Positions 1-64,000 of a stretch of DNA of 64,000 nt are shown piece after piece. Every line of letters starts with the position of its first letter. Within the stretch, counting starts at the first letter, position 1. Made by a program: the position numbers and the translations under genes. This stretch comes from Candidatus Uhrbacteria bacterium (lineage in GTDB: Bacteria; Patescibacteriota; Patescibacteriia; UBA9934; GWF2-40-263): the NCBI GenBank assembly GCA_016844925.1, contig JAERTI010000036.1, positions 11,053 to 75,052 on the forward strand, given 5' to 3'. Under the pieces are notes generated by a model. It did no database searches. It saw only the letters and a program-made list of their open reading frames with translations, and was not told the origin of the DNA.

Positions 1-2587
1 CATCAATGGTAACCGTTGCGTTTTCTGCACCGGACCCACTGACACTAATTGTATTGTTCCCTGCGTCAGCAATTGTAGCCACATAATCACCAGTAGTATC
101 AGTACCCAACGTGACCGCGTCTGCAGAAATCGACGCGACTCCAGCGCTGGAAACATCCACGTCACCACTAAGATCAACGGGGTTGTAGCTCGTTCCATCA
201 GCCACGAGGATGAAACCAGATGTGTTGGTATTCATCATCAGATCATCACCAGCAATCTTCAGATCCCCAGAAGTCTCAAGGTTTCCAGTGGTGCCCATGT
301 CCGTAAGTGTAAGAAGGACATTTGTTCCATCACTGAAGGTCAGGACCTCTGTGTTGTTGATGGCAATATTTGGAGTCGTGGCATCGAACGTAATGTCAGC
401 GCCGATCGATGGAACACCGTTGATGTCGACCGTGGAGTCGAAACGTGTTGCGCCATCAACCTCTAGGGCACCCTCGACGAAAAGAGTGTCATCTGCGAGT
501 GCTGTCAGACTATCTGGTGTTGAGCCAGAGCCAATTCGTGCGCCTGAGACAACGGTCAGATCTGATTCTACGTTTGCGTTTGCCGTAAATGTCGTGAGTC
601 CGTCGAACGTAAAGGATCCATCGTCCGATGCCGTGAATCGATCCGCTCCATTGTCCTGAATCACGAAATCTCCCGTTGAAGCAAGGTTGAAAATGATTTT
701 TCCTGTTCCATTGTTTGTGAAAAGAAGCTGGTCATCAGAATCCATGGTAATGGATGTAGACGCATCGAGTCCGAGTGTGTCACTTAAGACAGCAAAGTCG
801 AGACAGTCGTTACAGTTCACATCTACCACATCAAGTGTTACTGGAGCACCCTCAGAACCAGATCCAACCACAGTCACTGTACCGTTCCCCGCGTCAGCGA
901 CCGTGGCAACGTAATTACCCGTTGTGTCTGTACCTAGCGCAACGGCATTAGATGCAATCGTAGCCACTCCAGCGCTAGAGACATCGACGTCACCACTAAG
1001 ATCTACCGGGTTGTAATTCGTTCCATCGGCCACAAGGATGAAGCCTGAGGTGTTGGTACCCATGGTGAGGTCGTCACCTGAAATCGTCAGGTCACCTGAA
1101 AGCGTGAGGTTCCCGGTTGTACCCGCATCAGCCAACGTGAACAAGGTGTTCGTGCCGTCGGTAATGGTGAGAGACTCACCATTATTAATCGCAACATTTG
1201 GTGTTGTGGCATCGAATGTGATGTCAGCACCAATCGATGGGACACCGTTGATGTCGACCGTGGAATCGAAACGTGTCGCACCATCAATCTCTAAGGCACC
1301 CTCGACGAAGAATGAATCATCCGCTAGGGCTGTAAGACTATCTGGTGTTGAACCTGTTCCAATACGCGCGCCTGATGTGACAATCAGATCCGCTCCAATA
1401 GTTGCATCGTTGTCTGTTGAAATCGTTCCGATTCCAGACAAGTCACCTGTGGCGGAGATGTCCCAGTCGCTCGTGTTGATCGCAATGGAGTCGCCCCCAT
1501 CACCAATGGTTGTGTTTTGTGCAAACGTCAAATCGCCACCGGCAATAGACAGAGCCAAATCTGTCGAACCGGTCGTGGTTATAACGCCTGAATCAAACGT
1601 GGTATCGGTTCCCACTCCAAATCCACCATCACTAAACACTTTCCCCTCTACACCAATGGATCCTGCGACAAATAGATCGTCACCCCCGAGAGAGAAAGAT
1701 GTGTGCGAAAGTGTTTCCGTGGAACTTGTTGAAGCTCCTATGACAAGGTCATTATCAATAAACCCATCACCCATAACCTCGAGCTCGTCGACAATCTGCA
1801 AATCCCCAACTCCTCCAGAGGCGTAAGTGAATGAAGTATTTGCTCCAATAACAACAGCGCTATCATCCTCATAGATATGAGGTGGCACCGAAGTAGTCTC
1901 CCACACAGAGGTAACGTCTGAAGTGAACGCAATGGTTCCTGAACTATCCTTAAAGGTATAGACGTTGTCACCTGTTGGATCAGTGAACGCGAATGTTGAC
2001 TCAAAATCATCTGCTGTTGCCCCCTCGAAGACAAATGGAGATGCGCCTGAGAGCGTCGCGCCAGTGAAGTCGAAGACTCCCGTACCAGTATCACCAGTCG
2101 CCGCTAAGAATCCCGTTGAATCGATTCCATCGAGACGCTGAGCATTGATGGCGTATGGTGCTGCCGTAAGCTGCTTACGTGGTGAAAGTGTCTCGCCGGC
2201 AATATCGACCTCAAGATAGATATTTGTATTGTCACCAAAGACCGAGTCGGCAATGGCAGCGTACGAGTTGCTCGTGTCGCCAAGGTTCTCTGTGAAAAGT
2301 CCCGATGTAAGCGTTACGGAGCGACCTGTTGTGGAAGCTGGTGTGTTGCTATCACAGTCCGCACTTGAGTTTGACCACAGACACGTTCCCGATGTCGATG
2401 CGTCGTACAAGAAGAACTTCATTGTCAGACTCGAATCGCTGGCAGGAACGCCATTATTATCAAGAACCCGCCCTTGATAGGTAACGATGTTTGGCGGCGC
2501 AGCAGATTGCACAATGCCAAATACTGCCATCAGTGAGAGGATGACGAGTATTCCTGTGACAAATTGTGAACTGTGTTTGAGTAACAT
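1..2587 (-). CDS. Giant secreted/surface repeat protein (N-terminal part; continues beyond window start)
   Basis: Missing from the ORF track because it runs off the window. ATG at 2587 preceded by AGGAGG. Translates MLLKHSSQFVTGILVILSLMAVFGIVQSAAPPNIVTYQGRVLD...LEVDIAGETLSPRKQLTAAPYA. Frame is still open at position 2. Internal 276-aa repeat with LGTDTTG(D/N)YVA motif. Confidence 0.85.
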   Translation of the reverse strand, partial: MLLKHSSQFVTGILVILSLMAVFGIVQSAAPPNIVTYQGRVLDNNGVPASDSSLTMKFFLYDASTSGTCLWSNSSADCDSNTPASTTGRSVTLTSGLFTENLGDTSNSYAAIADSVFGDNTNIYLEVDIAGETLSPRKQLTAAPYAINAQRLDGIDSTGFLAATGDTGTGVFDFTGATLSGASPFVFEGATADDFESTFAFTDPTGDNVYTFKDSSGTIAFTSDVTSVWETTSVPPHIYEDDSAVVIGANTSFTYASGGVGDLQIVDELEVMGDGFIDNDLVIGASTSSTETLSHTSFSLGGDDLFVAGSIGVEGKVFSDGGFGVGTDTTFDSGVITTTGSTDLALSIAGGDLTFAQNTTIGDGGDSIAINTSDWDISATGDLSGIGTISTDNDATIGADLIVTSGARIGTGSTPDSLTALADDSFFVEGALEIDGATRFDSTVDINGVPSIGADITFDATTPNVAINNGESLTITDGTNTLFTLADAGTTGNLTLSGDLTISGDDLTMGTNTSGFILVADGTNYNPVDLSGDVDVSSAGVATIASNAVALGTDTTGNYVATVADAGNGTVTVVGSGSEGAPVTLDVVDVNCNDCLDFAVLSDTLGLDASTSITMDSDDQLLFTNNGTGKIIFNLASTGDFVIQDNGADRFTASDDGSFTFDGLTTFTANANVESDLTVVSGARIGSGSTPDSLTALADDTLFVEGALEVDGATRFDSTVDINGVPSIGADITFDATTPNIAINNTEVLTFSDGTNVLLTLTDMGTTGNLETSGDLKIAGDDLMMNTNTSGFILVADGTSYNPVDLSGDVDVSSAGVASISADAVTLGTDTTGDYVATIADAGNNTISVSGSGAENATVTID
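61..1390 (-). repeat. Diverged intragenic repeat, period 828 nt (about 61-560 vs 889-1390)
   Basis: gtcaccactaagatc and gcacc/gccgatcgatgg..caccgttgatgtcgaccgtgga..cgaaacgtgt recur 828 nt apart; differences are mostly at third codon positions. Confidence 0.85.
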
Positions 2588-2593
2588 AGCCTC

Positions 2594-5500
2594 CTATGAA
2601 GTTGGTGCTGGTGGAATATTTGTCAGATCAATATCTGGCTCAAGCCCAACCTCCTGAGAGAAGTCGATGGGCTCGGTGAGTTGTGAGTAGTCGATGGGAC
2701 GAATTTCCATCGGCTTGAATCCTTCTTTTTGGAACGTAGCGAAGTATTTGTTTGGTCCGAGCATGAACGCATAGCGCCCCTTGCTATCAGTAATTTGTGT
2801 CTCGAGTACCTTGTTGTATTTCGGCTCGAAGATACGCGCGACCACACGCGAGAGCGGACGACCTGTGTAGGAGTCGTACACCACACCCCAGCTAATAGGT
2901 TTTCGAGGTCGAGCCAGACGCTTGGCCAAGAAGAATACTCCTAGCTGAATGCCGATCATGCCGAGCGAGAATGGTGTCGGTCGAATGGCACCAAACGCTC
3001 CGGCTGCAAGAACACCTCCGAAGGCCAACACATGCTGAGCCGTGCGCAGCCACTTGCGTCGTATAGCTGTTGTAGACGCTTGCGCCACATCCTGCTGCAC
3101 AGGATCAAGTGGAATGTTGGCTGAGATGACCGCACTAGCGTCCGTCACCTCAATAGGCTCTGAGTGGTAGACATCTAAGTACTGTCCATCCACTTTCTCC
3201 CCTGCTAGATACTGTGATGGGAATTGATATCCCGATTTTGTGACTTGAATGCGATACCTTCCTGTATCAACCAAGAAGAAGTATCGCCCCCCCTTGTCGG
3301 TAACCCGACTCTTGACGAGACGACCAGGTAACCCGGCCGCCTCGTCTTGTTGTGTGACTTGAAAGAGACGTACCACCGCAAGATCCACTGGGGTCTTGGA
3401 GATAGCGTTATAGACGACTCCGTAACTCTTCCTGCGTCTGCGCCAGAAAAAGAGAATTGGCGCTGTGAAAATGTATTGCAGGAATGGAAGGAAATCGAAC
3501 GCGACAGAAAGTACGACCACACTCGCCCCCGCCGTAACAGCAAGTGTGGGAACAGATACTTCTGCGGCCTCTTCTACACCGGGGAGCTCTCGAATGGTTT
3601 CGAGGCCCTCTTGTACTGCCTGGATTGGTTCAAGATCGAGCACGGTCTCGATCACACTAAGAGCAGCTGCCGTGTCATCCACTTCCTCAGCTTCAGGTTC
3701 TTCGTCTTCAGCTTCGGCTTCAATGATTGGCTCCTCGTCCTCTTCCTGCTCGTACGCTGCAAGAACAATGCGAGGATTCACAATCGCATTTGCGACCACA
3801 AGCTGACCCGTGCTTGTAGTCTCAAAGCCTTCTGCTTCGACTTCGACAAGATAGGTGCCGTTTGGCACATACCAAGCGAATGACCCGTCTGAGGAAACGG
3901 TTGTTGGGTTGAACTGGTTATATGGGGACCCATCCCACACCACCTGCTCACCATCAACGATTTCAAAGAGCGTAACGGTTGCGTTTGATACCGTTGTTTC
4001 TTCACCATCGATGACCTGGAGTGCGTAGCCCTGAGAGACAACGCGCAGGTATGAAGAAACAAATTCAGATGAACCATCGTCGTATTCGACTTCTATGATC
4101 ACCTGTTGAATGCCTTTAGCACTCGGTACGGCAACATCCGCGTTGTAAAGAACGCCTGTCTCGTCTAGAGACAGAAGGAATAGATCGCTGCCTATGGACA
4201 GCTGAACGCTGCTAACATCGTCAGCAACTTCTGACACGGGAATCTGCACACTCAACGTGCTTGTGGGAAGCACCTCAACCACACCGGAGCTGGTGGTCTC
4301 GAGCGTAAGAGATCTCTCCGCGACAAGATAACTGATGTCACTATCGGTTAGTTCACCTTCCTCCGCACCCAAGGAGGTAGGTTCACTCACGCTAGGACAA
4401 TCGATTGGACATGAGGCTGATGATTCAGACTCAGAACACACACCGTCTCCACAGGAAACCGCCAGACCTGAAGAGTCGTCTGTCTCTGAGATGTCATCAT
4501 CTCCTGTCACATCACCGGATCCACCTGATTCAGAATCTTCTTCGGACCCCTCCGTAGAATCTTCTTCACCTTCTTCGGTGGCCGGCTCTTCCTCTGAAGG
4601 AACTTCCTCCTCAGAGGGCACCTCTTCTACTGGAGCACTTGGTAACCCAGATCCAAGCGCACCAGAAGCAAACTGCCCTGCTTCATCGTAGGAAAAAACT
4701 CCAAGGTAATAAGTAAGATCAGCTGTTAAACCAGACAACGTCCCTTCTTCAGTAAGATCGTCGAGGCCTGTCGTGCAATCTTCATCTGTTGGACCGTCTG
4801 GATAGTCATCTTCACAAACCAACACGAGAACTCCATCCAAATCTTCATCCGTTGGATTTGTCCAAGACAATGAAAGGGACTCAACGCCGGACTCTACCAG
4901 CAAGTCTGAAACATTTGCCGGTGGCAAATCTTCCTCTGTCGTGAAGGTGTTATCTGCAGAAAACGCTTGATTCGAGAATTTGTCTGTCGAAACAGCTTGA
5001 AAATGATATTCCGTCTCATCATCAAGTCCCGTCAACAAAACAGAGTGTGATGTGACATATTCGCCGTCATATCCAGTAGACTCATAGGTTTCCGTAAGCC
5101 CATAAGAGACCACACTGTTGGCATCTTCATTGGTCGTCCAAGTGATTCGCGCCGAATCATACGTGATATCAATCACTTCAATATCTGAAATAACAGGCGC
5201 TGTTTGATCCAACGTTGTGAACACGAGCGTGTCTGAAATTCCGACATTAGATGCACTGTCAGTTGAATTGGCGTTGAAGTAATAGGTTTCCCCCTCACTC
5301 AACCCAGTCAACGTTAGACTGTGGGATGTCACGAACTCACTGCTGTAGAAGTTATCTAGATCGACATACTCATCTAAACCAATATTCACCCTTGAATCTG
5401 ACGATTCATCGGTTGTCCAACTCACCACAGCCGAAGTTGTGCTCACGGACGAAACCTTGAGTCCAGAGAGTACTGGCGCTGTGGAATCAGGACTTCCGCC

Positions 5501-6097
5501 ACCACCCCCAGTCTCTGGAGGTTCAGGGACTGTTGCCGAAACAGGAATGCTTCCATCCCCATTAATTGGTAAGGCAATGGAACCACGGTCACCAAACGTT
5601 CCAGCAATGGAGATAAAATGCGTGCCACTTGTTACCGGATTAGTAACTTGATTTGCACCCGTTCCGCTTTCTGTGGCATTCGTCCCCACCTCAACGGTAA
5701 CTTGACTTGCCGCCGCAACGGCCCCACCGTCGCCGGCACAGATAGTAATTGTCACTACATCTGAAGCGATTTCAACGGAAGCTTGCTCTGTTCCAGAGCA
5801 GTCTGCAGCCGTAGTCAGATCGACTCCGTCATCAGCCACATCTACATCATCTTCAATGATCGATGATGTATCGAAGGCTGAAGCAAATGTAATCGTTACG
5901 TTTTCACCTTCTGCTATACCTGAAGGAGTTGTAAAGATCAGCTTATGATCCGCAGGAAGGAACGCCTGGAGCGTGGAAGGATAATCATTCCCCGCTGTAA
6001 GCGTCGCTGCTGACACCTGCGAAGCACCCACAATAATCGCCGTTGCAAATACCGCGACTAATAGGATGTTTCGAGTTGTATTGATGAGCGTTCGCAC
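2594..6097 (-). CDS. Secreted/membrane protein with FN3 repeats, acidic linker and carboxypeptidase-regulatory-like domains
   Basis: 1167-aa ORF with signal peptide, FN3 motifs (VSWTTDE...Y.F), TM segments and C-terminal TDxxGRY.F repeats. Confidence 0.85.
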   Translation of the reverse strand: MRTLINTTRNILLVAVFATAIIVGASQVSAATLTAGNDYPSTLQAFLPADHKLIFTTPSGIAEGENVTITFASAFDTSSIIEDDVDVADDGVDLTTAADCSGTEQASVEIASDVVTITICAGDGGAVAAASQVTVEVGTNATESGTGANQVTNPVTSGTHFISIAGTFGDRGSIALPINGDGSIPVSATVPEPPETGGGGGSPDSTAPVLSGLKVSSVSTTSAVVSWTTDESSDSRVNIGLDEYVDLDNFYSSEFVTSHSLTLTGLSEGETYYFNANSTDSASNVGISDTLVFTTLDQTAPVISDIEVIDITYDSARITWTTNEDANSVVSYGLTETYESTGYDGEYVTSHSVLLTGLDDETEYHFQAVSTDKFSNQAFSADNTFTTEEDLPPANVSDLLVESGVESLSLSWTNPTDEDLDGVLVLVCEDDYPDGPTDEDCTTGLDDLTEEGTLSGLTADLTYYLGVFSYDEAGQFASGALGSGLPSAPVEEVPSEEEVPSEEEPATEEGEEDSTEGSEEDSESGGSGDVTGDDDISETDDSSGLAVSCGDGVCSESESSASCPIDCPSVSEPTSLGAEEGELTDSDISYLVAERSLTLETTSSGVVEVLPTSTLSVQIPVSEVADDVSSVQLSIGSDLFLLSLDETGVLYNADVAVPSAKGIQQVIIEVEYDDGSSEFVSSYLRVVSQGYALQVIDGEETTVSNATVTLFEIVDGEQVVWDGSPYNQFNPTTVSSDGSFAWYVPNGTYLVEVEAEGFETTSTGQLVVANAIVNPRIVLAAYEQEEDEEPIIEAEAEDEEPEAEEVDDTAAALSVIETVLDLEPIQAVQEGLETIRELPGVEEAAEVSVPTLAVTAGASVVVLSVAFDFLPFLQYIFTAPILFFWRRRRKSYGVVYNAISKTPVDLAVVRLFQVTQQDEAAGLPGRLVKSRVTDKGGRYFFLVDTGRYRIQVTKSGYQFPSQYLAGEKVDGQYLDVYHSEPIEVTDASAVISANIPLDPVQQDVAQASTTAIRRKWLRTAQHVLAFGGVLAAGAFGAIRPTPFSLGMIGIQLGVFFLAKRLARPRKPISWGVVYDSYTGRPLSRVVARIFEPKYNKVLETQITDSKGRYAFMLGPNKYFATFQKEGFKPMEIRPIDYSQLTEPIDFSQEVGLEPDIDLTNIPPAPTS

Positions 6098-6103
6098 ACA
6101 TGT

Positions 6104-7042
6104 TTAGGTTTTGTGTGTCCTCCTCGATGCACGCGCACCGAATTTGTAAACGATGAGTAATAGAGCTGCTGCTGCAAAAACCGTGAGGATCAACTGCCAT
6201 GGAATCAGCCAGAATGTGAACTCTGCGTTCATCATGTCATCACCATCGCCATAGCTGACGTTTAGCAGAGCCGTAACAGGACCAATGCTGAAATGCTGTG
6301 CCTGATAATTCACCAACTCATACCAACTCGCATGCTCGCCGGATGAAATACTTCCTCGGTACGTTCGTGTGGATCCAGGAAGGACACGTCCACCCGACTG
6401 ATTTGCATCAACGCGTGAAATTTCTCTTCCTAAGAAATCCGTTACAACAACCTCGCCAGTTGGGAGAATATGTACATTCCCCTGATTCTGCACACGATAT
6501 TGAAAATCAATATCTAACGTCGAGAGCAATGCAGCAGGGGTCTCACTTGTGAAATCAAGCAAACTGGCCTTCTCAGTCGTCTCACCAGCAACTGTTAATA
6601 GCACTAAGACGGCTGTTTTTGCCTCGATAATGGCACCATTGCTCGCAACCACATCCTCTGGAGCTGGCGACACTGTAATCGCGGCATAGTAACCACCGGA
6701 GGCAACATCCTGGGGGACACGGACTTCAAACGGAATATCTGCAGCACTTTCTGCTGGCACAACAACGACCTCTGAATCGAATGTAAACCATTCAAGATAG
6801 TCGGCAGTTGATTCACCTGTTGGAATGAACTGTGGCTCTCCTCCTTCATCACGAGCCGTAAACTCGATTACGTCCAAATAGTACGTTTGATCGATTCCAC
6901 TCGTGTTGATGACGGAAATCGCATCCTCAGTAAGGCTTCCTCGCTCTAGAACCATCTCTACTAGCGAAGGGGAGACACTTGCTGCGGATACCATTACTGG
7001 CATCAGAAGCAGGATAAACAACGTGATGACAAGCTGTTTCAT
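6104..7042 (-). CDS. DUF916/WxL-interacting-like secreted protein with C-terminal TM
   Basis: Signal peptide; VPxDVASGGYYAAI, NxGNVH and VLPGSTR motifs; C-terminal IPW-TM-basic tail. Confidence 0.7.
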   Translation of the reverse strand: MKQLVITLFILLLMPVMVSAASVSPSLVEMVLERGSLTEDAISVINTSGIDQTYYLDVIEFTARDEGGEPQFIPTGESTADYLEWFTFDSEVVVVPAESAADIPFEVRVPQDVASGGYYAAITVSPAPEDVVASNGAIIEAKTAVLVLLTVAGETTEKASLLDFTSETPAALLSTLDIDFQYRVQNQGNVHILPTGEVVVTDFLGREISRVDANQSGGRVLPGSTRTYRGSISSGEHASWYELVNYQAQHFSIGPVTALLNVSYGDGDDMMNAEFTFWLIPWQLILTVFAAAALLLIVYKFGARASRRTHKT

Positions 7043-7045
7043 ACA

Positions 7046-7951
7046 TTAGAAGTTTCCTGACGCAATAAACGAAAGTGTTTGAGAATAGGAGCCTGCAGTT
7101 GCCCCATCTGCAACAGCCGCCTTTAGAGTAAGGAAGTTTCTGCTCGAGAAACTCGCTGATGACTCTGTGGCTATATCTTGATAGGTCGTCGTAATCGCTG
7201 CGTCTGCTGAATCGAAATCACTTGAGGCGAGAGTTGTGTCTGATGATCGAGCACCATATTCTGTGGCCCCCGAACTTACCGCACCATCTGAAACATCTGT
7301 AATGGCATTGCCTCCACTCCTAAGGTCACCATCCTCGAACAACTGCACAACATAACCGTTATCATTCTCAACATTCACCTCGATTCCAATGATGGCGGTA
7401 GAAACAGAACTTGATGAAAGCTCACCAAAAGCAATCGAGGAAGCATCCAATTGATAGACATAGTCATTAGATCCATCAATAGAAGGGGCTGTTCCACCGT
7501 TTGTCAGGCTATCTACCGTAATAGTTGATGCACCGACACTCGTCACCTTTCCAATAGCTCCAACCTGATTAACTCCCCTGTCTTGGATCAAAGCAACGTA
7601 GTTACCAACACTGATACCACTTACAGAAGTTGTAATCGTTGTCCCAGAAAGCCCTGATGCGGAACGAGCGTCAGATAAATCTTGTACCTGTACATCAAAT
7701 GTAATGATCTGATCGTAGACACCTTCTCTATAACCCTGCCCAAGGATATAGCTGGAGCTCGATGAACGACCCGCAGGGCCATTTTCAACAGAGTCCCTTA
7801 AGAGGTAGTTAGATGAACTGGATGTATCAGAACCACCGGTGCTGAACGTATCCCACCTAATCTCGTAGTTTGTGGATGTCATTTCGGCCTGGGTAAAACC
7901 AGCGCATACAAAAAACCCCACAAGCGCAAAGGTGAAAAGATGTAATCTCAT
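7046..7951 (-). CDS. Secreted Ser/Thr-rich protein (WxL/pilin-like subunit candidate)
   Basis: Start MRLHLF at 7951; signal peptide; MTSTNYEI..D N-terminus; C-terminal AGSYSQTLSFIASGNF beta-strand motif. Confidence 0.7.
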   Translation of the reverse strand: MRLHLFTFALVGFFVCAGFTQAEMTSTNYEIRWDTFSTGGSDTSSSSNYLLRDSVENGPAGRSSSSSYILGQGYREGVYDQIITFDVQVQDLSDARSASGLSGTTITTSVSGISVGNYVALIQDRGVNQVGAIGKVTSVGASTITVDSLTNGGTAPSIDGSNDYVYQLDASSIAFGELSSSSVSTAIIGIEVNVENDNGYVVQLFEDGDLRSGGNAITDVSDGAVSSGATEYGARSSDTTLASSDFDSADAAITTTYQDIATESSASFSSRNFLTLKAAVADGATAGSYSQTLSFIASGNF

Positions 7952-8098
7952 AGGCTTACCTCTACAAATAGAGTATATCATGAATACTAAATGTAGTCAA
8001 AGTATTTCTTTGCTAAGCTTAGCAAAGAAATGGACCTTTTTTGATGCAAAAGTAGGAAAAAAATAGAAAAAACTTCTAAAACTCTTTGAAATTGCCGC

Positions 8099-8107
8099 TT
8101 ATCCACA
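8099..8107 (+). promoter_or_regulatory. Perfect DnaA box
   Basis: TTATCCACA in the intergenic region upstream of the surface operon. Confidence 0.5.
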
Positions 8108-8142
8108 TTTTTCCCTGTTTGTCTACCCCAGTGTTGCCAAAT

Positions 8143-8177
8143 AACTAAAATCCACCAAAAGTTGGTGGATTTTAGTT
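8143..8177. terminator. 16-bp perfect inverted repeat; probable terminator downstream of tRNA-Arg
   Basis: AACTAAAATCCACCAA-AAG-TTGGTGGATTTTAGTT. Confidence 0.7.
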
Positions 8178-8288
8178 CGATCTATTTAACCTTATCGCTT
8201 GCATCTCATAACTACTGTGATCTGATCTACTTAACCATGACTTCAGATTTCACAGTATCGTTTCTCGTGAAACACCATCAGAATTTTA

Positions 8289-8364
8289 TGGTGTCCCCGG
8301 AGGGACTCGAACCCCCATGTCATCCTTAGGAGGGATGCGCTCTATCCTGTTGAGCTACGAGGAC
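8289..8364 (-). tRNA. tRNA-Arg(CCT)
   Basis: Cloverleaf GTCCTCG...CATCC-CT-CCT-AA-GGATG...TTCGAGT...CGGGGAC-A-CCA. Confidence 0.95.
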
Positions 8365-8465
8365 AATTGACATATTTTACTCTGTGAAATAAGAGCTATT
8401 GCGCATGATATAATCCCAGAGCGTCGTTATAATACGCCACTCAATTGGCACAGTCAAAACTTTTT

Positions 8466-9581
8466 ATGTCAACAGAAGCATTTTTAACTTCAGTCATTGT
8501 TGCACTAGTTCTAGGGATCTTGTTCTTAGCTACTAGAAAACCTCGCTCAAAAAGTCCAGATACTGATTCAAACCTGCTCGCACTCATTAATGATTTAAGA
8601 AAAGAGATACAATCTACAACCAACTCTCAAAGAAAAGAGGTTGAAGGAAAGCTTGATCAAATGCATGATCGGCTCCTCCAGAATATGCAAGAGTCTTCTT
8701 CAACTCTTCAGAAGCATTTTAGGCACACATCAGTCATCATAAAGGATGTGACTGAACGTCTCACGCAACTTGATGACACGAATAAACAAGTCCTTGGTTT
8801 TTCTGAACAACTTCAAAGCTTGGAAAACATCTTAAAAAATCCAAAACAACGAGGAATCCTAGGTGAATATTGGCTTGAATCCCTTTTAAATCAAGTTCTT
8901 CCTCCTGGGCAATATAAAATGCAACACGATCTAGGTATCAACGAAAAGACCGGGCAAAAACTAATTCCAGATGCAGTTATTTTTGTTAAAGATTTTATCA
9001 TTCCAATTGATTCAAAGTTTTCTCTTGAAAACTACAACCGTATTTCACAAGAAACAGATCAAGCAAGACGCTCACTACTTGAAAAAGAGTTTAAAGCTGA
9101 CGTTAAACTCAGGATCGATGAAACGTCTAAATATATCCAGCCAGAGAAAGGAACAACGAACTTTGCATTCATGTTCGTGCCCGCAGAAGGTGTCTACCAC
9201 AACCTGATCACTCAAAACGTTGGGGCTGTAAAAGTAAACACCCGAAATCTTATTGAGTATGCTTTTGAAAAAGGTGTGATGATCGTTTCTCCAACATCAT
9301 TTTTTGCCTACCTACAAACGGTGATCTTGGGATTAAAAGCTCTTCAAATCGAAGAATCTGTTAAAGACATTCAGATGCAGTCAGAAAAACTCATGCGTCA
9401 CATGAAGGCCTATGAAGATCATCACAACAGAGTGGGCAAGCACCTTGAGACAACGGTCCGGGCGTACACAGCATCATCTAAAGAATTGAAAAAGGTCGAT
9501 AAGGACATCTATAAAATCACTGACGGCATCGCCGGTAAAGAGCTTGAGCCAATAGAGCTTGAAGTGCCCCAAAGGGACTAA
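8466..9581 (+). CDS. rmuC: DNA recombination protein RmuC
   Basis: N-terminal TM, coiled coil, RGxxGE, PDAVI, IPIDSKF, FMFVPAE and VSPT motifs. Confidence 0.9.
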   Translation: MSTEAFLTSVIVALVLGILFLATRKPRSKSPDTDSNLLALINDLRKEIQSTTNSQRKEVEGKLDQMHDRLLQNMQESSSTLQKHFRHTSVIIKDVTERLTQLDDTNKQVLGFSEQLQSLENILKNPKQRGILGEYWLESLLNQVLPPGQYKMQHDLGINEKTGQKLIPDAVIFVKDFIIPIDSKFSLENYNRISQETDQARRSLLEKEFKADVKLRIDETSKYIQPEKGTTNFAFMFVPAEGVYHNLITQNVGAVKVNTRNLIEYAFEKGVMIVSPTSFFAYLQTVILGLKALQIEESVKDIQMQSEKLMRHMKAYEDHHNRVGKHLETTVRAYTASSKELKKVDKDIYKITDGIAGKELEPIELEVPQRD

Positions 9582-9730
9582 TCTAAGGACCTGATTGTCT
9601 ATCCAAAGTATTTTACGACACAAATATCAATGAGCTGTGTATATAGATTGACACATCACCATTATCAGCTATACTACCGACGTCTCAGTTAGCGCCATTG
9701 CTAACAAAAATACGCTCAACATATAGAACT

Positions 9731-10000
9731 ATGCCAAACTTAAAGAATGCAAAGAAAGCTATTCGCCAAAGCGACAAACGCGCACAGCGCAATAAAATCG
9801 CCAAAGCGGAGATCAAGTCCCTTCGCGTAAAACTGCGTAAGGCACTTACAGCAAGTAACCTTGACGAAGCGGCAACTGTTGCGCAGCTCGTCGGGAAAAA
9901 ACTCGACAAAGCCGTCAAGAAGAACATCTTCAAGAAGAACACTGTGGCTCGATACAAGTCACGCATGATGAAGAAGATCAACGCGCTGAAAAATGCGTAG
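9731..10000 (+). CDS. rpsT: 30S ribosomal protein S20
   Basis: MPNLKNAKKAIRQ...DKAVKKNIFKKNTVARYKSR. Confidence 0.95.
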   Translation: MPNLKNAKKAIRQSDKRAQRNKIAKAEIKSLRVKLRKALTASNLDEAATVAQLVGKKLDKAVKKNIFKKNTVARYKSRMMKKINALKNA

Positions 10001-10030
10001 AAAAAATAGACCCATGAGGGTCTATTTTTT
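10001..10030. terminator. Bidirectional intrinsic terminator between rpsT and holA
   Basis: AAAAAATAGACCC-ATGA-GGGTCTATTTTTT. Confidence 0.8.
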
Positions 10031-10077
10031 AATTAGATTCATCTTACTAAGATTGGATTTCTACCAACCAGATAAAC

Positions 10078-11040
10078 TCAGCTCATCAGCTTCATCGCGA
10101 CAAGATCTACTGCCATATCAGCTTGAACTTGCCCAGTCTTTAATTGACGATCAAATACAAACAGCTGTTCATGGACATGCCTCAAATGCTCGAGTGAAAA
10201 GCCGCGCGCTTGAGTAAGGGCCTTACTTGCAACAAACGGATGTAGCCCCATGATACTCGCGAGTTCCTGTTTATCAGCACTGGGGTTCTCATCAAGAATC
10301 GCACGAGCGCCAAGAAGTATCCGAACCTGACGCCCCAACATGGTAAGTAGGTAATGGTCATTTGCTCCGCTCCATCTCTCTTCCTGCAATAGCCGAATTG
10401 CTTGTTTTGAGTTTCGGCGCGAAATAGCATCTATCAGGTCGAAAATCTTCCCCTCGAAACTAGCATGAACCAATTTATCAACCATCCCAACTTCAATCTC
10501 TTGAGTGTCGGCAAATGCTACAAGTTTTCCAATCTCATGATCCATTTGCCACAGATCAGGGCCAACTCTCTCAATTAACGCCCTCAGTGCCCCCGAGTTT
10601 ATGCTCCCTGAACGTGCACGAACCCTCTCTGAAACCCATGCTGTGAGCTGTGCGCCTTTCAATTGAGGAAACGCGTAATGATGAACCTCCGCAGAGTCCT
10701 GAAGAGCCTTGAACAGAGGCTTCTTCTCAAGCTTTGCAGGCTCCTCCGTTTCCCAAAAAATAACAATTGAACTCTCTGGAGCATCTTTCAGGCCCTCAAC
10801 CCACACATTCATATCGGCCTTTTTTGTTGAGCCGATCAAGTCCCGAACCACAACCATTCGTTTCTGTCCCATAAATGGCATCGAGCGCGCAGATTGGATC
10901 ACCTGACCAGGGTCTAGCTTGCCACTGTACTCTGCCGTGTTCAGCCCGGTAGGATCAAACTTCTCGCCAAACGCCGCCTTCATAACTTGGACTTTCTCCT
11001 GCACGCGAAAGCTATCGTCTCCGTAAATAAATATCAGCAT
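10078..11040 (-). CDS. holA: DNA polymerase III delta subunit
   Basis: IFIYGDD start, SMPFMGQKRMVVV, EIGKL, IFDLIDAI, HPFVA motifs; convergent with rpsT. Confidence 0.9.
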   Translation of the reverse strand: MLIFIYGDDSFRVQEKVQVMKAAFGEKFDPTGLNTAEYSGKLDPGQVIQSARSMPFMGQKRMVVVRDLIGSTKKADMNVWVEGLKDAPESSIVIFWETEEPAKLEKKPLFKALQDSAEVHHYAFPQLKGAQLTAWVSERVRARSGSINSGALRALIERVGPDLWQMDHEIGKLVAFADTQEIEVGMVDKLVHASFEGKIFDLIDAISRRNSKQAIRLLQEERWSGANDHYLLTMLGRQVRILLGARAILDENPSADKQELASIMGLHPFVASKALTQARGFSLEHLRHVHEQLFVFDRQLKTGQVQADMAVDLVAMKLMS

Positions 11041-11101
11041 AACGCGATCATCTTACCCCAGCTTAAGTTCCCCAACAAAAAAAGGGGCCTCGTCTAGGTC
11101 C

Positions 11102-11749
11102 CTAGTGACTCGCAGACGTCCGTGGACGCTGCATGACATCACGAATCTTGCCACGCATCAGGCGCCTCATCGTTGCATCGATCTCTTCCCATCGCGAAAG
11201 CGGATGTGTTTCCCGCAGACCAGGAAGGGTCACAACGATTTTGTTGTCCTTGACCTCCACCGTCGCGTTGGGAGCCCCCTCAATACGAAAGCTGTGCGTT
11301 CCAGGATCCTGTTGCGCTGACGCAAGCACAATGATCCCCTTGGATGATTCGTGACAGATGATGATCTCGTCTTCGTCCGGAATTCCCCAGATCAGCTCCG
11401 GACGCTCGTGCGTCATTGCGATCACCCGATGAGCAATGATCTCGTAGGGAATCCTCGCGGGGTGCCCCAGAGCTACGACCACGTCACTGGCACCACGCGC
11501 TGCCAACTGGCAAATCCGTGACATCGTCCCGACGGACAGTGCCGCCTGGCCAACCTGACGTGCAGGACGATTGAGCCGTCGGACTTCCCACCGAACCTCT
11601 TTCTTGGTCCTGAGCTGCATCGGCACCTGCTCGAACATGCCCCTCATGACCTCAAGGACCATCGGGTGCACGGGCTCTGTGAATGGTTCGTGCAAGGAAA
11701 GTGGGCTCTCACTCGGCCTCCATCCCAGCGTGAAAATCTTGGACGACAT
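11102..11749 (-). CDS. Hypothetical protein (GC-rich orphan)
   Basis: 215-aa ORF; SD GAGGAGGT; TTGACA at 11797-11802; terminator at 11076-11103. Confidence 0.7.
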   Translation of the reverse strand: MSSKIFTLGWRPSESPLSLHEPFTEPVHPMVLEVMRGMFEQVPMQLRTKKEVRWEVRRLNRPARQVGQAALSVGTMSRICQLAARGASDVVVALGHPARIPYEIIAHRVIAMTHERPELIWGIPDEDEIIICHESSKGIIVLASAQQDPGTHSFRIEGAPNATVEVKDNKIVVTLPGLRETHPLSRWEEIDATMRRLMRGKIRDVMQRPRTSASH

Positions 11750-11845
11750 AGATACCTCCTCGCCGTGGCCTTAGATTAGAGGAATACCTAGATCAATGTC
11801 AAAAACAAAACAGAGGGATGCCACACCCCTCTGTTGCTCAATAAC

Positions 11846-14494
11846 TTATTCCAACCCTTTCATTTCTCCCCAATTTTTCCCAACTTCCACATCTACCTTT
11901 AGCGGCACATCGAACTCTGCCACACTTTCCATCATCTCCCTTAGCCCCTTAGCCACAGCATCCACCGCATCCTTGTCGCACTCCAGCACCAGTTCGTCAT
12001 GCACCTGCAAGAGCACCTTTGCGGGCCACTCACTTGTCTTGAGCCAGCCTCCCACTGCGAGCATAGCTTTCTTCATGAGATCTGAGGCCGTTCCTTGTAG
12101 CGGATGATTAACCGCCATACGCTCTGCAGCTGAAACGAGCATGGGGACACCACTTTCAATCTCAGGCACGTAGCGTCGGCGTCCAAACAATGTTTCAACA
12201 TACCCCTGCGCATGTGCCAACGCTTTCGTTTCTTCAATGAAATCGCGTACCGCTGTGTGGATCTCAAAGTATTTCGCAATGAATTCCTTTGCCTCGGAAA
12301 AACTCAGCCCAGTAGAACGTGCCAGTGCCCGAGGTCCCATGCCATACATGATCCCAAAATTGATCGCCTTGGCTGCACGACGCTGATCCTTCGTCACATC
12401 CTCCTCAGCAACCTCCCACACCTCTGCGGCCGTACGTGTGTGAATATCTGCCCCCTCCCGAAATGCCTGGATGAACGGCTTGTCTTTTGCTAGCACGGCA
12501 ATGAGACGCAATTCGATCTGACTGTAATCAGCAGCGATGAGACGCTTGCCACGTGGCGCCACGAACGCCTTGCGAATTTCTCGTCCGAGCTCTGTCTTGA
12601 TGGGAATGTTTTGCAAATTCGGTTCAGAAGAAGACAGGCGCCCCGTTGCCGCCACTGCCTGGTTGTACGTCGTGTGTACGCGCCCATCGCTCGCCACCAA
12701 CTTTGGCAGCGCCTCCACATACGTCGATTGCAACTTAGCCAACTCACGATACTTTGCGATCAACGGCACGATCTCATGCTCATCCCACAACTTCTCGAGC
12801 TCACTAGCCGCCGTAGAATATCCTGTCTTTGTTTTCTTAATTCCTTTTGTCGGCAACTCCAACTTCTCGAAAAAAATGACTGCTAACTGTGAAGGTGAAT
12901 TCAAATTGAACTCTTCTCCCGCAAGCTTTGTCACCTTCTTAATGAGGGAACTAATTTGCTTCGCCAAACTTTTCTGAAATATCGCAAGAGATTCTGTGTC
13001 GAGCATGATCCCCTCAACCTCCATCTGGTAAAGCACCGGCACCAGAGGCATCTCGATCTTGTCGAATACATCTTCCTGCCCAGCCTCTTTCAGGGCCTCA
13101 CGCATCTTCTTGGCCAAACGTGGGAGCGTAGCTGCCACCTGACCCAGTCGCTGATAATCCTTTTCCTTTGCAAACGCCTGGGGGATCTCCGGCACTTTCT
13201 CTTCTAATTGTCGATGCACAACGGAAGAGAGCTCATGTGTCCGCGAACCGGCGTGAAGCAAGTAGCTGGCAATCATGACATCAAACGTCGGTGTGCTGAT
13301 CCGTTTTTCGATTTGATGCATGAGGTGTTTTGCGTCGTGTGTCACCAGGAGCCCAGCCCCCAAGAGGGTCTCAAACACCTGCTCCACGGTCTCCTTAGAC
13401 GGATTCACCAGCACACTCGTTCGGCTCCCATCTGAGATAGCTAAAGCGGCCATGGTCGCGCCAAATAAATCTGCAGGTTGTTCTGCGATCAGAACCCCCA
13501 CGGGGCTATCAAATTTCTTCGCTGAATAGTCTTGCCCAGATCGAACAATCTCAACATGACCAACGGGCTCGCCCTCACCATTCTCCAGTGGTGGAGGTGG
13601 AAGCTCGCGTGCACCATGAACGTCCCCGTGCTTACGCAGAAGCGTTCGAAACTCTAAATTCCGATACAAGGGCAACAGCGCCTCATAGTCAGGAGGACTC
13701 ATCTTAGCCTGAGGAAAACGGAACCCCGTCTTCACATCCCGAACAATTGTCACAAGCGTTTTAGATGTTTCGACCTCCTCCTCAAACCCGCGGAACTTCT
13801 TCGCAAACTTCTCCGGCACCTCTCCACGCTCGATAGCATCATAAATACCCTCTACGGTCTCATGAGCCTGAAGCAATGTCGTAGCCGTCTTGTCTCCTAC
13901 TCCCTTGAGCCCAGGAATATTATCGCTCGAGTCTCCACGGAGCGCCTTATAATCGATTACCTGCTCCGGTGTAAGACCATACCGCTCGTGCACGGCCTCC
14001 CGGTCGTAAATCTTTGTCTGACTAATACCTTTTACAAAAAACACGACGTGCACGTCGTCGTCTACAAGCTGCAAGGCATCGAGATCTCCGGTCACAATCA
14101 ATGTCTTGTACCCTTTCTTGCTAGCTCTGGTGCTAAGCGTCCCGATGATGTCATCAGCCTCATATCCCTCAGCCTCAAGACAAGGAATCCCAAAGGCTTC
14201 AAGAATCTCTTTAATAATATCAATCTGATCGTACAGCTCCTGCTCCTTCTCTTCACGCCCGGCTTTATACTCCTCGTAAATCTCATTACGGAACGTCCCC
14301 CCAGGAAGATCCCACGCCACAGCCATGTAATCAGGCCGGTACGTCTCGATCATCTTTTCTGTGATCATGGCAAAGCCATAGGCGGCATTCACCACCAAAC
14401 CATCCTTGGTAGTAAGGGGAGGTAAAGCGTGCCACGCACGGTGCAACAGTGCGTTGCCGTCTAGTACTAAAAATGTAGGTTTTTTATCAGTCAT
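11846..14494 (-). CDS. polA: DNA polymerase I
   Basis: 5'-3' exonuclease motifs (LDG, EADD, GDSSDNIPG) and polymerase motifs (DYSQIELR, KAINFGIMYG, QVHDEL). Start MTDKK at 14494. Confidence 0.97.
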   Translation of the reverse strand: MTDKKPTFLVLDGNALLHRAWHALPPLTTKDGLVVNAAYGFAMITEKMIETYRPDYMAVAWDLPGGTFRNEIYEEYKAGREEKEQELYDQIDIIKEILEAFGIPCLEAEGYEADDIIGTLSTRASKKGYKTLIVTGDLDALQLVDDDVHVVFFVKGISQTKIYDREAVHERYGLTPEQVIDYKALRGDSSDNIPGLKGVGDKTATTLLQAHETVEGIYDAIERGEVPEKFAKKFRGFEEEVETSKTLVTIVRDVKTGFRFPQAKMSPPDYEALLPLYRNLEFRTLLRKHGDVHGARELPPPPLENGEGEPVGHVEIVRSGQDYSAKKFDSPVGVLIAEQPADLFGATMAALAISDGSRTSVLVNPSKETVEQVFETLLGAGLLVTHDAKHLMHQIEKRISTPTFDVMIASYLLHAGSRTHELSSVVHRQLEEKVPEIPQAFAKEKDYQRLGQVAATLPRLAKKMREALKEAGQEDVFDKIEMPLVPVLYQMEVEGIMLDTESLAIFQKSLAKQISSLIKKVTKLAGEEFNLNSPSQLAVIFFEKLELPTKGIKKTKTGYSTAASELEKLWDEHEIVPLIAKYRELAKLQSTYVEALPKLVASDGRVHTTYNQAVAATGRLSSSEPNLQNIPIKTELGREIRKAFVAPRGKRLIAADYSQIELRLIAVLAKDKPFIQAFREGADIHTRTAAEVWEVAEEDVTKDQRRAAKAINFGIMYGMGPRALARSTGLSFSEAKEFIAKYFEIHTAVRDFIEETKALAHAQGYVETLFGRRRYVPEIESGVPMLVSAAERMAVNHPLQGTASDLMKKAMLAVGGWLKTSEWPAKVLLQVHDELVLECDKDAVDAVAKGLREMMESVAEFDVPLKVDVEVGKNWGEMKGLE

Positions 14495-14586
14495 GTGAGC
14501 ACAGTGTACCGCACCGAGGGATTGACAAAAAGGGATAATTCCAACAACATCGAAACGTTCCAACACGGGAACGGAAAGGTGCTCTC

Positions 14587-14901
14587 ATGCGCTATCTGCG
14601 ATGGTACTTGCGTAGCCTCTTCACCATCTTCCTCGGGCTGTACATGGTCAGCATGCCCACCATCCTGAGCCTCAAGCTCATAGACGGTTGGCCCTGGTGG
14701 ACGCTGACGATCCTCACGGCCGCAGTCGGCCTGATCAGCGGCATTCTCGCACTCTTCGGTCTGTTCAGTGGAGAATGCATCCCCACCTCCGAGGACGATG
14801 ACTGGTTCCTCGGCACCATCGTTCACACGGGTGTACACACCTACATCGGCGCCATCATCTTGATCGGACGCTACGCCTGGATCGGACTTCAGGCCAGCTA
14901 G
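14587..14901 (+). CDS. Small membrane protein (GC-rich orphan)
   Basis: Three hydrophobic segments; SD AAAGGT; terminator AACCGCG-TA-CGCGGTT at 14907-14930. Confidence 0.7.
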   Translation: MRYLRWYLRSLFTIFLGLYMVSMPTILSLKLIDGWPWWTLTILTAAVGLISGILALFGLFSGECIPTSEDDDWFLGTIVHTGVHTYIGAIILIGRYAWIGLQAS

Positions 14902-15006
14902 CTCTCAACCGCGTACGCGGTTTTTTCTTTTATGTTACCTGAGATAAACGCATTGACACTCCCTTTATAAGCCGCTAACGTGCCTGCGCCCTCAAAGGAG
15001 AATGTC

Positions 15007-15642
15007 GTGGAATTCTTGATTACCCACCTCACAGGCGTCGAGCCCCACTCGGAGCCTCTCACCCCCGAAGCCGTAGACCAACGTCTGCAGCAAGATCGGG
15101 TGATGTGGTTCATCACCAAGAGAATCGGTGATGGGTGCCGGACGCACGTCCTGTTCCCCAGCACCGTGCCCTCCGCACTGCACGCCGAGCCGGAACAGAT
15201 GCATCCGCCCGATTACAAGAACCTGACCAAGTTGGTCCAGGCGCTCTACCCGGGAAGCCGTCACCGTCGAAGCGTTCAGGGAGGACTCCTGAAGATCGGC
15301 GCGGACGGAAGCGACTGCTGGCGTCTCTCCGCAATCACCAAGCCCGACGAGCCCTGCGCCTCGCGCTACAACGACGTCTGGGCCCTGCACCTGATGCACC
15401 AGTGCGGCCGCATGGTCTGCGTCCGCTCGCCAAACGATCCGGTGGTGGTCTGCAGCCCGGAGGGACTGCACCTGAGCCCCGGCTTCGACGAGGCCGGCAT
15501 GACGCGCTGGACCAGTGAGCAGTTCCTGCACCTGGCCTTCCAGGAGGCCGCGCGCAAGCTCGGACAACGCTTCCAGCCCGTGCCGCTGGATATCAACGAC
15601 AAGGGGAAGGTGACCAAGTACCTCCTCGTCACTCAGGGCTAA
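15007..15642 (+). CDS. Hypothetical protein (GC-rich orphan)
   Basis: GTG at 15007 after AAGGAG; promoter TTGACA-17-TAACGT; terminator CCGTGTC-TGT-GACACGG-T tract. Confidence 0.7.
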   Translation: MEFLITHLTGVEPHSEPLTPEAVDQRLQQDRVMWFITKRIGDGCRTHVLFPSTVPSALHAEPEQMHPPDYKNLTKLVQALYPGSRHRRSVQGGLLKIGADGSDCWRLSAITKPDEPCASRYNDVWALHLMHQCGRMVCVRSPNDPVVVCSPEGLHLSPGFDEAGMTRWTSEQFLHLAFQEAARKLGQRFQPVPLDINDKGKVTKYLLVTQG

Positions 15643-15669
15643 ACGCCTCCGTGTCTGTGACACGGTTTT

Positions 15670-16443
15670 TTATTTTTCTGGCTGATCAGCTTTAGACCAC
15701 ACCAAATCAAAAAGGGTCTTGTACGTCCGCGCTACATCACCCGAGGCAAGGATGATCATGGCGTTCTCTCTTCGAGTTGTAATAAATGCAACCTGATCAG
15801 CAAAGATAATAACCGTCGCTGGAAGATCAACATCCTTTGGCAGGAAACGCGACTCTCGCAACTCATTGATATCTTTCTCAACAATCTTCCGCGTGGCTCG
15901 ACTCTCAGGAATGAGTTGTTTTGAATGAATCCCTCGTTTTTTTCTTTCAGAAATAATCCGATCAACAAGGTAGGGCTCTTTTACATAATCAAGGAGCCCA
16001 ACCCCAGATGTAATCAAGCGATACTCTTTCACTTCCGACTCCAACAACTGTTTCCACAAGCGCTTAAACCCGTCCGTCCCTTCATAAAACGTCACACCCG
16101 GACCACCACGAGCCGTCTCCTGAAGGAGCTCTAGTGCTGGAACCGTTTTCTCAACCAAGCTCTCTCGCTCACGCATTTGCTCTTCTAAACGTCGCGGGGA
16201 CTCAGCGATGTACACGGTCGTCTTCTTCTCTTTACCGACACGAAACACTCCACGACGACGGAGTCGCTCCAAAATAGGGTAGAGCGTTGTGCGGGGTAGG
16301 CGTGTACGGCGTGAAAACTCCAGGACGCTCGCGCTCCCTAACTCAAGCCCTGCCAAATAAATCTTCGCCTCTTTTTTGTCGAGCCCGTAGGCCTGAAGGC
16401 CTTTCATGAGCTCGGAAGGATAGTGCATACGCATAGTAACCAT
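15670..16443 (-). CDS. TrmB-family HTH transcriptional regulator
   Basis: GLxxKEAKIYLAGLELG...LPRTTLYPILERL, FYEGxDG and C-terminal LFDLVW. Exact start uncertain (16443, 16434 or 16428). Confidence 0.85.
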   Translation of the reverse strand: MVTMRMHYPSELMKGLQAYGLDKKEAKIYLAGLELGSASVLEFSRRTRLPRTTLYPILERLRRRGVFRVGKEKKTTVYIAESPRRLEEQMRERESLVEKTVPALELLQETARGGPGVTFYEGTDGFKRLWKQLLESEVKEYRLITSGVGLLDYVKEPYLVDRIISERKKRGIHSKQLIPESRATRKIVEKDINELRESRFLPKDVDLPATVIIFADQVAFITTRRENAMIILASGDVARTYKTLFDLVWSKADQPEK

Positions 16444-16559
16444 AGGGTCTCACAGCCAGATGGGGGAGTCAAAAAGTTGTCGAAAATATCGTCAGATCTC
16501 CTGGGCAAATTTTTTTGGTCACGTAGTGTGATTATAGGTCATTCACAAAGGAGGCTCGC

Positions 16560-17270
16560 ATGAACTGCTATGTTCACGATCGTGGCCACCGCAGACAGGT
16601 TGCCGGACTCACCCCACATCTTGCCCGCACACATCGTGAAGGCACCCCTATGGATCCAGCTCTCATGTCTCCACTGGATGCGGCCACCTGCCACTGGGCC
16701 GGATGGCGCTTCGGTAAGGGAGTCAGCAGGGGAGAGACGCACGTCTTTGCCATGGCTACGGAGCTCACCTCCGGTCAGCATGCCGATATGGTCCAGGGCT
16801 TCGATCACGTCGATCCTCCACAGGGGTGCTACCACCACAGGTACCGTGTGCACGGCTTCGGTGGATTCCTGCGTTGGGTGTACTTCGCTCATCAGGGCGA
16901 TGCTGTCCTGGGCGTAGACTGGAGCCTGGCTGAGCGTGAGAACGCCGGCGTGGCCCTGTCCATGCTCGATGTGCACCGCCTTGCCGGATCGCTCATCGAT
17001 GCCGGAGCTAACCCCTCCACCACCCTTGCCCTGCTGAACCCGCAGATGTGCGAACCAGCAGAACTCGCTGCTTGGCGTCGTCACCACGGATTGAACACCT
17101 TGCGCGATTGGAGATGTGCCAGAGCCATCCTTGCCCCACACGGCATCCTTTGCGGACGTTGCGGATTGAAAACATTTGTTAGCCCCTGCGCGCGCTTCTG
17201 CGAGCAGTGCGGCGCCCCCAAACACTTGGTTGAGGAGCCCACCCATGGCTTGGAAAACGACCTCCCCTGA
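16560..17270 (+). CDS. Hypothetical protein with C-terminal zinc ribbon
   Basis: SD AGGAGG; CGRCG...ARFCEQCG. Confidence 0.7.
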   Translation: MNCYVHDRGHRRQVAGLTPHLARTHREGTPMDPALMSPLDAATCHWAGWRFGKGVSRGETHVFAMATELTSGQHADMVQGFDHVDPPQGCYHHRYRVHGFGGFLRWVYFAHQGDAVLGVDWSLAERENAGVALSMLDVHRLAGSLIDAGANPSTTLALLNPQMCEPAELAAWRRHHGLNTLRDWRCARAILAPHGILCGRCGLKTFVSPCARFCEQCGAPKHLVEEPTHGLENDLP

Positions 17271-17613
17271 CTACTGCTTTCATGCGCAGCCCTCGGGACC
17301 ACCTCCCAAGCCTGCGGACACCTACTGCTGCAAGTGCGGTAAGAAGTACGGACACTCAGCCCGCTTCTGCGCCGCTTGTGCCAGGCCGCGCGGCGAGATC
17401 TCGCTGGTCAAGAACCTCATCCCCACACAGTGTGGGGAGTGCAACAAGTCCGTGGAGTCTGACGACAACTACTGCGGCCACTGCAGGACCCCCGTCGACA
17501 AGAGTTGGAAGGAAGTTCCTGCCTGCTCCTGCGGCACTCTGCTTGAGCCCAACGCCCAGTACTGCGGTGCCTGCGGCAAGTCCGTTCCCGGCGCAAGAAA
17601 GGAAGCGTCATGA
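17245..17613 (+). CDS. Multi zinc-ribbon protein (double zinc ribbon-like)
   Basis: ATG at 17245 after GAGGAG; three CxxC-x-(F/Y)CxxC-type units. Confidence 0.75.
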   Translation: MAWKTTSPDYCFHAQPSGPPPKPADTYCCKCGKKYGHSARFCAACARPRGEISLVKNLIPTQCGECNKSVESDDNYCGHCRTPVDKSWKEVPACSCGTLLEPNAQYCGACGKSVPGARKEAS

Positions 17614-17945
17614 TCCTCGACCTGCCTGCACGTCTTCTGGTCTACGCGGCCCTGCACTTCATCGGGGACTTCCCGTTCCAGAGCACCTGGATGGTCATGG
17701 AAAAGGGTAAGAGCTGGGAGATCATGCTCTACCACTGCCTGACCTACACGGCCCCCTTTGCCCTGATGGTCCTCGTACCCTCCATGGCGGACGCAGTCAC
17801 GATGCAAGGCCTCGCCTTCGTCTGTCTGAGCCACATGGTGGTCGACACCCTCAAGGCACGCTACAAGGTGATCAAGGAAATCTGGGTCGACCAGCTCCTG
17901 CACGTCGCCACCTTCGTCTTCTGTGTCGCTGTCGGCTGGCTGTGA
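17610..17945 (+). CDS. DUF3307-family membrane protein
   Basis: HFIGDFPFQ...H..Y...H..VD..K...DQLLH; ATGA overlap with the upstream gene; terminator at 17960-17986. Confidence 0.8.
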   Translation: MILDLPARLLVYAALHFIGDFPFQSTWMVMEKGKSWEIMLYHCLTYTAPFALMVLVPSMADAVTMQGLAFVCLSHMVVDTLKARYKVIKEIWVDQLLHVATFVFCVAVGWL

Positions 17946-18099
17946 CACGCACACCCCACCCCCGATACGCATCGGGGATTTTTTTTGTGCAAAATAAATA
18001 CCCGCACTTGCTTCCGAAGAAGTGTAGTGCGGGGGAGTGGAGCCACGCGCTGGCTACACACTCAGTGCCCGACGTGCATCAGGCGGGTGTCCTGTCGGA

Positions 18100-19209
18100 C
18101 TAGGCCGCGAAGCGGTTCTCGCTCGCCGCCTCGACCATCTTGGCCACCTGCAGGCCGTAGGGCTTGTCGGTGTCCAGGTTGGTCGGGAAGAAGGACACGG
18201 CGTTCTCGCCGCCGTTGGTGTCGATCTCCTCGATCAGGCCGGCCGTGTGGCTGGCGCGGGTGATGCGGGGCAGCTCGACGTCCTCGCCCAGGTCGGCCAC
18301 CTTCACGCCGAAGGCGCTGTGGGGGATGAGCTGGATGGTGTCGTCGTCGATGCCGACGCTCACGGGGATCGCGGCGTACTCGCCGTCGTCCAGGGACAGG
18401 ATGAAGTTGTCGGTGTTGTCGACGCCCAGGGAGATCTCGGTCACGTTGCCCGGGGTCTGGAACTCGGCCCAGGCCAGCTCGTCCATCTCGCCGGAGAGGT
18501 ACTTGCTGATCTGCTCGGCGCTGACCACGTTCACCACGTTGGTGCCGTAGACGGACTCGAGCAGGAAGCGCGGGGAGTTGGCGTTGACCAGGGTGTTGTC
18601 GACGGTGTCGACGAAGTCGGAGCCGATGACCTTGTAGGACTCCGTGTCCTTGGAGATCATGCCGACCTTGGTGCGGACGCTGTCGCGGCCGATCAGGAGC
18701 AGCGTGGTCGCCTCGTTCTCGGAGCCGACGATGGTGCGGGTCTCGGAGTCGACGTACTGGTCGAAGCGCGCCTGCATGGCCCGCTCGGTCCAGCTGCCCT
18801 CGTAGTCCTGGCCCCAGACGCCGAAGTCGACGTTCTGGTCCATGGCGGTCACGGCGAAGCCGTAGCGCCAGTTCTTGCCCTTGTAGCGGCTCAGCAGCTC
18901 GGTCTTGTCGAGCGTGGCCTGGGCCTCGGTCAGGGACATGCCCTCGGGGGTGTCGACGATCGCGACGATCTGCCGCTTGTGGTCGCTGGCCTTGCTGTCC
19001 TCGCTCAGCTTGAGCGAGTTGTCGCCGTCGGCCACGATGGCCACGGGGTTCAGGCCCTGGTCCTGGATGAAGTCGGTCACGTGGTCGAACTGGCCCTCGA
19101 CGGCCAGGAGCTTGACGCCGCTCTTGTCCTCGTAGGTGTCGAGCTTGAGCGAGCCGATCTTCGGCTTCGTGGCGGCGAGGAGGGCGAGCGAGATGACGAT
19201 CCGGTTCAT
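18100..19209 (-). CDS. Secreted hypothetical protein, extreme GC3
   Basis: MNRIVISLALLAA signal-like start; SD GGAG; promoter TTGACA-17-TAGTAT; almost all codons end in G/C. Confidence 0.75.
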   Translation of the reverse strand: MNRIVISLALLAATKPKIGSLKLDTYEDKSGVKLLAVEGQFDHVTDFIQDQGLNPVAIVADGDNSLKLSEDSKASDHKRQIVAIVDTPEGMSLTEAQATLDKTELLSRYKGKNWRYGFAVTAMDQNVDFGVWGQDYEGSWTERAMQARFDQYVDSETRTIVGSENEATTLLLIGRDSVRTKVGMISKDTESYKVIGSDFVDTVDNTLVNANSPRFLLESVYGTNVVNVVSAEQISKYLSGEMDELAWAEFQTPGNVTEISLGVDNTDNFILSLDDGEYAAIPVSVGIDDDTIQLIPHSAFGVKVADLGEDVELPRITRASHTAGLIEEIDTNGGENAVSFFPTNLDTDKPYGLQVAKMVEAASENRFAA

Positions 19210-19471
19210 TGGGAGTTCTCCAGTGTCCGCAGGCGGTTTGGTTGATGCCTTTGGACGTCTCTGCACACCAGTGAACTGCACTGGCACAGTGTTGCCCGTA
19301 TTCGGGACGAACGGCGGGAATACTATAGGAACCCTCTTAGGGTGTCAAGAGATCTGCCCGGGGATAAGTATTTAGCCCTTGTTTTAGGAAAAAAATCGGT
19401 TTTTCTCAGTAAAGTGATTAAGTGCAACGTTTTTACCTCAACGATGAAAAGCGATGCTACAATAAACTTCT

Positions 19472-20554
19472 ATGAAAGACCTTCTTATCCTCCTTGGCAT
19501 CGCCGGACTGCTAGTCGCTTTATTTACCGGCGCCATTTGGGCCGGCTCACGCATGAGCCAGACTCCAGATCTAGAAACAACCCAAACTATAGAACCCGAA
19601 GGAGCACCTGAGCTCCCATACCTGGGAACCATGCCTCCTATAGAAGGTATAGACGGTTGGATTAACAGCAACCCCTTAGTCCAAGACGACTTAGCTGGAA
19701 AAGTCATCCTCATCGACTTCTGGACATACAGCTGCATCAATTGCATCCGCACCCTCCCATATATCCAGTCCTGGCAAGAGAAGTACGCAGACGACGGCCT
19801 GGTCATCCTTGGTGTCCACGCACCAGAGTTTAATTTTGAAAAAGTGTATGAAAACGTTTTGGCAGCTGCTGTGCAGTACGGCCTCACGTACCCCATTGCT
19901 CAAGACAACAACCACACCACCTGGCGGAACTTCAACAACCGGTACTGGCCCGCCAAGTATCTCTTCGACCAAGACGGCAACCTGCGCTACTACCACTTTG
20001 GCGAGGGGAGTTATGAGGAGACCGAAGCCGCCATTCAACAACTCCTCTCTGTCAAAGAAGAAATGACCGAGGAGCTGGCCGTCGATCGTTCTGGCATCAA
20101 CTCTCCCGAGACCTACTTTGGCTACTGGCGCACAGAGAACTTTGCGAGCCCTGAAGGAGTCGTCGAGGACACCCCCACCACCTATACCAACCCGCAGACC
20201 CTCCCACTCAACCATTGGTCGCTCTCAGGCGACTGGTCTATTGAATACCAACACAGCGAGGCGCAAACCTCTGGCGCACGCTTTGCCTTTCACTACAGTG
20301 CCGGCGTTGCGAACCTCGTCATGGCCACGGCAGACGGCACGCTCCAAGACATTGTCGTCTACCTAGACGGCCAAGCGGTCCCAGCAGAACTCCTGGGCGC
20401 CCACACCGTCCGTGACGAGCTCACCGGCGGCACATTCATCCAAGTAGAGTTCTCAGATCTCTACGAACTCATCGCCGGAGAGCCTGGTGAGCACCTTCTA
20501 GAGATCGAGGTCCTTGAACCAGGCCTGCAGATCTACGCGATCACTTTCGGTTGA
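19472..20554 (+). CDS. Membrane-anchored thioredoxin/redoxin (DipZ C-terminal-like)
   Basis: DFWTYSCINC, GVHAPEF, NRYWPAKY, HFGEGSY, SPETYFG and C-terminal TFG. Confidence 0.9.
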   Translation: MKDLLILLGIAGLLVALFTGAIWAGSRMSQTPDLETTQTIEPEGAPELPYLGTMPPIEGIDGWINSNPLVQDDLAGKVILIDFWTYSCINCIRTLPYIQSWQEKYADDGLVILGVHAPEFNFEKVYENVLAAAVQYGLTYPIAQDNNHTTWRNFNNRYWPAKYLFDQDGNLRYYHFGEGSYEETEAAIQQLLSVKEEMTEELAVDRSGINSPETYFGYWRTENFASPEGVVEDTPTTYTNPQTLPLNHWSLSGDWSIEYQHSEAQTSGARFAFHYSAGVANLVMATADGTLQDIVVYLDGQAVPAELLGAHTVRDELTGGTFIQVEFSDLYELIAGEPGEHLLEIEVLEPGLQIYAITFG

Positions 20555-20617
20555 CGTAGCTGCTTTTTCCCCCTAAAGTCGCCATTCGCACCTTCCAGCT
20601 GAACCCGAGGAGACTAC

Positions 20618-21883
20618 GTGACGCAGAAGCTGTTCTATCCAGACAAGGCGCTGAACTTCAGGCCGCTTCCGGAAGTGATGACCCTCATCACCAAGATGGG
20701 GCAGGAATTTAGGCGCCAGACTGAGGTGATTCACCTCCACGAGGACGACGCCTTCTACTTCGCCTACCTCCACACCTACCAGAGCCCTGACGCTCTAGGT
20801 TCGATGGAGTTCAATCAGCGCATGTCCAGATTCGTCGGCCTCGCCGTCGATATCGTGGAGCTCATGATCCGAGAGCACTTCCGCCCCATGGGCGACCTTC
20901 TCTCACTTCACAGCGACATCGCCAACTGCCTCGAACCCATCGAGCTGCTCATCATCGCCACCACCGACCCGGGTGCTGGCGCTTCCCCCCTGGACTTCAG
21001 AAGGCACTTCGAGGCGAGACGGAACCTCGCCATCGCCCTGCAGATCTACGAGATCGAGAAGTGTGACCCAGAGTACTGGGTCGCCAAGGACCTCAGGCAC
21101 ATCGAACAGCTCTGCTGGGGGCGCCTCTTCCTTCGCGGTGTTTCACAGACCATCTGGTTTACCACGCAAATCCCGGAGGATGGGAAGAGTCCCTGCAACA
21201 ACATCAAGCTCGCGTTTGCCAAAAGGCGCGCCAACCGCTTCAGAAGAGAATTCGATCCGACAAAGGGGCCCGTCATGGTCTCGTCCATGATGTGCCGCGT
21301 CGTAAGAATCTCGCGGAATCGTCGACTCATCATCTACGTCGTCAACCGCCGCAAGCGCATCTTCTCCACCCTGCTCAAGATGGAGCGTGGACGAGAACTG
21401 CGTGACCGTCGCGGGTGGAAGTACGTGGTTGTAGGGGTACAGACTGGCAACAAGATCCGCCCTGCCAAGCGAAGCGACGCGGAAGCGTTTGTTGCCTTCA
21501 CGCAAGAGCAACTCTGGAATCCACCTCTGTTCCACGAACCCGACGAATCCGCAGAGAACCCTGACAGCGACAAGGACTACTGGGACCGCAAGATCGTCGG
21601 TCGTTACCATCGAAAAGACAACGGTCGAGTCGTGGGCGCTGCCACCGAACAGCTGGTCACCACCATCCGTGACCATCTCAGCGACAAGTACTCACGAAGC
21701 AATCGCAACCACGAGATGTATCGACACCTTCAGGTGCTCAACCACCTCGGCCCTCTCTGGTTCCCCTCCACACGAGAGCACCTCCAACACCTCAAGTCCG
21801 TCCGCCTCCCAGGCTACGGCGTGAACTGGTACGGCCCCGCCACCAGGGAGACGCTCTGGAACTGGTGGCTCAGCCAGCTCTGA
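20618..21883 (+). CDS. Divergent RelA/SpoT-like nucleotidyltransferase (small alarmone synthetase-like)
   Basis: RRKRIFSTLLKMER...RDRRGWK...KDY...EQLVTT...H...HEMYR matches the order of RSH SYNTH motifs; SD GAGGAG; promoter TTGACG-17-TAAAGT. Confidence 0.6.
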   Translation: MTQKLFYPDKALNFRPLPEVMTLITKMGQEFRRQTEVIHLHEDDAFYFAYLHTYQSPDALGSMEFNQRMSRFVGLAVDIVELMIREHFRPMGDLLSLHSDIANCLEPIELLIIATTDPGAGASPLDFRRHFEARRNLAIALQIYEIEKCDPEYWVAKDLRHIEQLCWGRLFLRGVSQTIWFTTQIPEDGKSPCNNIKLAFAKRRANRFRREFDPTKGPVMVSSMMCRVVRISRNRRLIIYVVNRRKRIFSTLLKMERGRELRDRRGWKYVVVGVQTGNKIRPAKRSDAEAFVAFTQEQLWNPPLFHEPDESAENPDSDKDYWDRKIVGRYHRKDNGRVVGAATEQLVTTIRDHLSDKYSRSNRNHEMYRHLQVLNHLGPLWFPSTREHLQHLKSVRLPGYGVNWYGPATRETLWNWWLSQL

Positions 21884-21972
21884 GCCCCACACCCCCGCTT
21901 ACGCAAGGCGGGTTTTTTGATTGACAACCATGTAAGAAACAACTACGTTGACCACCCTGAACAGGAGAAAGG

Positions 21973-22296
21973 ATGGATCGGTTACAAGAGCTGGATGACC
22001 AGCTCTACGCACTTCACCATGACCATGTGCTTCACGGTGCCACGCTCGTCGAACACCACGAAGACGGCACGCAGTCGCGTGGACGTATCAGCAGCACAGG
22101 ACACGGATACGGTGAACTCGGACTATGGTGGCACAACGAAGATGATCGTCATCGACAGGCCTGCCTGAGTCACAGCAGCTGGAACTTCTCCAGAACGGGG
22201 AACGAGATTCGTTTCAGTAGGACTGGCCCTGACCGGAGAAGCTTCGACATCCCCCCCGGGGACGTCAACCTCTACGTCATCACCATCGCGGACTAG
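21973..22296 (+). CDS. Hypothetical protein (GC-rich orphan)
   Basis: SD AGGAG; promoter TTGACA(21921)-17-TACGTT; terminator ACGCCC-AATACG-GGGCGT. Confidence 0.7.
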   Translation: MDRLQELDDQLYALHHDHVLHGATLVEHHEDGTQSRGRISSTGHGYGELGLWWHNEDDRHRQACLSHSSWNFSRTGNEIRFSRTGPDRRSFDIPPGDVNLYVITIAD

Positions 22297-22391
22297 CACC
22301 ACGCCCAATACGGGGCGTTTTTTCTTTTATTCGCTTCCTGCTGGCGCTCTTTGCTTTCACCCGGTACAGTGATTTTAAGGAGGTAACACAC

Positions 22392-23306
22392 ATGCGTCAC
22401 GTGTACCTGGCTGCTCTTGGCACGCTCTGCCTGCTCCTCACCAGCTTCCACATCCCGAAGGACTCCACCCTGGAGCTCGGCGTGGAACACGCGAGCACCA
22501 GCGACAACGCGACGAGCCGCACCACGCGGCAGCAAGACGAGATGCTGCAGACCCTCGTCTCCCTGGCTACATACAAGCAGCGCTTGGAAGAAGCCTGCGA
22601 GGCGTTCCTGATCTCAGACGCCACGTCCGAAGATCTCTCCGCGCTCCTCACGGTCGCCGGCTCTCACCGCGACCCCGCCGCCGTCTTCGTACGTTGCGGC
22701 CTGGAAGAAGATGATGTCGAGGATCTCTTGATGAGCATGCTCAGTGACCGCATCGAGGAAGGGGACCGAGAGGCCTCCCGCATCGCCTTCGCCCTGGCTG
22801 GCACACAGTGTTCCCAGACGCCGCTACAGATCGACCGCGAGTGCGAAGACGCCGCCGATGAACTGGAGTGGCCCGTGACTCGCTGGCGCTCTTGCATCAA
22901 GGACGGCTACAGCAGCTACAAGCAGTGCAGCCTCGACGTCCTGACCGAGCACGGCGTGAGTGCCACCAAGGTGGAGGACGCTTACTTTGGCAAGTACGCC
23001 AAACAGACCAGCGACCTGGTGCACGCAGCCAAGGACGGAAGCGCCGACCCTCACGAGGTCGTCGACGAACTCATGCGCCGCGCCGAAGATCGCGTCCTGA
23101 TCGAGACCATGGGCACGGGTGCCATGGGCGCCTCCAGCTACATGATCTTCGCCCTCTCCCAGAACCTGAAGTTCCAGGGCGAGACGGAACTCCAGGAAGA
23201 GATGCAGCCCCTGCTCGACTTCTGGATCCACCGCTGCGACCTGGACCAAACCGGAGCCCTAGACGACCACGAAGTAGACGACATCCAACTCGCCTACAAC
23301 GACTGA
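22392..23306 (+). CDS. Secreted hypothetical protein (GC-rich orphan)
   Basis: SD AGGAGGT; signal peptide; acidic helical protein; terminator directly after the stop codon. Confidence 0.75.
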   Translation: MRHVYLAALGTLCLLLTSFHIPKDSTLELGVEHASTSDNATSRTTRQQDEMLQTLVSLATYKQRLEEACEAFLISDATSEDLSALLTVAGSHRDPAAVFVRCGLEEDDVEDLLMSMLSDRIEEGDREASRIAFALAGTQCSQTPLQIDRECEDAADELEWPVTRWRSCIKDGYSSYKQCSLDVLTEHGVSATKVEDAYFGKYAKQTSDLVHAAKDGSADPHEVVDELMRRAEDRVLIETMGTGAMGASSYMIFALSQNLKFQGETELQEEMQPLLDFWIHRCDLDQTGALDDHEVDDIQLAYND

Positions 23307-23385
23307 CCCCCCTGAGGGTCTTTTTCTTTTTTGTTTAATCCCTGCCAACCAAACAAAAAGCCCTCGCTTTCGCGAAGGCTTTCTG

Positions 23386-23570
23386 TGGGGCGGCTAACGG
23401 GAGTCTCACGTCGCTTCGCTCCTCCAGGGGCTTGTGCCCCTAGGACGGCCTCCGGCCTGTACCCCCAGCATGTAAGGGGGTATCCCCCTTACCATCCCCC
23501 GTTCGATTCCCATTAGCCAACAGAAAACCCCCGATAAATTCGGGGGTTTTCTATGGGGCGGCTAACGGGA
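23386..23570. repeat. 17-bp direct repeat of the tRNA-His 3' end enclosing a hairpin-rich segment
   Basis: tggggcggctaacggga at 23386-23402 and 23554-23570; inverted T-arm copy at 23501-23518. Confidence 0.85.
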
Positions 23571-23629
23571 ATCGAACCCGTAATACCAGTACCACAAACT
23601 GGTGTGATAACCGTTTCACCATAGCCGCC
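23554..23629 (-). tRNA. tRNA-His(GTG)
   Basis: G-1 GCGGCTA...CCAGT-TT-GTG-GT-ACTGG...GGTTCGATTCC...CCCA. Confidence 0.95.
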
Positions 23630-23668
23630 ATGGCTTGTTGAGGTTCAACGGAGCCAAGAATAGCAGAA

Positions 23669-24388
23669 CTATTCGATGGAATCAAGCATTGAATCAAGCT
23701 CGAATGTATCAGTGATCGCCTTTGCCTCAAGGAGCGCCGCCTCTGCCTCTTCTGAGTAACCGACGGTAGCCATGAGGATCCATGCATGTTCGCCATCATC
23801 TATATACTGAGACCTCACAGCTGGAGCTTCTCCGTCTCCGGAACATGGCTTTTTACACCCCCACTCGAGAACATAGCCATCCCGTCCCTTAAACTCACCC
23901 GGGGTCAAACTCTGATAAATGTCACTTGCTGTGATCCCAGCATTTGGAGAATCTGGATTCGCCTGAATATTCTCCACTGCTTCTTCAAGTGTCTCCTTGG
24001 ACGTAGAAAACTCTGTCACCACTTCATCGAAACTTCGCTCACCTTTTTCAATATCGAATATCCTCAAGAACACAGGGCTCTCGGTAAGGGGCACTTCTGG
24101 ATCTGCGTTCACGACGGTACTGCGGATAAGCATGCCATTTGCTCCACGTGGGTACACAATCGATTCTAGAATGTGCCAATCAACAGGCACGACCATGGAA
24201 TACCCATCCCCGCGCACGAGCGTCTCATCTTCTGCGTCGCGCTCGAGCTCTGATTCATAAACAAGACCCTGTGACTCTTGTTGATCTGTTGAGTCTTCCG
24301 TGTCTCCCCCCGTCCAAATGACAACTCCCACAACAAGCAGAACAAGAATGGCGGCACTTAGCAGGTATGATCGATTATCAAATTTCAT
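23669..24388 (-). CDS. Membrane-anchored extracellular protein (PsbP/Mog1-like fold candidate), paralog of next gene
   Basis: N-terminal TM; GYSMVVPxDW; C..PC; YIDxG..W; ends in SFEL/TFEL-type motif. Confidence 0.75.
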   Translation of the reverse strand: MKFDNRSYLLSAAILVLLVVGVVIWTGGDTEDSTDQQESQGLVYESELERDAEDETLVRGDGYSMVVPVDWHILESIVYPRGANGMLIRSTVVNADPEVPLTESPVFLRIFDIEKGERSFDEVVTEFSTSKETLEEAVENIQANPDSPNAGITASDIYQSLTPGEFKGRDGYVLEWGCKKPCSGDGEAPAVRSQYIDDGEHAWILMATVGYSEEAEAALLEAKAITDTFELDSMLDSIE

Positions 24389-24394
24389 AGAACG

Positions 24395-25213
24395 TTAATT
24401 GAGTTCAAAGCTATCCATAACCTCTTGCGCTTGCGCGAGGAGCTCATCTGCTTGATCGGAATACGCCGTGCGACCAGTAATCACCCACACTCTGTCACCT
24501 GCATCAATGTAATACGCAATCATCGCTGGTGGGGACCCTTCGATGTAACACGCCTGCTCACACACAAAGGTATTCATGTAAGCCTCTCGTCCGTCAATCT
24601 GAACTGACTCGAGCTCCACCGTAATGTGGGCATCCATGTACGCATCAATCTCTGACTGATCAGCCTCACTCAATTCGCCCCCTCCACCGAATAAGTAAAC
24701 CTGCACACCAAACCGAGCTCCATCTTCATCCATGGCCCATCTATCTACAACAGAATCCAGTGTCCACTCATCTCCTTTCTCATAATCCTCCACATGCACA
24801 GAAACTTCTGTTGGGTGCCCATAGGCCTCCTGTGCATCGAGGTTCTTGATCCACCCATGTGAGTAGCGACCACGACTTGAACGAGTGCTGCGCTCGCTTG
24901 CGCTCAGAACAAGCCAATCCTCTGGAACCAGGAGTGAAAATCCTTCACCAAGAACCACCGTCGGATCTGCGGCATCACGTTCAAGAGACAGCTGAGCTGG
25001 CTCTTCTTCTGTTTCCACCTCTTCTTCAGCTTCTTCTTCTGAAAGTACCTCCTCAATAAGATCCTCAATCTCTTGCTCAAGAAGCTCAATCTCCTCAAGA
25101 GCTAACTCTGGTGTTTCCAGAGGCGTTGGCTCAGCTTCCGGGGCCTTCACAACAGAAAGTGCCCAGACACCAATAGCCAGCAAGACGAAAAATAAACTGA
25201 TATTTCGAAACAT
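24395..25213 (-). CDS. Membrane-anchored extracellular protein, paralog of previous gene
   Basis: N-terminal TM; GFSLLVPEDW; CEQAC; YIDAGDRVW; MDSFEL. Confidence 0.75.
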   Translation of the reverse strand: MFRNISLFFVLLAIGVWALSVVKAPEAEPTPLETPELALEEIELLEQEIEDLIEEVLSEEEAEEEVETEEEPAQLSLERDAADPTVVLGEGFSLLVPEDWLVLSASERSTRSSRGRYSHGWIKNLDAQEAYGHPTEVSVHVEDYEKGDEWTLDSVVDRWAMDEDGARFGVQVYLFGGGGELSEADQSEIDAYMDAHITVELESVQIDGREAYMNTFVCEQACYIEGSPPAMIAYYIDAGDRVWVITGRTAYSDQADELLAQAQEVMDSFELN

Positions 25214-25236
25214 AAACTCTGATCAAGCAATAACGC

Positions 25237-25313
25237 TGGCGGCCCGAGTAGGATTCGAACCTACGACCTTGGGCTTAGAAGTCCCCTGCTCTATCCAGCT
25301 GAGCTATCGGGCC
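25237..25313 (-). tRNA. tRNA-Arg(TCT)
   Basis: GGCCCGA-TAGCTCAGCTGGATAGAGC...CT-TCT-AA...GGTTCGAATCC...TCGGGCC-G-CCA; weak anticodon stem. Confidence 0.9.
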
Positions 25314-25398
25314 AACAGCGACATTGCTTATCACGCGCGCATGGTAACCATTCTGCACAAAAAAGAAAACAGGCTCCGTGTGAGCCTGGTGTGGAGCG

Positions 25399-26076
25399 CT
25401 AGTGGCTCCGGACGATGTTGCCGACGAGCACGCGCTGCTCGCCGATCGGCTGGATCTCCTTCAGCTTCCGCTTGGCGAACCAGTCGATGTCCTTGTTGGT
25501 GCGTCCCGACAGGCTGATCAGGGGAATCCCGACCTCCGTGGAAGACTGGGCCGTCTTGATTGCCCTGTCGAGCAGGGCCGTACCAACACCATGCTCACGC
25601 CACTGGGGCCGCACGATCAGGTGCTGGATGTAGAAGTAGGCACCGCAGCGCCCCAGCTCCCGCACCACCGATGCCATCACCTGGGCTCCGACCTGTTCGT
25701 TGAGCTGATCCATGGCCAGCGGGCGTAGCTCGATCACCCCTACGGGCATCGGATGACCAGAGCTCACCACGAAGGCTACGAGGGTCTGAGCGCAGCGCAT
25801 GCGGAGAGCCTCGATGGTCTCGCGCTCGGCGCGCCGCTCGGTCCAGAGCTGCTGGACCACCCCCCCGCTGCACCAGGAACAGATCTCGTTCGCCGGCTTG
25901 CTGAGGAAGTCACGCTTGCATCCGCTGCAGCGCCACTGCTCGCCCCACGGCGCACCGCGGCGCCCCTCGACGATCATCTCCGCCAGACCCGGCACCAGAC
26001 GCTCGACACCCTGGCCCAGCCTGGCGACGTGCACTCGCTGCTCCACTCCTTCCCTCGCTACCGTGGCTACTTGCAT
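25399..26076 (-). CDS. GNAT acetyltransferase with zinc-finger-like insert (GC-rich orphan)
   Basis: YIQHLIVRPQWREHGVGTALL (GNAT motif A); CSGC...CSWC; SD GGAGGT; promoter TTGACA-17-TAGCAT. Confidence 0.75.
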   Translation of the reverse strand: MQVATVAREGVEQRVHVARLGQGVERLVPGLAEMIVEGRRGAPWGEQWRCSGCKRDFLSKPANEICSWCSGGVVQQLWTERRAERETIEALRMRCAQTLVAFVVSSGHPMPVGVIELRPLAMDQLNEQVGAQVMASVVRELGRCGAYFYIQHLIVRPQWREHGVGTALLDRAIKTAQSSTEVGIPLISLSGRTNKDIDWFAKRKLKEIQPIGEQRVLVGNIVRSH

Positions 26077-26169
26077 CCATACCTCCGCTACAGCTCGTCC
26101 CAGTTTCTTTACCAGAACGAAGCGATGCTAGCGCAGACCCCCCCTCCTGTCAACCAAAAAACGCCCTTT

Positions 26170-27117
26170 TCAGGACGTTTTATTTTCTTCCTTAGGTTTT
26201 TTCCGAGCCCGATCATGAAACTTCTTATGCACCTCTTTCATCTTTTTGTTCGTGATGTGGGTATACACCTGGGTCGTCGTAATCGATGCGTGCCCAAGCA
26301 GGGACTGCACAGAACGAATATCCGCCCCTCCCATGAGCAGGTCCGTGGCAAACGTGTGCCGGAGCGTGTGTGGTGTAATGCGTTTGGTAATGCCCGCCTG
26401 CTTTGCATAGCGCTCCACGAGCCGCTGTACTGATCGCGACGTAAGCCCGCCTGTCTTTCCACGACCAGCTCGCGCCTTGTCGTGACAGATGAATAGGTAC
26501 TCAGACGTATCTCTTCGCTTCGCTAGATACTCTTTCAGTGCTTCTTTGGCTGTACTGGAGAGATACACGGCTCGCAACTTACCCCCCTTACCCCTCACCG
26601 TGAACTCATCTCGCTTCAAATTAATCTGTTCGATCTTCAGGTTCGAGAGCTCACTCACGCGCAAGCCCGTAGAGAAGAGCAGCTCGAGAATGGCTCGATC
26701 ACGCAACGCCACAAGATCTTTCCCAGCCGGCGCCGCTAACAATCGATCCAACTCCTCGACCTCCAAGAACGACACCTCTCGCTGCTCCTGCTTTGCGAGC
26801 TCGATCTTCTCCGGAGCCAGGGAAGTGATGTCTTCGCGCGCCAGGTATTTTAGAAATGATCGTAGAGCGATCAGGTGATAATTCTGCGTCGACTTCTTGA
26901 GCGTCTTTCCATCGCGACCAGCTACTTTCCGGTTCAGCCAAAGACGATACTTATGAATCATCTCGCTGGTAATCTCCTTGGGTTCTGGCCCCTTAGCCCA
27001 CTGAGAAAACCGTCGCAAATAAAAATGATAGTTGCGAATCGTCTTCTCCGTCCTCCCTCGCTCAACCTCTAGATATTCGAGGAACTTCGTGATCAATTTG
27101 TCGATCGTCGTGGGCAT
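26170..27117 (-). CDS. Tyrosine recombinase, XerC/XerD family
   Basis: RDRAILELLFSTGLRVSEL, VRGKGGK, PHTLRHTFAT, LLGHASITTTQVYTH; start MPTT at 27117. Confidence 0.92.
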   Translation of the reverse strand: MPTTIDKLITKFLEYLEVERGRTEKTIRNYHFYLRRFSQWAKGPEPKEITSEMIHKYRLWLNRKVAGRDGKTLKKSTQNYHLIALRSFLKYLAREDITSLAPEKIELAKQEQREVSFLEVEELDRLLAAPAGKDLVALRDRAILELLFSTGLRVSELSNLKIEQINLKRDEFTVRGKGGKLRAVYLSSTAKEALKEYLAKRRDTSEYLFICHDKARAGRGKTGGLTSRSVQRLVERYAKQAGITKRITPHTLRHTFATDLLMGGADIRSVQSLLGHASITTTQVYTHITNKKMKEVHKKFHDRARKKPKEENKTS

Positions 27118-27154
27118 ATCTGCTCCTAGTATAACATCGGGGCCGTGTGATACC

Positions 27155-27520
27155 ATGCACTCCACTATGGGAGCCGTCCTGACCCGCAGACTCCTGGCCG
27201 CCGCAACGATCTTCACCATGATCGCTTGCGGTTTTGTTTTCAGCACATCACAGAGCTGTCTGGCAGATTCCGGTGACTCAGGCTTTATCTGCACGGCCGA
27301 GGCGCTCTCAGCCCCAACAACCTGGATGGCCTCAGCAAATCACATGGCAATCCAGGCAAAGGAACTGTTCACGGTGGCAATCGTCGTGTTTACCGCCGCC
27401 ATCCTCATCACCCAAGGGCGCCGGTGGCAGCCGCCGCATACCTCACTCTGGATTGAGCGGAGAGCCCCCATACCAAACCACACATTCATCCCGCATTTAT
27501 CAGCCTCTCACGGTGGGTAG
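27155..27520 (+). CDS. Small membrane protein upstream of dsbA
   Basis: Two hydrophobic segments and a Cys pair; start uncertain. Confidence 0.45.
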   Translation: MHSTMGAVLTRRLLAAATIFTMIACGFVFSTSQSCLADSGDSGFICTAEALSAPTTWMASANHMAIQAKELFTVAIVVFTAAILITQGRRWQPPHTSLWIERRAPIPNHTFIPHLSASHGG

Positions 27521-27568
27521 CTATCTCCCCTGAAACGCAGAACCTCTTGATTCACATGAACAGACTTT

Positions 27569-28360
27569 ATGGATAAACACCCACATACGACCCATCACAC
27601 AAAATCACTTTTTGACATCATCCCTGCCAAGCAGGCCTTCTGGCTCGGGTTTGGTACTGCCATTCTCTCCATCGGAACCCTCGGCTTCATCCTTCTTGGA
27701 AGCTGTGTCCTCCAGGGAGACTGCGCGGCTAGCGTTGTCTTCGAAGACGATGCTGAGGATGCAGATGACGACGATTACGCACCATCTGCCGCGGACCTTG
27801 CTGCAGCAGGTGCCCCAACCGTTCCAACAGCCCAAGGTGTTCCCGCTGTAGACGACGGTGATTACATCCGCGGAGACGTAGACGCTCCTATCACCATCAT
27901 TGAGTACTCCGACTTTGAGTGTCCCTACTGTGAGCGATTCCACCCAACCATGGAACAGGTCATGGAGGAGTACGATGGCCAGGTCCGTTGGGTCCTCCGC
28001 AACTTCCCACTTTCCTTCCACCCAAATGCTGAGGACGCTGGTGTCGCAGCTGAGTGTGCCGGACAGCAGGGCAAGTTCTGGGAGTACGGTGACGAGCTCT
28101 TTGCCAACCGCGCAAGCCTCGGTGAAGACTACTACGTTGAACTCGCTGGTGACTTCGATCTCAATATCAGTGAATTCACCACCTGCTACGAGGGAGACGA
28201 GGCTCGTTCCAAAGTACGTGCACAGGCCACAGGTGGTGCTGCTGCAGGTGTCACAGGAACCCCAGGAAGCTTCATCATCGATGAGGACGGTAACGCCACC
28301 CCAATCAAGGGAGCGCTGCCATACTCCTCCGTTGCTGCTGCGATCGACGCCATGCTCTAA
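27569..28360 (+). CDS. dsbA: DsbA-family thiol:disulfide oxidoreductase
   Basis: EYSDFECPYC, NFPLSFHP, QGKFWEY, GVTGTP; N-terminal TM. Confidence 0.9.
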   Translation: MDKHPHTTHHTKSLFDIIPAKQAFWLGFGTAILSIGTLGFILLGSCVLQGDCAASVVFEDDAEDADDDDYAPSAADLAAAGAPTVPTAQGVPAVDDGDYIRGDVDAPITIIEYSDFECPYCERFHPTMEQVMEEYDGQVRWVLRNFPLSFHPNAEDAGVAAECAGQQGKFWEYGDELFANRASLGEDYYVELAGDFDLNISEFTTCYEGDEARSKVRAQATGGAAAGVTGTPGSFIIDEDGNATPIKGALPYSSVAAAIDAML

Positions 28361-28428
28361 GTTGATTCAAAACAGGCCCCATGGGCCTGTTTTTGTTTTC
28401 CCGCACCCATCCCTTATACTTGGAACAT

Positions 28429-30585
28429 ATGAAAAAACTATCCTATCTACTTCTTTTTTTGTTCTCTATTTTCTCGCTCTCCGCCTCACCGACGGCCGCC
28501 ATCAGCTCAAGTGAGCAGTGGTTCCAGCTTGAAAAAGGTTCATCCTCGGTCATCTACTACGACGTTGATGAGGGCCGAGATATGCTTGTTGCCGTGGGTC
28601 TAAGTGGAGAACTTATTTACTCCATGGACGATGGCGACACATGGACAGACGTCAACGAAACATCAAACACGCTCTACGCTGTTACTGAAAGTGACTTCGG
28701 TATTGTCGCCGCAGGTGAAAACGGCACAGTCGTCACCGCAGAAGATAACGAGTCCTGGAATGTTCAAACTATTGGTAGCGGGACTCTGGACATCATGGAT
28801 GTTGATTGTTCTGGAGACTACTGTGTTCTCGTCACAGACAGCGGCTATTACTACTACTCACGAGATGCTGGAGAGAGCTGGTCCACCGTCATCAGCCCTC
28901 CTTCATCAAGTAACTATCAAGGTGTGCACGTTGGCGCCTCAGGAACATTCTGGGTCTCAGGAGCCAATGGAGAACTCAAGCAAAGCTCCGCTGCCACCAT
29001 CACATCTTTCACAGAACAAACGAGTGGTTCTTCCCAGGTGCTTCTGGACGTCCACTTCCTCTCAGACGAACAGACCGGTTGGGCTGTTGGAGGGAGCGGA
29101 ACGATTGTTACTACCACAGATGGTGGAGACAACTGGACGGACGCATCTGTCGGATCAACCAACTGGTATCACATTGCAAGCAACCCCTCTGACGAAGATC
29201 ATCTCTTCATTCTTGGTGAAAGCGACATCATGGAGTCCACTGACGGCGGAAGTAGCTGGGACTCTGTCACACTTAGCTCATCCATGGCATCAGGCCTATT
29301 CTCCGGATCGATTGTTAATGGATCTCTCATTGCCGCAGGTGTCAGCAGCTCAGGTGGTGTGATCATCACCGATGACACAACGGCTCCATCAGCACCAACG
29401 AATCTTTCCACAAGCCCAAGCTCTCCATCTGCAAACCAAACGCCAACCTTGAGCTGGACCGATAGCACAGACGACAAATCCGGCATCGAGGGGTACTACG
29501 TCTATCTAGACGGCACCATGATCGACGGTGTCGAAAACGGATCTGGCGACGAGTCCTACACGTTCTCATCCCTGAGCGAAGGTGAGCACACGCTCGGCGT
29601 GATCGCCGCAGACTACGGAGAGAACGAATCTTCCATGGCGACCGTCACCTACCGCGTCGACAAGACGGGGCCAACGATTGGATCGCTCTCATCAACAACC
29701 GTTGCACCTGGCGAATCGACTATCACCAGCACCGTCACAGATGATTACGGAACCGTTGATGAATGTAACGCACATGTTGATGGGGCCACTTCTCAGGAAT
29801 ACCTACTTGAACGAGATACGCTACACATCACATTCACTCTTGAGGAAGTCGGGGAGTTCAACGTAAACATTGATTGCACCGATAGCTTTGGCAACACCAG
29901 CAACGCCAGTGAGATGATCACTGTGAGCGAGGAAACCAGCTCAGAGTCAGAAAGTTCAGAGTCGAGTGAATCGAGCTCTAGCTCATCCTCGGAAAGCAGC
30001 GAGTCGAGCTCATCTGAGTCTTCCAACGGCGGAAGCTCGAGCCCAACAGAGACCAGCGCTCCGGCCGTCGATGACTCTTCCAGCGCGGTGAGTAGTCTCT
30101 CTGAACTTTCCACGGGATCACTCATCAAGTTCGCCTGTGAAGAAGGGGCGCTCGTGAACGATCCTTGCACTGCGGTCTACTACTACGGCGCGGATGAAAA
30201 ACGTCACGCCTTCCCAAACAGCAAAGTCTACTTCACCTGGTATGAAGATTTCGACGACGTGATCGTTGTCACTCAGGACGTCATCTCTGACATTACCCTG
30301 GGCTCTAACGTGACCTACCGTCCAGGTGTCCGCATGGTGAAGTTCCTTTCTTGGAACACAGTCTACACTGTCAGCGCCGGGGGAGAGCTCCGCGCGGTTC
30401 CATCTGAAGAAGTCGCCATCGCCATGTACGGAGACGACTGGAACCAGCAGATCGATGACATCTCTGACGCGTTCTTCTCGAACTATTCGTTTGGCGACGA
30501 CCTAGAAGATGAGAACGATTACGATGCCGATGATGCCTACGGGGAGGTAGACGACATTGATGACGATATCGAGGCAAAATCTTAG
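28429..30585 (+). CDS. Secreted YCF48/BNR-repeat beta-propeller protein with FN3/Ig domains and CPR-type C-terminal domain
   Basis: SxDxGxxW repeats; Ser/Glu linker; LIK...AVYYYGADxKRHAFPNSKVYFTWY domain. Confidence 0.85.
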   Translation: MKKLSYLLLFLFSIFSLSASPTAAISSSEQWFQLEKGSSSVIYYDVDEGRDMLVAVGLSGELIYSMDDGDTWTDVNETSNTLYAVTESDFGIVAAGENGTVVTAEDNESWNVQTIGSGTLDIMDVDCSGDYCVLVTDSGYYYYSRDAGESWSTVISPPSSSNYQGVHVGASGTFWVSGANGELKQSSAATITSFTEQTSGSSQVLLDVHFLSDEQTGWAVGGSGTIVTTTDGGDNWTDASVGSTNWYHIASNPSDEDHLFILGESDIMESTDGGSSWDSVTLSSSMASGLFSGSIVNGSLIAAGVSSSGGVIITDDTTAPSAPTNLSTSPSSPSANQTPTLSWTDSTDDKSGIEGYYVYLDGTMIDGVENGSGDESYTFSSLSEGEHTLGVIAADYGENESSMATVTYRVDKTGPTIGSLSSTTVAPGESTITSTVTDDYGTVDECNAHVDGATSQEYLLERDTLHITFTLEEVGEFNVNIDCTDSFGNTSNASEMITVSEETSSESESSESSESSSSSSSESSESSSSESSNGGSSSPTETSAPAVDDSSSAVSSLSELSTGSLIKFACEEGALVNDPCTAVYYYGADEKRHAFPNSKVYFTWYEDFDDVIVVTQDVISDITLGSNVTYRPGVRMVKFLSWNTVYTVSAGGELRAVPSEEVAIAMYGDDWNQQIDDISDAFFSNYSFGDDLEDENDYDADDAYGEVDDIDDDIEAKS

Positions 30586-30675
30586 TAAGCAAAAACGGGC
30601 CGAAAGGCCTGTTTTTTGTTGACGCACGTATGGGCGCATGCAAAGATGCCGGCGCACATTGAAAGTGGAGTACTC

Positions 30676-31590
30676 ATGTCAGCTACTGGCACCCAGGTCG
30701 AGCTCGGCCGCCAGATCATCGGTCGCATCTCTCAGGACCGACAAGGCCATATTTCCGAGCAGCAGCTCGAGGTGGCCAGGGCCTACCTGGTGGGCAACTA
30801 CCTCCCGCTGGGCGAGAACGACTTCCTCGCTGTCCCCACGCCGACGGGCAAGATCATCAGCCTGGTCGTGAACGAGAAGATGGAGCTCATGATCTGCATC
30901 GAGACCACCCCCGGCAACGAGTCGACCCGGCAGATGTGGCACGGCCCCCTCGGGAACCTGAAGCAACTGGAGACCACCCCCACCAGTGCGACCGAGTCGG
31001 ATAGCGACGATCCTGACAACGAACAGCTCCCTCTGCCACAGATGCCCCAGCGCTTCGAGACCGGTGGAGAGATCTTCGAAGTCCGCTGGACCGACCCACA
31101 GACCCCGGGACTCAACACGGTCTACTCGCACACACGCGGGGACGAGACGCTGATCGATGGCATGTACGTCATGATCACCGACCTGGCCGTGACGGACAAG
31201 CACCTCATCTTCACCTTCCACCTCGACGTCCTGGGCACGTCCACACAATGGCAGGTCAAGAAGACGCAGATCACCGTCGTGAATCGTGGAACGGGTGACC
31301 ACCGTATCGAGGAAGAGGGGGAGTTGATCCAGGCCCGATGGGCCTTGCAACCTCCGTTCAGGGAGCTGCACTCCACCGGCACACGCATTGTTGTGGTGAA
31401 GCGCCACCCCTACGGTGGCAAGCATGCCACGCTCGGCGGCGTCTCGATCTACACCAACCGTGGACACATCTTCCACCGACTCCGCGGTGACTTCTCCACG
31501 CTCCACTACGCCTGCGGCGCCCTCTGGACCTGGCGCCCCGCACCCGGCGGCGCGGTCCTGACGCGCTACGACCTCCCCAACAGCGACTGA
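30676..31590 (+). CDS. Hypothetical protein (GC-rich orphan)
   Basis: ATG at 30676 after GGAG; TTGACG fused to the upstream terminator T-tract. Confidence 0.7.
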   Translation: MSATGTQVELGRQIIGRISQDRQGHISEQQLEVARAYLVGNYLPLGENDFLAVPTPTGKIISLVVNEKMELMICIETTPGNESTRQMWHGPLGNLKQLETTPTSATESDSDDPDNEQLPLPQMPQRFETGGEIFEVRWTDPQTPGLNTVYSHTRGDETLIDGMYVMITDLAVTDKHLIFTFHLDVLGTSTQWQVKKTQITVVNRGTGDHRIEEEGELIQARWALQPPFRELHSTGTRIVVVKRHPYGGKHATLGGVSIYTNRGHIFHRLRGDFSTLHYACGALWTWRPAPGGAVLTRYDLPNSD

Positions 31591-31647
31591 ATGCTGGCGG
31601 GGCTTTTTCTTTTTCAAATAAAAATCCGCACCAAGCGTGGTGCGGGA

Positions 31648-32445
31648 TCAGCTGCTCGCCGTCGTGATCTCCCAGCGTACATGGGGATCTTCTGGCGGCG
31701 TCAGGTCGAACGTGTCGGACAGGTAGAAGATGTGATCGATGATGAGGGCAGCCTGGTGAGGTGGCGCGCCCACTGTGGCGAGGGTTAAGACCCTCAGCTC
31801 ATCCTGCACGATCTTCCGTTCGCGCCTGCGAAGCTCCGGCTGGAACCGCTTCATAAGCACGTCACGGATGTGCGTGAAGAAGGGGTGTGCCTTGGACAGA
31901 AGCGACACAGCTGCGACGGACTTCTGACCACTCAGCGCCAACGTCGCCGTCACCACCTCACAGTCCTCCCTAGGAAGGAGAAGGAGCGGGACAGCTCCGG
32001 GGTATAGATCCACGAATGAACCTTGGTCACGACAACGCTCAACGAGGCGCCTCAGTGCCTCATCGAACTTCTGGTAGAACTCCTCACCGAGCGCCGCATC
32101 GCCCAGAATCTCCTGGAGGCAGTCCGAAGCCGCCATGAGTACCGAGGCGACATCGCGACCAATCTCGCTCGCATGTTTGAATGCCTCATCCGTGGGTGCG
32201 TCCAGGAGCAAGTACGCCCCCTCATCAGCATCCTCGTAGCCAGCGTCGTATCCGAACGTGTACGTTCCAGCCGGTGCATCACGCACCCACCGGTCAGAGA
32301 ACGCCTCTACCAGGGCAGGGGGAATGCCTGACTCACAGGTCGGCGTCATGTTTAGTGTCAGGCGTGCCTGACTCTCTGTGCGCGTCACCTCAGCAACCAG
32401 CACGACTCCCGTCTCCGACATCTCAACGGTAGGAAGGTCAGCCAT
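31648..32445 (-). CDS. Hypothetical protein (GC-rich orphan)
   Basis: ATG at 32445 after GAGGAGGT; promoter TTGACG-17-TAGCGT; terminator at 31617-31647. Confidence 0.7.
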   Translation of the reverse strand: MADLPTVEMSETGVVLVAEVTRTESQARLTLNMTPTCESGIPPALVEAFSDRWVRDAPAGTYTFGYDAGYEDADEGAYLLLDAPTDEAFKHASEIGRDVASVLMAASDCLQEILGDAALGEEFYQKFDEALRRLVERCRDQGSFVDLYPGAVPLLLLPREDCEVVTATLALSGQKSVAAVSLLSKAHPFFTHIRDVLMKRFQPELRRRERKIVQDELRVLTLATVGAPPHQAALIIDHIFYLSDTFDLTPPEDPHVRWEITTASS

Positions 32446-32527
32446 TATCACCTCCTCGGATCCACACGCTACCGACCACAACCCACTTCGTCAACCAAAA
32501 AACCGCGTCTGAACGCGGTTTCCATCC

Positions 32528-33745
32528 TCAGCTCTGCGCATGATACTGCGAGAGCGCATTGATACCAAGGCTTGTAAACGCCGCAATAAAGAACGACGCG
32601 GATATGGAAAAGTAACTTGTTACCACCATCAGGAAGACCATCATCAGCACGCGCCCAATAGAGAGCGAAATCTCTCGAAGCACTGTATATTCATCCACGT
32701 AGTGCCCACTATCAGCTGCTTGCTCGTACATGAGTGTATCCATGGGTGTGCGCAGCATAATGGAACCAAGGTTGTGAAATGTGGAAGCGGCAAACACACC
32801 TACAACCGTTTCAACCAACCCTTTCCAGAGCCAACCAAGCGCGTAAACTCCCGTTCCCATCTTTAGCATGCGTACAGGAGATTTTTTATCTGCCTGCTTT
32901 CCAATAAACACTTCGAGTACCAGCGAGATGGTCACAATAACCGCTGTGAACGCTCCCACATTCAAGTAATCACCTTCAAACACCGAAAAGAGGAAGATGG
33001 GCCAGACGGCAAACCCAACGATGTTCTCTGCCCCGTAGGCCATCATAGAATAGGCCATGCCTCGATACCTCTTGGAGAACAGCTTTTTAAAACTCTCAAT
33101 GAACGTAAACTCGTACGCAACATTATATGGAGGCAGGAAGAACAGGGGCACAATCGATGCAGCAGCGATGAGCAACCCCAGAGCAAAGTTCATGCCATAG
33201 CCAAACCGCGTGATAATAAACCCAGCGCCAATCGGTGCAAGCACACTTATAAGACGCTGTGCCGCATAAAAAACACCAATCTGTTTTCCCCGATGCTTCT
33301 TTGAAGAAAACTCTGCAAAGTCGATGTGAAAGGGAGACCAATAAAAGACACTTACGATTGTCAGCCCCACCATACCAAGCCCCATCAGAGCATAGGGATC
33401 AATCGCACTCCCTGTATCAAGAAGATAGAACGTGAGATAAAAAAACATGAGCCCCATCACACCAAAAACCATCGAAGGGACTAAGCCTGTTTTTGAAAAA
33501 ATCTTTGCCCCCCAAATAAAGAACGGGATCTTTATGACAAAGTTAATGGCATACCAAGCAAGCACCAGTGTGATGGACATCCCAAAAAACTCGTAGAGAA
33601 AGATGGGGAGAAACATTCCCGTTACTGATGAAGCCGCGAATCCCAGTAAACGATTCGTCATCAGTGCAGGAAGTCCTCCCACATGTGAGAGAGAGTGACG
33701 ATGTGTACGAAACGGATGAGATGTTGCGTGATGTGTACGTGGCAT
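32528..33745 (-). CDS. MFS transporter
   Basis: About 12 TM segments; start MPRTHH at 33745. The upstream extension in the ORF track is the antisense of rpsO. Confidence 0.85.
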   Translation of the reverse strand: MPRTHHATSHPFRTHRHSLSHVGGLPALMTNRLLGFAASSVTGMFLPIFLYEFFGMSITLVLAWYAINFVIKIPFFIWGAKIFSKTGLVPSMVFGVMGLMFFYLTFYLLDTGSAIDPYALMGLGMVGLTIVSVFYWSPFHIDFAEFSSKKHRGKQIGVFYAAQRLISVLAPIGAGFIITRFGYGMNFALGLLIAAASIVPLFFLPPYNVAYEFTFIESFKKLFSKRYRGMAYSMMAYGAENIVGFAVWPIFLFSVFEGDYLNVGAFTAVIVTISLVLEVFIGKQADKKSPVRMLKMGTGVYALGWLWKGLVETVVGVFAASTFHNLGSIMLRTPMDTLMYEQAADSGHYVDEYTVLREISLSIGRVLMMVFLMVVTSYFSISASFFIAAFTSLGINALSQYHAQS

Positions 33746-33941
33746 AACGCTTAGTAGTATAGCAGTGATCGTGCACAGCCCCGTCCACAGTCCTGTGTGT
33801 TCCAAAAGTGAACTCAATAGCCACCGCCCCTTGACCAAAACCCATCTTTTCGCTACGATTCGGCCGTAAATACTAACCAGGACGACGTCTTGGATGAGGA
33901 ATGAGCCCCTCTTCTCGGATATCGCCATGTAATCAAGAACT

Positions 33942-34205
33942 ATGCTCACAGCCAAGAAGAAGCAGAACATCATTAAGAAGTACCGCACGCACGACTCAGA
34001 CACTGGGTCACCGCAGGTCCAGATCGCTATTTTGACCGCTGAGATCGCCGACCTCACCATCCACTTGCGCGAGCACAAGAAGGACAACTCCTCTCGCCGT
34101 GGTTTGATCAGCAAAGTCAACGAGCGCCGTAAGCTTATGAAGTATTTGGAGCGCGAAGATCTCGCTGCTCTTACAAAGCTAAAGGAAGCTCTCAAAATAA
34201 GGTAA
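33942..34205 (+). CDS. rpsO: 30S ribosomal protein S15
   Basis: DTGSPQVQIAILT...HKKDNSSRRGL. Confidence 0.97.
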   Translation: MLTAKKKQNIIKKYRTHDSDTGSPQVQIAILTAEIADLTIHLREHKKDNSSRRGLISKVNERRKLMKYLEREDLAALTKLKEALKIR

Positions 34206-34319
34206 AATGAATACCCTGCCAGACCGGCAGGGATTTCGCTTTTTTTAACCAGGCACACCCACGCATTGTTCGGTCGAGACAAGCACCGTATTGTGCCTGA
34301 CATTTTTTCAAAAACACGT

Positions 34320-34979
34320 ATGTTTAAGCACAAAGACCAGCGTGTCGGCGTTTTTATCGACACGCAAAACATGTACTACAGCGCGAGAAATCTTTTTAAG
34401 CGCAAAGTGAACTTTAAAAATATCGTCGAGGACGCCGTTGCCGGACGGAAGCTCATCCGAGCCATGGCCTACGTCGTCGCTACAGAGGACGGCCAAGAGA
34501 AGCCTTTCTTTGACGCCCTTGAGAAGGCAGGAATCGAAACCATCGCAAAAGACCTTCAGGAATATGCCTCCGGAGCAAAGAAGGCGGACTGGGATGTGGG
34601 ACTCGCCATCGATGTCGTGCAAATGCTCGACACTTTGGACGTCGTTGTCCTTGCTTCCGGAGATGGGGACTTCCTCCCTCTTGTAAACTATGTTCACTCT
34701 CGAGGCAGAATGATAGAGGTCATGGCCTTTGGTCAGACCACCTCAGGAAAACTTCGTACACTTGCCAATGACTACACGGACCTTTCAGGAAACAAGCGCC
34801 GATACCTCATCGGACCAAAACTTGACGGGCCAAAAGCTAGCGCAAAAAAGAGCCGAACCATCGCCCAAGAGGAACGCGAGGTGCCAGAAAAGGAAACTGG
34901 TGACACAGGGGGATTCTTCATGGAGATCGAGGATGTAGACGACCAGGAAGAAAGCCGCACACGTCGACTGGAATTCTAG
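34320..34979 (+). CDS. NYN-domain (LabA/DUF88) protein
   Basis: FIDTQN, KADWDVGLAID, SGDGDFLPL. Confidence 0.9.
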   Translation: MFKHKDQRVGVFIDTQNMYYSARNLFKRKVNFKNIVEDAVAGRKLIRAMAYVVATEDGQEKPFFDALEKAGIETIAKDLQEYASGAKKADWDVGLAIDVVQMLDTLDVVVLASGDGDFLPLVNYVHSRGRMIEVMAFGQTTSGKLRTLANDYTDLSGNKRRYLIGPKLDGPKASAKKSRTIAQEEREVPEKETGDTGGFFMEIEDVDDQEESRTRRLEF

Positions 34980-35039
34980 TAGTCAGCCCATATCCGCCAC
35001 CGATACGTCGGTGGCCTCGATGGTCTAATTACTAATCTA

Positions 35040-35095
35040 CTCCTGTAGAAACAACGAGATCTCGACATGGTCGAAATCTTTCGCTTCTACAGGAG
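35040..35095 (+). promoter_or_regulatory. pnp leader stem-loop sequestering the SD
   Basis: CTCCTGTAGAA (35040-50) is the exact complement of TTCTACAGGAG (35085-95), which contains AGGAG. Confidence 0.7.
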
Positions 35096-35102
35096 ACACA
35101 TT

Positions 35103-37397
35103 ATGCCAAACGCAAAACGCTACGAAACCCAGTGGGGAGGTCGAACCCTCTCCATTGAAGTGGGCAAGTTTGCCCAGCAAGCAGGTGGATCCTGCATCGT
35201 GCAGTATGGTGAGACCGTTGTTCTCGCCACTGCCACCATGAGTTCCCACGCACGACCAGGACTCAACTGGTTCCCGCTTATGGTCGACTTTGAAGAAAAG
35301 CTGTACGCAGCCGGCCGCATCAAAGGCAGCCGATTCATGAAGAAAGAAGGACGTCCTACAGACGAGGCTGTTCTCACCTCACGTATGATCGACCGCGCTC
35401 TGCGTCCGTTGTTTGATAGCAGCATCCGCAACGACGTTCAGGTGATCGTTACTGCCCTGGCCTACGATCAGGAGAACGACCCAGATGTTGTTGGGCTCAT
35501 TGCCGCCAGTTGCGCGCTGCACATGAGTGACATCCCATGGGCCGGCCCACTTGCTGGTGTTCGTGTGGGACACGTTGGAGGAGAGTACGTGCTCAATCCA
35601 ACGAAGTCACAAATGGAAGACTCACAGCTCGACCTCATCTTTGCCGGACTTAACGACAAGGTCATCATGGTTGAAGCAGGAGCCAACGAGGCAAAGGAAG
35701 ACATTGTCCTTGGAGGATTCTGGCATGGGCTCGATGAGATGAAGGCACCTATCGCCCTGATCGAAGAAGTCCGCGCCGCCCACGGAAAAGAGAAGCGTTA
35801 TCCTGGGGCCGCTGTTACAGATGAAGAAAAATCTGCAGAAGCAAGGCGAAAAGAGGTCGAAGATCTCGCTCGCCCGTATATCGTAGAGCAAGTACAAGAA
35901 CTCTTCTTTAAGGCCCCACAAGCTACAAAGGGCGAACGTGGAGCTGCCAAGAGTGAGCTTAAAGATCGTGTGAAAGCTTTTCTTGAAGAGAAGGGTGTAG
36001 AGGAAGAAGAGATTGGATACGGCACAGGCATCGCTGTTGACGTTCTCGAGTCTGAGATCCAACGCCTCGTTGTTGAAGAAGATCGACGTGTAGACGGACG
36101 TAGCACCACAGAGATCCGTGAGCTCATTTCAGAGACCGCCATTCTCCCCCGCGTGCACGGCTCTGCTCACTTCAGTCGTGGAGAGACGCAGGTCATGACG
36201 GTTGTCACCCTCGGTGCCCCTGGCGACGAACAGACACTCGACGGTATGCGTTACACGGGAACCAAGCGCTACTTCCACCACTACAACTTCCCTCCGTACT
36301 CCGTTGGTGAAGTAAAGCCAATGCGTGGACCATCCCGTCGTGACATCGGTCACGGGGGTCTCGCAGAAAAAGCACTGGCACCAATGATGCCAGACAAGGA
36401 AAGCTTCCCGTACACCATCCGTGCTGTCTCAGAAGTGCTTGGGTCAAACGGATCAAGCTCCATGGGATCCACCTGTGGTTCAACACTTTCCCTCATGGAC
36501 GCCGGTGTTCCAATCAAAGCTCCTGTCGCAGGTATTGCCATGGGCCTCGCCATGAACGAATCTGGCGACTGGAAAGTACTGACCGACCTTCAGGATCTGG
36601 AAGACGGAAAGGGAGGTATGGACTTCAAAATCGCTGGTTCCCGAGACGGGCTCACAGCCATCCAGATGGACACAAAGACCCACGGACTCTCCCGCGACAT
36701 TGTGCAGAAGACCTTTGAGCAGGCACTGGATGCCCGCATGGAAATCCTGGACGTGATTGAAAAAGAAATTCCAGCCCCACGTGCAGACCTTTCACCACAT
36801 GCGCCACGCATTATCTCTCTCAAGATCAACCCAGAATTGATTGGAAACGTCATTGGACCTGGAGGAAAGACCATCAACGAGCTCATCGCCACAACCGGCG
36901 TAGGTGCCATCGATATTGATGACGATGGTCTGGTCATGATCACCTCCACAGACGCAGAAGGGGCTCAGAAGGCTCTCGAGAGCATTAAGAACCTTACGCG
37001 AGAAGTGGTTGTAGGCGAGATCTATAAAGGAAAGGTTGTCCGCATCATGGACTTTGGAGCGATCGTCGAATTCCTGCCAAAACGTGACGGGATGGTACAC
37101 GTAAGCATGATGGCCCCTTGGCGAGTTGAAAAAGTTACCGATATCGTTAAGCTAGGGGATGAAGTGAACGTAAAGGTTATGGAGGTATCTCCAGACGGAG
37201 GCAAAATCAGCCTCTCTATGAAGGATGCTCCAGGAAACAAGCTTCCAGAGCGCCCAGCGTACAAACCACGTGAAGACCGTGGTGGACACGGACGCGGGCC
37301 ACGCCGAGGTGGAAATGGAGGTGGTCGCCCACAGGGAAACCGCCGTCCACCAGCTCCAAGAGCACCAAAACCAGCAGGGGGGTCTAGCGACCAATAA
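35103..37397 (+). CDS. pnp: Polyribonucleotide nucleotidyltransferase
   Basis: FPLMVDFEEK, HGSAHFSRGETQ, SNGSSSMGS, GMDFKIAG, KH and S1 domains. Confidence 0.97.
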   Translation: MPNAKRYETQWGGRTLSIEVGKFAQQAGGSCIVQYGETVVLATATMSSHARPGLNWFPLMVDFEEKLYAAGRIKGSRFMKKEGRPTDEAVLTSRMIDRALRPLFDSSIRNDVQVIVTALAYDQENDPDVVGLIAASCALHMSDIPWAGPLAGVRVGHVGGEYVLNPTKSQMEDSQLDLIFAGLNDKVIMVEAGANEAKEDIVLGGFWHGLDEMKAPIALIEEVRAAHGKEKRYPGAAVTDEEKSAEARRKEVEDLARPYIVEQVQELFFKAPQATKGERGAAKSELKDRVKAFLEEKGVEEEEIGYGTGIAVDVLESEIQRLVVEEDRRVDGRSTTEIRELISETAILPRVHGSAHFSRGETQVMTVVTLGAPGDEQTLDGMRYTGTKRYFHHYNFPPYSVGEVKPMRGPSRRDIGHGGLAEKALAPMMPDKESFPYTIRAVSEVLGSNGSSSMGSTCGSTLSLMDAGVPIKAPVAGIAMGLAMNESGDWKVLTDLQDLEDGKGGMDFKIAGSRDGLTAIQMDTKTHGLSRDIVQKTFEQALDARMEILDVIEKEIPAPRADLSPHAPRIISLKINPELIGNVIGPGGKTINELIATTGVGAIDIDDDGLVMITSTDAEGAQKALESIKNLTREVVVGEIYKGKVVRIMDFGAIVEFLPKRDGMVHVSMMAPWRVEKVTDIVKLGDEVNVKVMEVSPDGGKISLSMKDAPGNKLPERPAYKPREDRGGHGRGPRRGGNGGGRPQGNRRPPAPRAPKPAGGSSDQ

Positions 37398-38611
37398 TGC
37401 AACGACTCAACATTCCATTATCCAGACATAGCAGAACAACCCGTCATAACAGGCGGGTTGTTTGGATTCTGGTAATTTTTGGGCTTATCGCACTCGCTGT
37501 AGTCTGGAGAGGATCTGCAACCCTACTGAGCCGGGCAACCATCTTCTCCACTGCACCAGATGGCACCGTGGCCGCCGTCTATCTGCAGATAAACGACGAA
37601 ACAGGCCCCTATATCGATACATTGCTCCAGAGCGTACCCCTTATATCCAATAGAAGCATTGAATTAAAGGACATCGTGGAGGAAACTCGAGGGGATGTGG
37701 CTATATTTCTTACCGAGAATGGACAACGTTCTTTGGCCATCCGCTCAAATACAGAAGCTCTAGAAAGTCTCTCGTTAGAAGGAATAGGTGTGACCATACA
37801 GCAACATGGGCCCTTTTTGCTCCTTTCTGAGACACTTGTTTCCATTAGCGGGATAGACATCTCCCTCTCAAAGCCATTTTTCCCTTCGTTTTCGAAGACT
37901 TGGGTTGGTGGAGTTTGGGTTCAGGGCTATGGCCAGGGGGATATCCGGGTAAATAACCAAGGGGTTGAAGTTGCTTTTGAGACAGAAAAGCAACAAACAT
38001 CTGAAACAGTTCTCATGAACGATATGATCGCTCATGCTCTACTAAACAACCAAAATATAAATACCCCTCCACTCTCTTATGAGGAAATTTTTCCTTATTT
38101 TGGTCAAATTGAGGAGGTCATTATTCGTGAGAACGGAATTCTTATCTCCTTAGAACAGGGGACACTCGACGAAAACGATCTCACAAGCCAACTTCAGGAA
38201 ATTACCGCCCTAAATAATCCGTCCACGCTCACAAAAATAATGATTGACGGTAGTAGTTACGATGAACTTCAAATCGACCCAACTTTGATCACCGTAGAAG
38301 AAATAAGCATTGGCGGTGTGCGTGTTTTTCGCAGCGGAACACTCCTAGGGCTCCTGCAAGATGGTCGTGCCATTATCTCAACAAGTCAGCAGCTCGTTGA
38401 GGCCTTTGTAAAACCAGAAGAGAGTGAAGCCAACCTCTGTACAAACGCTTCAATCGTTGTGAGACCACAATCTTTGCTAGAAAGTATTTCATCGGTTCAT
38501 TACGACCCACGACTTACCCCACTCGCATTTATTGATCGTTTTTCAGTCATTTACCTTGAGAAGAATAAGTATTCAAACGTAATTCACCTTTCATCACATG
38601 ACTGTGGATAA
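37397..38611 (+). CDS. Membrane-anchored hypothetical protein
   Basis: 404-aa ORF coupled to the pnp stop (TAATG); N-terminal TM. Confidence 0.7.
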   Translation: MQRLNIPLSRHSRTTRHNRRVVWILVIFGLIALAVVWRGSATLLSRATIFSTAPDGTVAAVYLQINDETGPYIDTLLQSVPLISNRSIELKDIVEETRGDVAIFLTENGQRSLAIRSNTEALESLSLEGIGVTIQQHGPFLLLSETLVSISGIDISLSKPFFPSFSKTWVGGVWVQGYGQGDIRVNNQGVEVAFETEKQQTSETVLMNDMIAHALLNNQNINTPPLSYEEIFPYFGQIEEVIIRENGILISLEQGTLDENDLTSQLQEITALNNPSTLTKIMIDGSSYDELQIDPTLITVEEISIGGVRVFRSGTLLGLLQDGRAIISTSQQLVEAFVKPEESEANLCTNASIVVRPQSLLESISSVHYDPRLTPLAFIDRFSVIYLEKNKYSNVIHLSSHDCG

Positions 38612-38642
38612 GTTATTTATATCTCACCTTTTTTGTGGATAA
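38603..38642 (-). promoter_or_regulatory. Two perfect DnaA boxes
   Basis: TGTGGATAA at 38603-38611 and 38634-38642. Confidence 0.65.
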
Positions 38643-38722
38643 CTTTTCCTTTAGTCAAAATACCTCGAACACATAATGTATCCACCACCACAACTTCTTT
38701 CCTAAACTTAGCCAGATATCAT

Positions 38723-38754
38723 AAATTGACCAGAGGTCAATTTTTTGGTATTAT
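38723..38754 (+). promoter_or_regulatory. Sigma70 promoter with palindromic operator over the -35
   Basis: TTGACC-17-TATTAT; AAATTGACC-AGA-GGTCAATTT palindrome. Confidence 0.7.
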
Positions 38755-38760
38755 GTATTT

Positions 38761-39150
38761 GTAAGTCGTTCTTTCACACCAAACTCTTGGGAGGTTTCCC
38801 GAAATCACGTTGACAGCTTGTCGGCGGGTGCCCCACGCCCGTGTGCTTTAGGGAAACGTCTTACCGACTTTACTGTTCAGTGAACTGTAAAAACGAAAAC
38901 AAAAACGAACATTCCTAGGTTAGCCAGCACTATGACGACCTCGGTCGTTCGCAGGTAAAACCAATGAATGGTAAAGCGGAGAGTTTCTTACCGGTCCGTG
39001 TTCGTGCCCAAAGGGCGTTGAGTTGTGTGACAGCAAAACTGTCATAGAACCCAGCGCCTAGACAGGCCAACATCTAAACCGGTCCTACGTGAGGGCCACA
39101 TCTGAAGTAATCTTCATTAAAGCAGATGACATGGCCCTCTTCTTCTTTTT
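38761..39150 (+). ncRNA. Candidate large structured RNA of unknown family
   Basis: No credible ORF; many nested stems; own promoter; ends in a GAGGGCCA...TGGCCCTC hairpin plus T-tract. Confidence 0.55.
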
Positions 39151-39196
39151 AAAAAATGGTGATACGCTTTCATCACTGTTTTTAATGACAAGACGT

Positions 39197-39571
39197 ATGG
39201 GAACCGATTTTGAAACAAAAATGAACGACTACTTGCAAGGAGAGAAGACTCGTCTAGAAAAAGAACTAGCGAGTTTTGCGCACCGCAACCTCAAGGCAAG
39301 TGAGACAGATTACGACACTGACTTTCCAAACATCGGAGATAAGGATGATGAAAACGCTTCAGAAGTCGCACAATTTTCAAACAACCTCTCTCTAGAAGAC
39401 GAACTAGAGAAGGCTCTACGCGACGTTGAATCTGCTCTCAAGCGCATCGAGGATGGCGCTTACGGGACTTGTAAGTACTGTTCACAACCAATCAACGAAA
39501 AGCGGCTGGTTGCACGCCCAACTTCTAGCTCTTGTATCCAGTGTAAGAAGACCCTCACACAAGAAGTGTGA
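39197..39571 (+). CDS. TraR/DksA C4 zinc-finger protein
   Basis: AL.RI..G.YG.C..C...I...RL.A.P....C..C. Confidence 0.88.
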   Translation: MGTDFETKMNDYLQGEKTRLEKELASFAHRNLKASETDYDTDFPNIGDKDDENASEVAQFSNNLSLEDELEKALRDVESALKRIEDGAYGTCKYCSQPINEKRLVARPTSSSCIQCKKTLTQEV

Positions 39572-40047
39572 AGTACACGCAGAAAACATTTTGGCTCCTG
39601 CTCCCGATCGCCCTCGTTGTTCTTGCAGATGAATGGATGAAGTACATTGCCCTAGGGCGACTCCCTCAAGAAGGGAGTCTTCTTAGTAACGGTATCTTTG
39701 ACCTGGCAATCCACAAAAACTACGGCATCGCTTTTGATATCCCTTTTAAGCTGGAGTTTGTCATTGCTTTTTCTCTCATTATCGGAGCAATTCTACTCAA
39801 GATCGCTTGTGAGAATAGGAAGAAGAAACCTGAAATCAGTTTTGCTGCTCTTGTCATCGTCATTGGAGCAATTGGAAACCTCTATGACCGCATCGTCTAT
39901 GGCTTCACGGTCGACTACATGATCTGGTTTGAGCGTTCAGCAATCAACCTGTCGGATATCGTTATTGTTATGGGTGTTGTACTGCTCTTACTGAATTCAA
40001 GACGAGGAAAGAGACGCTCACCAAGATTGACATCAAGGAAAAAATAG
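39568..40047 (+). CDS. lspA: Lipoprotein signal peptidase
   Basis: N.GIAF, GAIGNLYDRI..G..VDY, NLSD. Confidence 0.88.
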   Translation: MKYTQKTFWLLLPIALVVLADEWMKYIALGRLPQEGSLLSNGIFDLAIHKNYGIAFDIPFKLEFVIAFSLIIGAILLKIACENRKKKPEISFAALVIVIGAIGNLYDRIVYGFTVDYMIWFERSAINLSDIVIVMGVVLLLLNSRRGKRRSPRLTSRKK

Positions 40048-40096
40048 CGTAGTCTAGCCATATAAATAAACCCCCTGCGTAATCGCTGGGGGTTTT

Positions 40097-41617
40097 ATGT
40101 TTCATATTATTTCAAGTGCCAACGTTGGAATCGAACCGGTTCCAATCACTGTAGAGACCGACGTTACCATGGGCCTTAGAGTATTTTCTGTTGTTGGATT
40201 GCCAGATGCATCCGTGCGTGAAGCGCGCGACAGAATTCGAGCAGCCATGCGTTGCTCAGGGTACAAGTTTCCGCGCGGACGCGTGACGGTAAATCTTGCA
40301 CCAGCCAACGTGCGTAAACAAGGACCTGTGTACGATCTACCTATCGCACTCTCTATCCTTGTAGCGATGGGCATTATTCCACGAACAGCTATCGAGCACG
40401 CCGTATTCATCGGAGAACTTGCCCTAGATGGAAGCGTGCGCCCTGTTCACGGAGCACTCACCACGGCCCTTATGGCACACCGAACTGGACGCACCGCGGT
40501 CTTTGTCCCAAAACAAAACGCTGCCGAAACCTGTGCACTACGCGGACTCACAGTGTACCCCGTTGAATCGTTGAGCACACTTGTCGATCACCTTCTTGGC
40601 ATCAAACGTATCAGTCCTGCCAAACGCGTTCGTCAAAACACAACAGCCACACATCGATACGACTTCTCGAATGTGAAGGGTCAGGAGGGAGCAAAGCGTG
40701 GATTGGAAATCGCTGCAGCTGGAGCTCATAACATTCTCTTGAAAGGCCCACCTGGGGCAGGGAAGACGCTCCTGGCTCGATCACTTCCATCCATTCTTCC
40801 AACTCTTACCTACGAAGAATCGCTTGAGGTGACATCCATCACATCGATTGCCGGCCTCCCACTTCCCGCCACGGGACTCATTCACAACAGACCATTTCGC
40901 GCACCACACCACAGCGCCTCTGCCGTAGCTCTCGTTGGTGGGGGAGCATGGCCAAAACCAGGGGAAGTCTCTCTGGCACATCGAGGCGTTCTCTTTCTAG
41001 ATGAGCTCCCTGAATTTTCGCGATACGCTCTTGAGCATCTTAGGCAACCGATTGAGGATGGTTGTGTGACCATCTCTCGTGCCACAGGATCTGTTCAATT
41101 TCCAGCACGGTTTCTCCTTATCGCCGCCATGAACCCATGCCCCTGCGGGCATTTCACCAACCCTCATCGCCAGTGCACTTGTCGATTGAACCAAATAACG
41201 AAGTATCAAAAGAAGATCTCCGGGCCGCTCCTTGACCGGTTCGATATTGTCATTGAAGTCCCCGCGGTGGAGCATGACAAACTCCTCTCAGACGAGACAC
41301 TCGAAACATCACAGAACGTCCGAACCCGAATCAAGCAAGCGCGCGTGGTTCAAGAGAAGAGAATGAAACCTCTTGGACTCCTCACGAACAATGAAATCAC
41401 CACTGGACAACTCGACACGATTTGCCATCTCTCCAGTGACGCCAAACAACTTCTTGAGCAAGCACTCAGGGCAAACAAACTTTCTGCACGCGGCTACACA
41501 AGGGTACGGAAGGTGGCACGAACCATTGCCGACCTGGCAGGCGAGGAATCCATTGCTGTCGAACATATCGCTGAAGCGCTTCAATATCGTGGGCAAGACG
41601 CTCTAGAGGTCTCATAG
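40097..41617 (+). CDS. comM: YifB/ComM Mg-chelatase-like AAA+ ATPase
   Basis: VGLPD, NLAPA, GPPGAGKT, PFRAPHH, GEVSLAHRGVLFLDE, AMNPCPCG. Confidence 0.93.
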   Translation: MFHIISSANVGIEPVPITVETDVTMGLRVFSVVGLPDASVREARDRIRAAMRCSGYKFPRGRVTVNLAPANVRKQGPVYDLPIALSILVAMGIIPRTAIEHAVFIGELALDGSVRPVHGALTTALMAHRTGRTAVFVPKQNAAETCALRGLTVYPVESLSTLVDHLLGIKRISPAKRVRQNTTATHRYDFSNVKGQEGAKRGLEIAAAGAHNILLKGPPGAGKTLLARSLPSILPTLTYEESLEVTSITSIAGLPLPATGLIHNRPFRAPHHSASAVALVGGGAWPKPGEVSLAHRGVLFLDELPEFSRYALEHLRQPIEDGCVTISRATGSVQFPARFLLIAAMNPCPCGHFTNPHRQCTCRLNQITKYQKKISGPLLDRFDIVIEVPAVEHDKLLSDETLETSQNVRTRIKQARVVQEKRMKPLGLLTNNEITTGQLDTICHLSSDAKQLLEQALRANKLSARGYTRVRKVARTIADLAGEESIAVEHIAEALQYRGQDALEVS

Positions 41618-41689
41618 AGGCCCTTGACACCCTCTACAGCCATGCTAATGTCTTCAGCCAGCACAACCCGAACGAGAAGGAGACTTTCC

Positions 41690-42196
41690 ATGCGACTCGT
41701 GCTGCTGATGGCGCTGTGCGCCACGACCCTGACCGCCTGCGGCCCCGACATGGTGGGCGGCAACGGTGGTGACGACACCGACGCCCCCGAGACCGAGACC
41801 TACCAGATCTGGGCCGAGCGCCTGGACGAGCACGCGCAGGTGAACGCCGAGCTGCTCGCCACCTGGGACGATCCCAACGCGCACGGCTGGCACTTCCAGC
41901 AGCCGGACACCGAGGGCGACGTCGAGCTCGAGTTCAACGACGCGCAGATCGAAGGTGCGCTCGCGAGCAACCCGGACTTCGACCTCGAGAACCTGGAGTG
42001 CATCCGCTTCAACGTCACCTGGGGCGAGGGCTGCGAGCAGGACGGCTCCCAGAGCCACTGCAACTGGCTGAGCTACGGACAGGGCGACAGTGCCTACACC
42101 ACCGGCGACTACAGCTTCGACGCCCCCGGCGACTGGGACACCCCCTGGATCATCGACGTCGACTCCGGCAGCTCCCTCATCAGCTGCCGCAACTGA
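41690..42196 (+). CDS. Lipoprotein (GC-rich orphan)
   Basis: MRLVLLMALCATTLTAC lipobox; SD AGGAG; promoter TTGACA-16-TAATGT; terminator at about 42211-42241. Confidence 0.8.
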   Translation: MRLVLLMALCATTLTACGPDMVGGNGGDDTDAPETETYQIWAERLDEHAQVNAELLATWDDPNAHGWHFQQPDTEGDVELEFNDAQIEGALASNPDFDLENLECIRFNVTWGEGCEQDGSQSHCNWLSYGQGDSAYTTGDYSFDAPGDWDTPWIIDVDSGSSLISCRN

Positions 42197-42467
42197 GCCA
42201 CACCGGCTCCGCCCCTACCTCGGTAGCGGGCTTTTCTTTTTGAAGACAATTAGATCTTGTAACAAAAAACCGAGAGCTCGATGCCCTCGGTTTTTTACCC
42301 CCACCACCTCACCTTCCACTCGGTCCACCCTGGTGAACGAGCGCTGGGACAATTTTGAGTCGGACAGTGTCCCTACAGATCTCAACATTCGTCCCAGTGA
42401 TCGGCTCGCCCACTCATAGCGAGACCAACCCCCAGTCTTCGACGAGCTCCGAGCTTTGTCTCGTCAC

Positions 42468-43133
42468 CTACTTACCAAACCGCCGCTGCCTATTCTCAAA
42501 ATCCTCCAAGCACGCTTCCAAATCTTCCTCACCAAAATCCGGCCAATTCTTTTCAATAAACTTCAACTCACTATAGACACCACCCCACGTCAGGAACCCC
42601 GACAACCGTCGCTCACCTGATGTACGCACAATCATGTCTGCGTCAGGAATCGACTGTGACCAAAGCACCTGACTAATATTCTCCTCTGTCACCTCAACTC
42701 CAGAGTCAATCAACGCCTTCACTCCATCCACAATCTCGGCGCGCCCTCCATAGTTCACACATAAATTAATCTGCCCACGCTTGCCGCTCGCCGTTGTCTG
42801 CTCCGCCTTCTCAATCGCGGTAATAATCTTGTCACTCAACCCCTCACGCCGACCAACAACCTTCAAACGCACATCATGCTCCAAGAAAAAATCGAGGTCC
42901 TTTGTCAGGGCCTTAAGGAGCAGGTCCATCAGGTACCCAACCTCTTCCTCACTCCGCTTCCAGTTCTCCGTCGAGAATGCGTAGACAGTAAAAAATTCAA
43001 CACCGCGCTCAAGCGCGGCCAGTCCGATCGTTTTTACATTGTCGTATCCTCGACGATGTCCCTCCAGTGTTGGCAGACCCTTCTCACGAGCCCACCGCCT
43101 GTTTCCATCGATAATAATAGCTAGATGTTTCAT
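42468..43133 (-). CDS. uppS: Undecaprenyl/polyprenyl diphosphate synthase
   Basis: HLAIIIDGNRRWA, YAFSTENWKR, NYGGR, RTSGERRLSGF. Confidence 0.95.
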   Translation of the reverse strand: MKHLAIIIDGNRRWAREKGLPTLEGHRRGYDNVKTIGLAALERGVEFFTVYAFSTENWKRSEEEVGYLMDLLLKALTKDLDFFLEHDVRLKVVGRREGLSDKIITAIEKAEQTTASGKRGQINLCVNYGGRAEIVDGVKALIDSGVEVTEENISQVLWSQSIPDADMIVRTSGERRLSGFLTWGGVYSELKFIEKNWPDFGEEDLEACLEDFENRQRRFGK

Positions 43134-43513
43134 ATCAGCCGGAAGTATAGATAGATTCCTAGCAGAAGCGCAACCCAAGCTAATCCAATGGCGTCCATGA
43201 GCTTCATGCGCCACTGAAACTCCTCCCAACTACTCCAACCACCATACTTCCAGCTCCAGCGCCTCCCAAACAATAAGCAGGCAAACAAAGCCACGATCCC
43301 GAAGACAGGCACAAGCGAAAGCAGAAACCAAAGATATAAATGTGCGCCAAAGGCCCAACCTTGTGTAAATAGTAGCGCTCCAAGCGCTGGCCCACGAAGG
43401 TACCGCGCTCGAATCTTCTCATCCGGCTCAAGTACAAGCGTAAATCCGCATCCACCACAGCGCTCATTCCAGGTCTCGATCTCTTTTTTACATGATGTGC
43501 ACGTGCGTTCCAT
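43130..43513 (-). CDS. Small membrane protein with N-terminal zinc ribbon
   Basis: CxxC...CxxC followed by TM segments; ATGA coupling to uppS. Confidence 0.7.
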   Translation of the reverse strand: MERTCTSCKKEIETWNERCGGCGFTLVLEPDEKIRARYLRGPALGALLFTQGWAFGAHLYLWFLLSLVPVFGIVALFACLLFGRRWSWKYGGWSSWEEFQWRMKLMDAIGLAWVALLLGIYLYFRLI

Positions 43514-43554
43514 ACCTGAGCAGTATAACAAAACAGAGCCCTATGGGACTCTGT

Positions 43555-44829
43555 TTATCGAACGTAATCAAGTGGGTTCTGGAATCGGCCGTTGCGGATA
43601 ATCTCAAAGTGCAAGTGCGTTCCTGTTGAGCGTCCGGTGGTACCTGTCTGTGCGATCGCTTGCCCTGTCGAAACAGTATCACCTACACCCACGTAATTCT
43701 TCGCATGGTGCGCGTATCGAGTGACATATCCATCACCATGATCCACTTCCACCGTAAGTCCATATCCACTGCGCCACCCTGAGAAAATGACCACACCACC
43801 ACGGGCAGCGTAACTATTGGTCGAATAATCTCCATCGATATCCAATCCCGTGTGTCGCCAACCCCAGTACTGCGTAATCACGCGCCAGTCGGTAGGCCAG
43901 ACCCACCCTGTGGCAGACGACGTCGCCCCAGAGGCCGTAGATGGTGCCGTAAAGAGTGTTGTAAGTGAGGCACTCTTACGCGCGGTACTTGCTGGAGATG
44001 GTGGCTCGCCTCCTGGCAGAAGCAACTCGTCACCAATCGAAAGCGTATGAGCACTCTCCATGTTGTTTTGGTTCATGATGTCCTCGACGTCCACATCATA
44101 CCGACTCGCAATACGTGAAAGTGTGTCTCCACTTGTGACGGTATAAAGCACACCGTCGGACGGAAGAATTTTCAAATCATCACCTGGCTGAATCGTACTG
44201 TTGTATGTCAGGCCATTGGCCCAAAGTACTGTTGAGAGCGAGAGACCAAACTTCTCCGCAATCACCCCAAGCGTATCCCCCTGCTCAATCACATACGTCT
44301 CAACGCTCCCGCGAACAGGAATATCTCGAGCTGGCTCCTCTACAAGATCTGTACCCACCTGCGGTGTTACGTAAGACTCCTCCAAATAATGAAAGTCAAT
44401 GTGTCGACGCGCGTCCACAATCGTATCAGACATATAGGACGAACTTGACCCAAGTGACACAACAGGGCTCCCAGCCTCAACCACCTCCAGGACATAACTA
44501 TCATCCTGCGCCACCAGCTCATACAGCAAGCTCTGCTGACCAAAATCCTCAGCGCGCACTTCACGCGCGGAAAGATTCACAAACACGACACTCCCCACAA
44601 TGATCGCCATCATCACGTGCACGGTATAACGATTCGAGATAAAGAACGCGACGCGATGCTTGGCTGGCCCCATAACCCTGGCCACGTTCCGCCTGAAGAG
44701 AAGCACTAAGCGATACACGGGCACACCAATCACGCGGGTCAAAAAAAGACCAATACCCCTCATGGGCACGGCCATCTTCTGGAGGATTGGTCCCCCTTTC
44801 TGCTTTACAAAAACCAAGGCGCGCAGCAC
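43555..44829 (-). CDS. LysM-domain M23 peptidase
   Basis: Two LysM repeats; HTGLD, YAH, TGRSTGTHLHFE. True start may lie slightly upstream. Confidence 0.92.
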   Translation of the reverse strand: MLRALVFVKQKGGPILQKMAVPMRGIGLFLTRVIGVPVYRLVLLFRRNVARVMGPAKHRVAFFISNRYTVHVMMAIIVGSVVFVNLSAREVRAEDFGQQSLLYELVAQDDSYVLEVVEAGSPVVSLGSSSSYMSDTIVDARRHIDFHYLEESYVTPQVGTDLVEEPARDIPVRGSVETYVIEQGDTLGVIAEKFGLSLSTVLWANGLTYNSTIQPGDDLKILPSDGVLYTVTSGDTLSRIASRYDVDVEDIMNQNNMESAHTLSIGDELLLPGGEPPSPASTARKSASLTTLFTAPSTASGATSSATGWVWPTDWRVITQYWGWRHTGLDIDGDYSTNSYAARGGVVIFSGWRSGYGLTVEVDHGDGYVTRYAHHAKNYVGVGDTVSTGQAIAQTGTTGRSTGTHLHFEIIRNGRFQNPLDYVR

Positions 44830-44930
44830 GCCTAGAGCGGATTGAACGATGAGTTGTTTAATCCTGAGATTGATAAAAATCGCTTAATTTGCAGCCGGAA
44901 TCATAGCGGAAATGACCGTTTCTGTCCAGG

Positions 44931-45299
44931 CTAGTGGGGTCGCGTTGTTCCCTCGCGTCCGTAGTCATCTGAGAACCGTTCAATGTCATCTTCCCCAAAG
45001 TAGTCACCACGCTGCACCTCAATAAACACCAACGGCTCATCTCCAAGACAAGCAATACGATGCTTGGATTGCAAAGGAACGATCAACACCTCTCCAGGAC
45101 CGTGCTCTGTATCAACATCGTCGAGTGTAAACGTTCCCCGACCAGAAATGATGACCCAAAACTCTTCCCGGCGCTGATGCCTTTGATAGGAGAGCCTGCC
45201 ACCTGGCTGCACTTGAATGCGCTTCACTTGATGATCGGCTTGCACATCCAAAATGTCATAGCGTCCCCAAGGTCGAATATTTTCTGGCTGCTCGGTCAT
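44931..45299 (-). CDS. Mannose-6-phosphate isomerase type II C-terminal cupin
   Basis: RPWG, LSYQRHxxRxExW, IEVQxGxYxGEDDIER. Confidence 0.9.
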   Translation of the reverse strand: MTEQPENIRPWGRYDILDVQADHQVKRIQVQPGGRLSYQRHQRREEFWVIISGRGTFTLDDVDTEHGPGEVLIVPLQSKHRIACLGDEPLVFIEVQRGDYFGEDDIERFSDDYGREGTTRPH

Positions 45300-45913
45300 A
45301 CCAATGTTGGATGGAATGTTTTATACGTCATGCGATGAATGGCACACGGGCCATGCTCCTTAATCGCCTGTCTGTGCGCGGCCGTACCATACCCTTTATG
45401 TCCATCGAATCCATATTGAGGAAATGCCTGTGCATGCTCACGCATCTGCCGATCTCGTGTCACTTTAGCCAAGATCGACGCGGCGGCAATGGAACGAATC
45501 TTTCGATCACCCTTGATAAATCCCTGCTGCGGAACCGTGAGTCCTGGAACAGTCCATGCATCAACGAGTGCGTAGTCGACTTGTGCAATCGACTCAACGG
45601 CACGCCTCATGGCTAAGTACGTTGCCGGACGAATACCAATCTTTTCAATCTCCTCAACACTTGCCTGTCCCACGCCCCAGCTCACTGATTGTTCTTTTAC
45701 CTGATCAAACAGCTCCTCACGCACCTTTTCACTTAAAAGCTTGCTATCACGAAGCTTTTCTAGTCCCGAATCGATGGTCAGAATCGCTGCCCCAGCCACC
45801 ACGGGCCCCGCAAGTGCGCCACAACCAGCCTCATCTACACCCACAATCCACTGATATCCCTGTGCCTGTAATGCTTGTTCAACTTTAAACGTAGGAGCCT
45901 GACGGATTGACAT
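45296..45913 (-). CDS. rnhB: Ribonuclease HII
   Basis: GVDEAG.G.LAGPV, DSK, KGD, IAAASILAKV, HKGYGT. Confidence 0.95.
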   Translation of the reverse strand: MSIRQAPTFKVEQALQAQGYQWIVGVDEAGCGALAGPVVAGAAILTIDSGLEKLRDSKLLSEKVREELFDQVKEQSVSWGVGQASVEEIEKIGIRPATYLAMRRAVESIAQVDYALVDAWTVPGLTVPQQGFIKGDRKIRSIAAASILAKVTRDRQMREHAQAFPQYGFDGHKGYGTAAHRQAIKEHGPCAIHRMTYKTFHPTLV

Positions 45914-45988
45914 AAGGGGGCTATTTTCTTAGACTTACGACCGTATTTCCGTAAATAAATTAAATCTCGCATTTCGTATCGAGTCTCT

Positions 45989-47980
45989 ATGACTATTATA
46001 CAGTACGCTATTGGCGCGGGGATCCTGGCACTCCTTTATGGAGGGCTTTTGATTCAGTGGATCCTCAAGCGCCCAGCAGGAGAGGGGAAGATGAAAGGAA
46101 TCGCTTTGGCGATCCAAGAGGGAGCATCTGCCTACATGGCACGCCAGTACAAAATGATCGCCGGTATCGGTGTCGTGATGTTCTGGATCCTGGGCATGGT
46201 CCTGGGCTGGAACCTGGCCTTCGGGTTCGCTGTCGGTGCCGTTCTTTCAGGACTCGCCGGCTACATCGGCATGAGCGTGTCCGTACGTGCGAACGTTCGC
46301 ACCACTGAGGCAGCAAAGAAGGGTCTCTCAGAGGCCATGGACGTTGCTGTCCGCGGAGGAGCCGTTACTGGACTCTTCGTTGTTGGTCTCGCCCTCTTGG
46401 GTGTTGCTGGATTCTACGCAGCAACAGGAGACACTCACGCCCTCATCGGACTGGGCTTCGGAGGATCTTTGATCTCCGTCTTCGCACGTCTTGGAGGAGG
46501 TATCTTCACCAAGGCTGCTGACGTAGGAGCTGACCTCGTTGGAAAAACTGAGGCTGGCATCCCTGAGGATGACCCTCGTAACCCAGCTGTGATTGCTGAC
46601 AACGTTGGTGACAACGTTGGTGACTGTGCTGGAATGGCAGCCGACCTCTTTGAGACGTACGCTGTGACATCTGTCGCCGCCATGCTCTTGGCAGCACTCA
46701 CCTTTACTGGAAACGAGACCGTTGTTCTCTATCCACTTGCCTTGGGGGCTGTTGCGATCGTTGCCTCCATCGTTGGAACACTCTTTATCAAGATTGGAAA
46801 AGATAAGAACATCATGAAGGCTCTCTATAAGGGCCTCATCGTCGCAGGTATTCTCGCAGCTGCCGGTTTCTACCCTGTGACTACTTCCATGCTCGCGGGC
46901 ATTGAAGGACTCAACGCCATGAACGTGTATTACTCCGCCCTTCTGGGACTCGGTGTAACCGCGCTCATGATCATGATCACCGAGTACTACACTGCTACCG
47001 AGTACAAGCCTGTACAGCGCTTGGCTGAGGCTTCAGAGTCTGGACACGGAACCAACATCATCGCTGGTCTTGCTCTGTCCATGAAGTCCACCGCGCTTCC
47101 TGTGATCACCATCGTGGTTGGTATCTTAGTTGCCTTTGAACTCGCTGGACTCTTTGGTATCGCCATCGCTGCCATGTCCATGCTTTCACTCACCGGTATC
47201 ATTGTTGCCATGGACGCCTTTGGTCCTATCACCGACAACGCTGGTGGAATTGCTGAAATGGCCGAGCTCCCAGAGAAGGTCCGTGAAATCACCGACGCAC
47301 TGGACGCTGTTGGAAATACCACAAAAGCTGTAACCAAGGCGTACGCCATCGGTTCTGCCGGACTCGCTGCTCTCGTACTCTTCGGAGACTATGTGCACGC
47401 TATCGAGGCAGAGGGTGTAAGCGTCGTCTTTGAACTCGACGATCCAAACGTCATCGCCGGACTCTTCCTCGGAGGTCTCGTAACCTACCTCTTCGGCGCT
47501 ATGGCCATGGAAGCTGTTGGAAAAGCGGCTGGTGCGGTTGTCGAAGAAGTACGCCGCCAGTTCCGTGAAATTCCTGGCATCATGAAAGGAACGGCTAAGC
47601 CAGAGTACGGTAAGGCTGTAGACCTCGTAACTGGTGCCGCAATCCGTTACATGTTTGTTCCATCTCTGCTCGCTGTGCTTGCTCCAGTTGTTGTGGGATT
47701 CACCCTCGGTGTAGAGGCTCTCGGTGGACTCCTTATCGGATCCATCATCACCGGACTCTTCGTGGCTATTTCCATGACCACCGGTGGAGGAGCTTGGGAC
47801 AATGCAAAGAAATACATTGAAGTTGGAAACTATGGCGGTAAGGGCTCCGACGCCCACAAGGCTGCCGTTACAGGTGACACCGTAGGCGATCCCTACAAAG
47901 ACACCGCTGGCCCAGCTATCAACCCAATGATCAAGATCTTGAACATTGTGGCCCTGCTGATTGTCGCACTAATCGTCTAA
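45989..47980 (+). CDS. hppA: Membrane-bound ion-translocating pyrophosphatase, K+-independent type
   Basis: [40 protein letters not shown]. Confidence 0.95.
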
Positions 47981-48092
47981 ATAGACAGAACAAAAACACC
48001 CCGGCCTCGGCTGGGGTGTTTTGATTTTGGCAAAGAAAAAACCGCCGCGTTGCGTACGGGCGGAGATGTGCTTGTCAGGAGGTCGAGTTGTT

Positions 48093-48362
48093 TCAGTCCT
48101 CCATTACACTGAGGACGTAGCGAGTCTTCTCCTTTCCACCGAGAGCCTTCAGAAGCGTCTCGATGGCTTTCTTGTGGACCCACTTCTTGCCAATGAACTT
48201 CCCGCGGTCACGTGGGGGGATGTCCACCTCAATGACGACGGATCTGGTGCCGACGACTTCTCGGACGTCGATTTCGTCGGGATTGTCCACGAGGGACTTG
48301 GCGATCTTCCTGACCAGCCAAGTGCCGTGACGTTCTCCGCAACTGGGATCGTAGCTGGCCAT
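48093..48362 (-). CDS. KhpA-like KH-domain protein with degenerate GxxG
   Basis: IAKSLVDNPDEIDV...DRGKFIGKKW; SD AAGGAGGT; promoter TTGACT-17-CATGCT. Confidence 0.75.
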   Translation of the reverse strand: MASYDPSCGERHGTWLVRKIAKSLVDNPDEIDVREVVGTRSVVIEVDIPPRDRGKFIGKKWVHKKAIETLLKALGGKEKTRYVLSVMED

Positions 48363-48478
48363 GACGACCTCCTTTGTGACAAGTGTGGCCAGCATGGTGC
48401 AAACGCGGGGGGAAGTCAAGAAAGAAAAAAGCCGCCGGAGTGATTCCAGGCGGCAGCGGAGTTGTGTCCGCACGTTGT

Positions 48479-49876
48479 CTAGGGCCGATCGATCTGGGAG
48501 GCGAGCTCCTTGACCGCGGCCACGATAGGCTCCGTTCGGGGGTTGCCCGAGAGCTCTCGGTTGAAGCGCACGCGCTTGCGCGGCTTGTTGCGCTCGAGTA
48601 CACGCCCCATGGTCAGGAACTGCCAGGCGCGATCGCGATCCCTCTCGCTGATCCGCAGTCGCCTGAAGTGCGGCTGACACAGACGCTTGAAGTCCGCATC
48701 GCTGACCCACGAACCTGTGAACGTGTTCGAGACGCTCTGCTCGGGCTGCAGCACACCGAACACCAGCCATACCTGCACCGCCGCCAAGTTGACCCTACCG
48801 GTCACGTAGGCGCCGATCTTCAGCTGACGGTGATCGAACGGTGGCAACACCGGCGGCGTAGCCTTGGCCTTGCGGGCCGGCGGCGGCTTGGGTGCTGGCG
48901 GCGGATCCGGTTCCGGCTCCTCCTCGTCCATCTGGCTCATCTGCTGCTCGAGGCGTGCGAACTCGATGAACTCACGATCCTCTCGATGACGATGATTGGC
49001 ATCGATCAGGTCACTGCTAAACGAGACCACACAGTCCTTCAGATCTTGCCCCTTCTCCCGCATGGAGTAGATCGCCAGCAGGTCGCCGAGCGCCTTGAGC
49101 GAGAGCGAGGGAAGCAGTCGGTGGTGCTGAATGAGCCCCTGAGCACTGTCGCTATCGAGCTCACCATCGAGCATGACGAGCACGTCGTCCAGCCGGTGGG
49201 CGAAGTGATCCATCAACTTCACGGTGGTCTCAACCGTGAGCGTGCGGCGCACCGACAGGGCACTGATGGCCAGCAGCTTGCACATGGGCAACGGCTGTGT
49301 CAGCCGGCTCATGAGTGCCACAAGGCGCTCGACGACTCCACGCGTCAGCCCCTCAGTGAGCACCGCTCCCATGGGCGCGTCTTCGCGATCGATCACCAGC
49401 GGCTCACAGCGCATGTGCGTGCCGATGAGCCAGAACAGCTCGGCGGGACGCTCCCAGTAGGCACGCTGCTGCGGCACCTTCTCCTTGGACCGACTCGAGA
49501 CACCCGGCGTGAGTGCATCGTAGATGGCCTTAAGGCTGGGCACCACATCCTCAGCACTGGCGAAACGAACACCGTAGTGCCAGGCCATGCCCAGCAGGTG
49601 AATGTGTCGCGGTGCGCGCTTGCGCGTACGCCCCTGGTTGATGGCGTCCACGCACTGCGCGAACGCTGCTTCCCTGGAGAGCGTACTGTCCTGAGACATC
49701 TTCACGGACGTCAGCGCGTGCAGCGCCGCGTTCGTGGCCACCACGAGCTCCGGGATGATCCCGAAGTCGACATAGACGGCCGGCACCTGAGAAGATCGCA
49801 GATCCGCGAGCTCTCTGGTGGCCTGGGGAGCCTTCAAGCTCCCGAGCTCCATGAGCCCTGAATGGATCATCTCCAT
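48479..49876 (-). CDS. Hypothetical protein, Pro/Glu linker, possible C-terminal wHTH
   Basis: ATG at 49876 after AGGAGG; the ATG at 49933 lies inside the promoter spacer. Confidence 0.7.
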   Translation of the reverse strand: MEMIHSGLMELGSLKAPQATRELADLRSSQVPAVYVDFGIIPELVVATNAALHALTSVKMSQDSTLSREAAFAQCVDAINQGRTRKRAPRHIHLLGMAWHYGVRFASAEDVVPSLKAIYDALTPGVSSRSKEKVPQQRAYWERPAELFWLIGTHMRCEPLVIDREDAPMGAVLTEGLTRGVVERLVALMSRLTQPLPMCKLLAISALSVRRTLTVETTVKLMDHFAHRLDDVLVMLDGELDSDSAQGLIQHHRLLPSLSLKALGDLLAIYSMREKGQDLKDCVVSFSSDLIDANHRHREDREFIEFARLEQQMSQMDEEEPEPDPPPAPKPPPARKAKATPPVLPPFDHRQLKIGAYVTGRVNLAAVQVWLVFGVLQPEQSVSNTFTGSWVSDADFKRLCQPHFRRLRISERDRDRAWQFLTMGRVLERNKPRKRVRFNRELSGNPRTEPIVAAVKELASQIDRP

Positions 49877-49922
49877 GAGATTTCCTCCTGTCTGGGTCGA
49901 TAGGATATCTAAACCAGACGGT

Positions 49923-49965
49923 AGACTAGCCATTCATTGACATTCTGTCAATCCATTGTTAACGT
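49923..49965. promoter_or_regulatory. Overlapping divergent promoters with palindromic -35 elements
   Basis: ATTGACA-TTC-TGTCAAT; plus strand TTGACA-17-TAACGT; minus strand TTGACA-17-TAGTCT. Confidence 0.75.
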
Positions 49966-50005
49966 GCGTCCTCGCGGATTTTCCCGGGAGAAAGGGAGGA
50001 AAAAC

Positions 50006-51025
50006 GTGGTAAACCGCTCCTACGCTTACCCAGCGCATGATGCACTGCGGCTCGCGTGGATGGCCTATCAACCGCGCGGACCCGTCCATGAGGACGACCG
50101 AATCCTGTACCTCGCCGGCGAAGAGAACCTGGAGCTTCCAGGTTACCGCCAGCTCGGCTACAGACCTGACCAGCTCCTTACCTGCGAACATGACCCTCGC
50201 CGCTTCCCTCACGTCCTGGCCAACGGCCAGGGAGTGAATGTGGCTCAGGGCAACATCGCCGATGCCATCGCTGCTCTCCAACAGTGGGAGTGGCCACGCT
50301 TGCGTGGCGCCTGGCTGGACTTCGACGGCAACTCCCATACCTACACCGACGAGCTCCTCAAGCTCGCGGCCGTGCTCCCATCACCCCGGGGTTCTACCCT
50401 GGGTGTGACGAGCTTCGCCGCGCGTGACAACGAGGCTCTAGTGCAGGGAACGGTGAACACCTGCAAGTTCCTTTCCGGACTCGAGAACCTCAGTCAATTC
50501 TTGCGCGAGTACGGAACACAGCTCAGGCAGTACGAACATCTACTGCGCTTCATTCGCCACGGCGAGTCGACCCCTACTTCGCACTTCCAACGCGAGATGG
50601 GGCTCCTCTGGTGGCTGGTGCTCATGTTCGGCTCGGTAGACCTCCCCAAGGGCGAGCGCTACTACCGCACCGACGGCGCTTTCTTGGATCGCTCTGCCAG
50701 CATCCTTGACGGACTCACCCGTAAGGTGGAAGGTGCTCTGAGCACCGGCTCACAGAGTCGCATGGTCTGGGAATTCGATCCCGCCCTGCGCGACCTGCTC
50801 GCTGGACGAAAGGTCAGCGTGTGGATCACGCACCTGGAGCGCTATGCGTTCTGGTCGCAGAACCGCCAGCCCATGCGAACCTGGTTCGTAAAGGTTCAGC
50901 CGGTCATCGAGGGCACCTTCGCGCCCACGATGCAGGAACTGTTGGTGCAAGTTTGGAAACTCGCGTGCCGAAGCCCGCTCATCTACATCGATGAGCAGGG
51001 TGGACGCGTGCAAATCGACCCCTAG
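50006..51025 (+). CDS. Putative Rossmann-fold SAM methyltransferase-like protein
   Basis: ILYLAG...LLTCE.D...QGNI...AWLDFDG strand pattern; GTG after GGAGG. Confidence 0.55.
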   Translation: MVNRSYAYPAHDALRLAWMAYQPRGPVHEDDRILYLAGEENLELPGYRQLGYRPDQLLTCEHDPRRFPHVLANGQGVNVAQGNIADAIAALQQWEWPRLRGAWLDFDGNSHTYTDELLKLAAVLPSPRGSTLGVTSFAARDNEALVQGTVNTCKFLSGLENLSQFLREYGTQLRQYEHLLRFIRHGESTPTSHFQREMGLLWWLVLMFGSVDLPKGERYYRTDGAFLDRSASILDGLTRKVEGALSTGSQSRMVWEFDPALRDLLAGRKVSVWITHLERYAFWSQNRQPMRTWFVKVQPVIEGTFAPTMQELLVQVWKLACRSPLIYIDEQGGRVQIDP

Positions 51026-51040
51026 TGTAAGGAGGAAGCG

Positions 51041-51793
51041 ATGAAGGTCGCAGAGATCCTGGAGAAGGGAGCGGAGTTCCTGATGGGACTCGCTCAGCTG
51101 GCACGGATGGTGCCGGAGCTGGATGCGCGCGTGAAGGCGCTGGAAGAGCAGAGCTCGCCGCCCGAGCAGGACGGTGACAAGGAGCCCGAGCAGGGCGACG
51201 GTGGCAGCGCGGATCCCGAGCCCGAGCAGGGCGGAGACGGTGGTGGCGACGGTGCCACGGACCCGAAGGCCATCACGGCCGACCCGGACACCTGGCCGCT
51301 GCGCGAGCCGGATCTGTCCAGCCGGAAGATCCTCAAGCGCAAGAAGTACGACGTCGACGACGTCGACCGTGCCATCGTCGCGGCCGTGCTCGCCACGGAC
51401 CCCGACGACGCCACCTGGAACGAGGACCGCAAGAAGATCGCCAAGGTCCGCCGACTGATCCTCAAGCAGATCGACGGTCTGCACGCCGCGCACTCGCGTG
51501 CCAACGGCAACGGTGGTGGCGGTGGGGCCGACCCGGTCTACACCCACGTGCCGGCCACCTGGCCCACCCGGCCGCCCAAGCAGGTGCATCCCGACGGCTA
51601 CCCGCCACGCGGAGCCCAGAACTACGACAGCGATCAGACGGACCTGGCCATCGCCCTGGCCGTGCGCAAGCACGCCCCGAACGACTGGTCCACGCTCCGC
51701 TTCGAGATCGCCAAGGCCCGCCAGCTCACCACCCAGCAGGTGGCCGAGCTCGGAGCCCGCATCACCCGCCTGGGACTGCTAGACGCGGCCTAG
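51041..51793 (+). CDS. Protein with two copies of an HTH/homeodomain-like module
   Basis: P.TWP.R.P...YD.D..D.AI..AV...W...R..IAK.R.L...Q occurs twice; SD AGGAGG. Confidence 0.7.
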   Translation: MKVAEILEKGAEFLMGLAQLARMVPELDARVKALEEQSSPPEQDGDKEPEQGDGGSADPEPEQGGDGGGDGATDPKAITADPDTWPLREPDLSSRKILKRKKYDVDDVDRAIVAAVLATDPDDATWNEDRKKIAKVRRLILKQIDGLHAAHSRANGNGGGGGADPVYTHVPATWPTRPPKQVHPDGYPPRGAQNYDSDQTDLAIALAVRKHAPNDWSTLRFEIAKARQLTTQQVAELGARITRLGLLDAA

Positions 51794-51935
51794 ACGGCCA
51801 ACTTCCGACCGCTACGACAGCGGTCGTTTTCTTTTACTTCACAGGGGAAACCTCTTGACAAAGCGCTTTTTTCCGCCTAGGCTCCTCCTCTGGTAACCTT
51901 TCGTTACCGTTCATTCCCTTTCAGGAGGAGAACCC

Positions 51936-53852
51936 ATGTCAGGACGTAGATCCCGCCGCATCAGAGACGGCGGGGTCAGCGATGATCTGCGCCGCTCCCG
52001 AAACTTCCTTGCGCTACTGGGTCAGCTGGTAGACGCCGAGCAAGACGGAGATTTCGAAGACCATCTGTTCGACCCTGGTGCGTTCCAGCCGACCAAGGGA
52101 AGCCTCAGGACGGCCCTGGACCTCAAGCCACCGAGCGCAAGCCCGGCGAGCAACGAACCCAAGCCTGTTCAGGAAACCGAGCCTGCCGCCGAGCCGGAGC
52201 CGACTCCGGAACCCGAAGTCAAGCCCGAGCCCATCGAGGTTTCGCCGCCCGACCTTCCCGAGGAGCCTGCTCCTGAGGAACCTGCTGCCGAGCCGGAGCT
52301 GGAGATCGCTGCTGAACAGGAGCCCGAGCCGACTCCGGAACCCGAAGTCAAGCCCGAGCCGACCGATGCCAGCGAAGATCGCGCCGCGATCATCCAGCTG
52401 CATCCGCCGGCGCCTGCTCCTGAGCCGGAAGCGGCACACGAGCCGGACATCGAGCCCGAGGTGGAAGCCGAGGGACAGGACGCCGCAGACGAGATCACGC
52501 TCCTGGAGCTGATCGCCTACGCGAACGCCTTGCACACGAGCCATCCGCTCGCCGAGGGGCTGGAGAGCATCTCGCTCCGACGCATCCTCCGTGGTTTGGA
52601 CTCCGCCGGTGTCCTGGTGGAAGCCGTGGGCACTGGATCCCTCACGCAGGCCAAGAGTCTGTTGTCCGCGCGTCACCGCACGCTCAAGACACTGCTCGAT
52701 ACGGCACAACAGGAAGCAACGGCCGCTGGTGCACCCGGAGACCTTCCGGATGAAGACCAGGGTCTGATCCGTCGACTCAACTCGCTCGTTGCGGGCCAGG
52801 CGGAGCAGCTTGAAGATGTGCACTCGCAGATCTACATCTCCGTGACAGAAGCACAGGTCATCACCGATGCTGTCGTCGATCTGGGAAACCAGGTCACCCA
52901 GCACGAGGATGCCTTGCTGGCACAGGTGGCGGTGGTCAAGGGCCTGGAAGCCCACATCACTCGTTACCACCTCTTGCGCGCGCACTCGATCGAGCAGCGT
53001 GCTGCCAACGACAAGAAGCGAGATGGCTTCGTCACGCAGATGCGCACCATCACGGCACGCATCGACACCTTGCACGCGCAGATGCGCAGTGCCATCACGG
53101 CGGCCGAGAGCAAACTCTCGGAACGCCAGACACTGAACCTCACCACGCGCAAGCCGCGTGATCGCGCCAAGCGTGGCATCACGCAGCTGCGCGCGCAGGT
53201 CAGCGCTGTGGAACTGCTCGGCGCCCGCGTGCCGGACGACCTCCTCGAACAGATCGAGGGTCTGATCCAGCCGTTGGACCTCTCCTTGCGTCTGTGGAAG
53301 CGGAGCACGCCTCCGCTGGAGACCCCGGAACTCTCGATGGAAGTCGAGGAGGCACTGAAGGAACTCGAGGACATCAAGGGTCGAGTCATCGCCCTGTTGA
53401 GTGCCCCAGAGGGACCGTTCCTGGGTCGTGAGACCCGTGAGCTGGAGCTGCGCAAGCTGCTGCTGATCACCATGGAGCTGGTCATCCCTGAGGGGAACGA
53501 GACCACAGGGAGCAAGAAGTCTGTCCCTCACCGAGGCTACAAGACGGCCCACTACCTCAACGCCCTCCTGCACCTGGGCTACATCACCCAGGCTGAAGTG
53601 GACCTTGAGGAAGAAGAAAAGAACTTGATGAACTGGGCAAAGTTGGAGCGCAAGCGAAAGACAAACCCCAAGCTCAAGTACGCCAAGGGCCATGGTCGTA
53701 GGACCAGAGGCATGAACTGGCACTCGTTCAACCTGACCCAGCACGGACACGATCTGGCACAGGAGCACTTGAACGAGTTGCGGGACCGCGCTGCCTTCAC
53801 GGTAGCCATCAAGCGCGCCTTCAAGCACGTGCTTCCCAAGCACTGGCAGTAG
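51936..53852 (+). CDS. Pro/Glu-rich, coiled-coil protein with possible C-terminal wHTH
   Basis: 638-aa ORF; SD AGGAGG; promoter TTGACA-17-TAGGCT; terminator at about 53861-53890. Confidence 0.75.
   Translation: MSGRRSRRIRDGGVSDDLRRSRNFLALLGQLVDAEQDGDFEDHLFDPGAFQPTKGSLRTALDLKPPSASPASNEPKPVQETEPAAEPEPTPEPEVKPEPIEVSPPDLPEEPAPEEPAAEPELEIAAEQEPEPTPEPEVKPEPTDASEDRAAIIQLHPPAPAPEPEAAHEPDIEPEVEAEGQDAADEITLLELIAYANALHTSHPLAEGLESISLRRILRGLDSAGVLVEAVGTGSLTQAKSLLSARHRTLKTLLDTAQQEATAAGAPGDLPDEDQGLIRRLNSLVAGQAEQLEDVHSQIYISVTEAQVITDAVVDLGNQVTQHEDALLAQVAVVKGLEAHITRYHLLRAHSIEQRAANDKKRDGFVTQMRTITARIDTLHAQMRSAITAAESKLSERQTLNLTTRKPRDRAKRGITQLRAQVSAVELLGARVPDDLLEQIEGLIQPLDLSLRLWKRSTPPLETPELSMEVEEALKELEDIKGRVIALLSAPEGPFLGRETRELELRKLLLITMELVIPEGNETTGSKKSVPHRGYKTAHYLNALLHLGYITQAEVDLEEEEKNLMNWAKLERKRKTNPKLKYAKGHGRRTRGMNWHSFNLTQHGHDLAQEHLNELRDRAAFTVAIKRAFKHVLPKHWQ
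52197..52360 (+). repeat. 35-bp exact direct repeat inside CDS
   Basis: gagccgactccggaacccgaagtcaagcccgagcc at 52197-52231 and 52326-52360 (EPTPEPEVKPEP). Confidence 0.85.
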
Positions 53853-53927
53853 AAGGTACCCCCACCATCACGCGGTGGGGATTTTTTGTTGTAAGAAAAA
53901 ACCGACCGCGTAACGGTCGGGGACGTA

Positions 53928-55160
53928 CTAGTCGGTGACAACCAGTCGTGCGTAGAGGCGGAGCAGGGTCCGCAGCTCTTCGATCTGCTCTTCGATCTGG
54001 GTGATCTCGGGGAGACCCTCGGTGCTGAACGAACCGACGAGCTCGGTACGCTGCCCATCCAGATCCTTCAGGTCCTTTGCGACGCCGTCACGCGCAGCGG
54101 TCAGCTCCGCGATCTCACGGTCCAGCTCCTCTCGACGAGTCGTGAGGCTGGCGATCTGCTCGTCCAGCCCCTGCGTCGCCTCAGCGAGCTTCTCGCTGGC
54201 CACGCGCTCACGCTGAGCGAGCAGCTCGTCGATCTCGCCCTGGAGCTCCTCCGGCGTCTTCACGCGCGGAGACGCGGGCGGAGCGGGAACCGGGGGCTCC
54301 GGCTCCTCCTCGGGCTCGGACTCCTTCTGCACCAGCTCCTGCCAGCGCTGACACTCCTCCGGCGTGACGAGATCGCCCGCCAGGTTGAAGTACGGCCGGA
54401 GGACCACCACGTACATGGACGGGTCGGTCCGTGAGCGCAGCTTGCCACGCGTCACGTAGAGCAATCCGAGCCCCTTGAGGTCACGAATCATGCTCTGGGG
54501 CGACGTGATGTCCGCATCCTTGAGAACCTCCATGAGCTCCCCGAAGGTGAACTCGCGGTGACCCTCTCGAGCAGAAAACTCGCAAAGGGCCTCGACGGCT
54601 CTCTGTCGACGATCGGATCGAATCACGACCTGATCGGCGTCCGGAGGCATGATCCACGGCCCGTCGGGCAGAGGGCTCGGCCAGATCACTTCCGAAGGAC
54701 CGAGATCACCACGGAGCTTGCCGTCATGACCAGGCTTCTGACCCTTGAGATCCTCGGGCTCCCACCGCTCGTTGTCGTTGGCCTTGCAGATGAAGACCAC
54801 GCCGGAGGTGTAGGGCACCACCGGAACACTCACGCTGCCGACCTCTTCGACGGTCCCGATGGCGTCGCGCTGCTTCTTGAGCACGCCGAGCATGGTTGAG
54901 CCAGGAGTCTTGGCGTGCCAACCGACGATCTCATCGCGAACATCCTGGGGCACCGGACGCTTCCGGTTGTCCCAGAACCACCGCGTCAGATCCTTGACGA
55001 TGGCGTTCTCCACCTTGCCCAAGCGCACCTCGCGCAGGGGCTCCTCGCTCGCTCCAGCTCCGACTGCGCCTTGCATGGCGCTGGCATCGGAACGCGTTAC
55101 CGTTCGTCCTCCGCGCCCTGGACCTTGTCCAGTCGCCTGAGGGGCTGCCTCATTCGGCAT
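53928..55160 (-). CDS. wHTH-like plus C-terminal coiled-coil protein
   Basis: FTFGELMEVL...MIRDLKGLGLLY; heptad repeats; SD AGGAGGT; promoter TTGACA-17-TAGGGT. Confidence 0.72.
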   Translation of the reverse strand: MPNEAAPQATGQGPGRGGRTVTRSDASAMQGAVGAGASEEPLREVRLGKVENAIVKDLTRWFWDNRKRPVPQDVRDEIVGWHAKTPGSTMLGVLKKQRDAIGTVEEVGSVSVPVVPYTSGVVFICKANDNERWEPEDLKGQKPGHDGKLRGDLGPSEVIWPSPLPDGPWIMPPDADQVVIRSDRRQRAVEALCEFSAREGHREFTFGELMEVLKDADITSPQSMIRDLKGLGLLYVTRGKLRSRTDPSMYVVVLRPYFNLAGDLVTPEECQRWQELVQKESEPEEEPEPPVPAPPASPRVKTPEELQGEIDELLAQRERVASEKLAEATQGLDEQIASLTTRREELDREIAELTAARDGVAKDLKDLDGQRTELVGSFSTEGLPEITQIEEQIEELRTLLRLYARLVVTD

Positions 55161-55331
55161 TGGTACCTCCTCTCAGTGAAAAAACTGAGGGTTGACCCTA
55201 CGTCTGCAGCGCCTGGATGTCAAGGTTTTAGCCTTGACAGAGCCCAAACGCACTGTTAACTTGTGCCTCTTCTGGGCGTTTTACAAAAAACCCCAGATTT
55301 AGGCTCTTTCCCCCCTACCGGAGGTAGCTCC

Positions 55332-56873
55332 ATGACAACGACACCCACCTGGAGTGTTCCCGAGTATGAATACCGGCGTGAGCTGCTGGGTAAGCAGTTC
55401 CACAGGCTCTTCAAGCAGTTCCTCGACGCCAACCGAGGTGACCCGTCACCCAAGACGGCGTTCAAGAGACTGAGCACTTCGGCGGTCGAGGCATTCGCCC
55501 GCGAGCCCACCGATCCGCTCCCTTTCGCCAAGTACTTCCCCAACATCGAGGAAGTCACGGGGATCGACATCGATCGGCTCATGGTCATCGATGCCAAGCT
55601 CAAGCTCATCAAGTTGTGGGAGGATCGATTCCTCCTGCGACGACGTGACGAGCCCCTGGCCTTCCTACTGGACCAGTGCGACGACTTGCCCGAGAGGTTC
55701 GAGTTCGATCGGTACCCAACTCGCGATGAGATTGTGCTGGAAATCCAGGCACTCAGCGACGAGATCGGCTCGCCGATGGTCGCCCAGCAGATGTTCGTGA
55801 ACCAAGGAACGGTCACCAAGTGGTGGGCCGCCAACAAGCCGGGTCGACCGGCAGGCGAAACCCTGATCAAGTGCATCGCCCTGCTGACGGTGGGACCCGT
55901 GCGCTTCCACGGTGGGATCAACTCCCGCGATGACGTCCGATTCCGACTGGTCGTTCGCAACCTTCTGGGCTGCGACCCCCACGAGGTCCTGGGCGTCCGC
56001 AACCTCCCCGAGGCCATCGCGGCACTGGAGCTCGGTGACATCGGCGACATGATCTCTGTGGTGGAGAACCGCACCGGACTTGGTGCTACCACCATCAAGA
56101 ACCTGCGCAAGTGGAGCGCCGAGACCTCCAGCGGCAAGATGCCCGCTCAGAGCATGATGAAGATCATCCGCTTGCTCCTGGCGCGCACCCACCCTGACAA
56201 GCTGACGGACTTCGACGCGGCCGGGAAGCTCTTCCTGGACGCGAAGAACCTCGGCTGGGGCGGCACACCGCTGTTCTGGCCCAAGGTAGTCCAGCAGCCG
56301 AAGCAGCCCGCACCGGAGCCTGAGCCCGTTGTGGCACAGGAGCCGGAGGAACCTGCACCGGAGCCGGCCATGGGACGCAACACCCCCAGTTCGCTCGAGC
56401 TCCTGGAGTTCAAGCGCGCAGTGGTGACGCTGGAACATCTGACCGAGCTCTTTCCTGGACTCCTCGACCAGCTCCCTGAGGCCCTCAAGCCCAAGGTGGC
56501 AGTCGATCCGGAACCGGAGCCCGAACCAGAGCCGGCCGTCGCCGCTCCAGAACCGCCCACCAATGGCGTCACGTCTGAGGTGGACCTGGAGAAGTTGGGG
56601 CCCAAGTGGTTCATCGCGCTGGTGGAGAGCGACAGGCGCCCCACGGCCGGAGAGCTCTCGCAGATCTCCGCGATCCTGCGTGCGTACCCCAAGCTGATCG
56701 GCCGCCTTCTGGGGCTGCCGGTCGAACAACGACGACGTTTCTTCCGAGGCGTTGATGGCTCCATGCTCGCAACCGCCGAGCGACTGCAGGCCGTCGACGC
56801 AACGGAACCCGAACGCTTCCTGAATTTCCTCGACCACGAACTCGAGGACCGGTTCAAGGCCGCAGGAGGCTGA
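55332..56873 (+). CDS. Hypothetical protein with HTH-like motifs and Pro/Glu linkers
   Basis: VAQQMFVNQGTVTKWW and VENRTGLGATTIKNL; SD GGAGGT; promoter TTGACA-17-TAACTT. Confidence 0.72.
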   Translation: MTTTPTWSVPEYEYRRELLGKQFHRLFKQFLDANRGDPSPKTAFKRLSTSAVEAFAREPTDPLPFAKYFPNIEEVTGIDIDRLMVIDAKLKLIKLWEDRFLLRRRDEPLAFLLDQCDDLPERFEFDRYPTRDEIVLEIQALSDEIGSPMVAQQMFVNQGTVTKWWAANKPGRPAGETLIKCIALLTVGPVRFHGGINSRDDVRFRLVVRNLLGCDPHEVLGVRNLPEAIAALELGDIGDMISVVENRTGLGATTIKNLRKWSAETSSGKMPAQSMMKIIRLLLARTHPDKLTDFDAAGKLFLDAKNLGWGGTPLFWPKVVQQPKQPAPEPEPVVAQEPEEPAPEPAMGRNTPSSLELLEFKRAVVTLEHLTELFPGLLDQLPEALKPKVAVDPEPEPEPEPAVAAPEPPTNGVTSEVDLEKLGPKWFIALVESDRRPTAGELSQISAILRAYPKLIGRLLGLPVEQRRRFFRGVDGSMLATAERLQAVDATEPERFLNFLDHELEDRFKAAGG

Positions 56874-56996
56874 CACGCGGGTGAGGCACCCCTCGCCCCT
56901 TTTCTCAAGCAACTCATTCATCCTGAATGTGTTGCTGGAGCTAAAGACACGCTCCTTTCATTGTCATCTACCACTTCCCACACTGGAGAGAAGCCC

Positions 56997-59021
56997 ATGG
57001 GCGCTCGAAAGCTGAAGATCGCAGGGGGCGGCATCGACCGTTCCGCACTGCGCAAGAACACGGACGCGTACCTACGCTGGGTGGACATGTTCATCGAGCT
57101 GGCCAGCAACATCGAAGACGCTGGCGGCAACGAGGTCACCATCAAGTTCATGCGCATCAAGCGCAAGCTCTGTGTGCTGGTCTGGGGCAACGGCCCCGGC
57201 GTCATCAACTGGACTCCCTTCGTGAGCCTGCTGAACAGCCCCAGCGAGTCGGACCTGACCAAGCGTGGCAAGATGGGCTCGGGTTCCAAGTCCCCCCTGC
57301 GCCACGGCCAGGAGGTGACCTACCAGAGCCTGCGCCGCGGCGCCTCGCGCCTGCAGCAGCTCAGCTACACCGCCGAGCTGCTGGAGACCATTCTCCACGA
57401 CGGCGTGGAGCCCGAGCTGCTGGAGCTGGAGATCCCGGCCGGCTGCCCCCTGACCGGGAGCGGTCTGCTGGTGACCATCACGGGCATCGGCAAGGGGCCG
57501 TCGCAGTACGTCGACCCCAAGGAGGACCGCTCGTTCAAGCGGGCCATGGAGGACTACTCCACCCTGGCCTCGCGTTCGCTCGCGCACATGACCACGTTCA
57601 TCGACGAGCGTGGGCACAAGCACCAGGTCAAGCCCCGTGAGCTCGACGGCGAGCTCATCGAGCTGACCGGGGAGATCCCCGGTCTGGGCCCCATCGGCGC
57701 GCACGTGTCGGTGGCCAGCAAGCCCAACCGCCAGGAGCGCCTCTCGGTGTGGTCGCACGACCGCGCCTGCACCATGGGAGAGTTCCTGCGCCAGGCGGCG
57801 CGCATCCCGTCCAACCGTGATCTGGCCCTGCGCCTGCTCAAGGTCCTGGACGTCCCGCTCGTGCTCGGCGAGGTGAGCTGCAAGGGCTTCGGTCCGCACC
57901 ACGTCCGTGGGGCCAACACCGGCTTCATGCAGAGCCTGTACAACGACGAGGAGACCGTCTTCCTGTTCCTGCAGTGGCTGCAGGACAACCTGGTGCCCAA
58001 GGTGCTCGCCATCATGGGAGCTCCCGAGCCGGAGCAGGAGACCACCGACTCGGACCTGTGCCGAGAGCTGGTGCAGCGCTTCCAGCAGATCGGCGGCGCT
58101 CCCGAGGACGACACGGACACGCACGACCTGAACACCACGCAGCTGTCCACCGACCCCACGGTCATCACCCTGGAGTGCGGAGACGACTGCTGGATCACGC
58201 TCGGAGGAGCGCCTGAGGGTGCCTCTGTGCGGTGGGATGCCAAGAGCAGCGGAGGCTCGCTCAACCGCACCAGCGGCAAGCGCGTGCACTTCACCGCTGG
58301 CACGGACCGTGGCAAGTACAGGCTGTACATCCACGTGAACAAGGTCGTCCACGCGGTGCAGGTGGAGCTGTTCACCCGCCTGACCCCCAAGCTGCGTCAG
58401 CGCACCCGCACGGGCGCGCCCGACCAGATCATCACCTGGACCCTGGACCACACCGGTCACATCAAGGGCAAGGTGCAGTGGCGTCTGAACCCGCAAGACG
58501 CGGGAACGCTGGAGATCGCCGAGGACACCTTCTCGTGCAGGCACCGCCTGCCGGGCGTGACCACCAAGCCCATCGAGATCTTCCCCACGGGGAAGCTCGA
58601 CGACGGCACGAACATGAACCTCAAGGGCATGGTCATGGTGGCCCCCCGTTCGACCAAGCCGAGGGAATCCACGCCGCGCAAGCGGTCGGCTGTGGAGTGG
58701 ACGCTCGACGGCCACACCTACGCCCTGAAGATGTTCCGCGGCGGAGCGTCCAAGGACCTCGAGTCCTGCATGGTCGACCCGCACGACGAGGAGCCCTACA
58801 CCACGATCTTCATCAACCTGGCGCATCCCAAGTTCCAGGGCTCGGCCACCACGCGTCAGCGGGTGGCCGAGGTGGAGATCGCGGACGCCATCTCGGGTGA
58901 CGAGATGCGTCGCAAGCAGACGAACCTGCGCACCCGCAGGACGCTCAGCGCCGAGGACATGCTCCAGACCGTGCGCGAGCGTGCCAACGAGCTCTTCGTC
59001 CAGCTGATCCAGCTGGGCTAG
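56997..59021 (+). CDS. Degenerate GHKL (MORC/Hsp90/MutL-like) ATPase-domain protein
   Basis: ELASNIEDAG (N box), WGNGPG (G1), GKMGSGSKS (G2), GSGLLVTI; Ig-like beta region follows. Confidence 0.65.
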   Translation: MGARKLKIAGGGIDRSALRKNTDAYLRWVDMFIELASNIEDAGGNEVTIKFMRIKRKLCVLVWGNGPGVINWTPFVSLLNSPSESDLTKRGKMGSGSKSPLRHGQEVTYQSLRRGASRLQQLSYTAELLETILHDGVEPELLELEIPAGCPLTGSGLLVTITGIGKGPSQYVDPKEDRSFKRAMEDYSTLASRSLAHMTTFIDERGHKHQVKPRELDGELIELTGEIPGLGPIGAHVSVASKPNRQERLSVWSHDRACTMGEFLRQAARIPSNRDLALRLLKVLDVPLVLGEVSCKGFGPHHVRGANTGFMQSLYNDEETVFLFLQWLQDNLVPKVLAIMGAPEPEQETTDSDLCRELVQRFQQIGGAPEDDTDTHDLNTTQLSTDPTVITLECGDDCWITLGGAPEGASVRWDAKSSGGSLNRTSGKRVHFTAGTDRGKYRLYIHVNKVVHAVQVELFTRLTPKLRQRTRTGAPDQIITWTLDHTGHIKGKVQWRLNPQDAGTLEIAEDTFSCRHRLPGVTTKPIEIFPTGKLDDGTNMNLKGMVMVAPRSTKPRESTPRKRSAVEWTLDGHTYALKMFRGGASKDLESCMVDPHDEEPYTTIFINLAHPKFQGSATTRQRVAEVEIADAISGDEMRRKQTNLRTRRTLSAEDMLQTVRERANELFVQLIQLG

Positions 59022-59050
59022 AGCCGGTCGAGCCACAAAGCACGACCAAC

Positions 59051-59109
59051 CCCCGACAACGCAACGTCGGGGTTTTTTCATTGACAAAAACACCCAGGAC
59101 AGCTACCCT
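59051..59109 (+). terminator. Terminator fused to tig promoter
   Basis: CCCCGAC-AACGCAAC-GTCGGGG-TTTTTT, then TTGACA(59081)-17-TACCCT. Confidence 0.7.
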
Positions 59110-59135
59110 CCGGGCGTTATTTACTCCCATTTATT

Positions 59136-60428
59136 ATGCCAAACGTAGAAATCGAGAACTTGGAAAAAAACCAAGTAAAGCTCACATTTACCGTGAGTGC
59201 TGAAGAAGCTAAGCCCTACATGGAAGAAGCGGCGAAGGCCATCTCTCAGCAGACCAAGATCCCGGGCTTCCGCCCAGGAAAGGCTGATTATGAAGTGGTT
59301 AAGCAGCGCGTTGGAGAAATGAAGCTTTTAGAAGAGGCTCTTCAGAGCATCATCCGCAAGTCTTTCGTTTCAGCCGTGCTCGAGCATGACATCGACACTG
59401 TGGGCTCCCCACAAATTGACGTCGGTAAGCTCGCCCCAGGAAACGACATCGAGTTCACCGCTGTGGTAACAAAGATGCCACAAACCACTGAGCTCGCTGA
59501 CTTTGCAAAACTCACCGTGAAGAAGCAGACACCTGAGGTGAAGGACGAAGAGATCGACACTGCCCTGCGTGACGTACAGCGCATGCAGACCAAAGAAGTG
59601 CGTGGTACAGCCGAGGAGGCCGTTACCATCGAGGACAAGGTGGTCGTATCCATGAACATGAAGCTCGAGGGCGTGCCTGTGGAAGGTGGTCAGTCACCAA
59701 ACCACGCCATCTACTTGAACGAGGACTACTACATCCCAGGTCTGAAGGACCAGGTGGTCGGGCTCAAGGAAGGTGAGGAGAAGACCTTTACCCTCCCGTT
59801 CCCAGAGAACCACGTGCAGGACATGCTTGCAGGAAAGGACGTTGAGTTTGAGGTAAAAGTGAAGGAACTCTTCCACCTGCAGCCACCAGAACTCGATGAC
59901 GAGTTCGCTAAGGGCCTTGGCATGAAGGACATGGCCATGCTCCGCGAGACCGTTCAGAAAAACTTGCTCACAGAAAAAGAAGGAGAGGCTCGTGCAAGTG
60001 AAGAACGTGAGATGCTTGAGGCTGTGGCAAAGAAATCAAAGTTTGAAGACATTCCAGATCTGCTCATCAACGAGGAGATCCACAAGATGATCGAGGAGCT
60101 CAAGCGCGCTGTGGAGTCACAGGGGCTCGAGTTCGACACGTACCTGCAGAACATGAACAAGACCCTGCCGCAGATGAAGATCGACTTCTCTCCGCAGGCC
60201 CTCATGCGCATCAAGGTCGCCTTGGCTATGCGCGCTGTGGCGAAACAGGAAAAGATCGCTGTGGAGGAAGCAGAGCTCGATGCAGAGCTCGACCGCATTG
60301 CTGAGCAGTACAAAGAAAATAAAGAAGCACAGCAGCAAATCTTCTCCCCACAGCACCGCGACTACATGGAGCAGATCCTGCGCAACCGCAAGGTCATCGA
60401 GTTCCTCCGTGGCGCTATGGTCAAATAG
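59136..60428 (+). CDS. tig: Trigger factor
   Basis: IPGFRPGKA, FKBP domain, PELDDEFAK. Confidence 0.95.
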   Translation: MPNVEIENLEKNQVKLTFTVSAEEAKPYMEEAAKAISQQTKIPGFRPGKADYEVVKQRVGEMKLLEEALQSIIRKSFVSAVLEHDIDTVGSPQIDVGKLAPGNDIEFTAVVTKMPQTTELADFAKLTVKKQTPEVKDEEIDTALRDVQRMQTKEVRGTAEEAVTIEDKVVVSMNMKLEGVPVEGGQSPNHAIYLNEDYYIPGLKDQVVGLKEGEEKTFTLPFPENHVQDMLAGKDVEFEVKVKELFHLQPPELDDEFAKGLGMKDMAMLRETVQKNLLTEKEGEARASEEREMLEAVAKKSKFEDIPDLLINEEIHKMIEELKRAVESQGLEFDTYLQNMNKTLPQMKIDFSPQALMRIKVALAMRAVAKQEKIAVEEAELDAELDRIAEQYKENKEAQQQIFSPQHRDYMEQILRNRKVIEFLRGAMVK

Positions 60429-60487
60429 ACCATCTAGGCAAAAAAGAATGAACAGTGATAGAGTGGTTAAACCACTCTATTTGTTTT

Positions 60488-61282
60488 ATGAGCCCAGCAG
60501 ACATCGCACAAAAAGCCGCACGAAAGGCCGGTTCGCTCATTCTTGAAGCGTTCCCTTGTCATAAAAATGTGCAGTTAAAAGAGGATTGTTCTCCTGTCAC
60601 AGAAACAGACCACGCCAGCCATGAACTGATTTCGCGCCTCATCTTAGACCAATTCCCAGGACACACCATCTTAAGCGAAGAGCAGCCTGGCGCGCTTGAA
60701 ACCCCTATTACCAATGAACCAACATGGGTCCTTGACCCCATCGACGGAACAAGCAACTTTATTGCGGGTATTCCTTTGTTTGCTGTGGCTATTGCCTATT
60801 TAGAAAACCGTGAGACCAAGATGGGTCTCATTTTTGATCCTTTGCACGATGAGATGTTCGTAGCCGTCGCGGGAGAAGGCGCAACACTCAACGGAGAGGC
60901 TATTCACGTGAGCGACAAACCGTCCGCGCGAGGAGCTATGTTGTTTGCAGGAAGGGGATACAAGGACCGCGACCAGGATCGTCATGGCCAAATCATCTAC
61001 GCCCTTGAGCAGCAAACAACGTACTTCCGCCGGCTCGGAACCGCCGCACTCATGCTCTCTTCTGTGGCTGCTGGCCGAGCAGACAGCGTCATCCTCACAG
61101 GATCAAAATCCTGGGACGTCGTCGCCGGTGCCCTCCTCATCCAGGAAGCTGGTGGGAAGATCACGGACTACTGCGGCAAGGCATGGACCTTGGACAGCGA
61201 AGACATGGTCGCCACCAACGGCCGTCTCCATGACCAACTAGTAGACATCACAAAAATCCAAGACGGGGCAAAATGCCTATGA
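60488..61282 (+). CDS. suhB: Inositol monophosphatase family protein
   Basis: WVLDPIDGTSNF, WDVVAGALLIQEAGG. Confidence 0.9.
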   Translation: MSPADIAQKAARKAGSLILEAFPCHKNVQLKEDCSPVTETDHASHELISRLILDQFPGHTILSEEQPGALETPITNEPTWVLDPIDGTSNFIAGIPLFAVAIAYLENRETKMGLIFDPLHDEMFVAVAGEGATLNGEAIHVSDKPSARGAMLFAGRGYKDRDQDRHGQIIYALEQQTTYFRRLGTAALMLSSVAAGRADSVILTGSKSWDVVAGALLIQEAGGKITDYCGKAWTLDSEDMVATNGRLHDQLVDITKIQDGAKCL

Positions 61283-61500
61283 TGCTCACCTGCCACGTCC
61301 GCCCAGGAGCACGCGAGAATCGCGTCGAGTGGCTGAGTGATACTGAGGCGAAGGTGTGGCTAACTGCCGCACCAGAGAAGGGGAAGGCGAATAAGGCACT
61401 GATCGATCTGCTGGCAAAGGATCTAGGGATCGCCAAGAGTCGAATCGAGATCAAGTACGGAAAGACGGCAAAGGTGAAGACCCTTGAAATTGATACATAA
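61279..61500 (+). CDS. DUF167/YggU family protein
   Basis: VRPGA...AAPEKGKANKALI...G...K.K. Confidence 0.88.
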   Translation: MMLTCHVRPGARENRVEWLSDTEAKVWLTAAPEKGKANKALIDLLAKDLGIAKSRIEIKYGKTAKVKTLEIDT

Positions 61501-61510
61501 AAACCACCGT

Positions 61511-61792
61511 TTAGACGGTGGTTTTTATTTTGCTCTTTTCTGGCGGCTCATCAACTCCTCCTTGATTAAACGGATTGCATCTCAGGATGCGCCACGCTGT
61601 CAGGACACCTCCCTTCATCACCCCATGATCCTCGATGCACTTATACCCATATTGTGAACAGGTGGGATAAAAGCGGCAGTAGCCTTGGGGATAGAGCTTA
61701 CTGGGAAGTCCGTGATCAAATGAAAGGGTCTTTTGGTACAGACGAATCACGCCCAGCAACGCGAGACGGGGGAGAGCGAAGACCCATCTCAT
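61511..61792 (-). CDS. yidD: Membrane protein insertion efficiency factor
   Basis: [10 protein letters not shown]...[11 protein letters not shown]. Confidence 0.93.
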
Positions 61793-62130
61793 ACAAGCAA
61801 CTTCGCCTTGTCCAAGGTCTTCATGAGCTGCTCTTCGATTTCACTCGACTTCTTTCCAACAGCTTCTTTGCGAACAATGAGGAGGACGTCATACCCAGGA
61901 ACAATCTCATCTAAATGACTATGCACAATTGTGCGCACTTGCCGCTTCACACGGTTTCGGTCAACAGCCTTTTTGGAGACTTTTACCCCCGCCGCTACAG
62001 CAAAACGAGAAACGTTCAGATCGTTCTTTTGTGCCTTCACTCCCACGTACATACCAAAGACGCTCTTGCCTTTGGCAGAGAGCGTTTTGATATCCTTATC
62101 TGATTTTAGCCTATGCGCCTGAGGCAACAT
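61789..62130 (-). CDS. rnpA: Ribonuclease P protein component
   Basis: MLP..HRL; [14 protein letters not shown]. Confidence 0.93.
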
Positions 62131-62131
62131 A

Positions 62132-62269
62132 TTACGCACTAAGCTGCTTGCGACCCTTTGCACGGCGACGCTTGAGAACGTTCTTGCCGCCTGGGGTAGC
62201 CATGCGTGCGCGGAAGCCGTGCACCTTGGCACGCTGCTTCGTCTTTGGCTGGTGAGTTCGTTTAGGCAT
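62132..62269 (-). CDS. rpmH: 50S ribosomal protein L34
   Basis: Not in the ORF track (45 aa): [45 protein letters not shown]. Confidence 0.95.
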
Positions 62270-62299
62270 ATATTTTTACGAGGAAACTGTAACACATTT

Positions 62300-62440
62300 A
62301 AAGCATCGAGATGCTAACACACTATCCACAGATGATCAACCCATATACACAGTTGCACCCCACTTGCCCACATGTGGATAGATGATCTAAACTACACGGC
62401 ACGTGTAACTTTTTAGGAGGATTTTTGCCCTTCATTCATA
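62300..62440. promoter_or_regulatory. rpmH-dnaA intergenic region with DnaA-box-like 9-mers (oriC part or dnaA autoregulation)
   Basis: CTATCCACA at 62322, ATATACACA at 62343, TTGCCCACA at 62364, TGTGGATAG at 62373. Confidence 0.65.
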
Positions 62441-62450
62441 CTCGCACCCT

Positions 62451-63863
62451 ATGAATACCAATGAACTTTGGCAAGCTGTACTCGGTGAGCTTGAACTTAC
62501 CCTCAGTAAAGCCAACTTTACCACCTGGTTTAAACACACATTCATTTCACATGTGGATGAAAACTCTGTGGTCATTGGTGTTCCAAACATGTTTACCAAA
62601 GCATGGCTTGAAAAGAAATATTCGAAGGAGATCCTTCGTTCACTGCAGGAACTTTCAAACAACTCTATTAAGCAGCTAACTTATCGCGTCGAGGCGCGAC
62701 CAGCTGCCCCACAGGCTGTCCCCGTTTTTGAAAAAGAAAAGGCACCAGAGCCTGCACCATCATACGCCCAGCCAACACACTACGGGCAAACACACACCCA
62801 TACACACGCGGCTCCAGTAAAAGAAATCCGTACGGGTGAATTCTCACTTAATGGGAAGTACTGCTTCGGTACCTTTATTGTTGGTAAACAAAATGAACTT
62901 GCCCACGCCGCCTCTCAAGCTGTGAGCACACAGCCGGGCGGTGTTTATAATCCACTATTTATCTACGGCGGTGTAGGACTGGGGAAAACACACCTCCTCC
63001 AAGCGATCGGAAACGAGTTGATGCGCAAAAACCCTAATACAAAGATCCTTTACGTTACTTGTGAGCGTTTCACCAACGACTTCATTGGTGCACTGCGATC
63101 AAACCGCATTAACGAATTCAAGAACCGTTACCGCACTGTGGATGTTTTGTTAGTAGATGACATTCAGTTCATTACGGGTAAAGAGGGGACGCAGGAGGAG
63201 TTCTTCCACACGTTCAACCAGCTCTATCAAAACAATAAACAGATTGTCATCTCGTCAGACCGACCTCCTAAGGCGATCCCTGCACTGGAGGACCGGCTCG
63301 TCTCCCGCTTTGAGTGCGGCATGCTCGCAGACGTTGGTTCACCAGATTTTGAGACGCGCTGCGCTATTTTGGACACAAAATGTAGGGAAAAACAGTATCA
63401 AATGGAGCGAGAGATCATGCATCACGTTGCCACTGTTGTGCAGACAAACGTACGTGAGCTCGAAGGGGCGCTCAATAAAATCATCGCGTTCCACCAATTC
63501 AAGAACGCTCGCCCAACACTCGACACCGTAAAACCGATCCTCACAAGCTTCCAGCCAGCGTCCATTCGAAAGAGTGTCACGCCAAAACAACTGATCCAGA
63601 CTGTGGCTGTCTACTTCGACATTCAAATAGAAGACCTTCTTGGAAAGAGCCGACAAAAACGCCTCGCATTCCCTCGCCAAATTGTGATGTACCTCATGCG
63701 AGAGGAAATGAAGTCCTCCTATCCATCTATTGGTACTGAACTTGGAGGCCGCGACCACACCACCGCCATGCACGCGTACGACAAAATCTCGAACTGTCTG
63801 TTGGAAGATGAAAAATTGCAGCACGACCTAGAGCTCATCAAACAAAAGATGTACGCCATGTAA
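62451..63863 (+). CDS. dnaA: Chromosomal replication initiator DnaA
   Basis: YNPLFIYGGVGLGKTHL, DDIQF, QEEFFHTFN, RELEGAL, GGRDHTT. Confidence 0.98.
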   Translation: MNTNELWQAVLGELELTLSKANFTTWFKHTFISHVDENSVVIGVPNMFTKAWLEKKYSKEILRSLQELSNNSIKQLTYRVEARPAAPQAVPVFEKEKAPEPAPSYAQPTHYGQTHTHTHAAPVKEIRTGEFSLNGKYCFGTFIVGKQNELAHAASQAVSTQPGGVYNPLFIYGGVGLGKTHLLQAIGNELMRKNPNTKILYVTCERFTNDFIGALRSNRINEFKNRYRTVDVLLVDDIQFITGKEGTQEEFFHTFNQLYQNNKQIVISSDRPPKAIPALEDRLVSRFECGMLADVGSPDFETRCAILDTKCREKQYQMEREIMHHVATVVQTNVRELEGALNKIIAFHQFKNARPTLDTVKPILTSFQPASIRKSVTPKQLIQTVAVYFDIQIEDLLGKSRQKRLAFPRQIVMYLMREEMKSSYPSIGTELGGRDHTTAMHAYDKISNCLLEDEKLQHDLELIKQKMYAM

Positions 63864-64000
63864 AAACGCACTCCACAAGTTTCCCACGGGGATGAGATGG
63901 GGAAGAGGGTGTCCATAGCTATGTGTATGACACCGTTGATATGTGGGTACAACTCACCCTCCCCTTAGGACCCCTAAAGATATCCTCCCATCACCCACAG
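63864..64000. promoter_or_regulatory. Probable oriC segment downstream of dnaA
   Basis: Non-coding; several degenerate (T)CCACA/TGTG boxes; position typical of a dnaA-dnaN origin. Confidence 0.45.

Follow-up and report, generated by a model that had tools for sequence, protein, structure and literature searches.

Organization of the locus

The window analyzed here is a stretch of 64,000 nucleotides (C36:11053-75052) from a Candidatus Uhrbacteria assembly of 1.57 Mb and 97.7% completeness. Within it, a predicted RNA gene sits between a gene for a 404-aa protein and a DksA/TraR-like gene, with lspA next. The features, in window coordinates, are as follows.

37397-38611: gene for a 404-aa protein, preceded by rpsO, a NYN gene and pnp
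38603-38611: DnaA box 1 (TGTGGATAA)
38634-38642: DnaA box 2, 31 nt past box 1
38726-38754, + strand: sigma-70 promoter TTGACC-17-TATTAT, retained in homologues
38761-39090, + strand, with terminator to 39150: RNA gene, predicted ~330 nt, structured, non-coding
38766-38774, + strand: conserved boxA-like word at the 5' end of the RNA, putative NusB site
38781-38986, + strand: domain 1, closed by P1 (38781-38788 with 38979-38986)
38788-38863, + strand: P2 arm with side hairpins and a CCCCAC loop (38830-38836), lineage-specific
38864-38979, + strand: universal core with P5 (38864-38878 pairs with 38966-38979)
38872-38874 and 38970-38972, + strand: invariant ACU paired with GGU, inside P5
38889-38909, + strand: single-stranded A-tract, consensus A4-Y-A5-Y-A4
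38918-38962, + strand: apical arm P6-P8, opening GGUU/AACC
38990-39083, + strand: domain 2, a long irregular hairpin with conserved P9 (39013-39059)
39091-39150, + strand: predicted intrinsic terminator, a long hairpin with an AU-rich loop and then a U-tract
39160-39168, + strand: predicted extended -10 promoter of dksA-lspA (TGATACGCT)
39197-39571, + strand: DksA/TraR-like C4 zinc-finger gene (YteA/YlyA-like), profile scores below curated cut-offs
39568-40047, + strand: lspA, signal peptidase II

The 404-aa protein matched no Pfam or NCBIfam family. Throughout the Uhrbacteria family, a ~420-aa protein, hydrophobic over a stretch at its N terminus, precedes the RNA; its gene mostly ends 150-210 nt before the RNA, and in the window that end overlaps the first DnaA box. 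In this family and also in several other lineages of the class, pnp lies 1.4-1.7 kb upstream. The DksA-like gene is the usual downstream neighbor and shares the strand of the RNA in 67 of 92 loci.

Transcription signals

The promoter proposed in an earlier note on this DNA is confirmed at 38726-38754, where it matches the consensus at 10 of 12 positions and predicts a start near 38761; all of the sequence words quoted there are likewise in place. On the larger contigs, the two DnaA boxes form the only perfect pair spaced within 120 nt. Two or more boxes lie upstream in 55 of 57 homologue loci, and outside the family at least one is present in 60 of 73 loci vs. 4 of 68 control windows, which were mostly coding. 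An origin of replication at the locus was rejected; the skew minimum (C36:75287) adjoins dnaA, 25 kb away. The locus lies 25-130 kb from dnaA in four genomes with both on one contig, and the distance is greater in a fifth. Most family loci also carry the word TGAACAC ~90 nt before the start (window 38668-38675), and its complement GTGTTCA falls in the promoter spacer of several loci; this is likely a second regulator site.

The conserved word at the 5' end of the RNA is one that we take to be a boxA. By eye, similar words stand just past the rRNA promoters in three of five relatives, and nusB is present in the source genome. Such words are common in this genome. One at C43:197150, ~40 nt upstream of the nusB match, could reflect autoregulation or may be chance. 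At C35:73849 (minus strand), a strong promoter and the same boxA-like word are followed by a structured leader of ~200 nt and then a GC-rich lipoprotein-like gene. The sole rRNA fragment found in the assembly, on C30, carries tRNA-Ile and tRNA-Ala in its internal spacer; it is unlike the rRNA regions of the relatives and probably belongs to a contaminating contig.

At the 3' end, the terminal hairpin and T-tract described in the earlier note are present in the MFE fold, and the homologues also have a hairpin followed by a U-tract. A terminator scan with a loop limit of 8 nt did not list this hairpin.

Structure of the RNA

The 390-nt region folds with an energy of -137 kcal/mol vs. -104.9 +/- 5.5 kcal/mol for its shuffles (z -5.8, none of 100 shuffles equal), and the opposite strand reaches a z of -2.6. 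Among distant homologues, the antisense strand folds as well or better in three of five, and z-scores do not fix the strand there; the strand call is based on the promoter, the terminator and the G-U pairs.

Conservation of individual helices was measured as the fraction of cells paired in 25 family homologues. Among the helices listed in the earlier note, GGCGTTG/CAGCGCC (0.99), GAGGTTTCCC/GGGAAACGTC (0.87), GGGTG/CGCCC (0.86) and, in domain 2, TGACAG/CTGTCA (0.80) are kept, and TTTAC-GTTC/GAAC-GTAAA is not conserved (0.34 and 0.43). Two of the earlier pairings give way to P5 and P6. The proposed TTACCG/TGGTAA helix is paired in 0.90 of cells but is outcompeted by TTTACTGTTC/GAATGGTAAA, here called P5, which reaches 0.99, is present in the MFE fold and is retained class-wide. 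GGTT/AACC (P6), absent from the earlier list, is paired in 1.00. The two proposed closing helices have low column scores, 0.42 for AAACTCTT/GAGAGTTT (P1) and 0.43 for ACCGGT/ACCGGT of domain 2, but by eye P1 forms in a shifted register, as does the domain 2 helix in homologues.

The universal core is built on P5, a helix of 12-14 bp across homologues. Its A-U, C-G and U-G pairs are invariant in 44 of 44 rows, many of which were chosen by a pattern already containing the ACU/GGU letters, and the neighboring pairs covary; in a second set, the same three pairs are kept in 36-40 of 41. The A-tract matches at least 12 of the 15 consensus positions in 60 of 70 homologues and is weak or absent in 10. 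It also occurs in 27 of 28 matches of a P5-only pattern that did not require it. As the most conserved sequence of alignment A4, it keeps a fixed register with C or U at both breaks; it is doubled in 4 of 70 cores and, by eye, reaches up to three copies in L149, L157 and L177. The ACU/GGU letters persist where the tract is lost. Across homologues the apical arm opens with GG and closes with CC-purine. A long irregular 3' hairpin followed by the terminator is common to all of them, and in P9 14 of 19 pairs show changes on both sides. In one family outside the Uhrbacteria (L144, L146, L147, L252 and L257), the core is much enlarged with extra hairpins, and P5 reads ACU/AGU.

The 5' P2 arm, including its CCCCAC loop, is an accessory to the core. 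It is absent in the shortest class members, four class members begin at P5, and it is missing from L205, L221, L224 and L236 and tiny in L069. The 3' helix of 16S rRNA in two family genomes (L246 and L248) holds GUGGG, complementary to the CCCAC loop of the family; the match is of five bases only, is lacking in two of three outside genomes and is likely chance.

There is no conserved reading frame, as the longest frames differ in start and length among homologues, and a small protein was rejected on the same grounds.

Covariation and a pseudoknot

In the alignment of covariance model R1, built from 25 family genomes, 92% of cells pair. Both sides change in 36 of 74 pairs, compared with 21 when shuffled and 15-22 when the partners are slid, a result inflated by kin. 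Outside the Uhrbacteria family, a side hairpin precedes the A-tract, and its loop pairs with the segment just 3' of P5. The hairpin is present in 59 of 75 loci, where the mean duplex score is 12.7 vs. 10.2 +/- 0.3 when partners are shuffled between loci; scores of at least 12 are reached in 35 of 59 vs. 15.9 +/- 2.8, with a maximum of 23 in 300 shuffles, four loci mis-anchored by the script having been left in. Many different hexamer pairs are used, and five of the six columns change on both sides. These pairings make up a covarying pseudoknot, seen in most lineages outside the Uhrbacteria family. Within that family it is missing; there, P1 forms between the 5' leader and this 3' segment.

Distribution across Patescibacteria

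By BLAST, homologues are found in 36 of 73 family genomes, and model R1 extends this to at least 67 of 73 and to at least 56 of 58 good assemblies. The RNA is single-copy in each genome: of nine second matches to R1, eight shadow the first match from the opposite strand at the same site, and the ninth has no core. A pattern limited to P5 matched 28 of 301 class genomes, with six control matches. The core model R2 finds the RNA in at least 73 of 151 class genomes (E <=0.05) and at least 30 of 151 phylum genomes, and R3 in at least 97 of 151 (E <=0.01) and at least 42 of 151, respectively. The model counts are lower bounds that include the genomes used for model training; for R2 and R3, scoring covered ~24 of as many as 2000 candidates in each genome, and a genome without a match does not necessarily lack the RNA. 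By eye, among 40 lower-ranked class matches of R2, the core was seen in 27 of the 28 with E <0.005 and in 3 of the 12 above that value, and promoter, core and terminator were all present in 17 of the 19 R3 phylum loci shown.

Close homologues occur in records named Ca. Uhrbacteria, Falkowbacteria and Parcubacteria. A record labelled Nitrospirota, with a genome of 0.9 Mb, carries the core and is probably a mislabelled Patescibacterium. Three AT-rich assemblies (L174, L180 and L181, one labelled Haemophilus) have the P5 and A-tract core and are probably Patescibacteria contigs from an AT-rich class. Among 101 Bacillota, R3 gave three borderline matches (E 0.002-0.009), which were compared only against Rfam and are taken as background. 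Pattern matches in Clostridiaceae and Psychromonas records were set aside as chance. A viral scan gave seven matches, none scored by the model, and a metagenome scan gave 46 contigs, all >1 kb and hence uninformative on transcript ends.

The earlier note had suggested a novel large non-coding RNA and had named an Rfam scan and homologue collection with covariation as checks. Rfam gave no match at gathering scores in the window, none at E <=10 in the region and no family over the RNA in 20 divergent homologue loci (E <=5), and the collection produced many homologues with strong covariation; together with the lack of a conserved reading frame, this bears the suggestion out. The range across the phylum, the DnaA boxes and the pseudoknot were not caught at that time. 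Judged from its sequence, the locus is thus predicted to hold a structured RNA gene that is phylum-wide and apparently undescribed.

Known RNA classes

The earlier note had also found no sign of RNase P RNA, tmRNA, SRP RNA or a T-box, and this view holds. ARAGORN and RF00023 place the real tmRNA gene on another contig and found nothing at the locus. The spacing from A-tract to helix is spread over all three frames (9/8/7), which argues against a tag reading frame. The real RNase P RNA gene lies on C41, and the locus has no match to the RNase P model. Neither SRP RNA and Ffh, nor Hfq, nor the Ro60/TROVE protein that partners Y RNA was found in the source genome (97.7% complete). The position upstream of one gene without a second promoter, which is obligate for a riboswitch, T-box or attenuator, was not observed.

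RF00013 detected 6S RNA in none of 121 class genomes vs. 40 of 41 control Bacillota, and the same covariance model had no match on the RNA or its homologues. Sequence comparison with 25 Bacillota 6S loci gave nothing significant in either direction, the best E being 0.11 and off the 6S. In 75 loci parsed automatically, the junction is lopsided, with a 5' strand of median 61 nt (30-193) and a 3' strand of median 7 nt (0-16), and the apical arm has a median of 36 nt and is as short as 12. This geometry is unlike an open-promoter mimic and does not match the 6S rod, which has ~180 nt and, between two long helices, a central bubble that is roughly symmetric. By eye, the product-RNA signature described in the available text of PMC8414754 appears in no consistent place. 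Because there is no similarity, the junction is lopsided, the apical arm is short and no product-RNA signature is consistent, the RNA is not filed as 6S. Two further ideas were also tried. A -35/-10 mimic formed by stacked P2 and P5 was dropped, since several members have no P2 or a tiny one, and a release hairpin of ACCA/UGGU can pair but shows no compensating changes by eye.

Proposed function

The gene is predicted to yield a stable RNA of ~330 nt that stands alone. From elimination and the gene neighborhood, we consider that this RNA may bind and store RNA polymerase, filling the role of 6S/Ms1/CoRP with a different fold. This reading is tentative, with a probability of about 0.35. It is the best guess because 6S-less lineages hold Ms1 or CoRP and because the link to a DksA-like gene is phylum-wide. 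The RNA would be transcribed from its own promoter as a stand-alone gene, with DnaA tying its level to the state of replication and the boxA-like word recruiting Nus factors for folding. The P5 helix and the unpaired A-tract might then enter the nucleic-acid channel of the polymerase, and the neighboring DksA-like protein could help to load or release the enzyme. Such loading and release would accompany the switch of host-dependent cells between resting and growing.

The distribution is housekeeping-like (at least 67/73 family, 97/151 class and 42/151 phylum genomes), which favors polymerase storage. In the source genome, the remaining roles of conserved large RNAs are either taken or lack their protein partner, and the 6S role in the class genomes looks vacant. 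In the available text of PMC3113569, an E. coli member of the DksA/TraR family binds the secondary channel of the polymerase, and the available texts of PMC11077062 and PMC9130861 describe Ms1 (~300 nt) and CoRP (516 nt) as binding polymerase in lineages without 6S. PMC11077062 also proposes that every species has such an RNA. In contrast, single deletions of yteA, yocK and ylyA in B. subtilis had no effect on rrn P1 (PMC3113569, same text), which counts against the reading, as do the failed 6S comparisons, the 10 of 70 homologues with a weak or absent A-tract and the 20 loci without a same-strand dksA.

Among the alternatives, the earlier note had offered an attenuator for dksA-lspA, that is, a cis-acting leader governing read-through into these genes. 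In the window, the terminator does lie ~50 nt ahead of the start of dksA, and the RNA and dksA are usually linked. However, a TGnTAnnnT element past the terminator is present in 37 of 52 loci vs. 5 in shuffles (maximum 13). Among 92 loci, dksA is downstream on the same strand in 67, inverted in 2, absent over at least 1 kb in 18 and unjudgeable in 5 because the locus is too short; it is thus missing or inverted in 20 of 87 informative loci, and the RNA is kept. In L039 and L086 dksA-lspA is inverted and the RNA intact. Moreover, a helix scan of the RNA body, with the terminator left out, showed no conserved antiterminator helix. Because dksA has its own predicted promoter and is missing or inverted in so many loci, the RNA is predicted not to be a dksA attenuator, and a cis-acting role is most improbable. 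A true 6S RNA, highly diverged or circularly rearranged, is also very unlikely. Family members have GGGAG and GGGCACCC(C)AC in common with the Bacillota 6S consensus, identically ordered, and 6S is otherwise not found. These words, however, fall in the P2 arm, which the members named above lack or have only in tiny form, and neither the profile searches in both directions nor the geometry agrees with 6S.

Two other roles are less easily set aside, if still on the unlikely side. The core could serve as a scaffold or sponge that displays its A4-Y-A5-Y-A4 strand or strands to titrate or tether a protein or complex binding A-rich RNA, such as ribosomal protein S1 or 30S subunits, PNPase, or KH or cold-shock proteins, much as CrcZ acts as a sponge for Hfq. 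The conservation and fixed register of the A-tract, its repetition in some cores and the position of pnp upstream all fit this role. Nevertheless, Hfq was not found in the source genome, and the ACU/GGU letters stay when the tract is lost. Moreover, the tract does not mark translation starts in the genome, and a start-site mimic is unsupported, with 2 of 41 near-matches within 25 nt of a start. The complement of the tract is absent from five 16S rRNAs and occurs loosely in cis in 14 of 70 loci, so that pairing with a U-rich target is likewise unsupported. More doubtful is a new RNA class with catalytic or ligand-sensing activity, or else an RNA that works with the replication machinery. Here the pseudoknot, the invariant helix and the A-tract would form one tertiary core, its synthesis timed by DnaA, as suggested by the covariation of the pseudoknot, the few invariant letters in a variable frame and the DnaA boxes upstream across the phylum. 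Yet no ribozyme or riboswitch model matches, the locus is not oriC and lies well away from dnaA (see above), and in the Uhrbacteria family P1 takes the 3' segment that the pseudoknot would need.

Novelty and significance

At rather less than even odds, Patescibacteria may hold an unrecognized, near-universal housekeeping RNA beside tmRNA and RNase P, pseudoknotted and timed by DnaA, that parks polymerase or another core machine by a non-6S mechanism and, with a DksA-like factor, moves cells from dormancy to host-attached growth and back. The ultra-small Patescibacteria have lost most of their regulators, yet this RNA, complex in its fold, with a DksA-like gene beside it and DnaA boxes upstream, is retained across the sampled lineages. 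Few bacterial RNAs are both large and conserved, and those that are have often turned out to embody new biochemistry. The RNA is rated new in kind because every family test run fails, and it gives the whole phylum a concrete candidate for its missing 6S-type function. It also offers a direct test of the proposal, made in the available text of PMC11077062, that an abundant RNA which binds polymerase exists in every bacterium. No description of the RNA was found in the literature, mainly in the main texts of open papers. There is no mention of it in the available main texts of PMC11109978, PMC8632094, PMC11665869 and bioRxiv 10.64898/2026.10.21.760802, a result confined to main texts, as the supplements of Breaker-lab surveys or the clusters of the bioRxiv study could list it.

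Comparison with known systems

Like the CrcZ-type sponges, the RNA combines a structured body with A-rich single strands that are sometimes repeated. It differs from them in that Hfq was not found in the source genome, there is usually one tract and the tertiary core is conserved. OLE, ROOL and GOLLD are large, pseudoknotted and phylum-conserved RNAs, as is the RNA described here. The raiA motif/ModT (PMC11706538) is of the same kind. Unlike all four, the RNA has a different core, matches no Rfam model at E up to 5-10 and was confined, in these searches, to Patescibacteria-like genomes.

With 6S it shares a single-copy, self-standing structured gene with a strong promoter and terminator, as well as helices that flank an A/C-rich unpaired strand, and it occupies a lineage where 6S was not found. 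It departs from 6S in having no model match, a length of ~250-330 nt vs. ~180 nt, a lopsided junction, a short apical arm, a pseudoknot and an extra 3' domain; the pseudoknot and the repeated A-tracts are not 6S features. Ms1 and CoRP, the latter compared by description only, differ from it in phylum and neighbors, and the RNA matches no Rfam family. They resemble it, according to the available texts of PMC9130861 and PMC11077062, in a size range of 300-500 nt, lineage-wide presence, a missing 6S and a conserved gene neighborhood. If polymerase binding were shown, the RNA would become one of the 6S/Ms1 kind.
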